The notes beneath the pieces are model-generated. The model did no database searches and had not been told where the DNA came from. It saw nothing but the letters and a program-made list of their open reading frames with translations. From contig OY729431.1 of assembly GCA_963422395.1 (NCBI GenBank), positions 2,240,001-2,304,000 on the forward strand: a stretch of DNA of 64,000 nucleotides, read 5' to 3'. The translations under genes and the position numbers were made by a program. This DNA is from Vicinamibacteria bacterium (GTDB lineage Bacteria; Acidobacteriota; Vicinamibacteria; Marinacidobacterales; Marinacidobacteraceae). This document shows positions 1 through 64,000 of the stretch, piece by piece. Each line of letters opens with the position of its first letter. Within the stretch, counting starts at the first letter, position 1.

Positions 1-780
1 CACCATCCAGCCGAGATCGGCTTCGAAGACGGTGTGTTCCTCGTCGATGTCCTGCCCGTGGAGCGCCATCTTCGCCTCGAGCCGCAGCGTGTCGCGGGCG
101 CCGAGCCCGGCCGGAATCAGCCCCTCGCCCTCCCCGGCGTCGAGCAGGTGGTGGGCTGCCGACTCCGCCTCGCCGGCCGGGAGCAGGATCTCGAAGCCGT
201 CCTCGCCGGTGTACCCCATCCGCGCAACGGTGGCGGGCACCCCGGCCACCCGCCCTTCGGCGAAGCGGTAGTAGCGGATCCGGGGCAGATCCAGATCGGT
301 CAGCGGCGCCAGGATCGCTTCGGCGCGCGGCCCCTGCAGCGCGAGGAGCGCGAAATCGCCGCTGCCGTCGCGGACCGCCGGGTCCGCCGCCCGCCGCCCG
401 CCGCGCTCGCGAACCCACTCGAGGTCGCGGGCGGTGTTCGCCGCGTTCGTGACCACCAGGAACGACTGCGCACCGCGCCGGTACACCACGATGTCGTCGA
501 GGAAGCCGCCGGATTCGGTGGTGAGTGCCGAGTACTGCGCCCTGCCGACCGCGAGGCGGGAGACATCGTTGGGAGTGAGCGACTGCAGCAGAGGGAGCGC
601 GTCCGGCCCTTCGAAAAGCAGCTCGCCCATGTGGCTGACATCGAAGAGTCCGGCCCGCTGCCGCACCGCCCGGTGTTCTGCCGCTACCCCGGAGAACTGG
701 ACCGGCATCTCCCAGCCGGCGAACGGAACGAAACGACCCCCGAGCTCCCGATGGAGGCGGTGGAGCGGGGTGCGGCGCAA
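1..780 (-). CDS. gcvT: Glycine cleavage system aminomethyltransferase T (partial, runs off left edge)
   Basis: Hand translation of the minus strand gives LRRTPLH...FAGWEMPVQF..EHRAVR..GLFDVSHMGE..GYTGEDGFEI..GLGARDTLRLEA. TTG start at 780 is a best guess. Not in the ORF track because it lacks a stop in the window. Confidence 0.95.
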   Translation of the reverse strand, partial: MRRTPLHRLHRELGGRFVPFAGWEMPVQFSGVAAEHRAVRQRAGLFDVSHMGELLFEGPDALPLLQSLTPNDVSRLAVGRAQYSALTTESGGFLDDIVVYRRGAQSFLVVTNAANTARDLEWVRERGGRRAADPAVRDGSGDFALLALQGPRAEAILAPLTDLDLPRIRYYRFAEGRVAGVPATVARMGYTGEDGFEILLPAGEAESAAHHLLDAGEGEGLIPAGLGARDTLRLEAKMALHGQDIDEEHTVFEADLGWMV

Positions 781-846
781 CGGGCTGATCTGGGGTGTGG
801 GATGGATGTAGCTGAGGGAGAGCGGGCTGCGGGTCAGGGCTGCGGG

Positions 847-1338
847 TCAGGGCGACGGCTGGTTCTGATCGGGCGGCCCGCTCTTCTTTCCCGGCTCCAT
901 CGCTCCCGGCGTCCTTTCCGCTTCGGAGGCGGCGTCCTCGCCCCGGGGAAGCGTTCCGAAGTGGACTTCCACGATCGTTTCCAGCCGCGTCATCCGGGAA
1001 GAGAGGCCCGCGAGGTCTGCCCGCAGGCCGCCGATCTGTCCTTCGAGGTCCGTTCGCAGACCGCCGATCTGCCCACCGAGGTCCGCCCGCAAGCCGCCGA
1101 TCTCCTGATGGACTTCCGTGCGGAGATCACCGACCTGCCGCTGCAAATCCAGCAGGCCGCCGTGCAAGGAGAGGAAGGCGCCGGCGGCGCCCGCGATCAT
1201 GGCGAGGAGCAGGCCGAGCATGATCCGCTCCGCCGTCGTCAGCTGCCCCTGGGGTCCCTGGGGCCGTCCCTGGGAGACAGCCGGTGCCGAGGAATTTTCG
1301 CTCACTGCGGTTCCATGTCTCACTTTTCCGCCGTCCAT
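847..1338 (-). CDS. Hypothetical single-TM protein with 11-residue coiled-coil repeats
   Basis: Hydrophobic segment IMLGLLLAMIAGAAGAFLSL followed by four repeats QVGDLRTEVHQ/EIGGLRADLGG/QIGGLRTDLEG/QIGGLRADLAG, then RMTRLE. Start uncertain. Confidence 0.7.
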   Translation of the reverse strand: MDGGKVRHGTAVSENSSAPAVSQGRPQGPQGQLTTAERIMLGLLLAMIAGAAGAFLSLHGGLLDLQRQVGDLRTEVHQEIGGLRADLGGQIGGLRTDLEGQIGGLRADLAGLSSRMTRLETIVEVHFGTLPRGEDAASEAERTPGAMEPGKKSGPPDQNQPSP

Positions 1339-1525
1339 CGATCTCTCGGCGATCTCCCGGTGACTCCCTGTTTTCAGGAATAGGGGGAGGCCGCTTCCAC
1401 GCCCCCGGCACGAGGGGCGAAACCGCCGCCGCCCCCGACCGGAAGAGATCTTCTTCCGATCGGGTGGGCCTTAGCGCGGCTTTTCGTGCAGGTCGCGCCG
1501 GGGCGGGGAAGTGCGGTATCGAGGC

Positions 1526-1876
1526 CTATTCGGAGCCAGCCGCCGCCGCGATCGAGTGGACGGTGATCGTGTTCGTCTCCTCGTCGAGCGTGCCCATCAC
1601 CGTGACCTCCGCACCGAGGTGCTCCAGCGCCGTTTCCGCGGTGAGGTCCAGCAGGTGGAAGCCGTCCGGGCTGGCGAGCGCCACCCCGCCGCCCCGGTTC
1701 AAGCAGCCGGTGGCGCAGGCCTCGTGTTCGGCGTTCCCGGCCTTCGCGTAGTCCTTGGCGCACGCCTCGTCGGCGACCCAGCCGGTGAAGGCCGTGTCGT
1801 CGCTGGCAACCGCCAGCGCGGCGGCACCGAAGGCGAGGGCGAAGACGGAGAGAGCGATCAGCAGTTTTTCGGTCAT
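1526..1876 (-). CDS. Small secreted hypothetical protein with Cys/His motif
   Basis: AAGGAG RBS before ATG 1876; signal peptide MTEKLLIALSVFALAFGAAALA; motif DEAC...HEACATGC. Confidence 0.8.
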   Translation of the reverse strand: MTEKLLIALSVFALAFGAAALAVASDDTAFTGWVADEACAKDYAKAGNAEHEACATGCLNRGGGVALASPDGFHLLDLTAETALEHLGAEVTVMGTLDEETNTITVHSIAAAAGSE

Positions 1877-2016
1877 GAGAGGAATCTCCTTGTTCGAGTG
1901 GAATTCTCTGGAAGAGCTACTACCGGGGCGGGAATGCCACGGACGGCAACGGATTGTAGCAGAGGGCGTTCGAGACCCCGATCCAGCCCGAGACCGGAAC
2001 ATCGCGGGACATGAGG

Positions 2017-2054
2017 AAAGAAAAGGGCCGGGGCGGCTTCCGCCGCCCCGGCCC
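2017..2054 (-). terminator. Rho-independent terminator of the FN3 lipoprotein gene at 2090-4294
   Basis: Hairpin GGGCCGGGGCGG/CCGCCCCGGCCC (2025-2054) followed on the minus strand by TTTTCTTT. Confidence 0.85.
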
Positions 2055-2089
2055 GGAAACGCGCTCGCGCGCTACTGCCTACTAGCCTT

Positions 2090-4294
2090 TCATTGCTTCC
2101 CTGCTTTTGCTGCCTTCTGCCGTGGAATTTCATGGTATCTGCTCAGTCTCCAAGGCCCATTCCCGACTTCAGACACTGCCTGAACGCAAATGTGGACTCG
2201 GCGATACCCTAAATCACCCTCCTTCTTCTTCGCTTCCGGCTTTTCGAAATCGGCCTCCAAGTAGATTCCATCAAAGGAATTGGTGATCTTTACGTTATCC
2301 GCAATATTCCATTTTCCCCCATTTGAATCCGAACATACGGCCACCTTCGGAGCAGTGGTGCGAACTCTTTTACCCCCCTCATCCAAATACTGGCGGTATT
2401 TGATGGTCCTCGCTTTAAAACCAGTGTGGTCATCAGGCACAGTGAGGTCACTTTCGGGGATATCGACTTGCCACACAACGCTCATCATGGTGGGCGTCGA
2501 TGATGAAGAACTGAAGACGCTAGGAGATCTTGGCTTCCCTGGACGGGTTTGTATTTCCTCGTTGTCTTTCGGAACAGACCAATCACTCTCACCGGAGTCG
2601 TTCTCATAGCGCAGACAAAGCAGATACCCAGTGTAGGGCTTGAGGTTGCGATCCATCGTGATTCGAATGTTGTCAACTTGCCTGCTGGTCGGATTCTGGT
2701 CCTTCAACAGCGGACCGGAATCACAGCGATCCTGTATCTCTTTGGTCGAGTCGCCGTTCCTGACTGGATTGGCAACCACCCTGGCCTCATATCCGAAACC
2801 TTTCTTGAGGCTGAATCCACTCCAAGTGATCGCCTTCGTAATCTCATCCTCGATTGTAGGGTCTCCAACTGTCGAGGGGCTAGGAGATGTGATCCCCCAA
2901 GCGAACGACAGGTTCTCGCGGAGATTTTCCGAATTTTTGGTTCGGACGCATAGAAGTTTCTTAACTACCTCACTCTCGCTGATTGTGTACGAGGTCCGGG
3001 TAGGCTTATCACTTTCCCAATCACCACTGACGTCGCAAGTCTCCTTGGAGGGGCGTTGGATCTCGTATTCGGCACCAGGGAGCCGGTCCCAGATCCAGGT
3101 GATGCTGTCCGCTGTGCTCGTCCAGCGGACATTCAGACTCCCCGCACCTTCATCAGGGGTCCGATTCGATCCGCCGCCACCGGAGGGGGCGGTGCCCGTC
3201 GTCGTGCTCGAGACCGTGCTGCTCCAGGCACCCGTCTTCTTCGCGGCGTTGCTGCTGGCCGGGATGGCGCGGATACGGAAACCGTAGTCGGTGCCGCTAT
3301 CCAGGTCGCTCGCCACGCAGCTGGCATCGTCCACTTCGTTGTCCTCGTCTGCACCGCCGCAGCTGGACTCCGCCCAAGAGCTCGTCCCGTCGACTTGCTG
3401 CTCCACTTCGTAGTGATCGGCGCCATCTACTGCTTTCCAAGCGATGGAGATCGAGGTATCGGTCTCGTCACCGGTCAAGAGGCTTTTCGGAGCGGCGAGC
3501 GCCGTGGGCGCGGCGGGCTTCTTCGTCGTCCCCTCGGAGGGTTCCTCCACCCACTCGCCGAAGAGCGGCTCGGTGACCGTCCCCGCCCAGGCGCGAACCC
3601 GCAGGTAGCCGGTGCTGGACCCGGTGAGGTTCGGCACCCGATGCTTCGTATTCTGGGCGCCCGTCAGGATGAATAGCGGGTCGCCGTCTCCGAAGGTCTT
3701 GTCATCGCTGAACTGGACCTGGTAGCCGGCGGCGCCTTCCACTGCTTTCCAGGTCCACTCGATGAAGTCCGAGCCCGTTGCAGAGACCTCGAGCCCGATC
3801 GGCGCCGCCGGCGCGGTGGGCGCAGCAGCGGTCGTCGTGCCCGTCACATGCGTGGACCAAGAGCTGTACACCCGGTCGTCCCCCTCCCCCACGAATGCGC
3901 GCACCCGGAGGTAAGCCTTCGTCTCGGCGGCGATGCCTTCCTTGCGGTACGAAATCTGCTCTGCCGTCCTGGCGACGATTTCGTCTTCGCTGGTGAACGC
4001 TTCGTTGGCGCTGAACTGGACCTGGTAGCCGGCGGCGCCTTCCACCGCTTTCCAGGACCACTCGATGAAGTCGGCTCCGGCGGCGGAGGCCGCGAGCCCG
4101 GTCGGCGCAGCAGGTGCTTCGGGCGCCGGCGGCGTCGGAGTCGGCGGTGCCGGCAGTGTCGGAGTCGTCGGCGTCGGAGTGCTGTCTTCCCCGCAAGCGG
4201 CGATCGAGAAGCCCGCACCGAGGAACAGAACGAGCAGCAGAGCCCAAGAACCCATCCGTCGGGCGGAGAAAAAACCTGCTTCGAGCAACTTCAT
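2090..4294 (-). CDS. Fibronectin type III repeat lipoprotein (paralogue 1)
   Basis: GGGAGG RBS before ATG 4294; lipobox-like LVLFLGAGFSIAA-C; Pro/Thr linker; at least three FN3-like units (APTGL..FIEWSWKAVEGAAGYQVQ..YLRVRA); Cys-containing C-terminal region. Confidence 0.85.
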   Translation of the reverse strand: MKLLEAGFFSARRMGSWALLLVLFLGAGFSIAACGEDSTPTPTTPTLPAPPTPTPPAPEAPAAPTGLAASAAGADFIEWSWKAVEGAAGYQVQFSANEAFTSEDEIVARTAEQISYRKEGIAAETKAYLRVRAFVGEGDDRVYSSWSTHVTGTTTAAAPTAPAAPIGLEVSATGSDFIEWTWKAVEGAAGYQVQFSDDKTFGDGDPLFILTGAQNTKHRVPNLTGSSTGYLRVRAWAGTVTEPLFGEWVEEPSEGTTKKPAAPTALAAPKSLLTGDETDTSISIAWKAVDGADHYEVEQQVDGTSSWAESSCGGADEDNEVDDASCVASDLDSGTDYGFRIRAIPASSNAAKKTGAWSSTVSSTTTGTAPSGGGGSNRTPDEGAGSLNVRWTSTADSITWIWDRLPGAEYEIQRPSKETCDVSGDWESDKPTRTSYTISESEVVKKLLCVRTKNSENLRENLSFAWGITSPSPSTVGDPTIEDEITKAITWSGFSLKKGFGYEARVVANPVRNGDSTKEIQDRCDSGPLLKDQNPTSRQVDNIRITMDRNLKPYTGYLLCLRYENDSGESDWSVPKDNEEIQTRPGKPRSPSVFSSSSSTPTMMSVVWQVDIPESDLTVPDDHTGFKARTIKYRQYLDEGGKRVRTTAPKVAVCSDSNGGKWNIADNVKITNSFDGIYLEADFEKPEAKKKEGDLGYRRVHICVQAVSEVGNGPWRLSRYHEIPRQKAAKAGKQ
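3706..4072. repeat. 64-bp intragenic direct repeat (3706-3769 and 4009-4072), FN3 module duplication
   Basis: cgctgaactggacctggtagccggcggcgccttccacYgctttccaggWccactcgatgaagtc occurs twice with 2 mismatches. Confidence 0.9.
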
Positions 4295-4480
4295 GTCACC
4301 TGACCTCCCAGTCGGCACACACGACGCGGGGAGAGCCCCGCGCCTGTCGAGACGCATATCCATATCCAAATCTACCACAGATTCTCGCCGATCGCTACCG
4401 AATATACCCGACACCCGGCACACGATCCGGCACGGTTCCCCGAACGGGAAACACCGCGCAGGCATCAGGCGGGCGTCGAA

Positions 4481-5746
4481 TCAACCCCCTGTCAACACCG
4501 CGGCAATCCGGCCGACGCCCGCGTTCATCAGCGCGTCGATCCGGTCGGCGATGCGCTGCGCGGGTTCGCGGAGCTGCTCGATGGTCCAGTCGGCGGCGTA
4601 GCCCTCGGTCACATCACCAGGCCGGGCGTGGTTCACCAGCCGCTTGGTCAGGGAGCGCGGCAGCAGCAGCTCGCGCTCGGCCACGGTGATGAAGCAGTTG
4701 CGCAGGCCGTGGAACCAGAACCTCGCGCCGCCCGCGCGCCCGATGCGGTCGTAGAGATGGTGCAGCTCTTCGATGTGGCCCGAAGTGCTGGCGGGCGACG
4801 GGAACACCCAGCCGCTCGGCCGTCCCGGGTCCTGCGCCCCCGCCCGGCGCCGCTCGAGGAGATCGGCCAGTTGCCGGGTGATCGGCAGCTCCAGCGGCTC
4901 GCCGGTCTTGGTCTCCTCCACCCGGAAGAGGCGCTCTGCCAGGAACACTCGCTCCCAGCGGAGCGTGAGGATCTCGCCCCGGCGCATCCCCGTGTACAGG
5001 CCGAACAGGAAGATGTCGCGGGTCGCCGGGACGGTCACCTCGGCATCGATCCCCGACCGCCACCGGGGCAGCACCTCGGCCGGGGTGGGGATTCGCCGCC
5101 GCCTCTTGTTGTGGAAACGGCCGCCCCCGGCCAGCCAGAGCTCGACCGGATTGCGCAGACCGTCGTGGTCCACGCACGGCCGGCGGTAGATGGAACGCAA
5201 CAGGGAGATCGTCTGGTTGGCCGCCGCCCATCCGTTCCGCTCGGTGATGCGGTGGAAGCGCGCTTCCACCTCCCGGCGGGTGATCGTGTTCAGAGGCCGC
5301 GCCAGCCAGTCGCCGAGGCAACGGCTCCCATGGCTTCGATCGAGCGCATCGGTGCCCGCCGCGCGGTTGGGGTGGACCGCGAGGTACTCCTCGAACGCTT
5401 CTCCGAGCCTCGGCATCTTCCGCTGCTCGCCGCGCTCGCCCGCCGGATCCTCGCCGGCAGCGGCCCGGCCCAGCAGCTGCCGGGCCATCCGCCTCGCCCG
5501 GTCGGGGGCGAGATGCCCGTAGCGTCCGATGACGATGCGCCGGTTGGGCGCCTTCCGGCCGCCGTCTCCGACGCGGTAGTTGACGAGAAAGGACTTGGCG
5601 CCCGACGGGTGGACCCGCACCCCGAATCCGGTGAGCCGGTCGTCCCAGGCGATCCACGGCTTGGAGGCAGGTTCGAGGGCCTCGACGGCGCGCTTGGTGA
5701 GCGTGATCCGGAGCCGGGCGACTCGTTTCCCGGAGTCCGTGGTCAT
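4481..5746 (-). CDS. Tyrosine recombinase/integrase with N-terminal arm-DNA-binding domain
   Basis: N-terminal LTKRAVEAL..WDDRLTGFGVRV..SGAKSF; catalytic residues YTGMRRGEI (R), TKTG (K), FHGLR (HxxR), LVNH (H), VTEGY (Y) all present. ATG 5746 chosen as start. Confidence 0.93.
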   Translation of the reverse strand: MTTDSGKRVARLRITLTKRAVEALEPASKPWIAWDDRLTGFGVRVHPSGAKSFLVNYRVGDGGRKAPNRRIVIGRYGHLAPDRARRMARQLLGRAAAGEDPAGERGEQRKMPRLGEAFEEYLAVHPNRAAGTDALDRSHGSRCLGDWLARPLNTITRREVEARFHRITERNGWAAANQTISLLRSIYRRPCVDHDGLRNPVELWLAGGGRFHNKRRRRIPTPAEVLPRWRSGIDAEVTVPATRDIFLFGLYTGMRRGEILTLRWERVFLAERLFRVEETKTGEPLELPITRQLADLLERRRAGAQDPGRPSGWVFPSPASTSGHIEELHHLYDRIGRAGGARFWFHGLRNCFITVAERELLLPRSLTKRLVNHARPGDVTEGYAADWTIEQLREPAQRIADRIDALMNAGVGRIAAVLTGG

Positions 5747-5935
5747 GACGGCCAGCGTACCGACGGACGCCTTCAGGTCAACACGAAACGCAACACGGGC
5801 GAAGACGGCCGGACTTTCAGAGCCCCGCCCGATCGAGAGGATCGCGGCAGAACATCTTCCCAACCGGTTGAAAATACATATATTTTGCGATCCGATCCGA
5901 ATCGCGCCGAGACGAGCCGCCCCTACACGGCGAGG

Positions 5936-6417
5936 TTCTCCTTCTTGCCATGTTCCTGGGCGCGGGACTCGTGCTTTCGGGATGCGGCGATGACGATGCG
6001 CCGGCGACCCCGGCACCGGCTCCGGCCCCGGCCCCAGCTCCGGCACCTGAACCGGAACCGGAGGTTCCGTCGGCGCCGGCGACTCCGAGCGGGCTGATGG
6101 TTTCGGCGACGACGGAGACTTCGGTGACCTACAGCTGGACTGCGGTCGAGGGCGCGGTCGGCTATGCGGTACAGGTGAGCACCGACGAGATTTTCACCGA
6201 TGAGGATGCGGTCGTTGCGACGGTAGAGCCGACCTATACGGTGGCGGATATCGAGCCGGGAGCGACGGTGTATGCGCGGGTAGCGGCAGCAGCGACGGCG
6301 CCGCCGGATGCGGTGCTGAGTGCGTGGTCCACGCATGTGACGGGGACCTCGGACGAGCCGCCGCCGCCGAAGCCGCCGGCCCCGGACCCGGTGTCCGTGA
6401 CCTTCTCGCTGGCCGAC
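5936..6417. repeat. Left arm of about 480-bp inverted repeat (partner about 10061-10542)
   Basis: Identity starts at ttctccttcttgccatg (5936 / 10542) and continues with only a few synonymous mismatches; high similarity persists to about 6840. Confidence 0.95.
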
Positions 6418-7992
6418 AGCGCGAAGAACAGGCACCCGATGATTCCGGACGACGGCAAGGACGAGGAGACGGCGATGGCATCGGTGAACCCGGAGCTTTC
6501 GGTGGAGTCGAAGACGGATGTGGTGATCACGCCGATGTTCGTCGAGGGCGCGAGCGGGGTTCAGGTTGCGAAGGGGAGCAACGAGATGCCGTTCGAGAAT
6601 GTGAGCTGGGAGGCGCTGCAGAGCGATGTGGTATCGAAGGGAGTGACCTTCAAGGTGGTTCGGGTCACCCTGGGTGCGAACCAGGAGATGGAGCCGACGG
6701 GAGATGTGGCGTATGTGACCTGCGGTCCGTTCGATTGCGTTGCCGGCGAGGAAGCCCCGGAGATCACGATCGCCGATTCCTCCGCCTGCGAAGGCTGGGA
6801 GCCGACGCTGGAGCTTCAAGTCGGCAAAGTGGACAACGACGGAGTGGGCAAAGACGATGAAGCTGACAAGATGAACGGCTACGACATGGGCTGGCGGTAC
6901 ACCTCGAGCGATACGTTCGATGCGACCCACGAATTCGGATCTTTGATCACAGGAAAGAGCAGCGGAGTCAAGAAGAGCGCTAGCCTGAAGGGACTCCCGA
7001 TGCCGGACAAGATTGGGGCTGCCGTGACTTACGACGCCGACGTCGTCGACGGTGACGACAACTTCGAAAAGCAACAGACGGCGTGTTCCGATCCTTATAA
7101 TGCGACGAAGGCTTCCGGGGTCTTTGAGCCGGAGGAATGTTTCCGTCTCCATACCGCCAGCGATTACCTGTCGGTTTACGAAGTGTCTCTGTCATCGAAG
7201 AGTGCTGGGTTGAGCTACGGCTCGATCGTTTGGGACGAGATCAAAGATCTCTCTTGTGAACCCAAGGTGTTCGCCGCCGCCGATCAGGTGGATGTCTGTG
7301 AACTCTTCGAGGCGGAAGTCGATCAGGCCCACCCTTCGAAGATCAATGTCCAAGGGGTCTTGGATAGCGATAAGACCAAGCTCATGGGCCTCAATCTCGA
7401 CTTCACTGAATCTGGAGTACCTACTTCCGAACGCTACGCGGCCCTTTGGTACCACGATGGTTCGAAGCCCATGAAAGCCGCCCCCAAGAACCTATACAAG
7501 ACCAAAGCTGAAAAATGGACCGAGGGGTTCGTCAACAGGAAAGGCGCGTCGACGTCTCCTGGAGGACGCGATGATGTCTGGATCCGACTGCTCGACAAGG
7601 GCGATGACCCGCTGCCGGAGTATGGCGACCTCGGCAAGGTGGATACGGTTGCCACCAAGGAGGGTGAAGACGACAGAAACAAATCGGATAACCACTCTGG
7701 CTACAGCTGCTCTAGCAAAGATGGCGGTGTTGCTGCGTCGGCAACGTCAACATCGGCAACCTTGGTGGCCGGTGCCTCCCTCTGCGACGCCGAAGATGTC
7801 GAGATCTCAACCAAGGTCGTCTTCACCGACAACTTCGGCAAGCATGCCTGCTCGGTGGAGAAGTCCTACGCCATCACCTGCCAGTGGGACGCGACTGGGC
7901 AATTGGGTAGAAGCAGAGAGGAAGCCCCGAGCGATCTGAGCAAGGATGGTGCCATTGACAGATTCCTTTCTTGCAAGGTGGCAGTTGAGTAA
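5950..7992 (+). CDS. FN3 lipoprotein paralogue A, 5'-truncated (probable silent cassette)
   Basis: First 156 aa identical to paralogue B from its internal Met onward. Lacks B's first 19 residues as a translatable start; in-frame stop at 5869-5871 and no upstream ATG/GTG/TTG. Confidence 0.8.
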   Translation: MFLGAGLVLSGCGDDDAPATPAPAPAPAPAPAPEPEPEVPSAPATPSGLMVSATTETSVTYSWTAVEGAVGYAVQVSTDEIFTDEDAVVATVEPTYTVADIEPGATVYARVAAAATAPPDAVLSAWSTHVTGTSDEPPPPKPPAPDPVSVTFSLADSAKNRHPMIPDDGKDEETAMASVNPELSVESKTDVVITPMFVEGASGVQVAKGSNEMPFENVSWEALQSDVVSKGVTFKVVRVTLGANQEMEPTGDVAYVTCGPFDCVAGEEAPEITIADSSACEGWEPTLELQVGKVDNDGVGKDDEADKMNGYDMGWRYTSSDTFDATHEFGSLITGKSSGVKKSASLKGLPMPDKIGAAVTYDADVVDGDDNFEKQQTACSDPYNATKASGVFEPEECFRLHTASDYLSVYEVSLSSKSAGLSYGSIVWDEIKDLSCEPKVFAAADQVDVCELFEAEVDQAHPSKINVQGVLDSDKTKLMGLNLDFTESGVPTSERYAALWYHDGSKPMKAAPKNLYKTKAEKWTEGFVNRKGASTSPGGRDDVWIRLLDKGDDPLPEYGDLGKVDTVATKEGEDDRNKSDNHSGYSCSSKDGGVAASATSTSATLVAGASLCDAEDVEISTKVVFTDNFGKHACSVEKSYAITCQWDATGQLGRSREEAPSDLSKDGAIDRFLSCKVAVE

Positions 7993-8012
7993 CGACTAGC
8001 AACCTTTGTTCA

Positions 8013-8100
8013 GGATCCGCAAAGGATGATGTGATCTGCGCCTAGCGGATCCAACGGAGCCCCGGGGCCTTCGGGCCCCGGGGTTTTCGTCTGTACGAAC
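8013..8100 (+). terminator. Conserved 3' element of paralogue A: structured hairpin plus intrinsic terminator
   Basis: GGATCCGC-N24-GCGGATCC stem (8013-8052), then CCCCGGGGCC-TTCG-GGCCCCGGGG-TTTT (8060-8087). Confidence 0.9.
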
Positions 8101-8448
8101 TCCAGAGTTCGGTCCCGTCTTCGTCGAATACCCCCGGGATTCGATCTCGGGCGGCAGGAAGGCTGCTGGACACTGGCAATCGAAGCGCTCCAAGCCGCAC
8201 ACCCTGCGCGTCCCCAGATCCCGTTGTGGTGGGCAGTTGCCCAGGGCGTTCGCCAACCCCTCCTGTCCTGCTACTCATCGCTACTCATCGCGCCGCCCGG
8301 TGCGCCGAACAGCGCGGCCCTCAGATCTCCGGCGGGAGAGAAAAGTAGAAGGCCGCCCCAGCAGTGCGCGGCGCAGACCGCACTGCATTGACGCTCGACA
8401 TCCCCTCGGGGAACACCTGCCTCCCGAGGCGGAGTCCGCAGACTCGGG

Positions 8449-8536
8449 TTCGTACAAAAGAAAAACCCCGGGGCCCGAAGGCCCCGGGGCTCCGTTGGAT
8501 CCGCTAGGCGCAGATCACATCATCCTTCGCGGATCC
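8449..8536 (-). terminator. Conserved 3' element of paralogue B (inverted copy of 8013-8100)
   Basis: Reverse complement matches 8013-8087 with one mismatch and shares the trailing TGTACGAAC. Confidence 0.9.
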
Positions 8537-8548
8537 GAAAACGAGGGT

Positions 8549-10585
8549 CTAGTTACTCACCTTGCAAGTGAGGAATTTGCTGATGTCGTCGGAGGACAGC
8601 TTATCGGCAGGATCTTTTCCTCTTCCAATGCCCGTCTCGCCGCTGGCATCCCAGTCGCAGGTGATGGTGTACGACTTCTCGACCGAGCAGGCTTTCTTGA
8701 AGTTGTCGGTGAAAGTGATCTTGGTCTCGATCTCGACATCCTCGGCGTCGCAGAGAGTGCCGTCGGTCTTGTCTTTCCCGGATTTGGCCTCGCCGCCATC
8801 GTCAGCGCTGCAAACCCGTGCGTCGTCGCCTTCTTCAAAATTCTCCGCCGTGTCGTCTCCACTGGGATCGGCATCTACCTTTCCGAGATCGCCGTAGAGC
8901 GGGTCGCCGTCCTTGTCCAGCAACGGGACCCAGACGGTGCCGCGGTCGCGTGCTTCATCTCCGGTTCTCTTGGCAACCATGCCTTGGTTGTCACCGTCCG
9001 CATAGAGATCCATGGGAGCTTTCTTCATATCATTCGATCCATCGTGGTACCAAAGGGCGGTATAGCGTTCCCCGGAAGCATCACCGAAATCGAGATCGAG
9101 GCCTACAAGCCTCGACGAGGTCGAGTTGGTGCCTACGAATCCCTTGACTTCGATCTTCGATGGATGGGCCTGATCGACTTCCGCCTCGAAGAGTTCGCAG
9201 ACATCCACCTGGTCGGCGGCCGCGAACGACACGGGCTCACAGTCGATACTCTTGAACTCATCCCACGCGATATTGCCGTATTTCACTCCGGCGCCGCTCG
9301 GCGACAGGGACACCTGGTAGGCCGACAGGTAATCCATGTCGGTGTGGAGACGGAAACAGGTTTCCGGCTCACGGAGGTCGGAAGCCTTCGCGCCGGTGTA
9401 AGTCGCACACGCCGACTCGTGCTCGTCGTTGGTGTCGTTATCCTCGGTGGCGTCGTAAGTCACGGCTTTCCCGATCGTGTCCGGCATCGGGAATCCCTTG
9501 GCACTCTTGCTCTTTCCGACCTTGCTGCTCTTTCCGTTGACGAACGGCCCGAAGTCATGGGTCGCGTCGAACTGGACATTTGCCGTGTAGGTCCAACCCA
9601 TGTCGTAGCCGTCCTTTACTCCATTCGAGTCGTCTTTGCCGTCGTTGTCCACCATGCCGACTTGGAGCGTCAGCGTCGGGTCCCAGGCTTCGCAAGCCGC
9701 CGAGTTGGAGATTCCGATCTCCGGGGCATCCTCGCCGGCAACACACTCGAACGGACCGCAGGTCACATACGACATATCGCCCGTCGGCTCTGCCTCCTGG
9801 TTTGCACCCACGGTGACCCGTACCACCTTGAAGGTCACTCCCTTCGATACCACATCGCTCTGCAGCGCCTCCCAGCTCACATTCTCGAACGGCATGTTGC
9901 TCCCCTTCGAAACCTGAACCCCGCTCGCGCCCTCGACGAACATCGGCGTGATCAACGCATCCGTCTTCGACTCCACCGAAAGCTCCGGGTTCACCGATGC
10001 CATCGCCGTCGCCTTGCTCTTGCCGTCGTCCGGCACCATCGGATGCGCGTTCTTCGCTCCGTCAGCCAGCGAGAAGGTCACGGATACCGGGTCCGGGGCC
10101 GGCGGCTTCGGCGGCGGCGGCTCGTCCGATGTCCCCGTCACATGCGTGGACCACGCACTCAGCACCGCATCCGGCGGCGCCGTCGCTGCTGCCGCTACCC
10201 GCGCATACACCGTCGCTCCCGGCTCGATATCCGCCACCGTATAGGTCGGCTCTACCGTCGCAACGACCGCATCCTCATCGGTGAAAATCTCGTCGGTGCT
10301 CACCTGTACCGCATAGCCGACCGCGCCCTCGACCGCAGTCCAGCTGTAGGTCACCGAAGTCTCCGTCGTCGCCGAAACCATCAGCCCGCTCGGAGTGGCC
10401 GGCGCCGACGGAACCTCCGGTTCCGGTTCAGGTGCCGGAGCTGGGGCCGGGGCCGGAGCCGGTGCCGGGGTCGCCGGCGCATCGTCATCGCCGCATCCCG
10501 AAAGCACGAGTCCCGCGCCCAGGAACATGGCAAGAAGGAGAATCAGTCCCCGTACAGGGACCGATTTCCTTGTGATCTGCTTCAT
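8549..10585 (-). CDS. FN3 lipoprotein paralogue B, complete (probable expressed copy)
   Basis: AGGAGG RBS; full lipoprotein signal MKQITRKSVPVRGLILLLAMFLGAGLVLSG-C; PA-rich linker; one FN3 unit; acidic Cys-containing body. Confidence 0.9.
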   Translation of the reverse strand: MKQITRKSVPVRGLILLLAMFLGAGLVLSGCGDDDAPATPAPAPAPAPAPAPEPEPEVPSAPATPSGLMVSATTETSVTYSWTAVEGAVGYAVQVSTDEIFTDEDAVVATVEPTYTVADIEPGATVYARVAAAATAPPDAVLSAWSTHVTGTSDEPPPPKPPAPDPVSVTFSLADGAKNAHPMVPDDGKSKATAMASVNPELSVESKTDALITPMFVEGASGVQVSKGSNMPFENVSWEALQSDVVSKGVTFKVVRVTVGANQEAEPTGDMSYVTCGPFECVAGEDAPEIGISNSAACEAWDPTLTLQVGMVDNDGKDDSNGVKDGYDMGWTYTANVQFDATHDFGPFVNGKSSKVGKSKSAKGFPMPDTIGKAVTYDATEDNDTNDEHESACATYTGAKASDLREPETCFRLHTDMDYLSAYQVSLSPSGAGVKYGNIAWDEFKSIDCEPVSFAAADQVDVCELFEAEVDQAHPSKIEVKGFVGTNSTSSRLVGLDLDFGDASGERYTALWYHDGSNDMKKAPMDLYADGDNQGMVAKRTGDEARDRGTVWVPLLDKDGDPLYGDLGKVDADPSGDDTAENFEEGDDARVCSADDGGEAKSGKDKTDGTLCDAEDVEIETKITFTDNFKKACSVEKSYTITCDWDASGETGIGRGKDPADKLSSDDISKFLTCKVSN
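10061..10542. repeat. Right arm of about 480-bp inverted repeat
   Basis: Reverse complement of 5936-6417. Confidence 0.95.
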
Positions 10586-10590
10586 TTCGC

Positions 10591-10662
10591 CTACCTCCTG
10601 TAGGGCGTGTTGGGACAGGACAAAGGCCCGATGGGGGCCCAGCACCGTCTCATGTATTTCAT
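10591..10662 (-). other. Candidate 23-aa leader ORF (MKYMRRCWAPIGPLSCPNTPYRR)
   Basis: GGAGG 5 nt before ATG 10662; its TAG lies inside the SD hairpin of paralogue B. Confidence 0.4.
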
Positions 10663-10724
10663 TCCTACCTCCGGTAGGACAGGGTGGCGTCGCTACGATT
10701 TCGCACCGGGCCGACCGTGCGGAG

Positions 10725-10753
10725 AGTATAGGCACGGCGGCTTGGAGAGGCAA
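10725..10753 (-). promoter_or_regulatory. Sigma70-type promoter for paralogue B
   Basis: TTGCCT-N17-TATACT on the minus strand, about 140 bp upstream of ATG 10585. Confidence 0.7.
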
Positions 10754-11056
10754 TATGCCAAACATGCGGAATCCCGAAGCCAGCACCTCCCGCACAGCGG
10801 GTGGGGGAGCTCGGGGCGAACATTCCCGTGAACTCCATCACATCGGAACGGCGATTGTCAAGGTGCCGTCCGGCCCGTGGGGAGGGCATGGAAGCCGGGC
10901 ATGAGGGGTGGGAGCGGATCTGCGGGGGCGGCCGACCACCGCGAGCCGGTCATCACCCCCGGTCCTGCCTTCGACTCATGCCAGCCGAACGCACGCACGA
11001 GAGCTGGACTCGAAGACCCGTCGAAGACCCCGTTCTCCGGGAGAACCGGAGCCGCC

Positions 11057-11130
11057 TCGGGGCGGCAGGATTTGAACCTGCGACCCCCTGATCCCGAACC
11101 AGGTGCTCTGCCAGACTGAGCCACGCCCCG
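11057..11130 (-). tRNA. tRNA-Pro(CGG)
   Basis: CGGGGCGTGGCTCAGTCTGG...anticodon loop TT-CGG-GA...GGTTCAAATCC; CCA not encoded. Confidence 0.95.
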
Positions 11131-11224
11131 GCGGCGGAAGAGATTGTAGCGACGGGGATTCGACGGTCCCGAAGCGAGCGCCCCGCCCGGACCGCGCTCG
11201 TCGGAATCGGCTGCCCGGGGCGGT

Positions 11225-11301
11225 TGGTCGGGACGGCCGGATTTGAACCGACGACCACTTGCACCCCAAGCAAGTGCGCTACCAGACTGCGCCACGTCCC
11301 G
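11225..11301 (-). tRNA. tRNA-Pro(GGG)
   Basis: CGGGACGTGGCGCAGTCTGG...loop TT-GGG-GT...GGTTCAAATCC...CCA. Confidence 0.95.
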
Positions 11302-11366
11302 ACGGGTCCCGGCCGACCCGGCCGGCGTGTTCCCCTGTGGGGCCTTCGAGATTCTAATCGGGCGGT

Positions 11367-11879
11367 CTAATCGGGGCGGTCGTCCAGGAGCCGGGCCAAC
11401 GTACGGTCGTTCTCTTCCATCAGGTCGAGCGCCTCGCGGAGGCGGCGGCGGTCCTCCGAAGACAGCCTCGGGACCGCCGGCGCCGCGTCCGGCATCGGCG
11501 CCGGGTTTCGAGAAGCTTCCGGGGATGGGCGCGCAGGGACCGCGGGATTCCGCAGCGAAGGCGAAGGAGCGGGCGATTGGGAACCGGCGCGCCGCTGGCG
11601 GCCCTTCCGCGCCTCCCGCCGCTTCTCCGACAGCAGCCGGCGCGCTCCGGCGGTGGTGTACCCGTCGCGGTGCAGGAGGCGCTGGATTTCCTGCACCATC
11701 TCGATGTCTTCCCGGCGATAGAGGCGTTGGCCGGCGTCGTTCTTCTTCGGGCTCAGCGTCGGGAACTCCATCTCCCAGTGCCGAAGGGTGTACGGCTGGA
11801 CTCCGGTGAGCTCGCTGACCTCGCCGATGCGGAAATAGAGCTTGTCGGGGATGGCGGGGCGGGCTGCTTCACCGGTCAT
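11367..11879 (-). CDS. MerR-family transcriptional regulator
   Basis: IPDKLYFRIGEVSELTGVQPYTLRHWE..GQRLYRREDI; typical position upstream of tRNA-Pro(GGG). Confidence 0.9.
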   Translation of the reverse strand: MTGEAARPAIPDKLYFRIGEVSELTGVQPYTLRHWEMEFPTLSPKKNDAGQRLYRREDIEMVQEIQRLLHRDGYTTAGARRLLSEKRREARKGRQRRAGSQSPAPSPSLRNPAVPARPSPEASRNPAPMPDAAPAVPRLSSEDRRRLREALDLMEENDRTLARLLDDRPD

Positions 11880-12107
11880 CGCCAGGACCCGCACTCGATG
11901 CTTTCGGGCAGGGGCTGCGACGAACGGAAGAAGGGGGCGAGGCACAGCATGGAAACGAGAGCGCGCCCGGTGCGCCGATCGCCAGCGGGGAAACCGGGGA
12001 CCACTGCGAGATCCGCCTCGTTCAAGGTTTCGTCCGTTTCGCTCTTCCCCCGGCCGATTCGGGGATGGAGACAGCCTGATTCTACGGCAGATTCTGCGGC
12101 GGGCAGA

Positions 12108-13484
12108 TCAGGCCGAGGTGTGCCGCCGCGGCTCTCTGGTTTCGAGAGTGAGGCGGAGCGGAACTCCGGCGAAGCCGTAGCGGCGCCGGAGCGCCCCGAT
12201 CAGAAAGCGCGGGTAGGAAGGAAGGATGTCCGCCCGGCGGCAGTTCGTGAAGACGCGAAAACGCGGGGGCGCCACCCCCGACTGGTAGCCGTAGAGCAGC
12301 TTGACCTCCCGGCCCCGGCGCGAGCGCGGAGCGAATCGGGAGGAAGTCTCGGCGAGGAACCGGTTCACCTCCGGGGTGGGAAGCCGCCTCCGCGTTTGGG
12401 CATGCACCCGGAACGCCGCCTTCCACACCGCCTCGAGACCCTGGCCCGTCTTCGCCGAGACCCGCAATACCGGAGCGTGGCCGATATGCCGCAACCGCTC
12501 CGCCGCTTCGAGGCGCAGTTCGGCCCAACGGACGGCCCGCGAAGTCACCAGGTCCCAGCGGTTCGCCAGCACCACCACTCCCGGACCCGCCTGCTCGATC
12601 AGTCGGGCGATCTGGGCGTCCCGGGTGGTCAAACCATCCGAGGCATCCGTGATCAGAAGAGCCAGGTCGGCGCGGCGGATCGACTTCTGGGCGAGCAGGA
12701 CTGCCAGAGAGTCCGCTTCCTCGAAGCCCTCCCCCGAGCGGCGGCCCCTCCGCCGGATGCCGGCGGTGTCCACGAGCAGCACCGGCCGGCCGCCGATTTC
12801 GATGCGGGTGTCCACGGGATCGCGGGTGGTTCCGGCCACCGGGGAGACGAGCGCGCGTTCGAAGCCGGCGAAGCGGTTGAGGAGGGTGGATTTGCCCATG
12901 TTCGCGCGCCCGACGATGGCGACCCGGATGGCGTCGTCCGCCGCCGCCCCTTCCGGCGGGGAAACCCCGCAGCCGACGGAAACCGGCGCCCGATGCAGGG
13001 TTTCGACGAGTCGATCGAGCAGCTCGGCGACACCGAGGCCGTGCTCCGCGGAAACCGGGAGGGGATCGCCGAGCCCCAGGGCGTGGAATTCGACAGCCGC
13101 CGCCTCGTGGATCCCCTCCGCCTTGTTGGCGGCGAGCAGGACCGGAGGCCGACGCGGGTCTCGGCGCAGCACCTCGGCCAGTTCCTGGTCGGCGGGCGTG
13201 AGTCCGGTGCGCGCGTCCACCACCAGGACCACGGCGTCGCTCGCCGAAGCCGCCCTCTCCGCAAAGACACGGATTTCGCGGGCGAAGGGCGAGGCGTCAG
13301 GCGCCCCTGCCCCGCCGGTGTCGTGGAGGCGGAACGAGACTCCGCGCCAGACGACCGGCTCGAAGCGGCCGTCGCGGGTCGAACCGGAGCGGGCGTGGAC
13401 GATGGCCGGGCGGCCGCCGACGATCCGGTTGAAGAGGGTGGATTTCCCCACATTCGGGCGCCCGAAGAGAGTCGCCTGCTTCAC
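12108..13484 (-). CDS. der: Ribosome biogenesis GTPase Der/EngA
   Basis: Two G-domains (GRPNVGKS..DTGG..NKAE; GRANMGKS..GTTRD..DTAG) plus KH-like C-terminus. Confidence 0.95.
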   Translation of the reverse strand: MKQATLFGRPNVGKSTLFNRIVGGRPAIVHARSGSTRDGRFEPVVWRGVSFRLHDTGGAGAPDASPFAREIRVFAERAASASDAVVLVVDARTGLTPADQELAEVLRRDPRRPPVLLAANKAEGIHEAAAVEFHALGLGDPLPVSAEHGLGVAELLDRLVETLHRAPVSVGCGVSPPEGAAADDAIRVAIVGRANMGKSTLLNRFAGFERALVSPVAGTTRDPVDTRIEIGGRPVLLVDTAGIRRRGRRSGEGFEEADSLAVLLAQKSIRRADLALLITDASDGLTTRDAQIARLIEQAGPGVVVLANRWDLVTSRAVRWAELRLEAAERLRHIGHAPVLRVSAKTGQGLEAVWKAAFRVHAQTRRRLPTPEVNRFLAETSSRFAPRSRRGREVKLLYGYQSGVAPPRFRVFTNCRRADILPSYPRFLIGALRRRYGFAGVPLRLTLETREPRRHTSA

Positions 13485-13541
13485 GGGGCGGCTCCTGGCA
13501 GCCTGGGGAACAGCGGCGACGGAACCCCGGGTGAGGAAAAG

Positions 13542-13811
13542 TCAGCGGATGTCGCGAAGCCCTCGTCCGGTGCGGAACCGCACCATCCGCCCCGGCGGGA
13601 TCGGCACCTCCTCGCCGGTGCGGGGGTTTCTGGCCATTCCGGTCTTGCGGGGGGAGGTGTGGAGGATTCCGAATCGGCGGACCACGACCCGCTCGCCGCG
13701 CACCAGCGCCGCGCTCACCTGCTCGAACAGCGCCTCCACCGAGGCGCGGCAATCCTTGCGCCGCAGGCCGGTTGCGGCCGCACTCCGTTCGATCAGATCC
13801 GCCTTGACCAT
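13542..13811 (-). CDS. HU/IHF family DNA-binding protein
   Basis: MVKADLI...FG...ARNPRTGEEVPIPP...FRTG. Confidence 0.93.
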   Translation of the reverse strand: MVKADLIERSAAATGLRRKDCRASVEALFEQVSAALVRGERVVVRRFGILHTSPRKTGMARNPRTGEEVPIPPGRMVRFRTGRGLRDIR

Positions 13812-13822
13812 GGGCCGGATGT

Positions 13823-14174
13823 TAGCAGCCCGGTGCGCGATCCGGGAACGGGACGGGGTGTTCAGGTCGTGTCTCGCGGTCTCGTGGGAAGGGAGGAAAT
13901 GCCCCGTTCCCGGACCGCCCGGCGCTTCGCGCCGTGAATCCGAACTCCTGCCGGAGGCAGCGAGTCCGGATTCCGAATTACCGTCTTGTGAAAGGGGACA
14001 CCCCTTTCACACTTGCCCCGGCTGCGACGCGTCCGAGGCAAAGCCTCGGCCGCAGCATGTTTTTGGACCACGGGCGGCCAGACCGGCGATGCCCAGTCCT
14101 CCCGGTGGGGACCCGGCGAAGCCCTCACCGGGAGCACTGGACCGCTCTTGGGGATCGCGCCGCTTCATCCACAG
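13823..14174. repeat. Modular intergenic repeat, copy 1 (modules A-B-C-D)
   Basis: Hairpin modules shared with 26794-27120, 27379-27747, 35214-35286 and 42259-42392, including perfect TGTGAAAGGGG-ACA-CCCCTTTCACA at 13987-14011. Confidence 0.85.
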
Positions 14175-14191
14175 ATCGTTGGGAACGGCAT

Positions 14192-16513
14192 CTACGGATC
14201 GTCGGCGATCGTCAGACGGCGCGCCAGGGAAGAGACCCCGAGCAGGCGGTGGAGGCGGCGGCGAAGGGACAGGTGGACCCCGGGGTCGGCCTTGAGCAGG
14301 ACCTGCCAGCGCGCCAGGCCCTGGGCCGAGGGGCCGGGCGCGGGAGCAGGCCCGAGAACCTCGACGCCCCGCCCGGCGGAATCGGCCGCGAGGCACTCGG
14401 CGAGCCGGGCAGCGGCGGCTTCCGCCTCGCGGGAGCGGCGGTCGGCGACCGTCAGGGTGGTGAGGCGAACGAACGGCGGATAGCGGAAACGCCGGCGCAT
14501 CTCCTGTTCGGCCTCGCGGAACGCCTCGTAGTCCTGGCGCGCGGCAGCGGCTACCGCATAGTGGTCGGGCTTCATCGTCTGGATGAGCACCCGGCCGGGA
14601 ACCTCGCCCCGGCCCGCCCGGCCCGCCGCCTGGGTGAGGAGCTGGAAGGTCCGCTCCGCAGCGCGGAAGTCCGGCGCCCCGAGGCCGCCGTCAGCGCCGA
14701 TCACTCCAACGAGCGTCACCTCGGGGAAGTCGTGCCCCTTGGCGATCATCTGGGTCCCCACGAGGATGCGGATCTCGCCGCGGCGGAAGCCGTCGAGGAC
14801 GCGGGCGTGGCTGCCGCGGGCGCGGGTGGTATCGCGATCGAAGCGCTCCACGCGGACCGCCGGCAGGAGGCGCGCCACCTCCTCCTCGACCCTCTCGGTA
14901 CCGAACCCGTCGGAGCGGAGCACTTCGCCGGTGCAGGCGGGGCAGGCCTCGGGCGGTGCGATCCCGAGGCCGCAAGAGTGGCAGACGGCGAGATGCCCGC
15001 GCTGGTGGAGGGTGAAGGCGATCTGGCAGCGGTCGCAGGCGACGATCTCCCCGCAGCGCAGGCACATGAGACGCCCGCCGTAACCTCGCCGGTTCAGGAG
15101 TACCAGCGCCTGCCGGCCTTCGCGCACCGTCGCGGCCAGCGCCGCGGCGAGCGGCGGCGAGAGAACGAGCGAGCCGCGGCGATCCGGATCTGCCCGATGG
15201 GCGCGGAAGACGGGGCGCATGTCCACGAACTCCACCTCGGGAAGCCGGCGGCCGCCGATCCGCCGGGGGAGCCGAAGCCGGGTCAGCTGGCCCGAGGCCG
15301 CGGCGTGGGCGGCTTCGAGCGATGGGGTCGCCGAGCCGAGGACGAGAACGGCGCCTTCGGCGCGGGCCCGGAACCAGGCGGCCTGACGGGCGTGGTAGCG
15401 GGGCGCCTCTCCCTGCTGGTAGGCGGCGTCGTGCTCTTCGTCGAGGACCACGAGGCCGAGGCCGGCCAGCGGGGCGAAGACGGCAGAGCGTGCGCCGAGG
15501 ACGATGCGCGCCTCTCCGGTGCGGACGCGCCAGAACGCCTCGCGGCGCTCTCTCGCCGTGAGTCCGCTGTGGAAGACCGCGAGCCCCGCGCCGAAGCGGT
15601 GCCGCAGCAACTCTTCGGCGCGAGCGGCGAGCGCGATCTCGGGGACGAGCAGGAGCGCACTGCGTCCGCCAGCGAGGCAGTCGGCGATCCCCCGGAAATA
15701 CACCTCGGTCTTGCCGCTGCCGGTGATCCCGTGGAGGAGGAACGGAGCGAAGCGGCGGGTGGCGAGGGCGTCGGCGATCTGACCGGCCGCGGCTTGCTGG
15801 TCCGCAGTGAGGAGAGGCGGTGCCGGGAACGGCGGCGGAGGCTCCGGCGCTTCGCCAGGGGACGGTGCGGCGGGCGGGGTATGCGGGATGACCGCCGCAT
15901 CCGCTTTCGAGGAGAGCCGCTCGGCGGCGAGGGTCAGGAGGCCCTCGCGTTCGAGACGGGCGAAGCTGCGCCCCCGAGGGAGGTCGAGTTCCCTGCGGAT
16001 CCGGACCAGGGGGACCGGGCCGCCGGAGACGGCGAGGAGGGTGAGGATCCGGCGGTCGTCCCGTCGGAGGACCGGGAGCCCCTTCGCCGGGCCGCCGTCG
16101 CCTTCGCCGAGCCGGGCCGCCCCCTCCGGGGTGATGCGGGCGGCGAGCAGGCGCCGGGCCGCGCCCGCCGCAGACGGCGGCGGCGGGAGCATGGCGCGGA
16201 GGACGAGGCCGAGCGGGCAGACGGTGCTCTCCGAGAGCCGGCGGGCGAGGTCGAGAAGGCTTTCGGGAAGGGCGGGGAGAGGGTCGTCGAGGCGGGCGGC
16301 AACCGGCTTTCGCGCGCGGCCCGGCAGCGAGCGGCCCGCGGGTTCGAGGGCGGGGCCGAGGACGACGCCGACGAGCTCCCGCGGACCGAAGGGGACGCGG
16401 ACGCGGGCTCCCGGAGGGAGGCTGGTCTCTCCGGGGTGGAGGAGGGCTTCGGGAAGCTCGTAGGAGAAGCTGGTCGGCAGCGGGCGCGGAACCGCGACCT
16501 CGACGCCGCGCAA
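14192..16513 (-). CDS. priA: Primosomal protein N'
   Basis: [34 protein letters not shown], Cys-rich region, [19 protein letters not shown]. Confidence 0.97.
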
Positions 16514-16517
16514 CTAG

Positions 16518-17261
16518 TCAGCCGGGATCGAGCCCGCGAGTCCGCGAACCGACCGCGCCGGCACCGGAGGGGCCCGCGAGAACCTCGAGAGCGAGCCGGG
16601 CGTCCGCGAGCACTTCGCGCTTGAGGTCGAAGAGGCGGTCTCCCTCGGCGCGCAGCAGGTACGCCGGGTGGAAAGTCGCCACCGTCGGGATGCCGTCGAA
16701 GTCGCGGACCGATCCGCGCGCCGCGCCGATGCCGCGCAGCTCGGGAAAGAGCGCCCGCACCGCGACGCTTCCGAGGATGCAGAGGACACGGGGGCGGATC
16801 GATGCGATCTGGCGCTTCAGGAAGGGCAGGCAGGCCGCCACCTCGTCGGGTTTCGGGTTGCGGTTCTGCGGGGGGCGGCATTTCACGATGTTCGCGATGT
16901 ACACCTGGCGGCGCTGTCGTCCGAAGCATTTCTGGATCATTTCGGTGAGCAGCCGTCCCGCGGCGCCCACGAAAGGCTCGCCCCGGCGGTCCTCCTCCGC
17001 TCCCGGCCCCTCGCCGATGAACATGAGCTCGGCGTTCGGGTCACCGATCCCGAAGACGATGGTGCGGCGCTGTTCGGCGAGGCGGCAGCGCTGGCAGTCG
17101 CCGAGATCGGCGCGGACGGCTCCGAGCGATTCGGCGGATCCAAGAGATGCGGGGGGGGCGGGTTCGAGTTCGGGAACGAAGTCGGTGAAGGCGCGCAGCA
17201 GCCGAAGCCGGGCGGCGGCCTGGGCCCGGAGAGAGTCCGCCGGGGGCGGCGCGAGAGTCAT
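16518..17261 (-). CDS. Family-4 uracil-DNA glycosylase
   Basis: [40 protein letters not shown]. Confidence 0.95.
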
Positions 17262-18667
17262 GCGGACGGGAGGGATGGGGACTCTGCTGCGCGGGCCGGA
17301 TCAAGGGCGAGGCGGCGGGCGGCGGCCGACCAGATCGCGTCCGCGAGCTCCCGCTTCGACTCGGGCGCCCGGCGGCTGACGACCGGGGGCGCCTCCGGAC
17401 GGCGCTCAACCAGCACCGCTTCGGTCCGACTGCTGCCGAAGACCCTGCCATCGCCGAAGCTGCCCTCGCCGAACCGGTCCTGGCCGACGCGGTTGCCCAC
17501 GATCAGGTCGCACCGCTTCTCGTCCAGCTTGCGGAGGGCCTCGGCTTCGGGATCGGCGGTCTCGGCAGCGAAGCCGATCAGCACCGGCGGACCTGCGGCC
17601 GGATTCTCCGCGCGGGCGGCGCCCAGCCCGGCGAGGATGTCCGGGTTCGGCGCGAGACGGATGGAGGCCGGCCCGGCGAAAGCGCGCCGCGAGGCGGCAG
17701 CCTTGCGCTTCTGTCCGGAGAGGTCCTCGGGTCGGAAATCCGCGACGGCCGCGGCCATCACCACCGCGTCCGCGCCGACGGCGCCGGCCCGCACCGCATC
17801 GCGCATCTCGATGGCGGTCTCCACCCGGACCAGTGCGGCTCCGCCGGGGGGAACGAGGGCAGTGGGGCCGAGGACGAGGGTGACCGCCGCGCCGCGGTCG
17901 AGAGCGGCACGGGCCAGCTCGATGCCCATCCGACCCGAGGAGCGGTTCGAGAGGTAACGCACCGGGTCGAGCGGTTCGCGGGTCGGGCCGGCCGAGATCA
18001 CCACCCGGCGGCCAGCGAGATCGCGGGGCGGCGGGGGGGCGCCGGAGAGAGCTTTCCCCGGGCCGGCGGCGGTTGCTGCGGAAGGGGAAGCAGCCAGCAC
18101 GGATTCGACGGCGGCCGCCAGGTCCGGGAGCTCCGCGAGCCGGCCCGGCCCCATCCAGCCGCAGGCGAGCTCCCCTGCCCCTGGCTCGATGATCCGGGCG
18201 CCGCGGGCGCGGAGGGTCTCCAGATGGGTGCGAACCGCCGGATGGTCCAGCATGTTCGTGTTCATCGCGGGGGCGATGAGGGTGGGAGCGCGAACCGCGA
18301 GGTGGAAGGTGGTGAGGAAATCGTCGGCGAGACCGAGCGCGAGACGGGCGATCGCGTGGGCGCCGGCAGGGGCGACGAGAAAGATGTCGGTCTCCTCGGT
18401 GAGCGAGATGTGGCGAATGCCGCCGGTGCCGGTGTCTGCGGCGAAGCCCTCGGAGGGAAAGAGGGGTCCCAGCACCGGTTCCCCGGAGACGGTCTCCAGG
18501 GAAAGCGGGGAGACGAACTCGCGGGCGGCGCGGGTGAGGATCACCTGCACCCGGAGACCTCGTTTGCGGAGCAGGCGGACGAGATCGGGGGTCTTGTAGG
18601 CGCCGATGCAGCCGGTCACCCCGAGGACGACCTTCCTGGACACAGGTCTGGACACCTGCCCGGACAT
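17258..18667 (-). CDS. coaBC: Phosphopantothenoylcysteine decarboxylase/ligase
   Basis: [63 protein letters not shown]. Start could be 18697 or 18727. Confidence 0.95.
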
Positions 18668-18872
18668 GGACCTGGGAGCAGCCTCGGGCACCGGCATCGG
18701 AAAGGAGTCCGGAACTACGGCAGTCATGGAAAGCGGTCGGCCATTCTCGCACCGCTTGCTCGGGGACGCCCCCGCCGCAAGGAGCGGGTGCGGCCCGGCA
18801 ACCGAAGAAAGATCCGGTAGGGGTGGCTGGTTGCGATGATGCGCCGGATTCCATCCACCGAAGCGAAATAGG

Positions 18873-19409
18873 ATGGTCCCGATGAATCGCTCCTTGGAGG
18901 GTCGCTGGCGAGATCTCCGATTCGGCGTACGGAAGTCGTCCCGGTACCACGAACGCCGGAAGCGATTCTTCCTCAGGTGTAACCGTGGGGCATCGTTCGT
19001 CTCCGCGTTCTTCGGCACGGCGGCGGCAGTGTCCTTGCTGGCTGCTTGGGGGGATGCGCCGATCGTCATTTCGGCGGTGGTCGTGGCGGTGGCGGGGCTC
19101 CTGGATCTGGTCGTGGGCACCGCGCATCGGGCCTGGGAGCACGGGAACCTGTGCCGCGACTTCATCCTCCTGGAGCGCCGCATGGTCCTCGCGAAGATTT
19201 CGGAAGCAGAACTCGCAGAGTGCATCGCGGAGAGACTCGAGATCGAGGCGAAAGAACCGCCGACACTCCGGGTCCTCTCGGTCCTGGCGCACAACGATGT
19301 GATGCGCGCGGATGGGTACCCGCCGGAGGAGTGGGCGCGGGTGACCTCTTTACAGCGGCGCTTGGCGCCGCTGATGGACTTTCGAGCGGATCGCCTGGAG
19401 GCGGGCTGA
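18873..19409 (+). CDS. Two-TM hypothetical protein, SLATT-like
   Basis: Basic N-terminal helix (RYHERRKRFF), two adjacent hydrophobic segments, helical C-terminus. Family assignment is from topology only. Confidence 0.6.
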   Translation: MVPMNRSLEGRWRDLRFGVRKSSRYHERRKRFFLRCNRGASFVSAFFGTAAAVSLLAAWGDAPIVISAVVVAVAGLLDLVVGTAHRAWEHGNLCRDFILLERRMVLAKISEAELAECIAERLEIEAKEPPTLRVLSVLAHNDVMRADGYPPEEWARVTSLQRRLAPLMDFRADRLEAG

Positions 19410-19460
19410 TTCCTCCCCGGGCGAGCCGAGCGCAGCGGCGCCGGTCATGCCGGCGCCGGT

Positions 19461-20003
19461 TCAGCTGCGGGCCGAGGTGATGAGCGAGGCGAGTTCGCGG
19501 ACGGTGCGGACGAGATCGTCGTTGACGATCCGGTGGTCGTAGCTGGCGGCGCGGGAGATCTCGGCGCGGGCGGTGCGGAGGCGTTTTTCGATCTGGTCCC
19601 GAGCTTCGCGGCCGCGGCCGGCGATACGAGTCGCGAGCTCCGCGAAGCGAGGAGGTTCGATGAAGATCGAAACCGCGTCGGGGATCTCTTTTCGAAGCGC
19701 TGCCGCACCCTGGATATCCACTTCGATCAACAGATCGCCCGAGCTGCCGGGGCGGACCGCCGCGCGGCTCGTTCCGTAGCGGTGTCCATGGACGAAGGCC
19801 CACTCGACGAAGGCGCCCTCGCCGGCGAGCCGGGCGAACTCGGCGTCCGGGACGAAGTGGTAGTCGCGGCCGTCCACCTCGCCCGCGCGCGGTGGGCGGG
19901 TGGTGTGGGAGACGGCGAAGGAGAGGTTCGGGACCTCGTCGATCAACCGGCGGAGGACGGTGGACTTTCCGACCCCGGAAGGGCCCGAGATCACGAAGAG
20001 CAC
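19461..20003 (-). CDS. gmk: Guanylate kinase
   Basis: VISGPSGVGKST, SHTTRPPRAGEVDGRDYHF, EWAFVHGHRYGT, EVDIQGA; GTG start with GGGGAG upstream. Confidence 0.95.
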   Translation of the reverse strand: MLFVISGPSGVGKSTVLRRLIDEVPNLSFAVSHTTRPPRAGEVDGRDYHFVPDAEFARLAGEGAFVEWAFVHGHRYGTSRAAVRPGSSGDLLIEVDIQGAAALRKEIPDAVSIFIEPPRFAELATRIAGRGREARDQIEKRLRTARAEISRAASYDHRIVNDDLVRTVRELASLITSARS

Positions 20004-20170
20004 GCGAAGACGGTCTCCCCGGCAAACTCCCGGACGGCCTCCCCGACGGCATCTCGGAGACGGCCCACCGCCTCGGGAATGCGGTCCTCCGCGAGGTAAC
20101 TGAAAGAGACCCGGAGGGTGCGGCGGGCCAACCTCGCCGCGGCCCCGGAAAAACGAGACTCCCGGTTCAT
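19991..20170 (-). pseudogene. 59-aa fragment resembling the C-terminus of a class I PLP aminotransferase
   Basis: LRVSFSYLAEDRIPEAVGRLRDAV; ATG overlaps the ileS stop (ATGA). Confidence 0.45.
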
Positions 20171-23100
20171 GGACGGGCGTTCGGCAGTTCCGCCGGGACC
20201 ACCTCCAGGAACAGGGTGGCGCGCTCTCCCTCGATCTCGATCTCGCAGCGGTTTCCTCGGGGAAGGGGACCGGGAAGGATCGCCACTGCGAGCGCCTCCC
20301 GGCAGAAGTGCGCTTCGCGCTCGCGCACGATCGCGAGCAGCGAATCTTCGCCGCTCTCCCCAGCGAGCCCGATCCGGATGCGCGCCTCGTACGGAAGGTC
20401 GAGGTCCTTGCGGAAACCCTGCACCCGGTGGAGCAGCTCGCGGTAGCGGCCCGCGCGGCGGAGCTCGGGAGTGACGCGGGTGTCCAGCGCCAGGGTCGCG
20501 AGCGGGGAGCCGGCGATCGCGCGGCCGGAGCCGGGGCGGCTCTCGATCCGGAGTTCGCCGGCGGCGATTCGCAGCGGCGAAGCATCGGCGCCGGGAAGAT
20601 CGAGGAGCAGCTCGCCGTCGGCATCGAGACGGGCTTTCAGCTCGCGGCCCGGGAGGGCTGCGATCGCCCTCCGCACTTCCTCCATCCGGCGTCCGAGGCG
20701 GGGGCCGAGGCGTCGGAAATCGGGCTTGACCACGAATTCGAGATCGGCCTCGGGGTCTTCCCGAAACCGGATGCCGCGGACATTCAGCTCGTCGGCGAGA
20801 AGATCGCGGTGGCGGTCGAGCCGGGTCCGGAGCGCTTCGTCGGCCACCGCGACGCTCGCTCCGGCGAGGGGCTGGCGGACGCGGATCTCGTGCTCCTGCC
20901 GCACCCGGAGGCCGAGCGAAGCGATCTCCCGCACCGCCGCCATCTCCTCGTTGAGCCCGGCATCGAGGGGAAACCGCGGCGCCGGCCAATCGGCGAGGTG
21001 GACGCTCTCCGGAGCTTCCTCGGGGAAGGGGCCGGCGGCCAGGTTGCGATGGATTTCCTCGGCCAGGAAAGGAGTGAAGGGAGCCATCAGCCGGGAGAGG
21101 CGCACCAAGGTGTCGTAGAGAGTGCGGTGGGCGTCGAGCTTCTCCGCACTCCGGCCCGCTTCCCAAAAGCGGCTGCGGCTGCGGCGGAGCCACCAGTTGG
21201 AGAGCGATTCGGCGAAGGCGGCGAGCTGGCGGGAAGCGTCGAAGGCGCGGAACGCCTCGAGATGATCCCCTACCGCGGCGGAGGTCTCTTCGAGGTGGGA
21301 GAGGATCCAGCGGTCGAGCGCGGATCGCGCGGCGACGGGGCGCCCGTGGTCCGTGCGGGGGTCGAATCCGTCGATCCGCGCGTAGATGGTGAAGAAGGAA
21401 TAGACATTCCGGATCTTCAGGGGGAACTCGCGGGCGGCGGCGCGGACCGCGTCGAGCGAGTGGCGCTTGTTCGCCCACGGTGCGGAGGAAGCCGCGAAGA
21501 ACCAGCGGAAACCGTCGGCTCCAACTGCGGCGAGGGTCTTTTCGGGGGGGGTGTAGTTGCCGCGCGACTTGGACTCCTTGCGGCCCTCGGGGTCCCTGAC
21601 ATGACCGAGGACGAGGCAGGAGCGGTACGGGTGGGGACGCGCCGGCGGGGAGATCCCGAGGCGCGCACAGGTGTCTTCGTCGAAGAGGAGCGTCGAGATC
21701 ATCAGGAGCGAATAGAACCAGCCGCGGGTCTGGTCGATCGCCTCGGTGATGTAGTCGGCGGGGAAGGAGGCGAGGAACCGCTCGCGATTCCGATGGGGGA
21801 AGCCCCACTGGGCGAACGGCATGGCGCCGGAGTCGAACCAGCAGTCGATGACTTCGGGGACCCGCCGGTACACCCCCGGCTCCCCGGGCCGGGTCCAGCG
21901 GACCTCGTCCACCCACGGTTTGTGGACCATGAGGTCCGGAGCGAGGTCGGGCCGGCGCCCGCGGGCCCGGTGGAAGGCGGCGAAGGCTTCCGGGTTCTTC
22001 GCTTCGATCTCCGCGACGGAAGCGGGGGCCTCGATGCGGCCGGTCTCGTCGTTGATCCAGAGGTTCAGCGGAGTGCCCCAGAAGCGCTCGCGGGAAAGCG
22101 CCCAATCCACATTGTTGCGGAGGAAGTCGCCGAATCGGCCTTCGCGGATGTGGTCGGGCATCCACTGGACCCGGTCGCTGTTGGCGAGCGCCGCGTCCTT
22201 GCGGGCGGTAGTGCGGAGGAACCAGGCCGGGCGCGCGTACTGGATCAGCGGATCCCGGTCGGCGCGCCAGCAGAAGGGGTACTCGTGACGGATGGTTCCC
22301 GCGTGGAGCAAGCGGCCGGCGTCCCGGAGGCGGCGGACGATCTCCCGATCGGCCTCCTTGACCCAGCGGCCCTCGAGCCACGGGATGTCCTTCGTGAAGC
22401 GGCCGTCGGGCCCCACTGCGCAGAGGAGCGGGATGTCCTCGGGGTTTTCGTAGGCAGAGACGGTCTTCCGATGGAGATCGTGGTCCACTTCGCCGAACGC
22501 GGGAGCTTCGTGGACGAGGCCGGTGCCCTGGTCGAGCTCCACGAAGTCGGCGGCGAGGACGCGCCAGAACGCCGGAACCGAGCCGCCGCCGCGGAGTCGG
22601 CCCTCGAGGGCGTGGTGTTTCTTCCAGAAGTCGTCGAAGGGCGGGCGATAGCGGCGGCCGACGAGAGCCTCCCCCCGGAAGGCGCGGCGCACCGGAAGCT
22701 CCCGGCCCAACCGGGAGGCGAGCGCACCGCGGAGCGCACGGGCCACCACCAGCCGGCGGGGCGCCCCGTCGGGAGAGGTGTCTTCGACCTCCTCGTAGTC
22801 GCAGTCCGGGCGGACCGCCGCATAGAGATTCGAGGGGAGAGTCCAGGGAGTCGTCGTCCAGACGACGAGCGAGAGGCCGGGGTCGTCCTCGAGCGGGAGC
22901 GTCACATGGACGGAAGGGTCTTCGACCTCGCGGTAGCCGAGACCGACCTCCGCCGAGGAGAGCGCGGTGCCGCCGGCAGCCCACCACCAGACCACCTTCT
23001 CGCCGCGGTAGAGGAGGCCCTTCCGGTGCATCTCGGAGAGCGCCCACCAAACGCTCTCGATGTAGGTGCGGCGATAGGTCACATAGGCGGCGTCGAGGTC

Positions 23101-23532
23101 CACCCAGTGGCCGATCCGGGCCGTCATCTCCTCCCAGTCGCGGATGTAGCGGAAGACGCTCGCCATGCACTTCTCGACGAAGCGGCCGACGCCGAACTCC
23201 TCGATCCCGGCGCGGCCGTGGATGCCGAGCTCCTTCTCGACCTCCACTTCGACGGGCAGGCCGTGGGTGTCCCAGCCGGCGATCCGCTCGACGCGGCGGC
23301 CCTTCATCGAGTGGTAGCGCGGGAAGATGTCCTTGAACACCCGGGTGAGCACATGGCCGTTGTGAGGGCGGCCGTTCGCGGTCGGCGGACCGTCGTGCCA
23401 CACCCAGGGGGCTCCCGCGGCCCGCCTTTCGACGCTTTTCGGGAAGACCGAGCGATCCTCCCAGAACCGGCGGATCTCCGCTTCGACGGCGGGGATCTCC
23501 GCGGCGGGGCGGGCCGGCCGAAAGAGGGACAC
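20167..23532 (-). CDS. ileS: Isoleucyl-tRNA synthetase, type 2
   Basis: DGPPTANGRPHNGH, GWDTHGLPVE, WTTTPWTLPSN, GTGLVH, DWALSRERFWGTP, DCWFDSGAMP, DQTRGWFY, KESKS; no C-terminal zinc-finger Cys cluster. GTG 23532 is a best guess for start. Confidence 0.97.
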   Translation of the reverse strand: MSLFRPARPAAEIPAVEAEIRRFWEDRSVFPKSVERRAAGAPWVWHDGPPTANGRPHNGHVLTRVFKDIFPRYHSMKGRRVERIAGWDTHGLPVEVEVEKELGIHGRAGIEEFGVGRFVEKCMASVFRYIRDWEEMTARIGHWVDLDAAYVTYRRTYIESVWWALSEMHRKGLLYRGEKVVWWWAAGGTALSSAEVGLGYREVEDPSVHVTLPLEDDPGLSLVVWTTTPWTLPSNLYAAVRPDCDYEEVEDTSPDGAPRRLVVARALRGALASRLGRELPVRRAFRGEALVGRRYRPPFDDFWKKHHALEGRLRGGGSVPAFWRVLAADFVELDQGTGLVHEAPAFGEVDHDLHRKTVSAYENPEDIPLLCAVGPDGRFTKDIPWLEGRWVKEADREIVRRLRDAGRLLHAGTIRHEYPFCWRADRDPLIQYARPAWFLRTTARKDAALANSDRVQWMPDHIREGRFGDFLRNNVDWALSRERFWGTPLNLWINDETGRIEAPASVAEIEAKNPEAFAAFHRARGRRPDLAPDLMVHKPWVDEVRWTRPGEPGVYRRVPEVIDCWFDSGAMPFAQWGFPHRNRERFLASFPADYITEAIDQTRGWFYSLLMISTLLFDEDTCARLGISPPARPHPYRSCLVLGHVRDPEGRKESKSRGNYTPPEKTLAAVGADGFRWFFAASSAPWANKRHSLDAVRAAAREFPLKIRNVYSFFTIYARIDGFDPRTDHGRPVAARSALDRWILSHLEETSAAVGDHLEAFRAFDASRQLAAFAESLSNWWLRRSRSRFWEAGRSAEKLDAHRTLYDTLVRLSRLMAPFTPFLAEEIHRNLAAGPFPEEAPESVHLADWPAPRFPLDAGLNEEMAAVREIASLGLRVRQEHEIRVRQPLAGASVAVADEALRTRLDRHRDLLADELNVRGIRFREDPEADLEFVVKPDFRRLGPRLGRRMEEVRRAIAALPGRELKARLDADGELLLDLPGADASPLRIAAGELRIESRPGSGRAIAGSPLATLALDTRVTPELRRAGRYRELLHRVQGFRKDLDLPYEARIRIGLAGESGEDSLLAIVREREAHFCREALAVAILPGPLPRGNRCEIEIEGERATLFLEVVPAELPNARP

Positions 23533-23583
23533 GACGCTCAGCAGCCTGTCGCGGAACCGGACCTGCAGCGAAGAGGGCAGAGG

Positions 23584-23659
23584 TGGCGTCCCCAACGGGA
23601 CTCGAACCCGTGTTTTCGCCGTGAAAGGGCGACGTCCTGGGCCACTAGACGATGGGGAC
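23584..23659 (-). tRNA. tRNA-Glu(TTC)
   Basis: GTCCCCATCGTCTAGTGG...loop CT-TTC-AC...GGTTCGAGTCC...CCA. Confidence 0.96.
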
Positions 23660-23668
23660 CCGAAGAGG

Positions 23669-23741
23669 TAGGCCGTGCAGGCATCGAACCTGCGACATCT
23701 CGCTTAAAAGGCGAGCGCTCTGCCAACTGAGCTAACGGCCC
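23669..23741 (-). tRNA. tRNA-Lys(TTT)
   Basis: GGGCCGTTAGCTCAGTTGG...loop CT-TTT-AA...GGTTCGATGCC. Confidence 0.95.
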
Positions 23742-23818
23742 GGCGAGGCGGCGGAGAATCGTAGCAGGAGAGCGGACGGAAGCGGTTGCGCATCACCTCG
23801 GGCGGCTCGACCGACCGA

Positions 23819-25117
23819 TTACCCGGAGGGGAGGACCGTAGCGCGGCGGGGGAGCCAGGCGGTGCGCTCCGGCCCGGTGGAGACGAGGCTGATGGGGACG
23901 CCGCAGAGTTCCTCGAGGGTGTCCAGGTAGTTGCGGGCCTCCTTCGGAAGCGCCTCGAGTCGGGTCATGCCCTCGGTGCAGCCGCTCCAGCCGGGGAGGA
24001 TGCGGTATTCGGGTTCGCACCGGGCGAGATCTCCGAGATCGCCCGGAAACTTCTCCACCGGCTCGCCGTCCAGGCGGTAGCGAACCCCGACCTTCAGCTC
24101 GGGAAGCCCGTCGAGGACATCCAGCTTGGTGATCGCGAGCTCGTCGAGCCCGTTGACCCGGCGGGCGTAGCGCAGCACCACGCTGTCGAACCAGCCGCAG
24201 CGGCGGGGCCGGCCCGTCGAGGCCCCGAACTCGCGGCCCTTCCGCTGGATCGCCCCGCCGGTCTCCCGGAGCATCTCGGTCGGGAGCGGCCCCTCCCCCA
24301 CCCGGGTCTGGTACGCCTTCGCCACGCCGAGCACCCGACCGACGGCGCGGGGACCGACGCCGGCACCCACCGCGGCGCCCGCGGCCACCGCGGTGGAGGA
24401 AGTGACGAAAGGATAGGTGCCGTGATCCACATCGAGAAGGGTGGCTTGAGCGCCTTCGAAGAGCACCGGCCGGCCGGCTTCGAGGGCCTCGTGGACCACC
24501 AGGGAAGTGTCGGCGATCAGCGGGCGGATCCGCACGGCGAAGCGGTCGAGCAGCTCGCGGGAAGCGGCGATCTCGGCGGCGATCCGCTCCGGGTCCCAGC
24601 CGAGCGCTTCGGCATGCCCGCGGACCAGGTGGTCGAGCCGTTCGTCGCGGTAGCGCGGATGGCGGAGGTCGCCGAGGCGGAGACCGCGGCGGGCGGCCTT
24701 GTCCGCGTAGGCGGGGCCGATCCCGCGGCGGGTGGTCCCGATCCGGCGCTTTCCGAGGCGGGTCTCCTCGCGCGCTTCGACCTCGCGGTGGATGGGGAGG
24801 ATGAGCTGGGCCCGGTCGGAGAGGAGCAGGTTGCCGGCAGGGTCGTACCCCGCTTCCTCGAGCACCTGCAGCTCCTCGAAGAGAGCGAGCGGGTCCACCA
24901 CGCAGCCGTTGCCGATGATCGAACGGACGCCCGGATGGAGGACCGCGGAGGGGAGGATGTGGAGGACGACGGTGCGGCCGTCCACCACCACGGTATGTCC
25001 GGCGTTGTGCCCGCCGCCGAAACGCACCACGGTGTCGAAGCGGGGGGCGAGAAGGTCCACGAACTTCCCCTTCCCCTCGTCGCCCCACTGGGTGCCGACG
25101 ACCGCAAGACCGGACAT
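23819..25117 (-). CDS. purA: Adenylosuccinate synthetase
   Basis: GTQWGDEGKGK, GGHNAGHT, IGTTRRGIGPAY, FEGAQ, GTYPFVTSS, TGRPRRCGW. Confidence 0.98.
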   Translation of the reverse strand: MSGLAVVGTQWGDEGKGKFVDLLAPRFDTVVRFGGGHNAGHTVVVDGRTVVLHILPSAVLHPGVRSIIGNGCVVDPLALFEELQVLEEAGYDPAGNLLLSDRAQLILPIHREVEAREETRLGKRRIGTTRRGIGPAYADKAARRGLRLGDLRHPRYRDERLDHLVRGHAEALGWDPERIAAEIAASRELLDRFAVRIRPLIADTSLVVHEALEAGRPVLFEGAQATLLDVDHGTYPFVTSSTAVAAGAAVGAGVGPRAVGRVLGVAKAYQTRVGEGPLPTEMLRETGGAIQRKGREFGASTGRPRRCGWFDSVVLRYARRVNGLDELAITKLDVLDGLPELKVGVRYRLDGEPVEKFPGDLGDLARCEPEYRILPGWSGCTEGMTRLEALPKEARNYLDTLEELCGVPISLVSTGPERTAWLPRRATVLPSG

Positions 25118-25169
25118 CGGGGCCGGGCGGCGGCGATCGGACGCGGCGGAGCGGGGAGGTGCCGGCGCG

Positions 25170-25763
25170 CTATTCGAGGCCGAGGAGATCCCGGACTTCC
25201 CTTTCGAGCCGCGCGGGGGTGCGGGCCGGATTGAATCCGATGTGGCGCGTACGGACGATGCCGTCGCGGTCGGCGATATAGGTGGTCGGCATCGCGAAGA
25301 TGCGGAACGCTTCGTCCGCTTCGACGGTGGAGAGCAGGTTTCGGTAGCGAACGCCCCGGTCTTCCACCCAGGCGCGCACCTCGTCGGGGGACGGCATCCC
25401 GTCGTCCACATGGAGGCCGAGGACCACCAGGCCCGCATCCCCGTAGCGGTCTTCCAGCTCCTGGAAGAACGGCAAGGACTCCTGGCAGGGGCCGCACCAG
25501 ACCGCCCAGAAATCGTAGATCACGATCTTGCCCGGAAAACCGCGGAGCGAGATCAGGTTGCCTTCCAGGTCGGGAAGTTCCACATCGGGGGGAGGCTCGT
25601 CGATGACTCCACGCCGCTGGGCGAGCGCCCCGGCGGGTTCGGTTCCGCAAGCGGCAGCGGCGACGGGGACAGGCGTGATCAGCAGGACCGCGAGAAGGCC
25701 GGCGCCGACGGTCACCGCCGTTGCCAGCCGGGCGGGACGCAGGCGCCGGAGGACACGGATCAC
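25170..25763 (-). CDS. TlpA/ResA-like membrane-anchored thiol:disulfide oxidoreductase
   Basis: N-terminal hydrophobic segment; DFWAVWCGPC; MPTT..DRDG. Confidence 0.9.
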   Translation of the reverse strand: MIRVLRRLRPARLATAVTVGAGLLAVLLITPVPVAAAACGTEPAGALAQRRGVIDEPPPDVELPDLEGNLISLRGFPGKIVIYDFWAVWCGPCQESLPFFQELEDRYGDAGLVVLGLHVDDGMPSPDEVRAWVEDRGVRYRNLLSTVEADEAFRIFAMPTTYIADRDGIVRTRHIGFNPARTPARLEREVRDLLGLE

Positions 25764-25782
25764 GCTTGTTCTTCCGGACTGC

Positions 25783-26766
25783 TCACTGCGCCGGCACGAG
25801 GGTCAGCGCCGGAGATTCCTGCCCGGCGAGCCAGCGTTCGCAGGCGATGGCGGCCATGCAGCCGGTGCCGGCGGCGGTCACCGCCTGCCGGTAGATAGCG
25901 TCCATGACATCGCCGCAGGCGAAAACCCCCTCTACCGAGGTATTCGTGGTGCCGGGTTCGACGATCACATAACCGCGCGGATCGAGGGCGAGGGCGCCAG
26001 CGAAGATGTCGGTGTTCGGCGTATGGCCGATGGCGATGAAGAGGGCGCCGATCGGAAGGCGGGACGCGGCGCCGGTGCGGCGGTTCAGCAGGCGAAGCCC
26101 GGTCACTCCGTCTTCGTCCCCGAACACCTCCTCGACCACGGTGTTCCAGACGAAGCGAATCTTCGAGTTCTCCCGCGCCCGCTGGGCCATGATCTTCGAG
26201 GCGCGGAGCTCCTCCCGTCGATGGATCACATGGACCGTGGAGGCGAAACGGGTCAGGAACAGGGCCTCTTCCATCGCGGTGTCGCCGCCGCCGACGACAG
26301 CCATTTCCCTGCCCCGGTAGAGGGCGCCGTCGCAGGTGGCGCAAGCCGAGACGCCGCGATTCAGGAACTCCTGCTCGGAAGGAAGGCCGAGCCAGCGGGC
26401 GCGGGCACCGGTGGCCACGATGACCGAATCGGCCTCGAAGGTCCGGTCCTCCGAGACGACCGAAAACGGCCGCGCCGAGAAGTCCACGGCGGTCGCGTCG
26501 AGGTGGTGTACCTCGGTTCCGAAGCGTTCTGCCTGGCGGCGGAAGAGGTCCATCATTTCGTGGCCGGTGACGCCTTCGGGGAATCCGGGGTAGTTCTCGA
26601 CTTCGGTGGTGAGCATGAGCTGACCGCCGGGAATGCCGACCGCCGGGTCCATTCCGGCACCTGCCAGCAGGAGCGGTTCGAGCTCGGCGCGCGCCGTGTA
26701 GAGCGCAGCGGTGTAACCGGCGGGGCCGCTGCCGATGACGACGACGCGACGGGAGCGGGGCGACAC
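25783..26766 (-). CDS. trxB: Thioredoxin reductase
   Basis: IGSGPAGYTAA, GGQL..TTEVENYPGF, CATCDG, VGGGDTA, FACGDV. Confidence 0.97.
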   Translation of the reverse strand: MSPRSRRVVVIGSGPAGYTAALYTARAELEPLLLAGAGMDPAVGIPGGQLMLTTEVENYPGFPEGVTGHEMMDLFRRQAERFGTEVHHLDATAVDFSARPFSVVSEDRTFEADSVIVATGARARWLGLPSEQEFLNRGVSACATCDGALYRGREMAVVGGGDTAMEEALFLTRFASTVHVIHRREELRASKIMAQRARENSKIRFVWNTVVEEVFGDEDGVTGLRLLNRRTGAASRLPIGALFIAIGHTPNTDIFAGALALDPRGYVIVEPGTTNTSVEGVFACGDVMDAIYRQAVTAAGTGCMAAIACERWLAGQESPALTLVPAQ

Positions 26767-26793
26767 TTCGGCAGCGTACCACGCTCGGGCTGA

Positions 26794-27120
26794 GCGTTTC
26801 GGGAACGGGGCGGGATGTGGTGCAGCGTCTCGCGCCCTCGTGGAATGTACGGGACGCCCCGTTCCCGAAACGCCCGGCGCTCCGCGCCGGGAATCCGAAC
26901 TCCTGCCGCACGCAGCGAGTTCGGATTCGTGTCACCATCTTGTGAAAGGGGACACCCCTTTCACACATTCCCCGGCTGTGCCGCGCCCGAAGCACCGCTT
27001 CGGGCGCAACATGTGTTTCCTCGGCCACGGGCGAGCATCGCAGCTCTCGGGCGATACGGGATGCCGGGTTGTGTCTGGCGCCCTCGTGGGACGAACAGGA
27101 CGCCCGTTCCCGAATCGCCC
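26794..27120. repeat. Modular intergenic repeat, copy 2 (modules A-B-C-A)
   Basis: 19-bp perfect inverted repeat 26794-26812/26855-26873; GAATCCGAACTC hairpin; the 25-nt hairpin at 26941-26965 is identical to 13987-14011. Confidence 0.85.
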
Positions 27121-27139
27121 GCACCGGCGGATACGGAAT

Positions 27140-27367
27140 CTATGCGGGGCGCTTCCCTTCCGGCTCAGACTGCCGGCGGGCAGAGATGAAAGGAAAAGCC
27201 CCTTCGAGGCGGGCTACCCGCTCCCCCAGAACATGGAGGTCTGCCCGGATCGCAGCCAGTTCCGACCGGATAGAGCGTTGCCCCCCTACGATGAGAGCGG
27301 CGAGGGATGCCCCGACTCCGAGAACGGCGATTCCGACCCCGAGAACGGCGATGAGTTCCGGATTCAT
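27140..27367 (-). CDS. Small single-TM coiled-coil hypothetical protein
   Basis: MNPELIAVLGVGIAVLGVGASLAALIV..IRSELAAIRADL..ERVARLEG; same architecture as 847-1338. Confidence 0.7.
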   Translation of the reverse strand: MNPELIAVLGVGIAVLGVGASLAALIVGGQRSIRSELAAIRADLHVLGERVARLEGAFPFISARRQSEPEGKRPA

Positions 27368-27476
27368 GTTGCGGACTCTAGCAGCCTGTGGACGAGGTCA
27401 CACGGCCGGCGGCCGGCGATGTCCAGTTCTCCCGTGGGGGCCACGGCGGAAGCACCCACCGGAGATATCCGACCTG

Positions 27477-27747
27477 CCGCAGACAGCGAGTCGGACTCTT
27501 GTGTCACCTCTTTCGTGAACGGGGACAACACTTTCCCACTTCCCCCCGCTGCGCCGCAGCCCAAACACGACTTCGAGCGCAAAACATGTTTGCTCGGCCA
27601 CGGACGAGACCCGCAGACAGCGAGTCGGACTCTGTGTCACCTCTTTCGTGAACGGGGACAACACTTTCCCACTTCCCCCCGCTGCGCCGCGACCCAAACA
27701 CGACTTCGAGCGCAACACATGTTTGCTCGATCACGGACGAGGCCCGC
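27477..27747. repeat. Tandem duplication of a 134-bp unit (degenerate module C)
   Basis: ccgcagacagcgagtcggactc...cacggacgag at 27477-27610 and 27611-about 27743. Confidence 0.92.
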
Positions 27748-27847
27748 GGCTCATCTGCTGGAGGGACCATTCGGGGTTCTCGAAGTCGAGTTCGCCGAAG
27801 AGAGCGGCGTTCCGGGACATCGGTGACGAGGGCAGAATCCCGGCCTC

Positions 27848-28729
27848 ATGCCCTTCTTCCCGACTCGCGCCCGGGGGCAGAACTTCCTCCACGACCGCTC
27901 GGTCGCCGAGCGGTTCGCCAGCGTTGCCCTCGAATCCGCGCGCGGCGCTTCGCCTCCGCACGAGATCGTCGAAATCGGCCCTGGAAAGGGCGCTCTCACC
28001 TTTCCGCTGCTGGCTGCCGGGGCCCGGGTGCTGGCGGTCGAGCTGGATCCCCGTCTGGTTGCGATCCTCGAGGACCGGGCGCGGCGGCTCGGCGCCGCGG
28101 AGAGACTGCGGGTCATCACCGGGGACGCGCTCCGGTTCGATCTCGCCGCAGCGATCCGCTCGTTCGGCGCCGCTCCGCCCCTGCCCGTCTGCGGCAACCT
28201 GCCGTTCTCGGCCGCCTCTCCCCTGCTGCTCCGGCTCATCGAAGGCTGTTCCGACCCCGCCGGACCGCCGCGGCTGTTCGACGCTCTGACCCTCACCCTG
28301 CAGCGCGAAGTGGCGAACCGAGTCGTTGCGCCCTGCGGCGACCCCGACTACGGGACATTGAGTGTGGTCGTGCAGCAAGCGCTCCGCGCCGAAATCCGGT
28401 TCCTGATCCACCCGGGGGCTTTCCGGCCCCGCCCCCGGGTGGTGTCCGCAGTGCTGCGTCTGACCCCCCGCACCGACCCGCCGGAAATCGGTGCCGAGAA
28501 CCACTTCCGCTCGCTGGTGCGAGAGCTCTTCAGACATCGCCGGAAGACGCTCCGGAACGGAATCGCCCGGCTCGGGGACCGAACGCTCGCCGGAAGGATG
28601 ACGGTAGCGATCGAAACGCTCGGGATCGATCCCGGACTTCGGCCCGAGCGCCTCACGATTCCCGATTTCGCCGCGCTGTCGCGCCTCACCGCTCTTGGGG
28701 CTCGCGCCACTTCATCCACAGGCTGCTAA
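27848..28729 (+). CDS. rsmA: 16S rRNA adenine dimethyltransferase
   Basis: GQNFL, EIGPGKGALT, VELD, GDAL, GNLPF, QREVA, FRPRPRV.S, RRKTLRN. Confidence 0.95.
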   Translation: MPFFPTRARGQNFLHDRSVAERFASVALESARGASPPHEIVEIGPGKGALTFPLLAAGARVLAVELDPRLVAILEDRARRLGAAERLRVITGDALRFDLAAAIRSFGAAPPLPVCGNLPFSAASPLLLRLIEGCSDPAGPPRLFDALTLTLQREVANRVVAPCGDPDYGTLSVVVQQALRAEIRFLIHPGAFRPRPRVVSAVLRLTPRTDPPEIGAENHFRSLVRELFRHRRKTLRNGIARLGDRTLAGRMTVAIETLGIDPGLRPERLTIPDFAALSRLTALGARATSSTGC

Positions 28730-28815
28730 CGAGTCGCCGGCGGCGGATCCGGCTCCTTGCGGGAGTGCTTGAGGTTTGATAGCGTAAAGTCTGCCTGTAC
28801 TTAGGTATTCTGACG

Positions 28816-29676
28816 ATGGAAACGGGCGCCGCACTGCTACTGGGAGTGGTGCAGGGGCTGACCGAATTCCTGCCGGTGTCCAGTTCGGGACACCTGGTAC
28901 TGAGCCGGGCGCTGCTGCCGGAGGGCGCGCTTTCGAGCCCTGGAGTGCTTTTCGAAGCTGTGGTGCACCTGGGGACGCTGGCCGCCGCCATGATCTTCCT
29001 GCGCCGCGAGGTCGGTTGCCTGCTGCGCGCCCTCCTGCCCGCAGGGGCGGAGACCCCCGAGTCGGTCCGCGCCGGGCGGCGGCTGATCGGGCTGCTGCTG
29101 TTGGCCACGATTCCCGCCGCAGCCTTGGGGGCGGCCTTCGCCGGCCCGATCCGGGCCGCGTTCAGCGGAACCGAATCCGCCGCGGCCGGGCTGGTACTGA
29201 CGGGAGGAGCGCTCCTCGGGCTTCGGCCTCGCGCCGGAACGAAAGCCGAAGCCCGCGGCACCCGCGGTTCGATTCCGCCCCCCCCGAAGAGGGCCCGCGA
29301 CGCGCTCGTCATCGGCTTCGCGCAAGCGCTCGCCCTCCTGCCAGGGGTCTCTCGCTCCGGTCTCACCATTCTCGCTGCCCAGGCGCGCGGTCTGACCGGG
29401 GGCGACGCGGCGCGGTTCAGTTTCCTGCTGTCGGGGCCGGTGATCGCAGGCGCGGCGGCGCTCGAAACCGTGACCGCGCTTTCCGGAGAAGGACTCGGGG
29501 CGTCCGCGAGCGGAATCGTCGCCATCGAGCTCGCCGTCGGATTCGTCGCCGCGTTCGGTTCCGGAACGCTCGCGCTTCGCTGGGTGTTCGGCTGGCTCGC
29601 CCGGAAGCGCTTTCACCAATTCGGCTGGTACTGCCTCTGCGCAGGGGGAATCGGGCTTGGTCTTTCGAGCGCTTAG
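28816..29676 (+). CDS. uppP: Undecaprenyl-diphosphate phosphatase
   Basis: GVVQGLTEFLPVSSSGHL, HLGT, PGVSRSG, ARFSFLL. Confidence 0.96.
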   Translation: METGAALLLGVVQGLTEFLPVSSSGHLVLSRALLPEGALSSPGVLFEAVVHLGTLAAAMIFLRREVGCLLRALLPAGAETPESVRAGRRLIGLLLLATIPAAALGAAFAGPIRAAFSGTESAAAGLVLTGGALLGLRPRAGTKAEARGTRGSIPPPPKRARDALVIGFAQALALLPGVSRSGLTILAAQARGLTGGDAARFSFLLSGPVIAGAAALETVTALSGEGLGASASGIVAIELAVGFVAAFGSGTLALRWVFGWLARKRFHQFGWYCLCAGGIGLGLSSA

Positions 29677-31993
29677 GGCGGTCTTCGGCCACCGGTCGGT
29701 GTTCGGCATCGCCTGGATCGCCGCCGCCGTCTTCCTGTCGGCCGCGCTCGTCTCCCATTCGCCGGAGGACCCGGTGCCGCTGCTGACTGCCGGTCGGAAC
29801 ACAGCTCCCTCGAATTGGCTGGGGCCGATGGGAGCATTCCTCTCCGAGGTAACCCTCCAGCTCGTGGGGTGGATCGGTTTCGCGATCCCGGTACTGCTGT
29901 TCGAGGCTGGGCGGAAGCGGCTTTGGCCAGCGGCTCCGGAGGAGCGAACCCTCCCGCTGGTGCGGGGCCTCATCTTCTCCGGTCTGGCGGTCAGCGTCAC
30001 CGGGCTCGCCGCGCTGGCCCAGGCAGCCCTGGGCAGCACCGGAGAAGGCGAATCCGGTTGGGGCGGACTCTTGGGCGAGCTCGTCGCTTCGGGCCTCTCG
30101 AACGCCATGAATCCGCTGGGGGCGGGGCTGGTGCTCGGAGCGCTGGGCCTCATCATCGGCTGCACTTCGCTGCGGGAGTGGGGCCCCGGGTCGAAGCCCG
30201 CGCGGGAACGGCGCAAGACGAAGCTGGCGAAGGTGATGGCGAGCATTCGAAGCCGCCTGCGGTCGAGGCCCGAGGCCAGGAGCGCACCGCGCCGCTTCGT
30301 CTTCCGCATCGTGCGCAAACGCGCTGCCCCTCCTCCGCCTCCGGAATCCGAAGAATCCGGCGAACCCGAAGAAGAAGCAGCGCCTGCAGCCGCAGCGAGT
30401 GGAGGAATCGAGAGAAGAGGCAAGCGCGTTCGCGCACGAAGCGCAGCCCCTCCCGACCTCCTGCGGGCCCCCAACGCCGCGAAGAACGGGGCCCGGGAGT
30501 CCCGTCCCTGGAAGCTCCCCTCCCTCCAGCTGCTGACCCGCCGCGCACACCAGCCCGCGCCCGGGCGCAAGGCCCTCGAAGAACGCCGCAAGGCGCTCGA
30601 AGCCGCCTGCCTCGAACACGGCGTCCGCGGACAAGTGGACCGCATCCAACCCGGGCCGGTGGTGACCACCTTCGAGTTCCGGCTGGGCGAAGGCGAGACG
30701 CTGAACAAACTCAAGAACCGGCACGAAGAGATCTGCATGGCGCTGCGGGCACCGGCGATCCGGGTGGAACGGATTCGGGGAAAGGGGGTGGTGGGGATCG
30801 AGGTCCCCAACGAAACCCCCTCCATCGTCGGACTTCGGGAAATCCTCGAGGCGCCGGAATTCCAAACGGACAAAGGAGCGCTGCCGGTCGCCGTCGGGCG
30901 GCTCGTGGACGGAAGGCCGCTGGTCAAGAACCTCGCCGACATGCCCCACCTGCTGATCGCGGGCGCGACCGGCGCCGGCAAGTCGGTACAGATCAACACC
31001 CTGCTTTGCTCGCTGCTCATCCGCTGCGCCCCGGACGAGCTGCGGCTGATCCTCATCGACCCCAAACGGGTGGAGCTCCGTCCCTATCGCAACATCCCGC
31101 ATCTCCTCACTCCGCTCATCCTGGAGCCGGACAAGGCGAAAACGGTGCTGCAGCATGCCTGCCGCGAGCTGGACCGCCGCACCCGGATCCTCGAGGAGCA
31201 TGGCGTGCGCAACATCGACGGCTACAACCGCCAGGTGGAACGGCTCGATGCGGAACGCACCGGAAAGCGGCGGCGGAAGAATCCGGAGGAAGCGATCCCG
31301 AAGCCGATGCCGCGGCTCGTGATCGTGGTGGACGAACTCGCCGATCTGTTCATCCACGCGAAGGCGGAGGTCACTCCGGCGATCCAGCGGCTGCTCAGCC
31401 TCGGGCGCGCCGAGGGGATCCATCTGGTACTCGCGACCCAGCGGCCCTCGACCGACATCGTGAGCGGCACGCTCAAGGCGAACTTGCCCACCCGGATCGC
31501 CTTTCGGGTGGCCAGCTATGTGGATTCGCGGACGATCCTCGATCGAGTGGGCGCCGAGGGACTTCTCGGAAAGGGCGACATGCTCATGATGCGTCCGGGC
31601 GCCGACCTGCCGCGGGCGCAGGGCGGGTTCGTGGACGAGAAGGAAGTGGGTCGGCTCGTCGCGTTCTGGGAAAGCGCAGCCGAACCGGCGTTCGACGAGA
31701 CCATGCTGGAGGAAGAAGTGCCGGGAGAGACGGCGGCGCAGGGGGCGGAGATGCTGACCTCGCTGACGCGCTCCCCCGGCCCGGGGGCCTCGGCCCGGGG
31801 GGGCGGGGATTCGCTCCTGCCACAGGCCCGCGAGCTGATCGTCCGGGAGCAGAAGGCATCGACTTCGATGCTGCAAACGGAGCTGGGCCTCGGGTATCAG
31901 CGGGCGCGCCGGATCGTCGCCGAACTGGAACGGCAGGGGATCGTGGGACCGTCGCGGGGTGCGCAGCCGCGCGAAGTCCTGGTGCAGCAGTGA
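29657..31993 (+). CDS. ftsK: DNA translocase FtsK
   Basis: N-terminal TM region, MPHLLIAGATGAGKS, IDPKRVEL, VVDELADL, LATQRPS, gamma domain GYQRARRI. Confidence 0.96.
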   Translation: MVFRALRAVFGHRSVFGIAWIAAAVFLSAALVSHSPEDPVPLLTAGRNTAPSNWLGPMGAFLSEVTLQLVGWIGFAIPVLLFEAGRKRLWPAAPEERTLPLVRGLIFSGLAVSVTGLAALAQAALGSTGEGESGWGGLLGELVASGLSNAMNPLGAGLVLGALGLIIGCTSLREWGPGSKPARERRKTKLAKVMASIRSRLRSRPEARSAPRRFVFRIVRKRAAPPPPPESEESGEPEEEAAPAAAASGGIERRGKRVRARSAAPPDLLRAPNAAKNGARESRPWKLPSLQLLTRRAHQPAPGRKALEERRKALEAACLEHGVRGQVDRIQPGPVVTTFEFRLGEGETLNKLKNRHEEICMALRAPAIRVERIRGKGVVGIEVPNETPSIVGLREILEAPEFQTDKGALPVAVGRLVDGRPLVKNLADMPHLLIAGATGAGKSVQINTLLCSLLIRCAPDELRLILIDPKRVELRPYRNIPHLLTPLILEPDKAKTVLQHACRELDRRTRILEEHGVRNIDGYNRQVERLDAERTGKRRRKNPEEAIPKPMPRLVIVVDELADLFIHAKAEVTPAIQRLLSLGRAEGIHLVLATQRPSTDIVSGTLKANLPTRIAFRVASYVDSRTILDRVGAEGLLGKGDMLMMRPGADLPRAQGGFVDEKEVGRLVAFWESAAEPAFDETMLEEEVPGETAAQGAEMLTSLTRSPGPGASARGGGDSLLPQARELIVREQKASTSMLQTELGLGYQRARRIVAELERQGIVGPSRGAQPREVLVQQ

Positions 31994-33933
31994 TGCGCAT
32001 CGCCTCGTCGGCGCTAGCCGCCCTGATCGGGTTCGGGTCATCGAACCTCACTCCGGCCGCCGGGTCCGGTTTTCCCTCCGGATCTCACCGGCCGCCGGAA
32101 CGGGGAACCGCGAACGGCGAGTGGAGAGCGCTCCCTCCGGCGAAGCAGCTCTACGAAACGGCGCGGCGGGCGGAGGGAAAGCTGCGCGGCTCGCCGCGGG
32201 CGATGCGCGACCGCGAGAGCTGGGCGCGCGTAGGGCGTCAGTTCCGGGCCGTAGTGGTTTCCTGGCCCCGGAGCGGCTATTGCGATGACGCGCTCTATTA
32301 CGAGGGCAGCGTGTACCGGGACGCGGCGGAGCGTTTCGGCGACCGGCGGTTCGCGGTCCGGGCGAACGACGCCTATGGACTGCTGGTTCGGGGGTATCCG
32401 GCCAGCAAGTGGGTTCCCCGAGCGCTGTACGAGCAGGTTCGACTCCATGCCGGCCGCCTCGCGGACCCCACACTGGCCCGACGCATCCTGGCGAAGCTCC
32501 GGAAGAAGCCGTCGTGGGCAGCGGAGGCCCGGCTGGCGGCGGGCATTCTCGACCCTCCGGCGAAAAGGGAATCCGCGGCGCCGGCGGCGGCACCGCCGCC
32601 TACGGCTCCGCCCCCCGCCGTCCAGACGAAAAATGTCACATCCAGACGCGAGCCGCCCGCCTCCCCTCCGGCCATCGTCCGCAACATCCGGCACTGGGTA
32701 GGGCAGTCGCACACCCGCGTCGTGATCGATCTGAACAAACGGGCGCCTCACACGGAGGGGCAGCTCCGCAACCCCGACCGGGTGTTCTTCGACCTCCACG
32801 GGGCGTCGCTCGCCGAAACCCTGGAAGACCGCGAGTTTCCGATCGCGGATTCCCATCTCCGCCGCATCCGCGTCTCGAATCGGGAACCGCAAGATGTTCG
32901 CGTGGTGCTCGATTTCTCGAGCATCCGGGAGGTGACGGTCTTCGAATTGCCCGATCCCTATCGGCTGGTGGTGGACATCCACGGAGCGCCGCCGGTGGCG
33001 GTGGCGGCAGCGGGAAACCCGGAAACGGAAGCCGAGCCCCCGGACCTGTCGGCGGAACGGCCGGCGGCCGCGGAGGGAATTCGGACGGCCGAGGGGGAAG
33101 CTGCCGCCGCTTCCGCCCCGGTCGAGAGCGGTGCCGCTCCGCGGCCCGAAGCGCCGGCGGAGCTGGGAGCGCCGACGCTGCCCGAGCGAAGCGGCACCGG
33201 TTATTCGCTCGCGCGTCAGCTGGGCGCCGGAGTGCGGCGCATCGTGATCGATGCCGGACACGGAGGCAAGGATCCGGGAACCCGGGCCGGAAGCCTCCGC
33301 GAGAAGGACATCGTCCTCGACATCGCGACGATGGTTCGCGAGAACCTGGAGGAAAGAGGGTTCGAGGTGGTGATGACCCGGCACCGGGATGTGTTCCTGC
33401 CACTCGAGCAGCGCGCCTTCATCGCCAACGACGCGAGCGCCGACATCTTCGTCTCCATCCATGCGAACGCCGCGCGAAACCGGCGGGCGCGCGGCCTCGA
33501 AACCTTCTACCTGAACCTCGCGACTTCACCCGACGCCGCCGAGGTGGCAGCGCGCGAGAACGCCGCCACCAGCGAAGTCCGCATCTCGGACCTGCCGAAA
33601 CTGCTGGAACAGATCATGAACCACAACCGGGTGGAGGAATCCCGGGAGCTGGCGGGCACGATGCAGGAAGCGATCGCCGAGCGAATTCTCGGGAGGGTGA
33701 AGCATCCGCTGAATCGGGGAGTGAAGACCGCGGGCTTCCATGTGCTGCTGGGGGCGCAGATGCCGGCCATCCTGGTGGAGGTCGGTTTCGTCACCAACTC
33801 CGAAGAAGCGAAGCTGCTTCGGACGAGCGCCCACCGCCGGAAACTGGCGGCGTCCATCAGCGAAGGGGTCGCGCGCTACGCGAAGACCCTGGGGCAGCTC
33901 CCCGCCGCGACCGCCGACCGGTCCGGGCAGTGA
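31993..33933 (+). CDS. N-acetylmuramoyl-L-alanine amidase (helical N-terminus, AMIN, Amidase_3)
   Basis: TRVVIDL..NPDRVFFD, PYRLVVDI, IDAGHGGKDPG, FVSIHANA, ILVEVGF; ATG overlaps the ftsK stop. Confidence 0.92.
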   Translation: MRIASSALAALIGFGSSNLTPAAGSGFPSGSHRPPERGTANGEWRALPPAKQLYETARRAEGKLRGSPRAMRDRESWARVGRQFRAVVVSWPRSGYCDDALYYEGSVYRDAAERFGDRRFAVRANDAYGLLVRGYPASKWVPRALYEQVRLHAGRLADPTLARRILAKLRKKPSWAAEARLAAGILDPPAKRESAAPAAAPPPTAPPPAVQTKNVTSRREPPASPPAIVRNIRHWVGQSHTRVVIDLNKRAPHTEGQLRNPDRVFFDLHGASLAETLEDREFPIADSHLRRIRVSNREPQDVRVVLDFSSIREVTVFELPDPYRLVVDIHGAPPVAVAAAGNPETEAEPPDLSAERPAAAEGIRTAEGEAAAASAPVESGAAPRPEAPAELGAPTLPERSGTGYSLARQLGAGVRRIVIDAGHGGKDPGTRAGSLREKDIVLDIATMVRENLEERGFEVVMTRHRDVFLPLEQRAFIANDASADIFVSIHANAARNRRARGLETFYLNLATSPDAAEVAARENAATSEVRISDLPKLLEQIMNHNRVEESRELAGTMQEAIAERILGRVKHPLNRGVKTAGFHVLLGAQMPAILVEVGFVTNSEEAKLLRTSAHRRKLAASISEGVARYAKTLGQLPAATADRSGQ

Positions 33934-33979
33934 TTTCGGCCGGCCTTCTCCGGCCCTGCTGCACTCCTCATGCCTGCCG

Positions 33980-34052
<73 letters not shown>

Positions 34053-34139
34053 TGCTGGCAACCTGTGGCCGACTGCCGTGCGGCTTCCTCCGCAGGCGGC
34101 TGACGCCGCACCCCGAGGGCGCGATAGTTTCGCACAGCG

Positions 34140-35171
34140 TCACTCGTCGGCGGACTCGGCCGGCAGATCGAGCGCCTCCCGCACCCGGGACTCCAGCTCG
34201 GCGAGCAGGGGCTCGTCCTCGAGGAGGGCGCGGCGGACCTTCTCCTTTCCCTGGCCGATCTGTTCGCCGCCGTAGGAGTACCACGCGCCGCTCTTCTCGA
34301 TGATCCGTTCGCGCACGCCGAGATCGACGAGATCCCCGACCCGGGAGATGCCCTCACCGTAGCGGACATCGAACTCGGCCTGGCGGAACGGGGGGGCCAC
34401 CTTGTTCTTGACGATCTTGACCCGGGTGCGGTTGCCGACCACGGTATCCCCTTCCTTGAGCGCGCCGATCCGGCGGATGTCCACCCGCACCGAGGAATAG
34501 AACTTGAGCGCGCGGCCGCCGGTGGTGGTCTCGGGGCTGCCGAACATGACCCCGATCTTTTCGCGGAGCTGATTGATGAAGACGAGACAGGTCGCCGACT
34601 TGGAGACGATTCCGGTCAGCTTCCGGAGGGCCTTCGACATGAGCCGGGCCTGCAGCCCCACCTGCGCGTCACCCATCTCGCCGTCGAGTTCGGCGCGGGG
34701 CACGAGGGCCGCCACCGAATCCACGATGACGACATCCACCGAGCCGCTCCGCACCAGTGTTTCGGTGATCTCGAGCGCCTGTTCGCCGTCATCGGGCTGG
34801 GACACCAGCAGTTCCTCGATGTTCACTCCGAGGGCACGGGAATATTCGGGATCGAGGGCATGTTCGGCGTCCACGAAGGCCGCCACGCCGCCCCCGGCCT
34901 GGGCCGAAGCGACCACCGTCAAAGCCAGGGTGGTCTTCCCCGACGATTCCGGACCGAAGACCTCGACGACACGCCCGCGGGGGAACCCGCCGACTCCGAG
35001 GGCGGCATCCACCGAGAGAATCCGGGTCGGGATCGCCGAAATATCCATCGCCGACGACCCGAGCTGCATGATGGCGCCCTGGCCGTACTGCTTCTTGATC
35101 TGCTCGATAGCGATGTCGAGCGCCCGGGAGCGCTGGTCGACAGCCCGGTTCGACTGGGGTTTCGATGGCAT
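34140..35171 (-). CDS. recA: Recombinase A
   Basis: [54 protein letters not shown]. Confidence 0.99.
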
Positions 35172-35297
35172 CGAGGGAACCTCCTGCGGTTCGTGCGGAT
35201 CGGGAGCGGCGGTTTGCCGCCGGCATCCGAATTCGGAATCTGACTCTAGAGACGGAAATCGGGACGGTTTCTTCCCACCCTGCCCCAAAAAGCCGGT

Positions 35298-36185
35298 TCA
35301 GACGGAAGCGGAACCTCTCGGTTCCCGGTAGTCGAAGAAGCCGCGGCCCGTCTTTTTCCCCAGCCTTCCGGCATCCACGAGCTTCACGAGCAGCGGGCAG
35401 GGGCGATAGCGGGGGTCCCCGTACCCGGCCTGCAGCACGCGCAAGATGTCGAGGACCACATCGAGTCCGATGAAGTCGGCGAGGGTGAGCGGCCCCATCG
35501 GGTGGCGCATTCCGAGCCGCATGATCCGGTCGATGTCCTCGGCGGAGCCGACGCCCTCCATGAGCGCCCCGGCGGCCTCGTTGATCATCGGAATGAGGAT
35601 CCGGTTGGCGACGAAGCCGGGAGCGTCGTTCACTGCGCACGGAGTCTTTCCCAACCGCCGGGCGAGGTCCATGGTGTGGTCGAAGACGGCGTCCGAAGTA
35701 GCGAGCCCGCGGATGACCTCGACGAGTTCCATCACCGGAACCGGATTCATGAAGTGCATGCCGATGAACCGGTCTGCGCGGCCGGAGGCGGCACCGAGCC
35801 GAGTGATCGAGATCGAGGAGGTGTTCGTGGCGACGACCGCCTCCCGGGCGAGGAGGGAATCGAGGTCCTCGTAGAGGGCGCGTTTCCTCGCCTCGTCCTC
35901 GACGATGGCCTCGACGATGAAACCGGAATCGGCGGCGGGAGCCAATCCGGTCCCCGGCCGGATACGGGCGAGCGCGGCCTTCGCTTCAGCCTCCCGGATC
36001 GTGCCGCGCTTCACCAGGCGGCCGAGGTTCTTCTCGATCGCGGCCATGCCGCGCGCAGTGAGCGCTTCGCCGAGGTCGAGGAGGCGCACCTCGAAACCGG
36101 CAGCGGCGAAGACCTGGGCGATTCCGTTCCCCATCGTGCCGGCGCCGATCACGGCGGCCCGTTCGAAGTGCCCGGGATCAGGCAA
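35298..36185 (-). CDS. hbd: 3-hydroxybutyryl-CoA dehydrogenase
   Basis: [43 protein letters not shown]; TTG start overlapping the thiolase end. Confidence 0.93.
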
Positions 36186-37452
36186 CTTCGACTCCGAGGG
36201 CGATTCCGTTCCCGCCGCCGAGACAGAGACTCGCCACGCCGCGGGCCGGTCTCGCCGCGCTCGGCGCCGCTTCCCCCCGCCGCTGCCTTCCGCCACCCGT
36301 CGCCGCGGAATAGAGCAGGGTGGTCAGGATGCGGGCGCCGCTCGCTCCGATGGGATGTCCGAGCGCGACGGCTCCGCCCTTCGGGTTCGTGCGGTCCGAG
36401 GGGAGCGAGAGTTCACGCTGTACCGCGACCGTCTGCGCCGCGAACGCCTCGTTGATCTCGAAGCAGTCCACTTCGTCCACCGTCCATTCGAGCCGCTGGA
36501 GCAGGGTGCGCACCGCGGGCACCGGAGTCATCATCACCCATTCGGGATCGAGCCCGGAAACCGACTGCCCGACGATGCGGGCGAAGCGTGGAAGCTGGAA
36601 ACGGCGGACGGCGGTGTCCGAGGCGATCACCAGCGCGGCGGCGCCGTCGTTCACTCCCGGGGCATTCCCGGCGGTGACCCGGCCCCCTTCGCGGAAAATC
36701 GGGCGCAGACGGGAAAGCGTTTCTACGGTGGTGTCCGGACGGATGGCCTCGTCGCGGTCCACGAAGCGGACGCCCTTCCGGTCCGTGACTTCCACCGGGA
36801 GCAGTTCGGCGGCGAACCGACCGGCCTCGGTCGCCGCGAATGCGCGGCGATGGCTCTCGACGGCAGCAGCATCCATCGCCTCCCGGGTCACACCGTAGCG
36901 GTCGGCGGCGCGCTCGGCGGTCTCACCCATGGGGATGCCGAGCATTGCGTCGGTGAGGCCGTCGTGGACCAGCGAGTCCACGAGCTGCCCATTTCCCATC
37001 CGCCGCCCCGCGCGCAGTCCGGAGAGCAGGTGCGGCACGTTGGACATGGACTCCATGCCGCCGGCGACCACGATCTCCGCGTCGCCGGACAGAATCGCCT
37101 GGCGCGCCAGCATCACCGCCTTGAGGCCGGAACCACAGACCTTGTTGATGGTGAGCGCCGCGGCGGCGGGAGGGAGTCCCGCCCGCAGGGCAGCCTGGCG
37201 GGCCGGGTTCTGCCCGAGTCCGGCGCCGAGGACATTGCCGAGGATGACTTCATCCACGGCCTCGGGAGGTACCCCGGCGCGGGCCACCGCTTCCCGAACC
37301 ACCAGGGCGCCGAGCTCGGGGGCGGAGAGGGGCGCAAGGCCGCCGAGCAATCTGCCGATGGGGGTGCGGACCGCCGAAGCGATCCAGACCGGTGAGCGCC
37401 CTCCCGGCGGGACGGAAGAGAAAGGGGCCGGAGCGGCCGGGAGAGGACTCAT
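36178..37452 (-). CDS. Acetyl-CoA C-acetyltransferase (thiolase)
   Basis: [41 protein letters not shown]. Confidence 0.95.
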
Positions 37453-37823
37453 GCACCGCCAGGGGATCCCGGACTGCGCTTCGCGGTCCGGGCCCCGGAG
37501 CCGAGAACGCGCAGCCTGAGCCTCGCGTCCGGGAGGCCCGCGGCGCCGAGCAGGGCGGTGCGCATTTCCTTCGTTCGGCGGCGAACCCGAGAAACCACTG
37601 CCGGATCCTCGACCCGGATCGTCAGCACGCCCCGTTCGAGGGCTTCGGGAACCGCCTGGCCGGAGAGGTCTTCGGGGACCACCCGGGGCCAGAGTTCGCG
37701 GACGAAAGCGAGATCGAGGAGGCGTTCCTGAACGCGGCGCGGAAGCGCGAGACCGAGCAGCTCACCCACCGGAACCGGATCGCCTCGCCGCCGGCTCGGG
37801 AACGCCGGGGAAACGCTCCGCAT
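37449..37823 (-). CDS. DUF721/DciA-like protein
   Basis: PVGELL...WPRVV...ERGVLTIRVEDP pattern. Confidence 0.6.
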   Translation of the reverse strand: MRSVSPAFPSRRRGDPVPVGELLGLALPRRVQERLLDLAFVRELWPRVVPEDLSGQAVPEALERGVLTIRVEDPAVVSRVRRRTKEMRTALLGAAGLPDARLRLRVLGSGARTAKRSPGSPGGA

Positions 37824-38040
37824 CGAAGAGGATGGTATCGCGCCGGAGGAGAGGGAACCGCTATTCGCAGCCGTGCCCAGCCCGCAGTCTTCGCCGCCAG
37901 AAGCGGCGCGCGTGCCGCGGTGCGGAGGGGAGCCCGGCGCAGTGGCGCCGAGATACTTCGCAGCTCGTCGGCCGGGGGCCTCTGTCCACAGGCTGCTATA
38001 GTCGCCGCTCTCGGAAGACCGATCGTTTCGGAGGACTTCG

Positions 38041-38721
38041 ATGGCCCAGACCAAGCATCCAGAAGATCCGCGCCGGGGACTCGCCGGCGAGGGCCGCGGG
38101 ACGGCGGAGACGCGGGCTTCCGGTTCGTTTTCCCGGCGTCGCTTCCTGAAGGGGAGCGCAGCCGCCGGGGCTGCGTCGGCCGGGCTGTTTCCGGGATTTC
38201 TCGATGACGCCGCGGCGCAGGGCGAACCGGGAGTCGCCGGACCCGACGCGGTGGACATGGCGTTCCGGATCAACGGGAAAGCGTACGTGGCCACCCTGGA
38301 ACCGCGGGTGACGCTTCTCGATGCCCTGCGCAACCATCTGGATCTGACCGGCTCGAAAAAAGTCTGCGACCGCGGAACCTGCGGGGCCTGTACCGTGCTG
38401 CTCGACGGCGAACCGGCGTATGCGTGTTCCGTGCTGGCGATCGAGGCCCAGGGCACTGCGATCACCACCATCGAGGGTCTCGGTTCCCCGGAGCGGATGC
38501 ACCCGATCCAACAGGCGTTCGTGGACCACGACGCCCAGCAGTGCGGCTTCTGCACGCCGGGATTCGTAGTGGCGAGCAAAGCGCTGCTCGACCGTCATCC
38601 CAACCCCGACCTGGACACGATCCACCGGGAACTGGGCGGCAATCTCTGCCGCTGCGGCACCTACGCCGGAATCCGGGCGGCGGTGGCTCAGGCCTCCGGA
38701 GGAGGAACAGCGAATGGCTGA
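38041..38721 (+). CDS. Xanthine dehydrogenase-family 2Fe-2S subunit with Tat signal (PaoA/YagT-like)
   Basis: SRRRFLKG; CDRGTCGAC; QCGFC; CRC. Confidence 0.93.
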   Translation: MAQTKHPEDPRRGLAGEGRGTAETRASGSFSRRRFLKGSAAAGAASAGLFPGFLDDAAAQGEPGVAGPDAVDMAFRINGKAYVATLEPRVTLLDALRNHLDLTGSKKVCDRGTCGACTVLLDGEPAYACSVLAIEAQGTAITTIEGLGSPERMHPIQQAFVDHDAQQCGFCTPGFVVASKALLDRHPNPDLDTIHRELGGNLCRCGTYAGIRAAVAQASGGGTANG

Positions 38722-40840
38722 ATACAACTGGCCCGCAGCAGCAGACCGCCGGCTCATCGGCTCGCGCCTCAGCCGGCTGGACGGCCCGGTCAAGGTCACC
38801 GGACGCGCGAAGTACGCCTACGACCGCAACCGGCTGGGAATGCTCTGGGCGCAGATGGTCCAGAGCCCGCACGCTCACGCGCGCATCACCGCGATCGACA
38901 CTTCGGCCGCCGAGGCGCTGGAAGGGGTGGTGAAGGTCCATGTCATCCAGGATGTGGGGACCGAGATCCAATGGGCCCATGACGAGATCGCGGCGGTGGC
39001 GGCGACTTCCGAAGAGGCCGCGCGCGACGGCGCCGCCGCGGTGAAGATCGAGTACGAGGTGCTCCCGCACTTCGTGGAGGAGCGCCGGTTGGACGACGCG
39101 CCCGACGCACAACCCGCTCAGGCGGAGACCACCGGCGATCCGGCGGCGGCGATGGCTTCCGCCGCCACCCGGGCCGGAGGCTCCTACCATGCGGCCCAGA
39201 TCGCTCATTGTTCCCTCGAATCGCACGGACAGGCCGCCGAGTGGGAAGACGCGGAAACTCTGACCGTGTGGGCTTCGACCCAGGCCATCTCCGGCATCGC
39301 CTCGCAGCTCGGGGAAGCGCTCGGCATCCCGGCTTCCAATGTCCACATCGAGACCCAATACATGGGCGGCGGCTTCGGCAGCAAGTTCAGCGCCGACCGC
39401 TGGGGGGTCGTCTGCGCCGAACTCGCACGGATGACCGGCCGGCCGGTCAAGCTGATGCTGGACCGCGACCAGGAGGTGAGCGTCGCGGGGGCGCGGCCCT
39501 CGACCCATGCCGAGGTCGAGCTGGCAGCCGATGCCGAAGGCAATGTGGTCGCCTGGAACTCGAAGAGCTGGGGCTCCGGGGGACCGGCGGGCGCCGGCTC
39601 GCCGCCGATCCCGTATGTCTTCGGCTTCGACCACCAGACCCACGCCCACACCTCGGTGCCCACGAACACGGGCCCGGCGCGGGCCTGGAGAGCGCCGAAC
39701 CATCCGCAGGCGTGTTTCGTCACCATGCGGGCCCTCGAAGACCTCGCGCACGCAGCCGGGATGGACCCGCTCGCGTTCTTTTTGCAGAACATCGAGCGGA
39801 CCGGCGATCGAGCGAATGTCTATACCGACGAGCTCGAGAAGGGCGCAGAGTTGATGGGCTGGCGCGAGCGCTGGCGCCCGCGGGGGTCGGCCGGCGGGAC
39901 CGTGCGCTCCGGGCTCGGCCTTGCGATGCATACCTGGGGGGGGCGCGGCCACCGCAGCAACTGCGAAGTGCTGGCCTACCGCGACGGGCTCGTCGAGGCG
40001 CGGATCGGCAGCCAGGACCTCGGCACGGGCACCCGCACCGTGATCGCCCTGGTGCTCGCCGAAACCTTCGGACTCGGCATCGAGCAGGTCGAAGTGACGA
40101 TGGGCCGCAGCGTGCTTCCGGCTTCGGGCGCTTCGGGAGGAAGCACCACGGTGGGCGGGGTCAGCGGCTCCACCCGGCGCGCGGCGCTGAACGCCGTGGA
40201 TGCGGTCTTCGAACGGATCGCGCCCCGGCTCGGCACCGAGCCTTCGAACCTCCGGCTCGCCGATGGACGGCTGCACTTCGCCGACGGCTCGGCCGAGCCG
40301 ATGCCCTGGCGGCAGGCGGCGGCCCTCATCGGAGTGAATCCGGTGACCGCCACCGGCGCGAACCCCGGGCCCGGCTCGCTGACCGACAGCGGCGTCTGCG
40401 GCGTCCAGATGGCGGATGTGAGCGTGGACATGGAAACCGGAGTGGTCGGGATCAACCGACTGGTCGCGGTCCAGGACTGCGGGCTCGTCCTCGACCTGAA
40501 GACCGCCGAGAGCCAGGTGTACGGCGCGCTCATCATGGGAGTGACCTACGCTCTGACCGAAGAGCGCGTCTTCGATCCGTTGACCGGCCGGATGCTGAAC
40601 GCCGACATGGAGTTCTACAAGCTCGCCGGCATCGCGGATGTGGGCGAGATGATCGTCCACATGATGACCGGGCCCGGCTACGACGAGCGCGGAGTCATCG
40701 GGCTGGGCGAGCCGCCGGTCATCTCGCCGGGAGCGGCGATCGCGAATGCGGCTTCGAACGCCGCCGGAGTCCCGATCAACGAGTTGCCGATGACCCCCGA
40801 GCGAGTGCTCGCCGCGATCGAAGCGGGAGGGATGGCCTGA
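38714..40840 (+). CDS. Xanthine dehydrogenase-family molybdopterin-binding subunit
   Basis: KVTGRAKY, SPHAHARI, GGGFGSK, WRAP, GTGTRT, SGGS, GLGEPP. Confidence 0.93.
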   Translation: MAEYNWPAAADRRLIGSRLSRLDGPVKVTGRAKYAYDRNRLGMLWAQMVQSPHAHARITAIDTSAAEALEGVVKVHVIQDVGTEIQWAHDEIAAVAATSEEAARDGAAAVKIEYEVLPHFVEERRLDDAPDAQPAQAETTGDPAAAMASAATRAGGSYHAAQIAHCSLESHGQAAEWEDAETLTVWASTQAISGIASQLGEALGIPASNVHIETQYMGGGFGSKFSADRWGVVCAELARMTGRPVKLMLDRDQEVSVAGARPSTHAEVELAADAEGNVVAWNSKSWGSGGPAGAGSPPIPYVFGFDHQTHAHTSVPTNTGPARAWRAPNHPQACFVTMRALEDLAHAAGMDPLAFFLQNIERTGDRANVYTDELEKGAELMGWRERWRPRGSAGGTVRSGLGLAMHTWGGRGHRSNCEVLAYRDGLVEARIGSQDLGTGTRTVIALVLAETFGLGIEQVEVTMGRSVLPASGASGGSTTVGGVSGSTRRAALNAVDAVFERIAPRLGTEPSNLRLADGRLHFADGSAEPMPWRQAAALIGVNPVTATGANPGPGSLTDSGVCGVQMADVSVDMETGVVGINRLVAVQDCGLVLDLKTAESQVYGALIMGVTYALTEERVFDPLTGRMLNADMEFYKLAGIADVGEMIVHMMTGPGYDERGVIGLGEPPVISPGAAIANAASNAAGVPINELPMTPERVLAAIEAGGMA

Positions 40841-40841
40841 C

Positions 40842-41792
40842 ATGCGCGCCTTCGAATACACCAGCCCGCGGACCGCGAGCGACGCGGTCCGGATGCTTTC
40901 CGTCGAAGGCGCCGCCGCGCTCGCCGGGGGCACGGACCTGCTTTCCCTGATGAAGGACGGGGCGGCGTCCCCCACTCGCCTCGTCAACCTGAAAGGGATC
41001 CGCGAACTCGCCGGCGCCCACGAAACCGATGGCGAACTTCGGATCGGCGCCACCACCCGGCTGGGACCGCTGGGCGAGCACCGGCGGATCCGCGAGTCGT
41101 TCCCGGCGGTCGCCCAGGCCATCGCCGGGGTGGGCAGCCGGCAGGTGTTGACGATGCGGACCGTGGGCGGCGATCTTTGCCAGCGGCCGCGCTGCTGGTA
41201 CTTCCGTGCCGGCTTCGGGCTCGTGCCGATGCACGAGGGCCGGTCCATGGTGAAGACGGGCGACAATCGGTACCACGCGATCTTCGGGAACGGTGGGGCG
41301 GCGGCGTTCGTGAACCCGTCGGGCCTCGCCCCCCCGCTCATGGCGCTCGGAGCCTCGCTGCACATCCTGGGTCCGGACGGTGAGCGCACCATGGCGCTCG
41401 AGGAGCTCTACCGGACGCCGACGAGCAGCGAGGAGAGCGAGTTCACCCTCGCTGCGGGCGAGATCGTCACCTCGGTCACGATTCCGATGCGAGAGACCCG
41501 GAACGCGACCTACGAAGTGCGGAACCGGAAAGGCTTCGACTGGCCGCTCGCCACCGCTTCGATAGCAGTCGGCGGCGAAGGCGCTCGCGTGGTGCTGGGC
41601 CATGTCGCCCCGACCCCCTGGAGTAGCACGGCCGCCGCCGAAGCGCTCGCCGGGGGCATCACCGAAGCGAGTGCCGAACGGGCTGCCGCGGCTGCGGTCG
41701 CCGATGCGTCGGCGCTCTCCGGCAACGCCTACAAGATCCAGCTCGCGCGAGTCGCGGTGAAGCGTGCTGCGCTCGCCGCCATGGAGGGCTAG
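40842..41792 (+). CDS. Xanthine dehydrogenase-family FAD-binding subunit (PaoB/YagS-like)
   Basis: LAGGTDLL, TVGGDLCQRPRCWYFR, NAYK. Confidence 0.92.
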   Translation: MRAFEYTSPRTASDAVRMLSVEGAAALAGGTDLLSLMKDGAASPTRLVNLKGIRELAGAHETDGELRIGATTRLGPLGEHRRIRESFPAVAQAIAGVGSRQVLTMRTVGGDLCQRPRCWYFRAGFGLVPMHEGRSMVKTGDNRYHAIFGNGGAAAFVNPSGLAPPLMALGASLHILGPDGERTMALEELYRTPTSSEESEFTLAAGEIVTSVTIPMRETRNATYEVRNRKGFDWPLATASIAVGGEGARVVLGHVAPTPWSSTAAAEALAGGITEASAERAAAAAVADASALSGNAYKIQLARVAVKRAALAAMEG

Positions 41793-41795
41793 ACG

Positions 41796-42056
41796 ATGGC
41801 CACGAACACGAAGCTCCCGAAAAGCGCGGTGCCCGCCGCCGCCGGACGCGCGGCTTTCGCGCTCTGCCACCGCCTTCGCTCCAAGGCGATGTACATGGAT
41901 GTCGAATACGACCCGAGCGTGCCCGGCGGGGTGCCCGGCGACGGCTACTTCTGGTGCACCCACACGATGAACTGCCTCGGCCCGGACGGCCGGGTGGCGG
42001 ACCGGGATCGGTGCACGGAGGGTTCGGCGCGAACCTGCTTCGAGAGAGCCTATTAG
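41796..42056 (+). CDS. Small Cys-rich hypothetical protein
   Basis: GGAGG RBS directly after the FAD subunit; C..LRSK.MY...FWCTHTMNCLGPDG...C...CF. Confidence 0.75.
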   Translation: MATNTKLPKSAVPAAAGRAAFALCHRLRSKAMYMDVEYDPSVPGGVPGDGYFWCTHTMNCLGPDGRVADRDRCTEGSARTCFERAY

Positions 42057-42060
42057 GCTA

Positions 42061-42149
42061 CCGGAGGGAGGGGATCCCCGTTCCTGGGCGACGACCGAAC
42101 AGGACATCGGGCGCCGACGGGCTAGGGGAACGGGGCGCCCCTCCCTCCG
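42061..42149. repeat. Long imperfect palindrome related to module A
   Basis: CCGGAGGGAGGGG..CCCCGTTCC / GGAACGGGG..CCCCTCCCTCCGG arms. Confidence 0.7.
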
Positions 42150-42258
42150 GGCGGCGATCCGGATCGCTCCGCGATTCCTCCCGCCCCTCTTCGCGGGGAG
42201 GGGATCCCCCTCCCCGCACCCCTCCCCGGGGGAGCAGGCTCCGCTCCGAATCGGCTGC

Positions 42259-42392
42259 GCAGCCTGTGGATGAAGCGGCGCGAACCCCAAGATCTGGTCC
42301 AATGGTCCCGGTGGGGCGCCGCCGGCCCTCGACCGGGAGCCGCTCGCGACTCGGCAATGCCGTATGGCCATATGACTTCGTCCACAGGCTGC
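42259..42392. mobile_element. 134-bp MITE-like element with 17-bp terminal inverted repeats
   Basis: GCAGCCTGTGGATGAAG (42259-42275) and CTTCGTCCACAGGCTGC (42376-42392), one mismatch; related pieces at about 14070-14174, 27379-27470, 28688-28728 and 37984-37998. Confidence 0.8.
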
Positions 42393-42436
42393 TAGACTTG
42401 GAAGCTCTAGAGCCTCGCTTGGCAAGGAGTTCCCCG

Positions 42437-43108
42437 ATGAAGATCTCTCGACTCGTTTTCGCCGTTCTGCTCATGCTCATCGCAGCCGGCAGTTTCGCCG
42501 GGGAGGCGGACACCTCGCTCTCCGGCCTCTATCTGGAAGCACGCACGGCGGATGTCTATGCCGGCCACTGCTTCGCGAACAGCGAGGTCGGCCTGACCGG
42601 CAAAGAAGCAGTGCTCGCGTGGAATGTTTCCGAAGGCGCCTACGAAGGCGTTCCGCTGGCAGGCCTCTCGGTGGTCGCAGTGGTCCGGGCGCAGGCCACT
42701 CTCGGGGATCCGCACGACGACCCCTATCCGGCGGATTCGGTGTTGATCGTGGATGAGAACGCGGACACCGACCAGCGCGCCGCCCTCGTTCAGCTGGCGC
42801 ACGATCTAGGCGGCGAACTCCTCGCAAATGTTCGCTCAGTCCGGGAAGCGCCGATATCCGCCGATTTCGACGACCAGCGGGGGCACGCCTCGCTGACCGC
42901 CGGAGACCTCGTCGAGGTGAGGACGCGGGCACTCAGCCATGAAGACCACCTCTGCGGCAGTGAGTTCGTGTACTACCCGCCGCTGACCGAGATCGCGGAT
43001 GCGGTTCCGGCATATACCGAAGCGCACGCCTTCCGGGGAGACGACTTCAACACCACTTGGAGCTGTCCGCTGAAGCGGAGCGCCTTCCTCGGAACCTTCG
43101 TCCGCTGA
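42437..43108 (+). CDS. Secreted DUF1326-like protein
   Basis: AAGGAG RBS; signal peptide; G.YLEART.DVY.G.CFAN.E; IVDENA..QR.AL; HLCG.E.VYYPPL. Confidence 0.75.
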   Translation: MKISRLVFAVLLMLIAAGSFAGEADTSLSGLYLEARTADVYAGHCFANSEVGLTGKEAVLAWNVSEGAYEGVPLAGLSVVAVVRAQATLGDPHDDPYPADSVLIVDENADTDQRAALVQLAHDLGGELLANVRSVREAPISADFDDQRGHASLTAGDLVEVRTRALSHEDHLCGSEFVYYPPLTEIADAVPAYTEAHAFRGDDFNTTWSCPLKRSAFLGTFVR

Positions 43109-43142
43109 CGGGAAAAGCATCCGCTCCCGCTCTTCCGCCACC

Positions 43143-43790
43143 ATGCGATTCAGGCGTGTAGCGGCGCTCGCCGGCGCCGCGCTTCTCACTGAAGGTTTCC
43201 CGGCGTTCGCTGCTGATCGACCCACGCTGACTGCCGGGGGCGGCTTGCCGGAGGCGATCTCCGGGGAAGTGCGCGAGGTGCTTCGGTCCGACGGACAGCT
43301 GGTGACGCTCGATTCGGGAACCACCCTCGAGTTCTGGTTCCGCACCGATGAGCCTGTCGAATCGGGCGGCGGAAGCGGGGCCACCTTTCCCGAACTCGGG
43401 GTGGGAACGCTGGTCGGAGCGGTCCGGATCGTCGGAGAGTGGTCCGATTACAAGGGCAACCCGATCGGGTCGGGGGTCTTCACCCTGCGGTACGGGATGC
43501 GGCCCGAAGACGGCAACCACATGGGGGTGTCGGTGCATCTCGACTTCGTGCTGCTGGTGCCAGCCGCAGAAGATCCGACGGTCGAGGTCGCGTGGGGGCA
43601 GCCCGATCTGAACATCATGAGTTTCGGGTCCACCGGCATCGGACATCCCGGGGTGATGAGTCTGGCGCCGAACTACGAAGGAGTCGCCGAACCGACCCTC
43701 TTCGAAGACGACACCGGAGGTTGGGCGCTCGCCTGGCCATGGGAACGCCTGACCCTGGGATTCGTGGTAGAGGGTGAAGGCGAGCACTGA
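43143..43790 (+). CDS. Secreted hypothetical protein
   Basis: Signal-like N-terminus; G.FTLRYG.RP.DGNHMGVS..DF.LL.PA motif; co-oriented within the cluster. Confidence 0.75.
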   Translation: MRFRRVAALAGAALLTEGFPAFAADRPTLTAGGGLPEAISGEVREVLRSDGQLVTLDSGTTLEFWFRTDEPVESGGGSGATFPELGVGTLVGAVRIVGEWSDYKGNPIGSGVFTLRYGMRPEDGNHMGVSVHLDFVLLVPAAEDPTVEVAWGQPDLNIMSFGSTGIGHPGVMSLAPNYEGVAEPTLFEDDTGGWALAWPWERLTLGFVVEGEGEH

Positions 43791-44602
43791 CGACTTCGCC
43801 GGACGGGCTGCTGCGGTCCTCCTGCCGGGTCGCGGGTCTCCTGCTGGCTGCCGGCGAATCGAGGCGGATGGGGCGTACCAAAGCGCTCCTGCCCCACCCT
43901 GACGGCTCTGGCAGGTCCCTCGTCCTCGCTGCCGCGGAGACGCTGCTCGCCGCCGGGGCCGCCCCGCTGGTGGTCGTCGTTGGTCATGCGCGGCGCGCGG
44001 TCCTTTCCGAACTGCACGGAGTCGGCGAAGCGATCCAGCCGGTGGCAAACCCAGCTTGGCGGAGCGGCGGAATGCTCTCCTCGCTGAAGGCGGGAATCCA
44101 TGCGTTGCCGCAAACGGGAGGGAGCGCCTGGACGCTCGTCGCCCCGGTGGACCAGCCCTTCCTCTCTACGGACCTGATCCGGCGGCTGCTGGCCCGCGCC
44201 TGCGATCCGGAGGGGGCGGCAGCGGGTGGTTCGAAAGGAGCCGCTCCGAAAGCCGTGGTTCCGGCGACGCCGGAGATGCAGCGCGCCGGAGTATGGGGTC
44301 TGCCGGTTCTGCTGTCGCACCAGCTGTTCCCCGAGATCCTCGCGGAATCCCCGCCGCCAGGAACAGCGGGCGCGGATCGGGGTGCCCGCCGGGTGCTCCG
44401 ACGCTTCCGGACAGAGATCGCACTCACCCCAGCGAGCCCCCAGGAACTCCTGGACCTGGACACGCTCGCCGACTACCGCAACCTGACCGACGCCTTGAAA
44501 AAGGCGCCGAAAGGCGTTCCCTCTGGCCGCCTCGTCGCTCGACAGATCGAAAAGCCCCTGTCGGAGCCCAACCTGTCGGAGTCCGACATCTCGGCTGGGT
44601 GA
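43787..44602 (+). CDS. MocA/MobA-like nucleotidyltransferase
   Basis: LLAAGESRRMG..KALL lies partly upstream of the track's ATG (43868), so the start is placed at in-frame CTG 43787; GMLSSLKAG, PVDQP, DRGAR, DLDT..DY. Confidence 0.85.
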   Translation: MTTSPDGLLRSSCRVAGLLLAAGESRRMGRTKALLPHPDGSGRSLVLAAAETLLAAGAAPLVVVVGHARRAVLSELHGVGEAIQPVANPAWRSGGMLSSLKAGIHALPQTGGSAWTLVAPVDQPFLSTDLIRRLLARACDPEGAAAGGSKGAAPKAVVPATPEMQRAGVWGLPVLLSHQLFPEILAESPPPGTAGADRGARRVLRRFRTEIALTPASPQELLDLDTLADYRNLTDALKKAPKGVPSGRLVARQIEKPLSEPNLSESDISAG

Positions 44603-44627
44603 CCTGAGCCTCTCTTCCGCATCGACC

Positions 44628-45344
44628 ATGCCCCTCCTGCACGAGCCGCTGCCGCACCTCGCAGCGCTGGGGCTCAGCTGCGGCTGGGTAGGCGCGGTGG
44701 TCGCGGGCGCGGAGCTGCTGCGGCGGAGCGGGTCGTGCTCGGCGGAGACGGCGCGGAAGATCATCCACGCGGGAGTGGGGGTCTGGGCGGTCCCGGCGGT
44801 ACTGCTGTTTTCCGACTGGCGCGTTGCGATCCTCCCCCCGCTCGCCGCGGCGGCGGCGAATTTCGTGATCCACCGCTTCCGACTGCTCCCGTCGTCGATC
44901 GACGACCCCACCAATCTGGGAACTGTGTTCTTTCCCCTCTCCTTCGCGGGACTGCTCGCTGTCTTCTTCCGCCCGGGAGAGCCCGACGATCTCGGCTTCG
45001 TGGCGGTTGCCGGCCTGCTGACGATGGCGCTCGGGGACGCAGCGGCAGCAATCTGCGGGAAGAGGTTCGGAACCCGGGGCTACACCGTCCTCGGACATCG
45101 CCGAACGATGGAGGGAAGCCTCGCCCTGTTCCTCACTTCGGCCGCAGCCATCGCGGTCGTCCTGCACACCATGGCGGGATTCAGCTGGCACCCCGCGGTC
45201 GCCTTCGGGCTGGTTACCGGGACGGTAGCGGCCGGCATCGAAGCGGTGTGCCCCTTCGGGAGCGACAACCTGTTCGTGCCGCTAGGCGCCGCCGGGGTCT
45301 TGTGGCTGCTTCTACGGGTCAGCGGAGCTGCTCTCGGCCTCTGA
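44628..45344 (+). CDS. Polyprenol/phytol kinase family membrane protein
   Basis: RKIIH, MALGDAAAAICG..FG, RTMEGS, GSDNL.VPL. Confidence 0.85.
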   Translation: MPLLHEPLPHLAALGLSCGWVGAVVAGAELLRRSGSCSAETARKIIHAGVGVWAVPAVLLFSDWRVAILPPLAAAAANFVIHRFRLLPSSIDDPTNLGTVFFPLSFAGLLAVFFRPGEPDDLGFVAVAGLLTMALGDAAAAICGKRFGTRGYTVLGHRRTMEGSLALFLTSAAAIAVVLHTMAGFSWHPAVAFGLVTGTVAAGIEAVCPFGSDNLFVPLGAAGVLWLLLRVSGAALGL

Positions 45345-46097
45345 CTCCGGATTCGTTCGGAAGCTGGTGTCCGCCAAATAGCGGACGAGCCACTGTTCCG
45401 TACCCCGCACGACACCAGCGAGCTTTGCCATGATCTCCTGTGCCCCCTGCGGGCCGAGTGCGCGTGCCAGCGGCGACCCCTGGTCGAGCGCGGCGAAGTT
45501 CCCTACCTGGAAGAAGTGGATGTATCCACTCTCCCCGCCGAGCGTCAGCGCACCGGAAGTGTGGTGCATCGCAGCCGCCTCGAAATGCGGCAGCACCTCC
45601 TCGGCCATCACCCGCAGATAGTCCTGTTCCCGACCGGGAGTTACGGAGACCACCTGGACCATCGTCAGGTCCGGCTCTTCGTCGTCGGGGAGCGGATTGT
45701 CGAGATCCGGCGTCGTCCGGAGCGCGAAGGTAGTGCGGCTGGTAACGACACGCCGGAGTCGGCTCCGGAGGCTCGAACGCGCGGCATCGGTCTCGGGGGC
45801 CTGGTCGAAGCGCGCAAAGTCGGCGAGCGGAGTCATGACCAGGAAGCGATAGGTGTCGCCGAACACCGCGGTCCGGCTGACGCTGCGCCAGGGAACGCCC
45901 GCCTTTCGGTCGAGAGCCGACAACTCGCGCTGCGCCGCCAGGAATTCGTCCACGCGGTCTGGATCGACCCCGATCATGGTCATTTCGATCCAGGGGGACG
46001 ACTCCCGGGCCGGAGCCGCCGCTTGCCGGGCGCCCGTCAGAGGAAGCGCCACCAACACCCAAAGCCCTGCTCTGCACCAGGGTTTCGGGCTCAGCAT
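45312..46097 (-). CDS. Secreted hypothetical protein with two similar alpha/beta units
   Basis: Signal peptide; duplicated pattern V.P.R...F/Y and L.DFA.FD / V.NFA.LD. Confidence 0.65.
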   Translation of the reverse strand: MLSPKPWCRAGLWVLVALPLTGARQAAAPARESSPWIEMTMIGVDPDRVDEFLAAQRELSALDRKAGVPWRSVSRTAVFGDTYRFLVMTPLADFARFDQAPETDAARSSLRSRLRRVVTSRTTFALRTTPDLDNPLPDDEEPDLTMVQVVSVTPGREQDYLRVMAEEVLPHFEAAAMHHTSGALTLGGESGYIHFFQVGNFAALDQGSPLARALGPQGAQEIMAKLAGVVRGTEQWLVRYLADTSFRTNPESEAESSSADP

Positions 46098-47974
46098 GAC
46101 ACGCAGTTGTGGTTGTTCTTCGAACCCAGGCTCTCCAGCAGCGCAACGGTTACGGGAATCGGCGACACTCGCTGTACCGGGCCATTCGCCATGTCCGCGG
46201 TCGTCTGACCGCGCCGACTCACGGCGGTGACATCGCCTCCCTGCCCGACCAGATAGAGGATGAGTTCGTCGTCACCGCGCGCCGCCGCGTGATGGATCGC
46301 GTTGTAGCCGTTGTGATCCCGCTGGTTCACCGAGGCGCCCAGCTCGACGAGGTACTCGACGGTTGCCAGCCAGGCATCCGGTGCATGCCGGTGCGCATTC
46401 CCCGCGAAGCCCTCGCCGTAACCCACGCCGGAGGCGGCGTGGATCGGATATACCCCAGGATCCCCAGCCGCGTACGGCGGCAAGCCGGACGGATCAGGCC
46501 CCATCGTCGTGAGGTCCGTGGCCATCCACAGGCCGGGTGCCGCCGGAAGCACGGACAGGGAACTCGACCCCTCTTCGTTCCGAGCCGTGGTACCGCCTCG
46601 GTTACGGCGCGGCTCGGGCGCCTCGGTCGGAATATCGGGATCGGCCCCGTACTCGACCAGCAGGCGCATCGCCGGCAAGTCGGTCGCATATGCGGCCCGC
46701 CAGAAGGCGGTCGCGCCCGCAGTGTCCACGAGGCCGCAGTTTCGGTTGCCGCAGCCGCTATAGACCATGTACCAAGGATGTTTCTCGATCCGGGCATTCG
46801 GATCCGCGCCCGCATCGAGCAGCGCCCGCATGACCTCCAGATAGGTCGACTGCTGCGAGCCGCGCTCTTGCGGCTGCGGAAACCGGGTGCGCGGCTGCCA
46901 CTCGGCGTTGATGGCCGCCCAAAGCGGCGCCACGCCATTCGCGTCGGACGCGATATTCGGATCGGCGCCGCGCTCGAGGAGAAGCAGCGCCAGGTCGAAC
47001 TGCCCGTTGATGGTGGCCATCAGCAACGCGCTGGTGCCGTCGGCTGCCGAAACCCGATCGATGTCGGCACCGCCGTCGAGGAGCGCCGCCGCCGCCTCGG
47101 CGTACCCCTGTCGGGCCGCGTGCAGCAACGCCGTCAGCCCGCCCTTCGCTTCCACCTGCGGACGAAAGAACCGGCTGCGTTCGTCCTCTTCTTCGCCGTC
47201 GGCTGCCGGAACCTCCTCGGACAGGTAGAAATCTCGCGCCGCCAGCACCGCGGCCTGCACCTGGGTCGGCGTCGGCTTGGTTCCTCCCGCCGAAAACGCC
47301 GTCAGTACGCTGCGCTGGCGCTTCTGGGCAGCCGTCGCCCGCTGGTAGTCGGCCAGCAGATCCACCGTCTTCGAAGGGATGTCCGGATCCGCTCCGCGTT
47401 CCAGCAGCGTGCGGACCGCATCCACCCGGTCGCGCGCCGCGGCGAAGATCAAGGGGGTCTGCCCCCAGGTCTTCTCCCGTGCTTCTACTGCAGCCCCGTG
47501 GTTGAGCAGCGCCGTGATCGCCGCGACCGCCCCGGAAGCGGCAGCGAGATGCAGCGGAGTCACTCCGCTCGTGCTCGTCACGGCAGCCGGGTCGGCCCCC
47601 GCCCCGAGCAGCAGCCCGACGACCTCCGCTTGGCCGGCCGCGCTCGCTACATGGAGCGGCGTGTAGTGCCCGATCCGGGTCACCGCATCCACCGGAGCCC
47701 CGGCCTGGATCAGCGCTTCGGACAGCTCCGGATCGCCCCGTTCGGCGGCCCAGTGCAGGGCCGACATGCCGTCACCGTGTGCAGCGCTCGCATCTTCACC
47801 CCGAGCGAGAAGCGCCCGGACCGCCGCGAGGTCACCGAGGCGCGCGGCGTCGGCCACCGGCGCCGCGGTGGGCGGCGCCGCAATTCCGGCGCCGACGAGG
47901 AGCAGCGCCGCCGCGGCGACGCCCAATAGCCCCTGGACGAATCGGCGTGAGCGCCGAGACCGGCCTGATCGCAT
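46091..47974 (-). CDS. Secreted ankyrin-repeat protein
   Basis: Repeated G.T/SPLH.AA..G motifs; signal-like N-terminus. Confidence 0.92.
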   Translation of the reverse strand: MRSGRSRRSRRFVQGLLGVAAAALLLVGAGIAAPPTAAPVADAARLGDLAAVRALLARGEDASAAHGDGMSALHWAAERGDPELSEALIQAGAPVDAVTRIGHYTPLHVASAAGQAEVVGLLLGAGADPAAVTSTSGVTPLHLAAASGAVAAITALLNHGAAVEAREKTWGQTPLIFAAARDRVDAVRTLLERGADPDIPSKTVDLLADYQRATAAQKRQRSVLTAFSAGGTKPTPTQVQAAVLAARDFYLSEEVPAADGEEEDERSRFFRPQVEAKGGLTALLHAARQGYAEAAAALLDGGADIDRVSAADGTSALLMATINGQFDLALLLLERGADPNIASDANGVAPLWAAINAEWQPRTRFPQPQERGSQQSTYLEVMRALLDAGADPNARIEKHPWYMVYSGCGNRNCGLVDTAGATAFWRAAYATDLPAMRLLVEYGADPDIPTEAPEPRRNRGGTTARNEEGSSSLSVLPAAPGLWMATDLTTMGPDPSGLPPYAAGDPGVYPIHAASGVGYGEGFAGNAHRHAPDAWLATVEYLVELGASVNQRDHNGYNAIHHAAARGDDELILYLVGQGGDVTAVSRRGQTTADMANGPVQRVSPIPVTVALLESLGSKNNHNCVSC

Positions 47975-48026
47975 GGACCTGTCCTCCTTGCCCGACCGCT
48001 GGTCGGCGTCCTCCAATCGGTTTCTC

Positions 48027-49436
48027 CTAATCGGTATCCATCGCCGGTGCCGACAAGGCGAGAGTGCCGGTGCTGTCGCCGAAGGAATCCAGCTCGAGGC
48101 CCAGCGACTGCACCAGCGCGAGCAGCGCATTCGCCATGGGAGTCCCGTCCGGCGCCTTCACATGCAGATTGCCGGCGAGATGGCCGCCCGCTCTGCCCAG
48201 CAGGATCAGCGGACAGCGCCGGTGGTTGTGGATGTTGGCGTCGGCCATCGGCGAGCCCCAGAGGATCGCCGTCTTGTCGAGCAGCGAAACGCCGCCCTCC
48301 ATGGTGTTTTGCAGCCGATCGAGGAAATAGGGGAGCTGAGCCACCCGGTACTGACAGATCCGGTTGAAGTCCATGATCCGCTCTTCGTCGTTCCCGTGGT
48401 GCGAGGCGGGGTGGAAGGGCCGGTTGGTGCCGCTCTCCGGGAACGAGCGATTCTGGGCATCGCGCCCGGTCTTGAACGAGATCACCCGGGTCATGTCGGT
48501 CTCCATCGCCAGCACCTGGAGGTCGAACATGAGTTGCATGTGCTCCGAAAAGGAGTCCGGCACGCCGGGCGGGGCGTCGGGCAGCGCGCGCGGCTCGCCG
48601 CCGTCGTTGCGGCCTTCGACCAGTTGGATGCGCCGCTCGACCTCGCGGACATCGTCGAGGTAGCGGCCGATGCGGAGGCGGTCCGCGCTGCCCAACTCCT
48701 TTTCGACCTCGGCCACATCGCTGAGGATCCAGTCCAGGATGCCGCGCCGCGTTGCCCGGCGCTCGGCGCGTTCCTCGGCAGTGCTGCCCGCCCCGAACAG
48801 CATCTCGAATGCCACGCGCGGGTCGCGGATCATCGGCAGCGGCTCGCTGGGCGACGACCAGCTGATCGAGTCGGTGTAGGCGCACGAATAGTTGTAGGTG
48901 CAGCCGCCGGCCTGATCGAGATTCTCGATGCAGAGCTGCAGCGACGGCATCGGCGTGGACTGGCCGAACCTCTGCGCATAGAGCTGGTCGAGCGAGGTGC
49001 CGACCCACAGGTCGGAACCCTGGGTCTGCTTCGGGTGGGACTGCGTCAGGAAGACCGAGGACGACCGGAAGTGGTCCCCGCCGATCTCCGGCGGGCTGAG
49101 CGCCTCGGCCATTCGGACATCGGTGTTGCTGACGATGGTCAGGTAGTCGCGGAACGGCTCCAGCGGTTTCAGCGCGTTGTCGGGCAGCAGCTCGAAATCG
49201 CGCCCCACCGCGGCCGGCGCGAACAGGTGCCGGCTGGCGCCCCACTCGTTGCAGCCGGGCAGGCCGTGCACCTCTTCGATGCAGACCAGGCGCGTCAGGT
49301 CCGGCGACGCCGCGGCGAGGCCGCGGCCCGAACGGCCCGCCGGGATCATCGCGTCGAGAAACGGGAGGGCGACAGAGGCGCCCGCGCCGCGCAGGAAGGT
49401 CCGGCGAGGCAGGTGCTTTCCGGTCAGGAAGGACAT
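48027..49436 (-). CDS. DUF1552 (HXXSHH) protein with Tat-like signal
   Basis: RRTFLRGAG..LPFLDAM, FHPASHH, H...RCPLILLG.AGG. Confidence 0.9.
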   Translation of the reverse strand: MSFLTGKHLPRRTFLRGAGASVALPFLDAMIPAGRSGRGLAAASPDLTRLVCIEEVHGLPGCNEWGASRHLFAPAAVGRDFELLPDNALKPLEPFRDYLTIVSNTDVRMAEALSPPEIGGDHFRSSSVFLTQSHPKQTQGSDLWVGTSLDQLYAQRFGQSTPMPSLQLCIENLDQAGGCTYNYSCAYTDSISWSSPSEPLPMIRDPRVAFEMLFGAGSTAEERAERRATRRGILDWILSDVAEVEKELGSADRLRIGRYLDDVREVERRIQLVEGRNDGGEPRALPDAPPGVPDSFSEHMQLMFDLQVLAMETDMTRVISFKTGRDAQNRSFPESGTNRPFHPASHHGNDEERIMDFNRICQYRVAQLPYFLDRLQNTMEGGVSLLDKTAILWGSPMADANIHNHRRCPLILLGRAGGHLAGNLHVKAPDGTPMANALLALVQSLGLELDSFGDSTGTLALSAPAMDTD

Positions 49437-49475
49437 GATGTTCTCCTCATTTTCCCTTTGCTCGGGGCTTCTCGT

Positions 49476-51884
49476 TCAGCTGCCCCGTTTGCGCTGGAAG
49501 GCGTCGCTTCGGACCACCCCCATGATGAAGGAAGCCATCCGGTAGTCGTTGGCCTCGGCCGCTCGGGTGATACTGCGGACCGTCGGCTGGTCGAAGGGTT
49601 CGACCCGCCGCCCGACCGCAAACGCCAGCAGGTTCTCGGTGAAGGTGCGCACCAGCGGAATCGGCCGCACCAAAAGGGCGTCCACCAGCTCGGCCGGCGT
49701 GGAAACCGGAGTGCCGTCGTAGAAGTCGCCCCGGGTATCCAGCGGGCCGCCGTTCTCGCGTAGGCGCCAGTTGCCGGTCACATCGAAGTTGTCGAGGGCC
49801 AGGCCGATCGGGTCGATCAACCGGTGACAGGAATTGCAGCTGGGGTTGGCGGCATGCGCTTCCAGCCGCTCGCGGGTGGTCAGCCGCCGGCCGTCCTTCA
49901 CCCCTTCCGTGTCCTCCAGGGCCGGGATGTCGGGAGGGGGCGGGGGCGGAGGCGTGCCCAGCAACACCTCCATGACCCATTTGCCGCGCAGTACCGGCGA
50001 AGTGCGGTTGGCGAGCGAGGTGAGCACCAAAATGCTGCCGTGGCCGAGGATGCCGCGGCGGCTGTCGTCGGGGTAGCGGACCCGGCGGAAGTGCCGTCCG
50101 GCCACTCCTGGCAACCCGTAGTGCCGCGCGAGCCGCTCGTTGACGAAGGTGTAGTCGGCCCGATAGAGGTCGAGCAGACTGCGGTCCCGCTCCACGAGGT
50201 CGGCGAAGAACAGTTCGGTCTCGCGGCGCATCGCCCGCGCGAGGTTCTCGTCGTAGTTCGGGAAGAAGTTGGGATCCGGCCGGACCTTGTCCATGTCCTG
50301 CAGCCGGAACCACTGCGCGGCGAAGCGGCGGCCCAGCGCCGCCGCGCGCGGGTCGGCGAGCATTCGCAGCGCCTGCCGATCCAGCTCGTCCGGCGTCAGG
50401 GCGCCCTCGTCCGCCAGCGTCTGGAGCTCGTCGTCCGGCGGCGTTCCCCAAAGGAAGAACGAGAGGCGCGAGGCGATGTCCGGGCCTTGCAGCCGGTAGC
50501 CTCGTTCCGCCGCCGCGGTCTCGAGGTCCGGCGGTTCGCGTTCGAGCCGCAGCACGAAGTGCGGACTCGCCAGCAATGCCTCGAGCGCCGTCCGCACGCC
50601 GACTTCGAAGCCTCCCGCAGCGGCTCCCTCATCGAAGAACCCCAGCAGATCTTCGACCTCGCGTTCGCTGAGGGCCCGCCGGTAGGCCTCGCGGCCGAGG
50701 CGCGCGAGGATCCGGCCGGCGCATGGGCGCGCCTCTCCGGGAGTCGTCGGTCGACAACTGAAGATGCGCCGCCGGCTCGGCGTATCCGACAACCCCGTCG
50801 AATCGTAGGGGCCGCTGATGATGACATCGCGGATGTGCGGCAGGGTGGTGATGCCCGCACCACCCGATCCGCCCCCGGCATAGGACCAGTCGTGGGGGCG
50901 GATCAGGTCCTCGTAGGGTCCGTCGTGCCGCCGGACGAACGCGGCCGCCACCCGGTGGGCGCCGGCCCGGACGAAGATCCGCGGGGTCGCGGTGACCGCG
51001 CCTCCCCGGCCATCGGCGCCGACCTGCCGGTCGGTGTCGTAGTGCAGCAGAGCGACCCGCTCGCCGTCGATCGAGACATCGATGTCCTCGATGCGGGTGT
51101 TGGCCCCGGAGGTGAAGGTCAACCCGAAGAGGTATTCGGCGTCGGCCGGGAACACATGGTCCACCACCAGACCGCCGCGGGTGCCGTACGGCGCACCCTC
51201 GATCGGGTCCCACGGGTGCTGCGAGAGGTACTCCGAGTTGCTGTAGGTGTGATCCACGGGCTTGCCGAGGCGCTCACCGACCGCAAGGCGGCTGATGGCG
51301 CTCGCCGCGTTCAGATACGCCTCGAGCAGGGTGGCCGAAAGCGTCTGGGCATCGGCGATGTTGTCGAAATTGGCGCTCACCGGATCGAGCGGCAGCCAGT
51401 CTCCCGCATCCACCTCGAGACCCAGCAGGTCGCGAATGGACTGCTCGTACTCCGCGCGGTTGAGGCGCTGGAAGGGCCTGCTGCCGGGGTCGGGAGTCAG
51501 CTCGGCGGCCTCGTCGAGACGGGACTCCAGGGTCTCGACCAGGGTCAGCAGCGCGTCGCTGCCCGGGGGACGAGTGCCGGGCGGCGGCATCATGCCGGCG
51601 CGCAGCTTCCGGACCATCTCCTCGGCGACATCGGCGTTCTCGGCCGCGCGCGTCACATCGAACCCCTGGAGCGACAGGTTGCCGCTCAGCATCCGATCGT
51701 TGTGGCACATCACACAGGTACTGCTCACGACGCGGTTGGCCTGGGCGTCCGTCGGCGTGGTCGGCGCGGCCCGCCGGGCCTCGGCGCCGAGGGCGAGACC
51801 CGCAGCCCCGGTATGGAGGAGAGCGGCGCCTACCACCAAGACGATGGCGCCGAGCATTCGCTCGGTTCCGGTTCGTACCCTCAT
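49476..51884 (-). CDS. DUF1592/1588/1587/1585/1595 multidomain protein with c-type heme motifs
   Basis: CVMCH, MMPP, RLNRAEY, ASRLSFFLW, TFVNERLARHYG, TSPVLRGKWV, CNSCH..IDPIG. Confidence 0.92.
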   Translation of the reverse strand: MRVRTGTERMLGAIVLVVGAALLHTGAAGLALGAEARRAAPTTPTDAQANRVVSSTCVMCHNDRMLSGNLSLQGFDVTRAAENADVAEEMVRKLRAGMMPPPGTRPPGSDALLTLVETLESRLDEAAELTPDPGSRPFQRLNRAEYEQSIRDLLGLEVDAGDWLPLDPVSANFDNIADAQTLSATLLEAYLNAASAISRLAVGERLGKPVDHTYSNSEYLSQHPWDPIEGAPYGTRGGLVVDHVFPADAEYLFGLTFTSGANTRIEDIDVSIDGERVALLHYDTDRQVGADGRGGAVTATPRIFVRAGAHRVAAAFVRRHDGPYEDLIRPHDWSYAGGGSGGAGITTLPHIRDVIISGPYDSTGLSDTPSRRRIFSCRPTTPGEARPCAGRILARLGREAYRRALSEREVEDLLGFFDEGAAAGGFEVGVRTALEALLASPHFVLRLEREPPDLETAAAERGYRLQGPDIASRLSFFLWGTPPDDELQTLADEGALTPDELDRQALRMLADPRAAALGRRFAAQWFRLQDMDKVRPDPNFFPNYDENLARAMRRETELFFADLVERDRSLLDLYRADYTFVNERLARHYGLPGVAGRHFRRVRYPDDSRRGILGHGSILVLTSLANRTSPVLRGKWVMEVLLGTPPPPPPPDIPALEDTEGVKDGRRLTTRERLEAHAANPSCNSCHRLIDPIGLALDNFDVTGNWRLRENGGPLDTRGDFYDGTPVSTPAELVDALLVRPIPLVRTFTENLLAFAVGRRVEPFDQPTVRSITRAAEANDYRMASFIMGVVRSDAFQRKRGS

Positions 51885-52015
51885 TCGGCTACCTGCTGCT
51901 GATGAATCCGCTTGCAACGGCGGAGGCGGACGTTGACGCAGCTTAGCAAGTGTGTCCTCTTTCCCGTCATGATGCAAATTCCGGTGGTGCCGATCCTGAG
52001 GAACCCGGAGCGGGC

Positions 52016-53344
52016 TCAGCCGAGCGAACGGGCGGTGAGATCGAGCACCCTTTCCACTTCGGCAGCGGTGAGTGACAGCGCCGGGCGATAGCGCACGGTG
52101 CGGGGGCCGCAGCCGAGGATCAGCAGGCCGTTCTCCCAGGCGCGTTCGAGAAAACCGTCGCGCGCCGCGGTGTCCGGGAGGTCGAAGGCGCAGAGGAGGC
52201 CCCGGCCGCGAGCCGCGGCGATCTCCCAGCGGTCAGAAGCGGCGAGCTGGCGCAGCCCGGCGAGCAGTTCAGCGCCGCGCCGGGCGGCGTTCTCCACCAG
52301 GCTCTCCTCCTCCATGATTTCGAGGTAGCGATCGAAGCGAACCATGTCCACCAGGTTGCCGCCGAAGGTGGAATTGATGCGGGAAGAGAGGCGAAAGACA
52401 TTGTCTTCGACCTCGTCCAGGCGGCGGCTGGCGAGGATGCCGCAGACCTGGGCCTTCTTGCCGAACACCAGCACATCGGGGGGGACGCCGAAGTGTTCGA
52501 AGCACCACATCCGGCCGGTCGCCCCCACTCCGGTTTGCACCTCGTCGAAAATGAGCAGGAATTCGCGCTCGTCGGCGAGGCGGCGCAGCGCCTCGAAGAA
52601 CTCGCGCCGGAAGTGGAAGTCTCCGCCCTCCCCCTGGATCGGCTCGACGATCAGGCCGGCGATGTCGTCCGGGTGGGCGTCGAGAGCGGCTTCGATGGCG
52701 GTGAGGGCGCGGGCTTCAGCGGCCTCGGTTTCCGGGAGGCGTTCCGCTTCCGGGTGGCGGACGAACGGGTTTTCGATCCGGGGCCAATCGAACTTCGGAA
52801 AGAAGGCCACCTTCATCGGCTCGGTGTTCGTGATCGAAAGCGCGTAGCCGGTCCGTCCGTGGAAGGCGTTCTCGAAGTGGAGGATGCGGCTGCCCCGCAC
52901 CCCCCGGCCCGCCGCCAGGTTCCGGCGCACCTTCCAGTCGAAAGCGGTCTTGAGCGCGTTCTCGACGGCCACCGAGCCGCCCGCGACGAAGAAGGCGTGG
53001 GGCAGCTCCTCCGGGATGCCGAGGCGGGAGAAGGTGTCGAGGAAGCGAGCCATCTCGACGGTGTAGAAGTCGGAATTCGAGGGATTGTGGACCGCCGCCC
53101 GCGAAAGCCGGCGGCGGAACTCCGGATCGGAAAGTCCGGGATGGTTGTGCCCGATCGGATTCGCAGCGAAATAGGAGAAGCAGTCGAGGAACTCCCGGCC
53201 AGTGCGGGCGCAGCGCAGGAAGGCACCGTGACTCCCGTCCAGATCGAGGACGAGGTCCAACCCGTCGGTGATCAGGTGGCGCCGCAGCCGGTCGTGGACT
53301 TCTGCAGGCGACGGGCCGCGGCGGGCCGGAGCCGAAACGGGCAC
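52016..53344 (-). CDS. lat: L-lysine 6-transaminase
   Basis: NPSNSDFY, AVENALKTAFDWKVR, AFHGRTGY, KFDWPRI, DEVQTG, FGKKAQVCG, SRINSTFGG. Confidence 0.9.
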   Translation of the reverse strand: MPVSAPARRGPSPAEVHDRLRRHLITDGLDLVLDLDGSHGAFLRCARTGREFLDCFSYFAANPIGHNHPGLSDPEFRRRLSRAAVHNPSNSDFYTVEMARFLDTFSRLGIPEELPHAFFVAGGSVAVENALKTAFDWKVRRNLAAGRGVRGSRILHFENAFHGRTGYALSITNTEPMKVAFFPKFDWPRIENPFVRHPEAERLPETEAAEARALTAIEAALDAHPDDIAGLIVEPIQGEGGDFHFRREFFEALRRLADEREFLLIFDEVQTGVGATGRMWCFEHFGVPPDVLVFGKKAQVCGILASRRLDEVEDNVFRLSSRINSTFGGNLVDMVRFDRYLEIMEEESLVENAARRGAELLAGLRQLAASDRWEIAAARGRGLLCAFDLPDTAARDGFLERAWENGLLILGCGPRTVRYRPALSLTAAEVERVLDLTARSLG

Positions 53345-53428
53345 CGGCTGAGGGTAGCAGCCCGCAGCCGCAGAGATGCGGTCGGCCTCGAATCACGGCC
53401 CGTCCGGGCTCTCGATAGACTCTGGAAG

Positions 53429-54370
53429 GTGGCGGAGTTCGGCCGAGGGCGGCTCGGGTCGGCGATCGCCCTCGTTGCGGCAGTCGGGCTGCCAGGCGCT
53501 GCCGGTTCCGAACTCGCCGCCGATTCCGGGCTCGCCGCCGAGGTGCGGATCTTCGAGGTTCGCCGACTCAGCTCGGATTTCTCTCCGATCGAGGGGCTTT
53601 CTTTCCGGCTCGCAAGCGACGGTGCCCGGGTTCGGACCTCCGATTGGCTCGCCACCCTGGCGCGGCGCATCCCCGATGCCTACTTCGCCCAGCTGCTCAC
53701 TCTCGGACCGATGCGGGAGCGTTCCGAGACGATCCGGCGCCGGAACCGAAGGGCGGTGCGCCTTCGGCTTTCGCCCCTCGGAACGGAAGACCCCGGAACA
53801 GGAGCTGGCCACCGCCGGTTCTCCGTGGAGCTGGCCCTGCTGCGCGGCACCGCGACGGTCCACACGATACGCCGCGAGGGTGCTGTCGAGGCGGGGACCA
53901 CCCTGGTGATGAGCGGACGCGACTTCGAGATCCCGCTGAGCGACTACCTGTCGTGGTTCCGGGAACCGGGGGGCCTCGAAGCCAGAGGGCAGCTCTACGA
54001 AAGGCTGCGGGGCCACTCGATCTTCCTGGCGCTGGGAGTCAGCTTTCGCGCCGACGAAGATCGGGCCGAAACCGATCGGGCGGGCGCTGCTCCGAGGCAC
54101 CCGATCCGGCTCCGCGCCCCCGCCGACCCGCACCTGCTGGACCTGGACAACGCGCTGGTAGGAAGGGCGAAGGGGACGGTGCGGCTGCGCCTGCGGCTCG
54201 ACGGCGAGGGCGCGCCGGAGCACACCGAAGTGCTGGAAACCACCCTTCCCGAAGTGACCCCCAGGGTGCTCGGGATCGTGTCCGGCTGGCGGTTTCCCCA
54301 GGCCGCCGGGCGAGAGGGGCGCCTGCGGCTGACGGTGGCCAGCCGCGGATCGCCCGACCGCGGCCGCTAA
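53429..54370 (+). CDS. Hypothetical exported protein with TonB-C-like C-terminus
   Basis: Signal-like N-terminus; GTVRLRLRLDGEG....EVLE...WRF. Start uncertain. Confidence 0.55.
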   Translation: MAEFGRGRLGSAIALVAAVGLPGAAGSELAADSGLAAEVRIFEVRRLSSDFSPIEGLSFRLASDGARVRTSDWLATLARRIPDAYFAQLLTLGPMRERSETIRRRNRRAVRLRLSPLGTEDPGTGAGHRRFSVELALLRGTATVHTIRREGAVEAGTTLVMSGRDFEIPLSDYLSWFREPGGLEARGQLYERLRGHSIFLALGVSFRADEDRAETDRAGAAPRHPIRLRAPADPHLLDLDNALVGRAKGTVRLRLRLDGEGAPEHTEVLETTLPEVTPRVLGIVSGWRFPQAAGREGRLRLTVASRGSPDRGR

Positions 54371-54440
54371 AGTTGCCGCAAACTGGCACTATCTGATACA
54401 TAACAGCGGGAAGCACTCTGTTCCCCAAGGAGAATCGAAG

Positions 54441-56108
54441 ATGACGATCCGACTTCGCTGTATGCGGGCTGCGCTGGGCGCGGCCTTCCTCGCTCTCGCA
54501 GCCTCCCCCGCCCTGCCGCAGTCCGGCGGACTCGGCACGATCTCTTTTCCGAACTCGGGAAAGGAGGCCGCCCAGCAGGATTTCCTCGACGGCGTGCGGC
54601 TGCTCCACAGTTTCGAATGGGAGGACGCCGCGGAAGCGTTCCAGCGCGCCCAGACCGCCGACCCCGATTTCGCGCTCGCCTACTGGGGCGAGGCGCTCAG
54701 CCACACCGGCGGCCATCACCATCCGCCCGGACAGGACATGTCGAAGGCGCGGGCCGCACTGTTGAAGCTCGGCAAGACGCGCGCCGAGCGGGTGGCCAAG
54801 GCCCCGACCGACCGCGAAAAGCAGTATCTCGAGTCGGTCCACATCCTCTACGGCCCCGGCGATCTCCAAGAGCGCTGCGACGAGTACGAGCAGGCGCTCG
54901 CCGAGCTCAGCGCCGCCTATCCCGACGACCTCGAGGCGGCGGCTTTCCACTCCCTCGCGCTGATGCGGACGCGGGTCCGCGGCGAGGCCAGCCGGCGGGT
55001 GGACATGCGCGCCGGCGCCATCGCGCAGGCGGTGTTCCGGGCCAATCCGGACCACCCGGGCGCGGCGCACTATGTGATCCACGCCTACGACGATCCGGTG
55101 CATGCCCCGGTGGCCCTCTACGCCGCCCGGAAGTACGCGGATATCGCACCGGCCGCGGTGCACGCGCTCCACATGCCGTCGCACATCTTCGTCCAGCACG
55201 GGATGTGGGATCAGGTGCGCAGCCTCAACGCCCGGTCGTACCAGGCATCGATCGACCGGGCGGAGCGCAAGGGGCTGTCCCCGATGCGCTACTCGTACCA
55301 CGCGCTCTACTGGCTGCTCTACGCCTACCTCGAGGAGGGCCGCTACGAAGAAGGACAGAAGGTCCTCGACGACCTGCACACGATCACCCAACGCGACGAA
55401 GCGACCGCGGCCGTCAAGGAGACCTGGTTGCGCATGGACGCGTTGAACACCGTGGAGACCCGGCGCTGGAAGCCGGAGCCGGTGGCCGAGCTGGTGGCGC
55501 AGATCGAGAGCGACGAGCCCGAAGTCGGCCACCGCACCGCCGGCGCCGTGCTCTACGCGCGGGGCGCGAGCGCCGCCGAGACCGGAGATACCGAGACCGC
55601 GCGGGAGGCGCACGAAGGCCTGGGGAAGATCCACGAGATGCTCGCCGGCTCCGAGAATCCGCGCGGCGCGGAACAGGCCCTGGTGATGGCGCACGAGATG
55701 GCCGGGCTGATCGCGAAGGCCGAAGGCGACTCCGCCGGCGCGGTCGCCGCCTTCCGCAAGGCGGTGCAGGTCGCCGAAGCGATGGAGCCGCCCTCCGGCC
55801 CGCCCGGAGAATCTCCGATCGACTCCCCGATCCAACCGGCGCATGAGCTGCTCGGGGAAATGCTGCTCGCTACCGGGGAGGCCGAAGAGGCGATCGAAGT
55901 CTTCGAGGCTTCGCTGGAACGGACCGCCAAGCGGCCGCGCTCACTCCATGGGGCGGCGCGCGCCGCGGCTGCGGTCGGAGACGACGAAGCCGCCCGACGG
56001 TTCTACGAAGAGCTGCTGGCCACCCCGGAGCGCGGGCCGGACCTGCCGGGGCTGGCCGGGGCTCTCGATCAGACCGGAGCTGATGAAGGGGCGCCGGGGG
56101 GTTCCTGA
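54441..56108 (+). CDS. Secreted TPR-like helical repeat protein
   Basis: AAGGAG RBS; signal; LHSFEW, DPDFALAYWGEA, PDHPGAAHY.IH, HALHMPSHIF. Confidence 0.88.
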   Translation: MTIRLRCMRAALGAAFLALAASPALPQSGGLGTISFPNSGKEAAQQDFLDGVRLLHSFEWEDAAEAFQRAQTADPDFALAYWGEALSHTGGHHHPPGQDMSKARAALLKLGKTRAERVAKAPTDREKQYLESVHILYGPGDLQERCDEYEQALAELSAAYPDDLEAAAFHSLALMRTRVRGEASRRVDMRAGAIAQAVFRANPDHPGAAHYVIHAYDDPVHAPVALYAARKYADIAPAAVHALHMPSHIFVQHGMWDQVRSLNARSYQASIDRAERKGLSPMRYSYHALYWLLYAYLEEGRYEEGQKVLDDLHTITQRDEATAAVKETWLRMDALNTVETRRWKPEPVAELVAQIESDEPEVGHRTAGAVLYARGASAAETGDTETAREAHEGLGKIHEMLAGSENPRGAEQALVMAHEMAGLIAKAEGDSAGAVAAFRKAVQVAEAMEPPSGPPGESPIDSPIQPAHELLGEMLLATGEAEEAIEVFEASLERTAKRPRSLHGAARAAAAVGDDEAARRFYEELLATPERGPDLPGLAGALDQTGADEGAPGGS

Positions 56109-56130
56109 CGCGGATGCCTGACGGAGCCCC

Positions 56131-56823
56131 TCACTCGTCCCCGCCGAGCAATCCCGAACGAAGCAGGTAGTAGACCAGGGTCAGCACGCCGGTGAGAGCG
56201 GCGGCCACATAGGTCATCGCTGCCGCGGTCAGCACCTTCGAGACGCCGCGGCGCTCTTCCGGCGCGATGATCCCGGTCTCCCAGACGAGTTCCCGCGCCC
56301 TCCGCGATGCGTTCAATTCCACCGGCAGGGTCACTATCTGAAAGAGAACCACCAGCGAGAAGAGCACGATGCCGAGCTGGACGAGCCCGAAGGCGCCCAG
56401 CAGGAAACCGGCGAGCAGGACGATCCAGGAAGCGCTCGAGGCGAACGCCGCCGGACGGGCGAGCGCCTGGCGGAACAGGAGCGGTCGATAGCCGGCGTGG
56501 TGCTGCATCGCGTGACCCACCTCGTGGGCCGCGACCGCAATCGCGCCCACCGTCCGGCCCTCGTACACCTCGGGGGACAGCCGGAGCGCCCGAACCGCCG
56601 GGTCGTAGTGATCGGAGAGCGAGCCGGGGTGCTCCTCCACCGGAATGCGGATCCCCTGCCGCTGCAGCAGGAGCTGGGCGGTCTCGCGGCCGCTCCGTCC
56701 GCTGGCCGCGGGCATCTTGTGGTAGCGGGCGAAGGTGGACTTGACCTTGAAGGTCGCCCACAGAGTGAGTGCGAGTCCGGGGGCCAGGATGATGAAGTAG
56801 AGAGGATCGAAGAAAGCGAACAT
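56131..56823 (-). CDS. YugP-like neutral zinc metallopeptidase
   Basis: LSDHYDP, AAHEVGHA, TLPVELNAS.RA, AAA.TYVA. Confidence 0.92.
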   Translation of the reverse strand: MFAFFDPLYFIILAPGLALTLWATFKVKSTFARYHKMPAASGRSGRETAQLLLQRQGIRIPVEEHPGSLSDHYDPAVRALRLSPEVYEGRTVGAIAVAAHEVGHAMQHHAGYRPLLFRQALARPAAFASSASWIVLLAGFLLGAFGLVQLGIVLFSLVVLFQIVTLPVELNASRRARELVWETGIIAPEERRGVSKVLTAAAMTYVAAALTGVLTLVYYLLRSGLLGGDE

Positions 56824-56885
56824 GATGATGGGAGCGGGCTAGCAAACAGCGGGCCAGGCGGGGACGGGGCCCCGGGAATGAGAGA

Positions 56886-58199
56886 ATGGAGAGAATGGTT
56901 CCGATGGATATATCACGAAGCGACGGCGAAGAATTCCCTTCCTCCGGGGAGGGCGGAGAAACACCGTTCGCCATCGATGCCCGCCGCCTCCGTGACTCGC
57001 TCGTCCGGCTCTCCGGCTTCGGTGCCCATCCTGAAGGGGGGTCGCAGCGGATCGCTTTTTCCGAGGAGGAGCGGGCTGCGCGCACCTGGCTCGCGGAGGA
57101 GATGCGGAACGCGGGGCTCACCGTCCGCACCGACCCGGCCGGAAACCTCTTCGGACGGCGGGAGGGCCGCGAACCACTCCCCGCGATCCTGCTCGGGTCG
57201 CACCTCGACACCGTGCCGCGCGGCGGCCACTACGACGGGACCCTCGGGGTGCTCGGCGCCCTCGAAGTACTGCGCTCGCTTTCCGAGCAGCGGCTCGCGA
57301 CCCGGCATCCTTTGGAGATGGTCGCCTGGTGCGACGAGGAAGGCGCGCATTTCGGAAACGGTCTCTTCGGGAGCCGCGCCGCGACCGAGGGCGTTCCGCC
57401 CGCCGAGCTGGACCGGGTGGGGGAGGACGGGCTCAGCCTGCACGAATGGCTCGAGCGCTATGGGCTCGATCCCGGAGCGCTTTCACGCACGGTGCTCGAC
57501 CCGAGGCGCGTGCACGCACTCTTCGAACTCCATGTGGAGCAGGGGGGAAAACTGCACCGCGAGAGGTGCCGGATCGGCATCGTGAGCGGCATCGTGGGCA
57601 TCCACCGTTTCGAGGCGCGGATCGAAGGGTTCCAGAACCACGCGGGGACCACCCCGATGGCAGAGCGGCGCGACGCCATGCTGACAGCCGCCCGGCTCAT
57701 CGTGGCCGTCCACGAGGAGATCCGGGCGCGCCCGGGAGAACAGGTAGGGAATGTCGGACAGCTCAGCGTCTCGCCCGACGCAGCGAATGTAGTCCCTGGA
57801 GCGGTGCAGTTTCCAGTGGAACTACGGGACCTCGACGACCGGGTGGTGGACGGGATCCTCGAGCGGATCAGCGGGCGGAGCGCCCGGCTCAGCGAAGAAA
57901 CCGGATGCGCGATCCGGATCGAGCGAACCCTCCGCGAGCGGCCGGCCTCCATGGATCCCGCACTCCGCGAACTCCTCCTCGGACTCGCGCGCGAAGCCGG
58001 CCACGAACCGCTGACGCTGCCGAGCCGCGCCGGCCACGACGCCCAAAACACTGCCCGCCACGGGATTCCCACCGCGATGATCTTCGTGCCCAGCCGGGAC
58101 GGAATCAGCCATGCCCCGGAGGAGTGGACCTCCTGGGAGGACTGTGCCCGCGGCGTGGACCTGCTGCGGCGGGGGGTGCTCGCGGTGGATCGGGCCTGA
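56886..58199 (+). CDS. M20 N-carbamoyl-amino-acid/allantoate amidohydrolase family
   Basis: GSHLDTVP.GG.YDG, DEEG, ELHVEQG, NHAGTTPM, AGHDA, GISHAPEE. Confidence 0.92.
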   Translation: MERMVPMDISRSDGEEFPSSGEGGETPFAIDARRLRDSLVRLSGFGAHPEGGSQRIAFSEEERAARTWLAEEMRNAGLTVRTDPAGNLFGRREGREPLPAILLGSHLDTVPRGGHYDGTLGVLGALEVLRSLSEQRLATRHPLEMVAWCDEEGAHFGNGLFGSRAATEGVPPAELDRVGEDGLSLHEWLERYGLDPGALSRTVLDPRRVHALFELHVEQGGKLHRERCRIGIVSGIVGIHRFEARIEGFQNHAGTTPMAERRDAMLTAARLIVAVHEEIRARPGEQVGNVGQLSVSPDAANVVPGAVQFPVELRDLDDRVVDGILERISGRSARLSEETGCAIRIERTLRERPASMDPALRELLLGLAREAGHEPLTLPSRAGHDAQNTARHGIPTAMIFVPSRDGISHAPEEWTSWEDCARGVDLLRRGVLAVDRA

Positions 58200-58253
58200 C
58201 GGAACCGCCTGATACAGAACCGCCTGACGAGAACCGCCTGACGAGGGCCGAAG

Positions 58254-59243
58254 TCAGCGCGGCGGGCCGGCGGCAGCGCGGAAGCGACGGACGAGCTCCG
58301 GGTCCACTCCCTCCGCCCGTTCCCAGAGAAGGGCGGCACGCTCCCGGAGCCCGGCGGTTTCGGGACGGGTGATCCGCACTCCGGCAGCGGCCAGGCGCCC
58401 GGCTGCTTCGGCTTCCTGCCGGCGGTACTCGGCGCGCTCGAAGGCGATCGCCGCCGCCGCGGCCTCGAGCACCGCGCGGCGTTCCGGCTCGGCGAGCGAG
58501 GCGAAGAAAGATTCGTTCATGACGAAGGGAGCCACCAGGTGCATCCAGCCGATCTCGGCCCAGTAGGGCGCCACTTCGTGGAACCGGCGATGGAAGTAGT
58601 TGGCGGCCGCCGCTTCGGCGCCGTCTATGACCCCCTGTTCGAGCGCCGAATACAGCTCGCCGTAGGCCATCGGCAGCGGATTCGCCCCGAAGGCGCGGAA
58701 GGCGGCCAGATGGAGGGGGTTCTCCATGGTGCGGATTTTGAGGCCTTCGAGATCGGCTCCGCTCCCGACGGGGGCGTTCCGGGTCATCACATGCCGCAGG
58801 CCGATGTCGAAAAAGCCGAGAAGGCGCATTCCCCGCTGGAGAAGCGGCGGGCCGAGAGCCTCCAGAGCGGCCCCATCGAGCACCCGGTAGAGATGGGCGC
58901 GGTCCTCGAACAGGAATGGCAGGTCGAGGACCAGCAGCTCGGGGACGAAAGTGGCGAGCGGGGCGTTCGCCGGACAGGCGGCGTGCACCGCTCCGAGGAC
59001 GACGAGTTCGATCACCTCGCGCTCGTCTCCGAGGGCGCTCGCGGGGAAAACCTCGACCACCACCCGCCCCTCGGTGCGGGATTCCACCTCCTTCGCGAAG
59101 ATCTCGAGAGCGAGAGCCTGGGGTTCCGAGGCTTGCGCCGAGGCGCTGGCGCGGATGCGGACCGGGGTCTCGCCGGCGCCGGGCGCGCAGGCGGCCGCAG
59201 AGACGAGGCCCAGCAAGAGCACGGCGGAGGATCGGCGATTCAC
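58254..59243 (-). CDS. dctP: TRAP transporter substrate-binding protein (lipoprotein-type signal)
   Basis: DLPFLF, DLEGLKIR, GANP.PM.YGELYSALEQGVIDGAE; GTG start overlaps the dctM stop. Confidence 0.92.
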   Translation of the reverse strand: MNRRSSAVLLLGLVSAAACAPGAGETPVRIRASASAQASEPQALALEIFAKEVESRTEGRVVVEVFPASALGDEREVIELVVLGAVHAACPANAPLATFVPELLVLDLPFLFEDRAHLYRVLDGAALEALGPPLLQRGMRLLGFFDIGLRHVMTRNAPVGSGADLEGLKIRTMENPLHLAAFRAFGANPLPMAYGELYSALEQGVIDGAEAAAANYFHRRFHEVAPYWAEIGWMHLVAPFVMNESFFASLAEPERRAVLEAAAAAIAFERAEYRRQEAEAAGRLAAAGVRITRPETAGLRERAALLWERAEGVDPELVRRFRAAAGPPR

Positions 59244-60517
59244 GACAGGAGACCGAGAACCCGGGGGAGGGCGAGAACGGAATCGGGCCAGAGGGTGATG
59301 ACGAGCTGCGCGGCGAGCATGAGCAGCACCGGGCGAAGTGTCCAGGAAGCGACTTCGCGCACCTGCAGGCCCGAGAGCGAACAGGCGACGAAGAGGGTCG
59401 CACCGTACGGCGGGGTCACCATTCCGATCGACAGGTTCACCGACACCAGCACCCCGAAGTGCACCGGGTCCACCCCCAGCTGCAGCGCGAGAGGGAAGAG
59501 GACCGGAAGCGCGACGATGAGAGCCGAGATCGTCTCCATCATCATCCCGGCGACGATCAGGACCAGGTTGCACGCCAGCAGGAAGAGGAGCGGAGAAGCG
59601 GCCGCCCCGAGCACAGATCCGATGCTGGCCGCGACTTGTTCCACGGCGAGGATCCAGGCGAGGAGGTAGGCGGTGGTGGCGACGAACAGGATCACCCCGG
59701 ACCGGAGCGCCGACTCGGTGAGCGCCCGCCGCAGCCCGGAGGCGGAGAGACTTCCGCTGAGAAGCCCGGCGAGCACCACCCAGGCGACCGCGATGCCGGC
59801 GGCTTCGGTGGCGGTGAAGGCGCCGGAGAGGATCCCGCCGAGCACCACCACCGGCAGGAGGACTCCGGGCAGCGCCCCGAGCACGGCGCGGACGAGCGGG
59901 GGCGGGGAAGTCGAATCTTCCCCGGCCCGAGGGTTTCCGCCCGGAAAGCGCCTCGCGGCCCGGGTACCGCCGGCCAGGAGCACGGCGGCGAGCAGCAACC
60001 CCGGGCCCACCCCGCCGAGGAAGAGCGCGGCGATCGGGGCGCCGGTCAGATGCCCCACCACGATCATGACGATGCTCGGCGGGATCACCGGGCCGAGCGC
60101 GCCGCCGGCTGCCTGGAACGCCGCGGCGAAACCGGCGGGATAGCCGCGGCGGCGCATCGCCGGGATCATCACCGAGCCGACGGCGGCGGTCGAAGCGCTC
60201 GACGAGCCGGAGATCGCCGCGAAACACATCGAGGAGACCACCGAGACCGCCGGCAGGCCGGCGGGGACCCGGGAGACGAGCGCCAGAACGCTCCGCGCCA
60301 TCCCGGTCCCGTGCATCAGCTCCCCGGCGAGGATGAAGAGCGGCACCGCCAGCAGCACGAAGGAATCGAGAGCGGCGAAGGCCCGCTGCGGAACCACCTC
60401 GAGAGGGATGCCGCCGTCCGCGAGCAGCGCGGCGAGCCCGGAGATCCCGACCGCGAAGGCGACCGGAACCCCGAGCGCGAGCAGCGCGGCGGCAACCACC
60501 ACGAAAACGGCGGTCAC
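59240..60517 (-). CDS. dctM: TRAP transporter large permease
   Basis: LLAVPLFILAGELM, ISGSS, VIPPSI, FTATEA, DPVHFG, TPPYG. Confidence 0.94.
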   Translation of the reverse strand: MTAVFVVVAAALLALGVPVAFAVGISGLAALLADGGIPLEVVPQRAFAALDSFVLLAVPLFILAGELMHGTGMARSVLALVSRVPAGLPAVSVVSSMCFAAISGSSSASTAAVGSVMIPAMRRRGYPAGFAAAFQAAGGALGPVIPPSIVMIVVGHLTGAPIAALFLGGVGPGLLLAAVLLAGGTRAARRFPGGNPRAGEDSTSPPPLVRAVLGALPGVLLPVVVLGGILSGAFTATEAAGIAVAWVVLAGLLSGSLSASGLRRALTESALRSGVILFVATTAYLLAWILAVEQVAASIGSVLGAAASPLLFLLACNLVLIVAGMMMETISALIVALPVLFPLALQLGVDPVHFGVLVSVNLSIGMVTPPYGATLFVACSLSGLQVREVASWTLRPVLLMLAAQLVITLWPDSVLALPRVLGLLS

Positions 60518-60975
60518 GGCGAATCTCCCGGGGCGCCGACGCGGCGGAAGCGGTCCGCCGCAACCAGCGCCAGCATCCCCCCGCCGACCGGGATGGCGAG
60601 ATAGGGCCATACCATCGAGATCCCGAGCGCCGGCGTAGTCTGGAGGGCGGCGATGCGCAACAGCGACCCCCCCAGGATCGCCAGCGCGAGCGAAAAGGCG
60701 CCGACCAGTACCAGCACCAGACGTGCGAGCGCCGCCCGGCGCGGGGGAGCCAGCCGCGGAGACAGGTAGTCCATCGCCAGGTGCATCCCGCGGTCGAGGC
60801 CGAGCGGCGCCGCCAGCGAGATCGACCAGACCTGCAGATAGCGGGCGAGCTCTTCGGTCCAGCTCGGCGGACTGCCGGCGAGATAGCGCGCGAAGACCTG
60901 ATAGCACACCAGCAGCGCGATCCCCGCGAGGCAGGCGGCAGCCGCGGCTGCGCACGCCCCGACGAGGCGCTTCAA
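60514..60975 (-). CDS. dctQ: TRAP transporter small permease
   Basis: QVFARY..SWTEELARY..W, H..MD. Confidence 0.92.
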   Translation of the reverse strand: MKRLVGACAAAAAACLAGIALLVCYQVFARYLAGSPPSWTEELARYLQVWSISLAAPLGLDRGMHLAMDYLSPRLAPPRRAALARLVLVLVGAFSLALAILGGSLLRIAALQTTPALGISMVWPYLAIPVGGGMLALVAADRFRRVGAPGDSP

Positions 60976-61018
60976 CGCAGAACCCGCCGGGCTCGCCGGA
61001 CGCTCCGGAGCTGGAGGT

Positions 61019-62128
61019 TCAGGCGGGACTCCCCAGGAAGACCTCGCGGCCGAGCCGCGCCGAGCTCCGGATCGCCTGGACCACCCGGAGGGAACGGAGC
61101 GCCTCCTCGCCGGTCAGCACCGGATCGCGTCCTTCGCGCACCGCGTCCGCCATGTCCTGGAGCTGGAAGCGATGCCGGGTCTGCGGATAGGCCCAAGGGT
61201 CGTCGGTATCGAGCCACTCGCTGCTCTCGGGAAGATCCTTCTTCGAACCGGGCGGCCCGGGCACTCCATCCACCTCCCAGACCAGGAACTGATCGTACTG
61301 GGCGTTCGCGACCACGGTTCCCCGCTCGCCGTGGATCTCGAGGCGCGAACGAAGCGCCGGACGGACGGCGGTGGTGCTCTCCACGACCCCCATCGCCCCG
61401 TTCTCGAAACGGAGCAGCGCCGCGGCGGCGTCCTCCACCTCGATGGCGTGCCGCCTGGTGGCGGTTCGCCCGAAGACCGAGGCGACGGGGCCGACGAGAT
61501 GCTGCAGCAGATCGATGATGTGGATGGATTGGGTCATCAGACAACCGCCGCCTTCGAGTGCCTCGGTCCCGCGCCAGGCGGCTCGCGCGTAGTAGGACGG
61601 TGGGCGGCTCGACTTGTCGATGGCATCGGCCAGCCAGATCTCCCCGAGGCCGCCGCTGCGAAGCAGTTCGCCGAGCATTCGCGCGACGCGGCCGAAGCGC
61701 ATCTGAAAGATCACCCCGAGGCGCACTCCGCGCTCACGGCACTCGCGGACCATGCGCTCGCCCGCTTCCACGGTCGCCTCGATCGGCTTTTCGACGAGGG
61801 CGTGCTTGCCGGCGCGGGCGGCTGCCAGAGTCATCTCGGCATGGAGGCCGGTGGGAGAGAGCACGCAGACCACCTCCACCGCCGGATCGGCGATCAGCTG
61901 CCGGTAGTCGGTGTACCAGCGCGGACTTTCGTGCTCCTCGGCGAAGGCGCGCGCCCGCCCAGCGTTCCGCGAACAGACGGCGGCGAGGAAGGCGCCCTCG
62001 ACGAATCGCAGTTCGCCGGCGCTGAAACCGCCGGCCATCCCGGTCCCGACGAGCCCGAAGCCGATGGGTTTCCCGGTCCGGCGGCGCTGGGCTTCGTCAG
62101 CCGCGCGCGGGGCGGGGCGGATCGTCAC
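61019..62128 (-). CDS. Gfo/Idh/MocA oxidoreductase
   Basis: GLVGTG, H..EKP, GGGCL..Q.IH.IDL. Confidence 0.93.
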   Translation of the reverse strand: MTIRPAPRAADEAQRRRTGKPIGFGLVGTGMAGGFSAGELRFVEGAFLAAVCSRNAGRARAFAEEHESPRWYTDYRQLIADPAVEVVCVLSPTGLHAEMTLAAARAGKHALVEKPIEATVEAGERMVRECRERGVRLGVIFQMRFGRVARMLGELLRSGGLGEIWLADAIDKSSRPPSYYARAAWRGTEALEGGGCLMTQSIHIIDLLQHLVGPVASVFGRTATRRHAIEVEDAAAALLRFENGAMGVVESTTAVRPALRSRLEIHGERGTVVANAQYDQFLVWEVDGVPGPPGSKKDLPESSEWLDTDDPWAYPQTRHRFQLQDMADAVREGRDPVLTGEEALRSLRVVQAIRSSARLGREVFLGSPA

Positions 62129-62518
62129 CTACTCTTCAGAACTGCTTCGATGTTTCAGCTCGAGGACGATCACCTCGATGGGATCGGGACCCCGGTTCAC
62201 ATCGCCGTGGAGTTCGCCCGGAGGGTCGGCGTCGAGCCAGTAGGCGTTCCCGGACTCCCAGTGCATCGCTTTCTCCTCTCCGCTCTCGGTCACCACCTGT
62301 AGGGTTCCGCCGCGGAGCGCGACGATGGCGCGTCCGTGTTCGTGCCGGTGCATCGCGAGCGGCTGGTTCGGAAGCACCACGGTCTTCCAGACTTTCAGGT
62401 GCTCGTTTTCGAACTGAGGGATGCGCCGCGTGCGCTGCTCCTGCCCGACGGCGAAGCGCGAGGCGGAAGCGAACCCGATCAGGAGGCCGCAGGCGAGAAC
62501 GATGAGGAGCCGAAGCAT
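62129..62518 (-). CDS. Exported cupin-domain protein
   Basis: Signal peptide; FENEH..VW, MHRH, H.DVN. Confidence 0.8.
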   Translation of the reverse strand: MLRLLIVLACGLLIGFASASRFAVGQEQRTRRIPQFENEHLKVWKTVVLPNQPLAMHRHEHGRAIVALRGGTLQVVTESGEEKAMHWESGNAYWLDADPPGELHGDVNRGPDPIEVIVLELKHRSSSEE

Positions 62519-62590
62519 GAGATGCCCTCCGTCATGAAGGCCCGCCGGGGAGTAGGCGGAGCGAGAGACGGTTCGCATAGGCTAGCCGCC

Positions 62591-63679
62591 ATGTACATGC
62601 TCCCGAAGAGCCCGCCCCGAGCAGCGCCGCTCCTTCCCGCCGTCCTGGCGGGAGTTCTCGCCGCCGGCTGCGGCGATTCCGGTCCGGCGCCCGAAGTGTC
62701 GAGCGATCCGGCGACCCCTTTCCGGCTCGCCACCTACCGCGCCTCGGATGCCGGAGACGGCGCGCCCCGCCCGGCGATCGTCCTCGGGGAGACCATCCTG
62801 GATCTCGCCGCCGCCGACGCCCTCTTCGCCAGCGAGACCGGCGCCGCACCGTACGGCTTCCCGGCGGACCTCATCGGGGTCATCGCCGCCGGCCCCCCGG
62901 CGAACGAACGCCTCCACCAGATCGCGAACCACCTCGGCGGCCGGGAGGACGGTCTCCGCTTTCGGATCGAGCCGCACCGGCTGGCGGCGCCGCTCCTCTA
63001 TCCGGCGAACCTGCTGGCGGCAGCAGCCAACTACCGTTCCCACGCGGCCGAGATGGCGGTGGAGCAGGAGGTGGACCCGGACCGCGACGCGCCGTACCTG
63101 TTCGCCAAGTCGGCGCGCTCCGGGATCATCGGGCCCGGCGAGCCTTACCGGATCCCTCCGGGCCGCGACCGGATCGACTGGGAGGGGGAACTCGGGGTGG
63201 TGATCGGCAAGACCGCCCGCAGGGTGCCGCGGGAGCAGGCGCTTTCGCATGTGTTCGGGTACACCGTGGTCTTCGATGTGAGCGATCGCGGCGGCCGCTT
63301 CCGGGAGAATCCGATGCTCCCCGGACCCGACTGGTTCTCCGGGAAGAGCGGTGACCGGGCGGCGCCGATGGGGCCGTTCGTCACCCCGCGCGCGTTCCTC
63401 CCCGACCCGCAGGCGCTTTCCATCGTGACCCGGGTGGACGATCGGGTGGTGCAGGACGGCAGCACCGCGGACATGATCTACACGGTGGCGCACCTGGTGG
63501 CCTACACCAGCAGCATCCTGACCCTCCATCCCGGCGATGTGATCGCCACCGGGACTCCGGACGGGGTGGGATCGGCCCGGGAGCCCCCGGAGTTCCTGCA
63601 CCCCGGACAGACGGTGCACATCGAGATCGAGGGTGTCGGGACGCTCTCCACTCCGATCGAAGCGGAGCCGGAACCGTGA
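62591..63679 (+). CDS. Fumarylacetoacetate hydrolase family protein with lipoprotein signal
   Basis: LAGVLAAG-C; NY..HA.E, DWEGELGVVIG, GKS.D, PGDVIATGTP.GVG. Confidence 0.9.
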   Translation: MYMLPKSPPRAAPLLPAVLAGVLAAGCGDSGPAPEVSSDPATPFRLATYRASDAGDGAPRPAIVLGETILDLAAADALFASETGAAPYGFPADLIGVIAAGPPANERLHQIANHLGGREDGLRFRIEPHRLAAPLLYPANLLAAAANYRSHAAEMAVEQEVDPDRDAPYLFAKSARSGIIGPGEPYRIPPGRDRIDWEGELGVVIGKTARRVPREQALSHVFGYTVVFDVSDRGGRFRENPMLPGPDWFSGKSGDRAAPMGPFVTPRAFLPDPQALSIVTRVDDRVVQDGSTADMIYTVAHLVAYTSSILTLHPGDVIATGTPDGVGSAREPPEFLHPGQTVHIEIEGVGTLSTPIEAEPEP

Positions 63680-64000
63680 TGCGAAGCCGGGTCCCTGCCG
63701 CCGGGCTGGCCGCAGTCCTCGCGGTCTTCGCTTTCTTCGCGGTACCGGCGGACGGCTACCGGTATTGGTCCTCCGAGGTCTGGATCCCCTCGGCGGAGGA
63801 AGCGACGATGCGCTGGCGGGCATCGGACTTCCCGCTGCGCTTCCGGATGCTTGAGAACGACAACCTGCCGACGGATTTCGAGATCGGCCAGGAACGATGG
63901 ACCGAGATCGTGCGGCGGAGTCTCGACCACTGGATCGGGGTCCGGACCGCGAACCTCGGCCTGGTACTGGAAGAAGCTACCGCCCCACTGAGCCGCGCCG
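63679..64000 (+). CDS. Secreted protein, partial (possibly matrixin-like N-terminus)
   Basis: ATG overlaps the previous stop; signal MRSRVPAAGLAAVLAVFAFFAVPADG; open to the window end. No catalytic motif visible. Confidence 0.55.
   Translation, partial: MRSRVPAAGLAAVLAVFAFFAVPADGYRYWSSEVWIPSAEEATMRWRASDFPLRFRMLENDNLPTDFEIGQERWTEIVRRSLDHWIGVRTANLGLVLEEATAPLSRA

Follow-up and report, generated by a model that had tools for sequence, protein, structure and literature searches.

A candidate two-cassette recombinational switch for lipoproteins beside a tyrosine integrase gene in an Acidobacteriota genome

Introduction

In the window analysed here, meaning the whole stretch of 64,000 nucleotides from an uncultured bacterium associated with sponges, two paralogous lipoprotein genes form an inverted array next to the gene of a tyrosine recombinase, which raises the question of whether the protein displayed by the cell could be exchanged by recombination. 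An earlier note had read the locus as a lipoprotein switch in which a single expression site is served by a silent spare gene in frame, with a recombinase next door, a reading that is now supported by strong comparative evidence in relatives. On balance, we consider it probable that a conserved recombinational surface-lipoprotein switch resembling vsa and vpma is present here in its minimal form, with two cassettes.

Results

The array spans positions 5936-10542 and, as previously described, holds two convergent paralogues of about 2 kb placed tail-to-tail: gene A (5950-7992, + strand), an intact reading frame for a 680-aa FN3 lipoprotein, and gene B (10585-8549, - strand), which encodes a 678-aa FN3 lipoprotein and is joined to the expression site. 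The proteins are 70% identical, and residues 1-156 of A correspond to residues 20-175 of B with no differences. B is composed of a signal peptide, a Pro/Ala linker, an FN3 domain and then more beta-sandwich domains. AGGAGG is located 8 nt 5' of its ATG and its lipoprotein signal is complete (MKQITRKSVPVRGLILLLAMFLGAGLVLSGC), displaying, as judged by eye, a charged n-region, a hydrophobic core and a lipobox Cys (MKQITRKSVPVRG-LILLLAMFLGAGLV-LSGC). The frame of A, on the other hand, first opens at 5872 and its earliest start codon yields MFLGAGLVLSGC, with no purine-rich RBS found in the sequence before it. Beginning in this way A has no n-region and therefore, by itself, does not qualify as a lipoprotein. 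B, seated at the expression site, is the predicted expressed lipoprotein, and A, to judge from its sequence, would be a silent spare with a beheaded signal peptide; the stretch was found in none of the RNA runs.

Assignment to the FN3 fold is based on the predicted structure, the Pfam fn3 scores (22.3 and 21.9 bits) being below the 25-bit cut-off. The AlphaFold2 model of B (pLDDT 80.9) is nearly all beta-strand, FN3/Ig-like proteins made up almost all of the Foldseek matches listed, and superposition of the model with one of the FN3 domains matched, 7y8h_A, gave a TM of 0.82 (target-normalised) and an rmsd of 2.4 over 98 columns. Between A and B, dS is 0-0.05 across the first 150 codons and >1 or saturated in the 3' half, and dN/dS is below 1 for the most part. 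The persistence of the 680-codon frame of A despite a 3'-half dS >1 versus B indicates that A has been under coding selection.

The left outer arm (5936-6582, +; 647 nt) takes in the 5' part of the A coding sequence with its FN3 domain and is 97% complementary to the right outer arm (9896-10542, -), these being the only two occurrences in the whole 2.9-Mb genome. Outer repeats of about 480 bp with 156 identical residues had been proposed; the residues are indeed identical, and the DNA of the near-identical part of the arm (5936-6413, 478 nt) carries 3 mismatches (6081, 6348 and 6393). The full arm is longer and includes uninterrupted matches of 145 and 266 nt. The inner repeats, previously put at about 85 bp, measured 75 nt at 99% identity, the left one (8013-8087, +) lying in the 3' UTR of A with its GC hairpin terminator and the right one (8462-8536, -) covering the 3' UTR and terminator of B. 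In the 3' UTR of A this hairpin reads CCCCGGGGCC-N4-GGCCCCGGGG followed by a T run, and the same hairpin closes most family cassettes in the scanned clusters of relatives. Both terminators are separated by a spacer of 374 nt (8088-8461) that is unique in the genome.

The possibility, also raised in the earlier note, that the palindrome is an assembly artefact was not borne out. An assembly foldback was rejected since the two bodies differ by 30%, the junction flanks and the spacer are present in run contigs from three studies, and the arm stretch 10075-10448 has roughly twice the depth in X2, with almost no separate depth for the left arm. Both gene bodies were present in X2 contigs, and only parts of the bodies in X1 and X6. 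The Logan contigs used here break at the arms and are thus blind to orientation, so that linkage across the arms is not verifiable from them. None of the contigs displays this locus flipped, and the one raw-read run (Hi-C) gave no mapped reads; one X6 contig joins the right end of the spacer to the 3' end of A, opposite to the orientation of the window.

The expression site (10543-10753, -) consists of a promoter, a leader, an RBS and the first 14 codons (MKQITRKSVPVRGL), which begin with the ATG at 10585. Its promoter-like site (10753-10725, -) has a -35 TTGCCT and a -10 TATACT separated by a 17-nt gap, followed by a structured leader of about 140 nt with hairpins. As had been claimed, only B has an RBS and a full signal peptide. 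For the promoter the claim holds in part: a crude scan, which found 2 sites versus 1.0 ± 1.0 in shuffles, also returned a promoter-like site directed into A (5857-5884, +; TTCCCA-16-TATATT), so that the statement that only B has a promoter depends mainly on the conservation of its site in relatives. Conservation in 16 genomes covers TTGCC, TATAC(T), leader, RBS and n-region/first 14 codons and stops exactly at the core. Expression-site DNA gave exactly one match in this genome (G000) and in 13 of the 16 genomes of the main genus (g2), with no match in the 3 others.

The junction, or core, motif TTCTCCTTCTTGCCATG occurs as a silent copy at 5936-5952 (+), its base 1 being where homology with B and every family cassette starts, and its expression-site counterpart lies at 10526-10542 (-). 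The core TTCTCCTTCTT falls within the codons of the signal-peptide hydrophobic core and marks the one nucleotide where every copy meets its differing upstream flank. As such it is the putative crossover point, and the conserved junction suggests that crossover is site-specific and takes place where the arms have their outer edge.

The intact tyrosine recombinase reported about 190 bp from the left arm was confirmed as a gene for 421 aa plus stop (4481-5746, -) whose start lies 189 nt from the left arm and cassette A. Both of its Pfam domains score above cut-off, the Arm DNA-binding domain PF13356 (Arm-DNA-bind_3) with 57.4 bits against 27 and the catalytic domain PF00589 (Phage_integrase) with 48.4 bits against 27.1. 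Six residues show no variation across 26 full-length homologues and presumably form the catalytic set typical of a tyrosine recombinase: R of YTGxRxxE, K of TKxGxPL, H and R of FHGxRN, H of LVxH and Y of ExYA. Domain score and catalytic residues place the predicted product in the tyrosine recombinase/phage integrase family; it is 26-28% identical to phage integrases, and sequence comparison matched no solved structure. The gene is located outside the putative invertible segment and its transcription heads away from it. The intergenic flank between integrase and cassette (5747-5935), unique in the genome, includes an A+T-rich stretch and the promoter-like site into A, and may hold accessory sites of the integrase.

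Two tRNA-Pro genes (11057-11301, -) flank the expression site at 0.5 kb from the locus. A tRNA-targeted genomic island was considered and rejected, as the integrase is not next to the tRNA and the tRNA 3' end is not directly repeated at a boundary: BLAST of the tRNA revealed no such repeat in the window, further tRNA-like matches being all far outside. Like the integrases of P4-like islands, the one found here combines Arm-DNA-bind_3 and Phage_integrase domains and has tRNA-Pro genes near its locus; unlike them, it is separated from the tRNA by 5.3 kb that include the cassette pair, no tRNA-end repeat bounds it, and its homologues adjoin cassette cores. The tRNA-Pro genes are context and no attachment site.

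Synteny was compared in 28 family genomes, which are Acidobacteriota MAGs (class Vicinamibacteria by name), often with names that point to bins from sponge metagenomes. Of the 28, 20 contained the 40-nt core and signal motif, in 1-7 copies, and reversed-pattern controls gave 0 copies. Species-representative genomes contained 61 distinct sites, which the flank motif divides into 14 of expression-site type, 20 of integrase type and 27 others, all three classes being joined at the same nucleotide. Startless copies reach at least 592 aa in 12/13 cases of integrase type and 13/14 of the other type (stop in view), that is, 25/27 are full length; expression-site copies do so in 8/10, the other two frames being short. 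Integrase homologues with 64-73% identity were found in 19/28 genomes, among them all 15 with at least two core sites, and 7 of the 8 genomes without the core motif also have no homologue; these co-occurrence counts draw on related genomes, which are non-independent samples, and therefore overstate the support.

At 15 of 30 integrase loci a beheaded cassette diverges from the integrase, mostly 140-330 nt apart, and most of these cassettes have an in-frame stop at most about 30 codons upstream of the junction. All six clusters with an expression site have the integrase outside and, next to it, a cassette inverted with respect to that site. The synteny comparison suggested earlier thus revealed a single expression site, startless cassettes, inverted integrase-proximal copies and swapped cassettes. 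The layout shared with relatives looks built for swapping the displayed protein and, as far as genome comparison tells, the putative switch system is family-wide and not peculiar to this window. Other arrangements also occur. At 6 of 10 re-examined loci lacking a nearby core, a cassette lies about 0.8 kb upstream of the integrase and points in the same direction, which is unexplained by simple inversion. Silent cores in direct orientation to the expression site are found in G007 (48104) and G024 (11069 and 28836), where exchange would delete DNA and not invert it.

Different cassettes are carried by loci L112 and L113, whose expression-site flanks are 96-98% alike over 600 nt and whose identity declines stepwise past the core, through 75% and 60% to about 40-50%. 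The cassette at the L112 expression site has a counterpart of 85-87% identity at a silent site (L092) of the MAG that carries L113, and further counterparts (83-88%) adjoin integrases in two other MAGs, the homology beginning in each case at core base 1. The same cassette is consequently of expressed type in one genome and silent in three others. Furthermore, G014 and G024 carry a 4.5-kb segment, starting from the core, whose orientations with respect to the expression site are opposite in the two genomes. These comparisons show a turnover of cassettes at the expression site between related genomes.

Discussion

In the proposed switch, a fixed expression site (10543-10753, -) supplies the promoter, leader, RBS, start codon and charged signal-peptide start, and cassettes run from the shared core to the shared hairpin terminator. 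B occupies the expression site and A is the inverted spare, with the integrase gene just outside its core. Recombination of the inverted cores would flip segment 5936-10542, after which A would continue the reading frame of the expression site, and B would be parked beside the integrase. The flip could take place by site-specific exchange through the adjacent arm-domain integrase or by RecA-driven exchange anywhere within the 647-nt arms, and we think that both routes occur. We infer that the exchange is a reversible inversion, with the integrase as its likely catalyst. The lipoprotein would be displayed on the surface and would there meet the host or phages.

RecA could also act alone, inverting or converting the genes via the 5' arms and the 3' terminator repeats, in which case the integrase would be a bystander from a mobile element. 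A recA gene is present, as noted before, at 34344-35126 (-) of the window (PF00154, 441.8 bits), and its product could act on the 647-nt arms given their 97% identity and long exact runs. The dS gradient and patchy identity resemble repeated conversion from the 5' end, the 75-nt inner repeat is recombined relative to the window in the X6 contig mentioned above, and long arms are also found in G018 (1238 nt at 100%) and G004 (299 nt at 100% and 828 nt at 96%). Yet expressed and silent copies in G014, G007 and G024 share only 0-60 nt at ≥90% identity beyond the core and have the same architecture and exact junction. Homologous exchange would not yield 61 sites of three flank classes with one junction nucleotide, and the integrase accompanies silent copies in 15/15 multi-site genomes, its catalytic motifs being invariant in 26 copies. 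Exchange by RecA only is therefore unlikely, though the foremost of the alternatives, and the long arms of this locus are probably an added substrate or the trace of homologous exchange.

Ranked behind it, and likewise doubtful, is a small integrative element made of integrase and cassette that targets the signal-peptide core and captures the promoter, leaving silent copies as displaced residents, so that cassettes would be replaced and not reversibly inverted. The integrase is of phage/island type, and arm-domain integrases of this type usually perform integration and excision, not inversion, a point against the switch proposed above. Several integrase copies occur per genome (up to 7 matches), contigs with the site are also found in bins labelled as other phyla, and a conserved leader of about 650 nt, attP-like in its direct repeats and its palindrome similar to the core, precedes the six co-directional downstream integrases. 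Such an element predicts, however, a displaced copy in direct orientation beside the integrase, whereas it was inverted in 6/6 clusters; in this genome neither a second flank copy nor a direct core repeat bounding an element was found; and G021, which has an expression site and no integrase, keeps the site as conserved as in the others, indicating that the expression site belongs to the chromosome. That no switching takes place at all, A being a decaying inverted duplicate or a mis-assembly that lies beside an island integrase by chance, appears very improbable in view of the reading frame kept by A despite its synonymous divergence, the full-length startless copies in other genomes (25/27), the identical junction across dozens of copies, and the recovery of junction flanks and spacer in three studies with both bodies in X2.

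As a candidate recombinational lipoprotein switch, the locus is comparable to Mycoplasma agalactiae vpma (Xer1), M. bovis vsp (Mbr) and M. pulmonis vsa (HvsR), with which it shares a lipoprotein family, a single promoter, a common 5' site and an adjacent tyrosine recombinase. By its predicted features it has several of the traits that define systems of this kind: one promoter-bearing site, startless open frames, a common 5' site and a neighbouring tyrosine recombinase gene. The silent genes of M. pulmonis vsa have no 5' end and their site lies within the coding region. Excerpts of a vpma study (PMC2268961) describe a multigene family of surface lipoproteins with one promoter, the rest of the genes being silent until site-specific inversion, a recombination site common to the 5' ends of all genes (in the 5' UTR, -1 to -72), a tyrosine recombinase gene adjoining the locus and a tRNA gene drawn beside it. 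The core described here lies, in contrast to the vpma site, inside the codons of the signal-peptide hydrophobic core. Unlike vpma, vsp and vsa, moreover, this locus encodes a phage-type integrase of 421 aa that carries an Arm DNA-binding domain, and not a Xer-like enzyme. The proteins are of FN3/beta-sandwich type and 600-900 aa long, several copies of the integrase occur per locus, and some pairs have long homologous arms. The system is known from DNA data of Acidobacteriota MAGs, many of which bear the names of bins from sponge metagenomes.

In Campylobacter fetus sap and Lactobacillus acidophilus slpA/slpB, as proposed here, an inverted silent gene shares a long common 5' region with its partner, and inversion swaps the body behind a single promoter. 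Inversion at sap is RecA-dependent and carries the promoter along, within the segment that inverts. Long inverted 5' regions and recA are also present in our case; unlike sap, promoter and start codon are outside the arms (10585-10753), and the precise common junction and adjacent integrase, unlike the situation in both sap and slpA/slpB, point to site-specific exchange.

In Streptococcus pneumoniae hsdS one gene is expressed, its inverted partners lack their 5' ends, and the locus adjoins the gene of the recombinase. Inversion by a tyrosine recombinase among gene copies, as proposed here, is shared with hsdS (ivr), where excerpts of two studies report that the tyrosine recombinase PsrA/CreX inverts hsdS DNA at inverted repeats (PMC4948785, PMC7096588). 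Unlike the present locus, hsdS shuffles restriction-modification specificity domains and not whole surface-protein bodies behind a signal peptide.

Organization of the lipoprotein locus

Gene A (5950-7992, + strand, 680 aa) and gene B (ATG at 10585 to stop at 8549, - strand, 678 aa), two paralogous lipoprotein genes of the fibronectin type III (FN3) family, are convergent and encode proteins of 70% identity, residues 20-175 of B being identical to residues 1-156 of A. Their 5' parts form an outer inverted repeat of 647 nt (arms at 5936-6582 and 9896-10542, 97% complementary) and their 3' untranslated ends an inner one of 75 nt (8013-8087 and 8462-8536, 99%). The layout described in an earlier note, namely an inverted lipoprotein pair in which only B has a ribosome-binding site (RBS) and a full signal, with an adjacent recombinase and recA (34344-35126) in the window, was found to be right on re-measurement. 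Base-by-base comparison showed the outer arms to be nearly but not perfectly identical in DNA, as three mismatches (6081, 6348 and 6393) are present in the first 478 nt; further 3', arm identity declines, although highly similar patches persist. The inner repeat does exist but is shorter than the proposed length of about 85 bp.

The homology between A and B starts at TTCTCCTTCTTGCC ATG, upstream of which the DNA of A is unrelated to that of B. B is preceded by AGGAGG, and its N-terminus, MKQITRKSVPVRGLILLLAMFLGAGLVLSGC, is a complete lipoprotein signal as judged by eye. The frame of A opens no earlier than 5872 and its first start codon, leading to MFLGAGLVLSGC, has no RBS. In the 2.9-Mb single-contig genome (G000), the arms are present in two copies only, and the 374-nt spacer and the upstream flanks of both A and B are unique. 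An interpretation of A as a gene split by an island, with its promoter at the far end, was rejected because these two flanks have no second copy in the genome. Two tRNA-Pro genes are located just past the upstream region of B, and tRNA-Pro as an attachment site was also rejected since no tRNA-Pro repeat is found nearby.

Substitution rates between A and B were calculated in windows of 50 codons. The dS values are 0-0.05 in the first 150 codons, 0.08-0.3 in the next 150 and 0.3-2.8 or saturated further 3', with dN/dS mostly between 0.2 and 0.5 and about 1 in two windows. This pattern, together with 3' UTR and terminator sequences that are 99% alike, indicates that the bodies are old and that both ends have recently exchanged sequence.

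Two further elements were observed in this region. A promoter-like pair, TTCCCA-16-TATATT (5857-5884, + strand), lies in an A+T-rich patch and is directed into the silent cassette A. It may form part of the control region of the integrase, or be a source of antisense or sterile transcripts. Just past the 3' end of the integrase gene, a third FN3 lipoprotein (2093-4294, - strand) belongs to a second subfamily (signal ...WALLLVLFLGAGFSIAAC) and gives weak SusE and DUF4992 matches. This second subfamily also forms a convergent pair in the relative G004, with arms of 1171 nt at 98% identity (locus L019, 9720-10890 and 13831-15001).

A conserved expression site upstream of B

The 198 nt upstream of the core of B, i.e. 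of the junction motif where cassette homology begins, occupy positions 10543-10740 and have exactly one match in G000 and one in 13 of the 16 genomes of the main genus; the three genomes of this genus lacking a match include one that is 66% complete and one in 410 contigs. In an alignment of 16 expression-site regions from three genera, TTGCC is invariant and is followed after 17 nt by TATAC(T), the promoter of B thus being conserved at the hexamers where it had been placed from the window alone. Also kept are a roughly 140-nt leader whose hairpins are conserved, the RBS, the ATG and the codons MTQITRKSVPMRGL, and the conserved block stops exactly at TTCTCCTTCTT.

The leader itself (10586-10724, - strand, with 15 aligned loci) is conserved over the three genera and contains CCTAC-NGGAGG-TAGG twice, each copy forming a hairpin with a Shine-Dalgarno-like loop and the second being the actual RBS, as well as a GC hairpin with compensatory changes. 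The leader may be a regulatory RNA element; an Rfam search of the window at the gathering threshold returned tRNAs only and no match for the leader.

One core junction and many silent copies

A 40-nt motif comprising core and signal was found in 1-7 copies per genome in 20 of the 28 family genomes, the reversed-pattern control giving no match. Most genomes thus combine a single expression site with several copies that lack one. In 60 species-representative loci, 61 distinct core sites were collected, all joined at the same nucleotide, and their flank motifs assign 14 to expression sites, 20 to integrase-proximal DNA and 27 to other DNA. Integrase-proximal flanks are of two subtypes, one with the integrase start 144-149 nt away and the palindrome TGTCACATGTGACA, the other with the start 244-263 nt away; the flanks of the 27 other sites often carry a GC-rich hairpin. 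Of the startless copies whose stop is in view, 12 of the 13 with integrase-type flanks and 13 of the 14 with other flanks are 592-876 aa long, indicating that they are not decayed, and the same length is found for 8 of 10 expression-site copies (exceptions 205 and 37 aa). Most cassettes end in a conserved hairpin, CCCCGGGGCC-N4-GGCCCCGGGG, which is the inner repeat of the window. By eye, candidate inverted binding elements around the junction are GACACGG / CCGTGWC, the palindrome TGTCACATGTGACA and the hairpin abutting the expression-site core.

Convergent pairs with near-identical 5' arms are also present in G018 (1238 nt at 100%) and in G004 (299 nt at 100% and 828 nt at 96%), in the latter with a divergent integrase homologue 199 nt from the arm. 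In several relatives, expressed and silent copies share only 0-60 nt beyond the core at 90% identity or more. The species-representative contigs bearing the core are titled Acidobacteriota, Vicinamibacteria or 'Candidatus Marinacidobacterium', and many of the bins, to judge from isolate names, presumably derive from sponge metagenomes.

The adjacent integrase

The integrase gene (5746-4484, - strand, 421 aa) starts 189 nt from the arm and encodes Arm DNA-binding and phage-integrase catalytic domains, both above the Pfam cut-offs. Across 26 full-length copies, invariant residues are found in R, K, H-x-x-R, H and Y motifs, which we take to be the catalytic ones of tyrosine recombinases. Identity to phage integrases is 26-28% over the length, and phmmer found no solved structure in the PDB matching it by sequence.

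Of the 28 family genomes, 19 carry homologues of 64-73% identity (up to 7 matches per genome), among them each of the 15 that have two or more core sites. The integrase is absent from seven of the eight genomes without the motif, the eighth, G005, having a diverged site beside an integrase. An expression site alone, with neither silent copy nor integrase, is found in G021, and G022 has an expression site as its only core site together with a decayed integrase. Among 30 integrase loci from family genomes, 15 have a divergently oriented neighbour gene that begins at the core junction; in most of 14 such loci the frame is closed by a stop no more than about 30 codons upstream of the junction, in five of them two codons before the first leucine.

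Evidence for cassette movement

The expression-site flanks of loci L112 and L113 are 96-98% identical across 600 nt. Past the core this value drops, being 88% over the first 100 nt and in turn 75%, about 60% and about 40-50% thereafter; the same step at the core is seen in three other pairs. The cassette at the L112 expression site has a counterpart of 85-87% identity in the metagenome-assembled genome (MAG) of L113, where it occupies the silent site L092 of a different contig, and further counterparts of 83-88% adjoining integrases in two other MAGs, the homology running from core base 1 with none upstream. Similarly, G014 and G024 share, at 89% likeness, a 4.5-kb segment that begins at the core and lies in opposite orientation relative to the expression site. 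These changes are between species and are not within-clone switching; they do demonstrate that exchange takes place at the core and involves the expression site.

The locus was found wholly or partly in six listed sequencing runs from three studies, all of them DNA and none RNA. Contigs of one run (X2) match window 5400-11000 without difference, and no raw Hi-C read of run X7 aligned to this segment. In this run and in X1 and X6, the contigs, being 31-mer assemblies, end at the arms and the inner repeat and are thus silent on orientation. In X6, the flanks are about 98.6% like the window and the part of the A body compared (6630-8087) is 100% identical, and one 1114-nt contig (depth 14.9) runs from 8136-8461 through the 75-nt repeat to the 3' end of A on the opposite strand, the reverse of the window. 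In this single contig of a 31-mer assembly, the 374-nt spacer has been inverted or, alternatively, the two bodies have swapped sides of it. In X1, a 2015 run of another study, no A body was present among the contigs at 90% likeness, the 3' end of B (8513-9068) is 85% alike and its 5' two thirds nearly identical, and an arm is joined at window 10544 to a third upstream flank that is neither the integrase flank nor the expression site, which suggests that this population has additional cassettes and mosaic alleles. These side results from X6 and X1 demonstrate natural plasticity of the locus. Among metagenome contigs, a search with protein A found no relative, and the expression-site pattern was present in four contigs only.

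Proposed mechanism and alternatives

A switch resembling the mycoplasma vsa and vpma loci is the most likely reading of these observations, and we hold it to be probable. Recombination between the two inverted cores would flip 5936-10542 and thereby bring A in frame behind the expression site. The one precise junction, and the brevity of the homology that copies share in several relatives, argue for a site-specific integrase step, and the long arms and the dS gradient argue for homologous exchange also acting at the window locus. An exchange carried out by RecA only, the integrase being a bystander, is unlikely. A remained intact over 680 codons without start or promoter, suggesting that it is used at times. 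The view that there is no switching whatever is highly improbable.

Alternatively, the cassettes could be integrative elements that capture a promoter, as six integrases follow a cassette in the same direction and are preceded by a conserved, attP-like leader some 650 nt long. However, in all six clusters that contain an expression site (G000, G018, G014, G042, G007 and G024), the integrase-adjacent cassette is inverted relative to that site, with the integrase outside and directed away. This geometry would be kept by an invertible segment between two fixed half-sites and is opposite to that left by integration, and capture by integration is accordingly considered quite unlikely.

A broader reading may be put forward tentatively, in which a lineage of phage-type, arm-domain integrases would have been domesticated for cassette exchange. 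Its crossover site would lie within the signal-peptide codons of the lipoprotein family, so that a choice of 'eukaryote-like' FN3 proteins could be displayed from one chromosomal expression site. Such a system would constitute programmed antigenic or phase variation against host recognition, phagocytosis or phages in sponge-associated Acidobacteriota, in at least three genera, the window being its simplest, two-state form.

The encoded protein

Family matches were found in all 24 other genomes of the taxonomic family of the window, with up to 78 in one genome. The variable body has 121 matches in a large protein collection, nearly all unnamed and the best at 54% identity; Pfam gave a weak fn3 match only, NCBIfam no match and the ESM Atlas no usable match for this body. 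An AlphaFold2 model of B, built on a 52-sequence alignment, has a mean pLDDT of 80.9 and is nearly all beta-strand, and the PDB matches listed by Foldseek are almost all FN3 or Ig-like, with low whole-chain TM scores. The model and these matches indicate a lipid-anchored string of beta-sandwich domains, for which we infer surface display and host contact.

Relation to known systems

The best-known cases of programmed surface-lipoprotein switching from a single expression site come from mycoplasmas and a small number of other host-associated bacteria, many of which are pathogenic. FN3 proteins have been considered 'eukaryote-like' factors in host interaction. Among described systems, the mycoplasma vpma, vsp and vsa loci are the closest; they likewise combine a single promoter with several lipoprotein genes, a 5' site common to these genes and a tyrosine recombinase next to the locus. 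The present locus differs from them in its recombinase type (phage-type with an arm domain), in a site within the hydrophobic core of the signal peptide, in protein family, host lineage and habitat, and in having several integrase copies per locus and long arms. For vpma inversion, dependence on Xer1 has been demonstrated (PMC2268961).

In main texts of the openly accessible literature, no prior description of such a system was found, nor of an arm-domain phage-type integrase as a resident switch on a signal-peptide site, nor anything on 'Marinacidobacterium' or joining sponge symbionts, antigenic variation and fibronectin. Among the matches listed there, none of the papers on phase variation, inversion or recombinases mentions 'sponge symbiont'. 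FN3 proteins are mentioned in sponge-microbiome papers, and the main text of a paper on intrastrain variation in sponges mentions neither inversion nor fibronectin nor lipoprotein. If the proposed reading is true, early-branching animals have beneficial symbionts that purposely vary their surface via FN3 proteins, the escape of a symbiont from being eaten or infected becomes a testable locus with defined states, and an arm-domain phage-type integrase works as a resident switch enzyme on a signal-peptide site.

Additional observations on cassettes and integrases

Contigs with the core motif also occur in MAGs labelled Chloroflexi, Gemmatimonadetes, Gammaproteobacteria and Synechococcus (L063, L066, L067, L068/L077, L075 and L081/L095/L110/L114), whose isolate-name prefixes are common to Acidobacteria bins. 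These repeat-rich contigs are probably mis-binned, inter-phylum transfer being the less likely alternative.

A second integrase context, about 0.8 kb downstream of a cassette and co-directional with it, was noted at L022, L023, L024, L025, L028 and L041 (also L026 and L039). The conserved leader of about 650 nt preceding these integrases contains GTGATA-N6-GTGATA, ATCAACACGGAATCAAC and the palindromic GGACACCGG-TTCTC-CCGTGTTCC, and resembles an unoccupied core or a region of attP type.

Finally, integrase-adjacent silent cassettes are located on contig C1 of G007 at about 2.283 Mb and of G004 at about 2.17 Mb, the expression sites being at 0.67 and 0.30 Mb respectively. These cassettes are thus separated from the expression site by 1.6-1.9 Mb and lie in inverted orientation to it, and their exchange with it would invert a large part of the chromosome.
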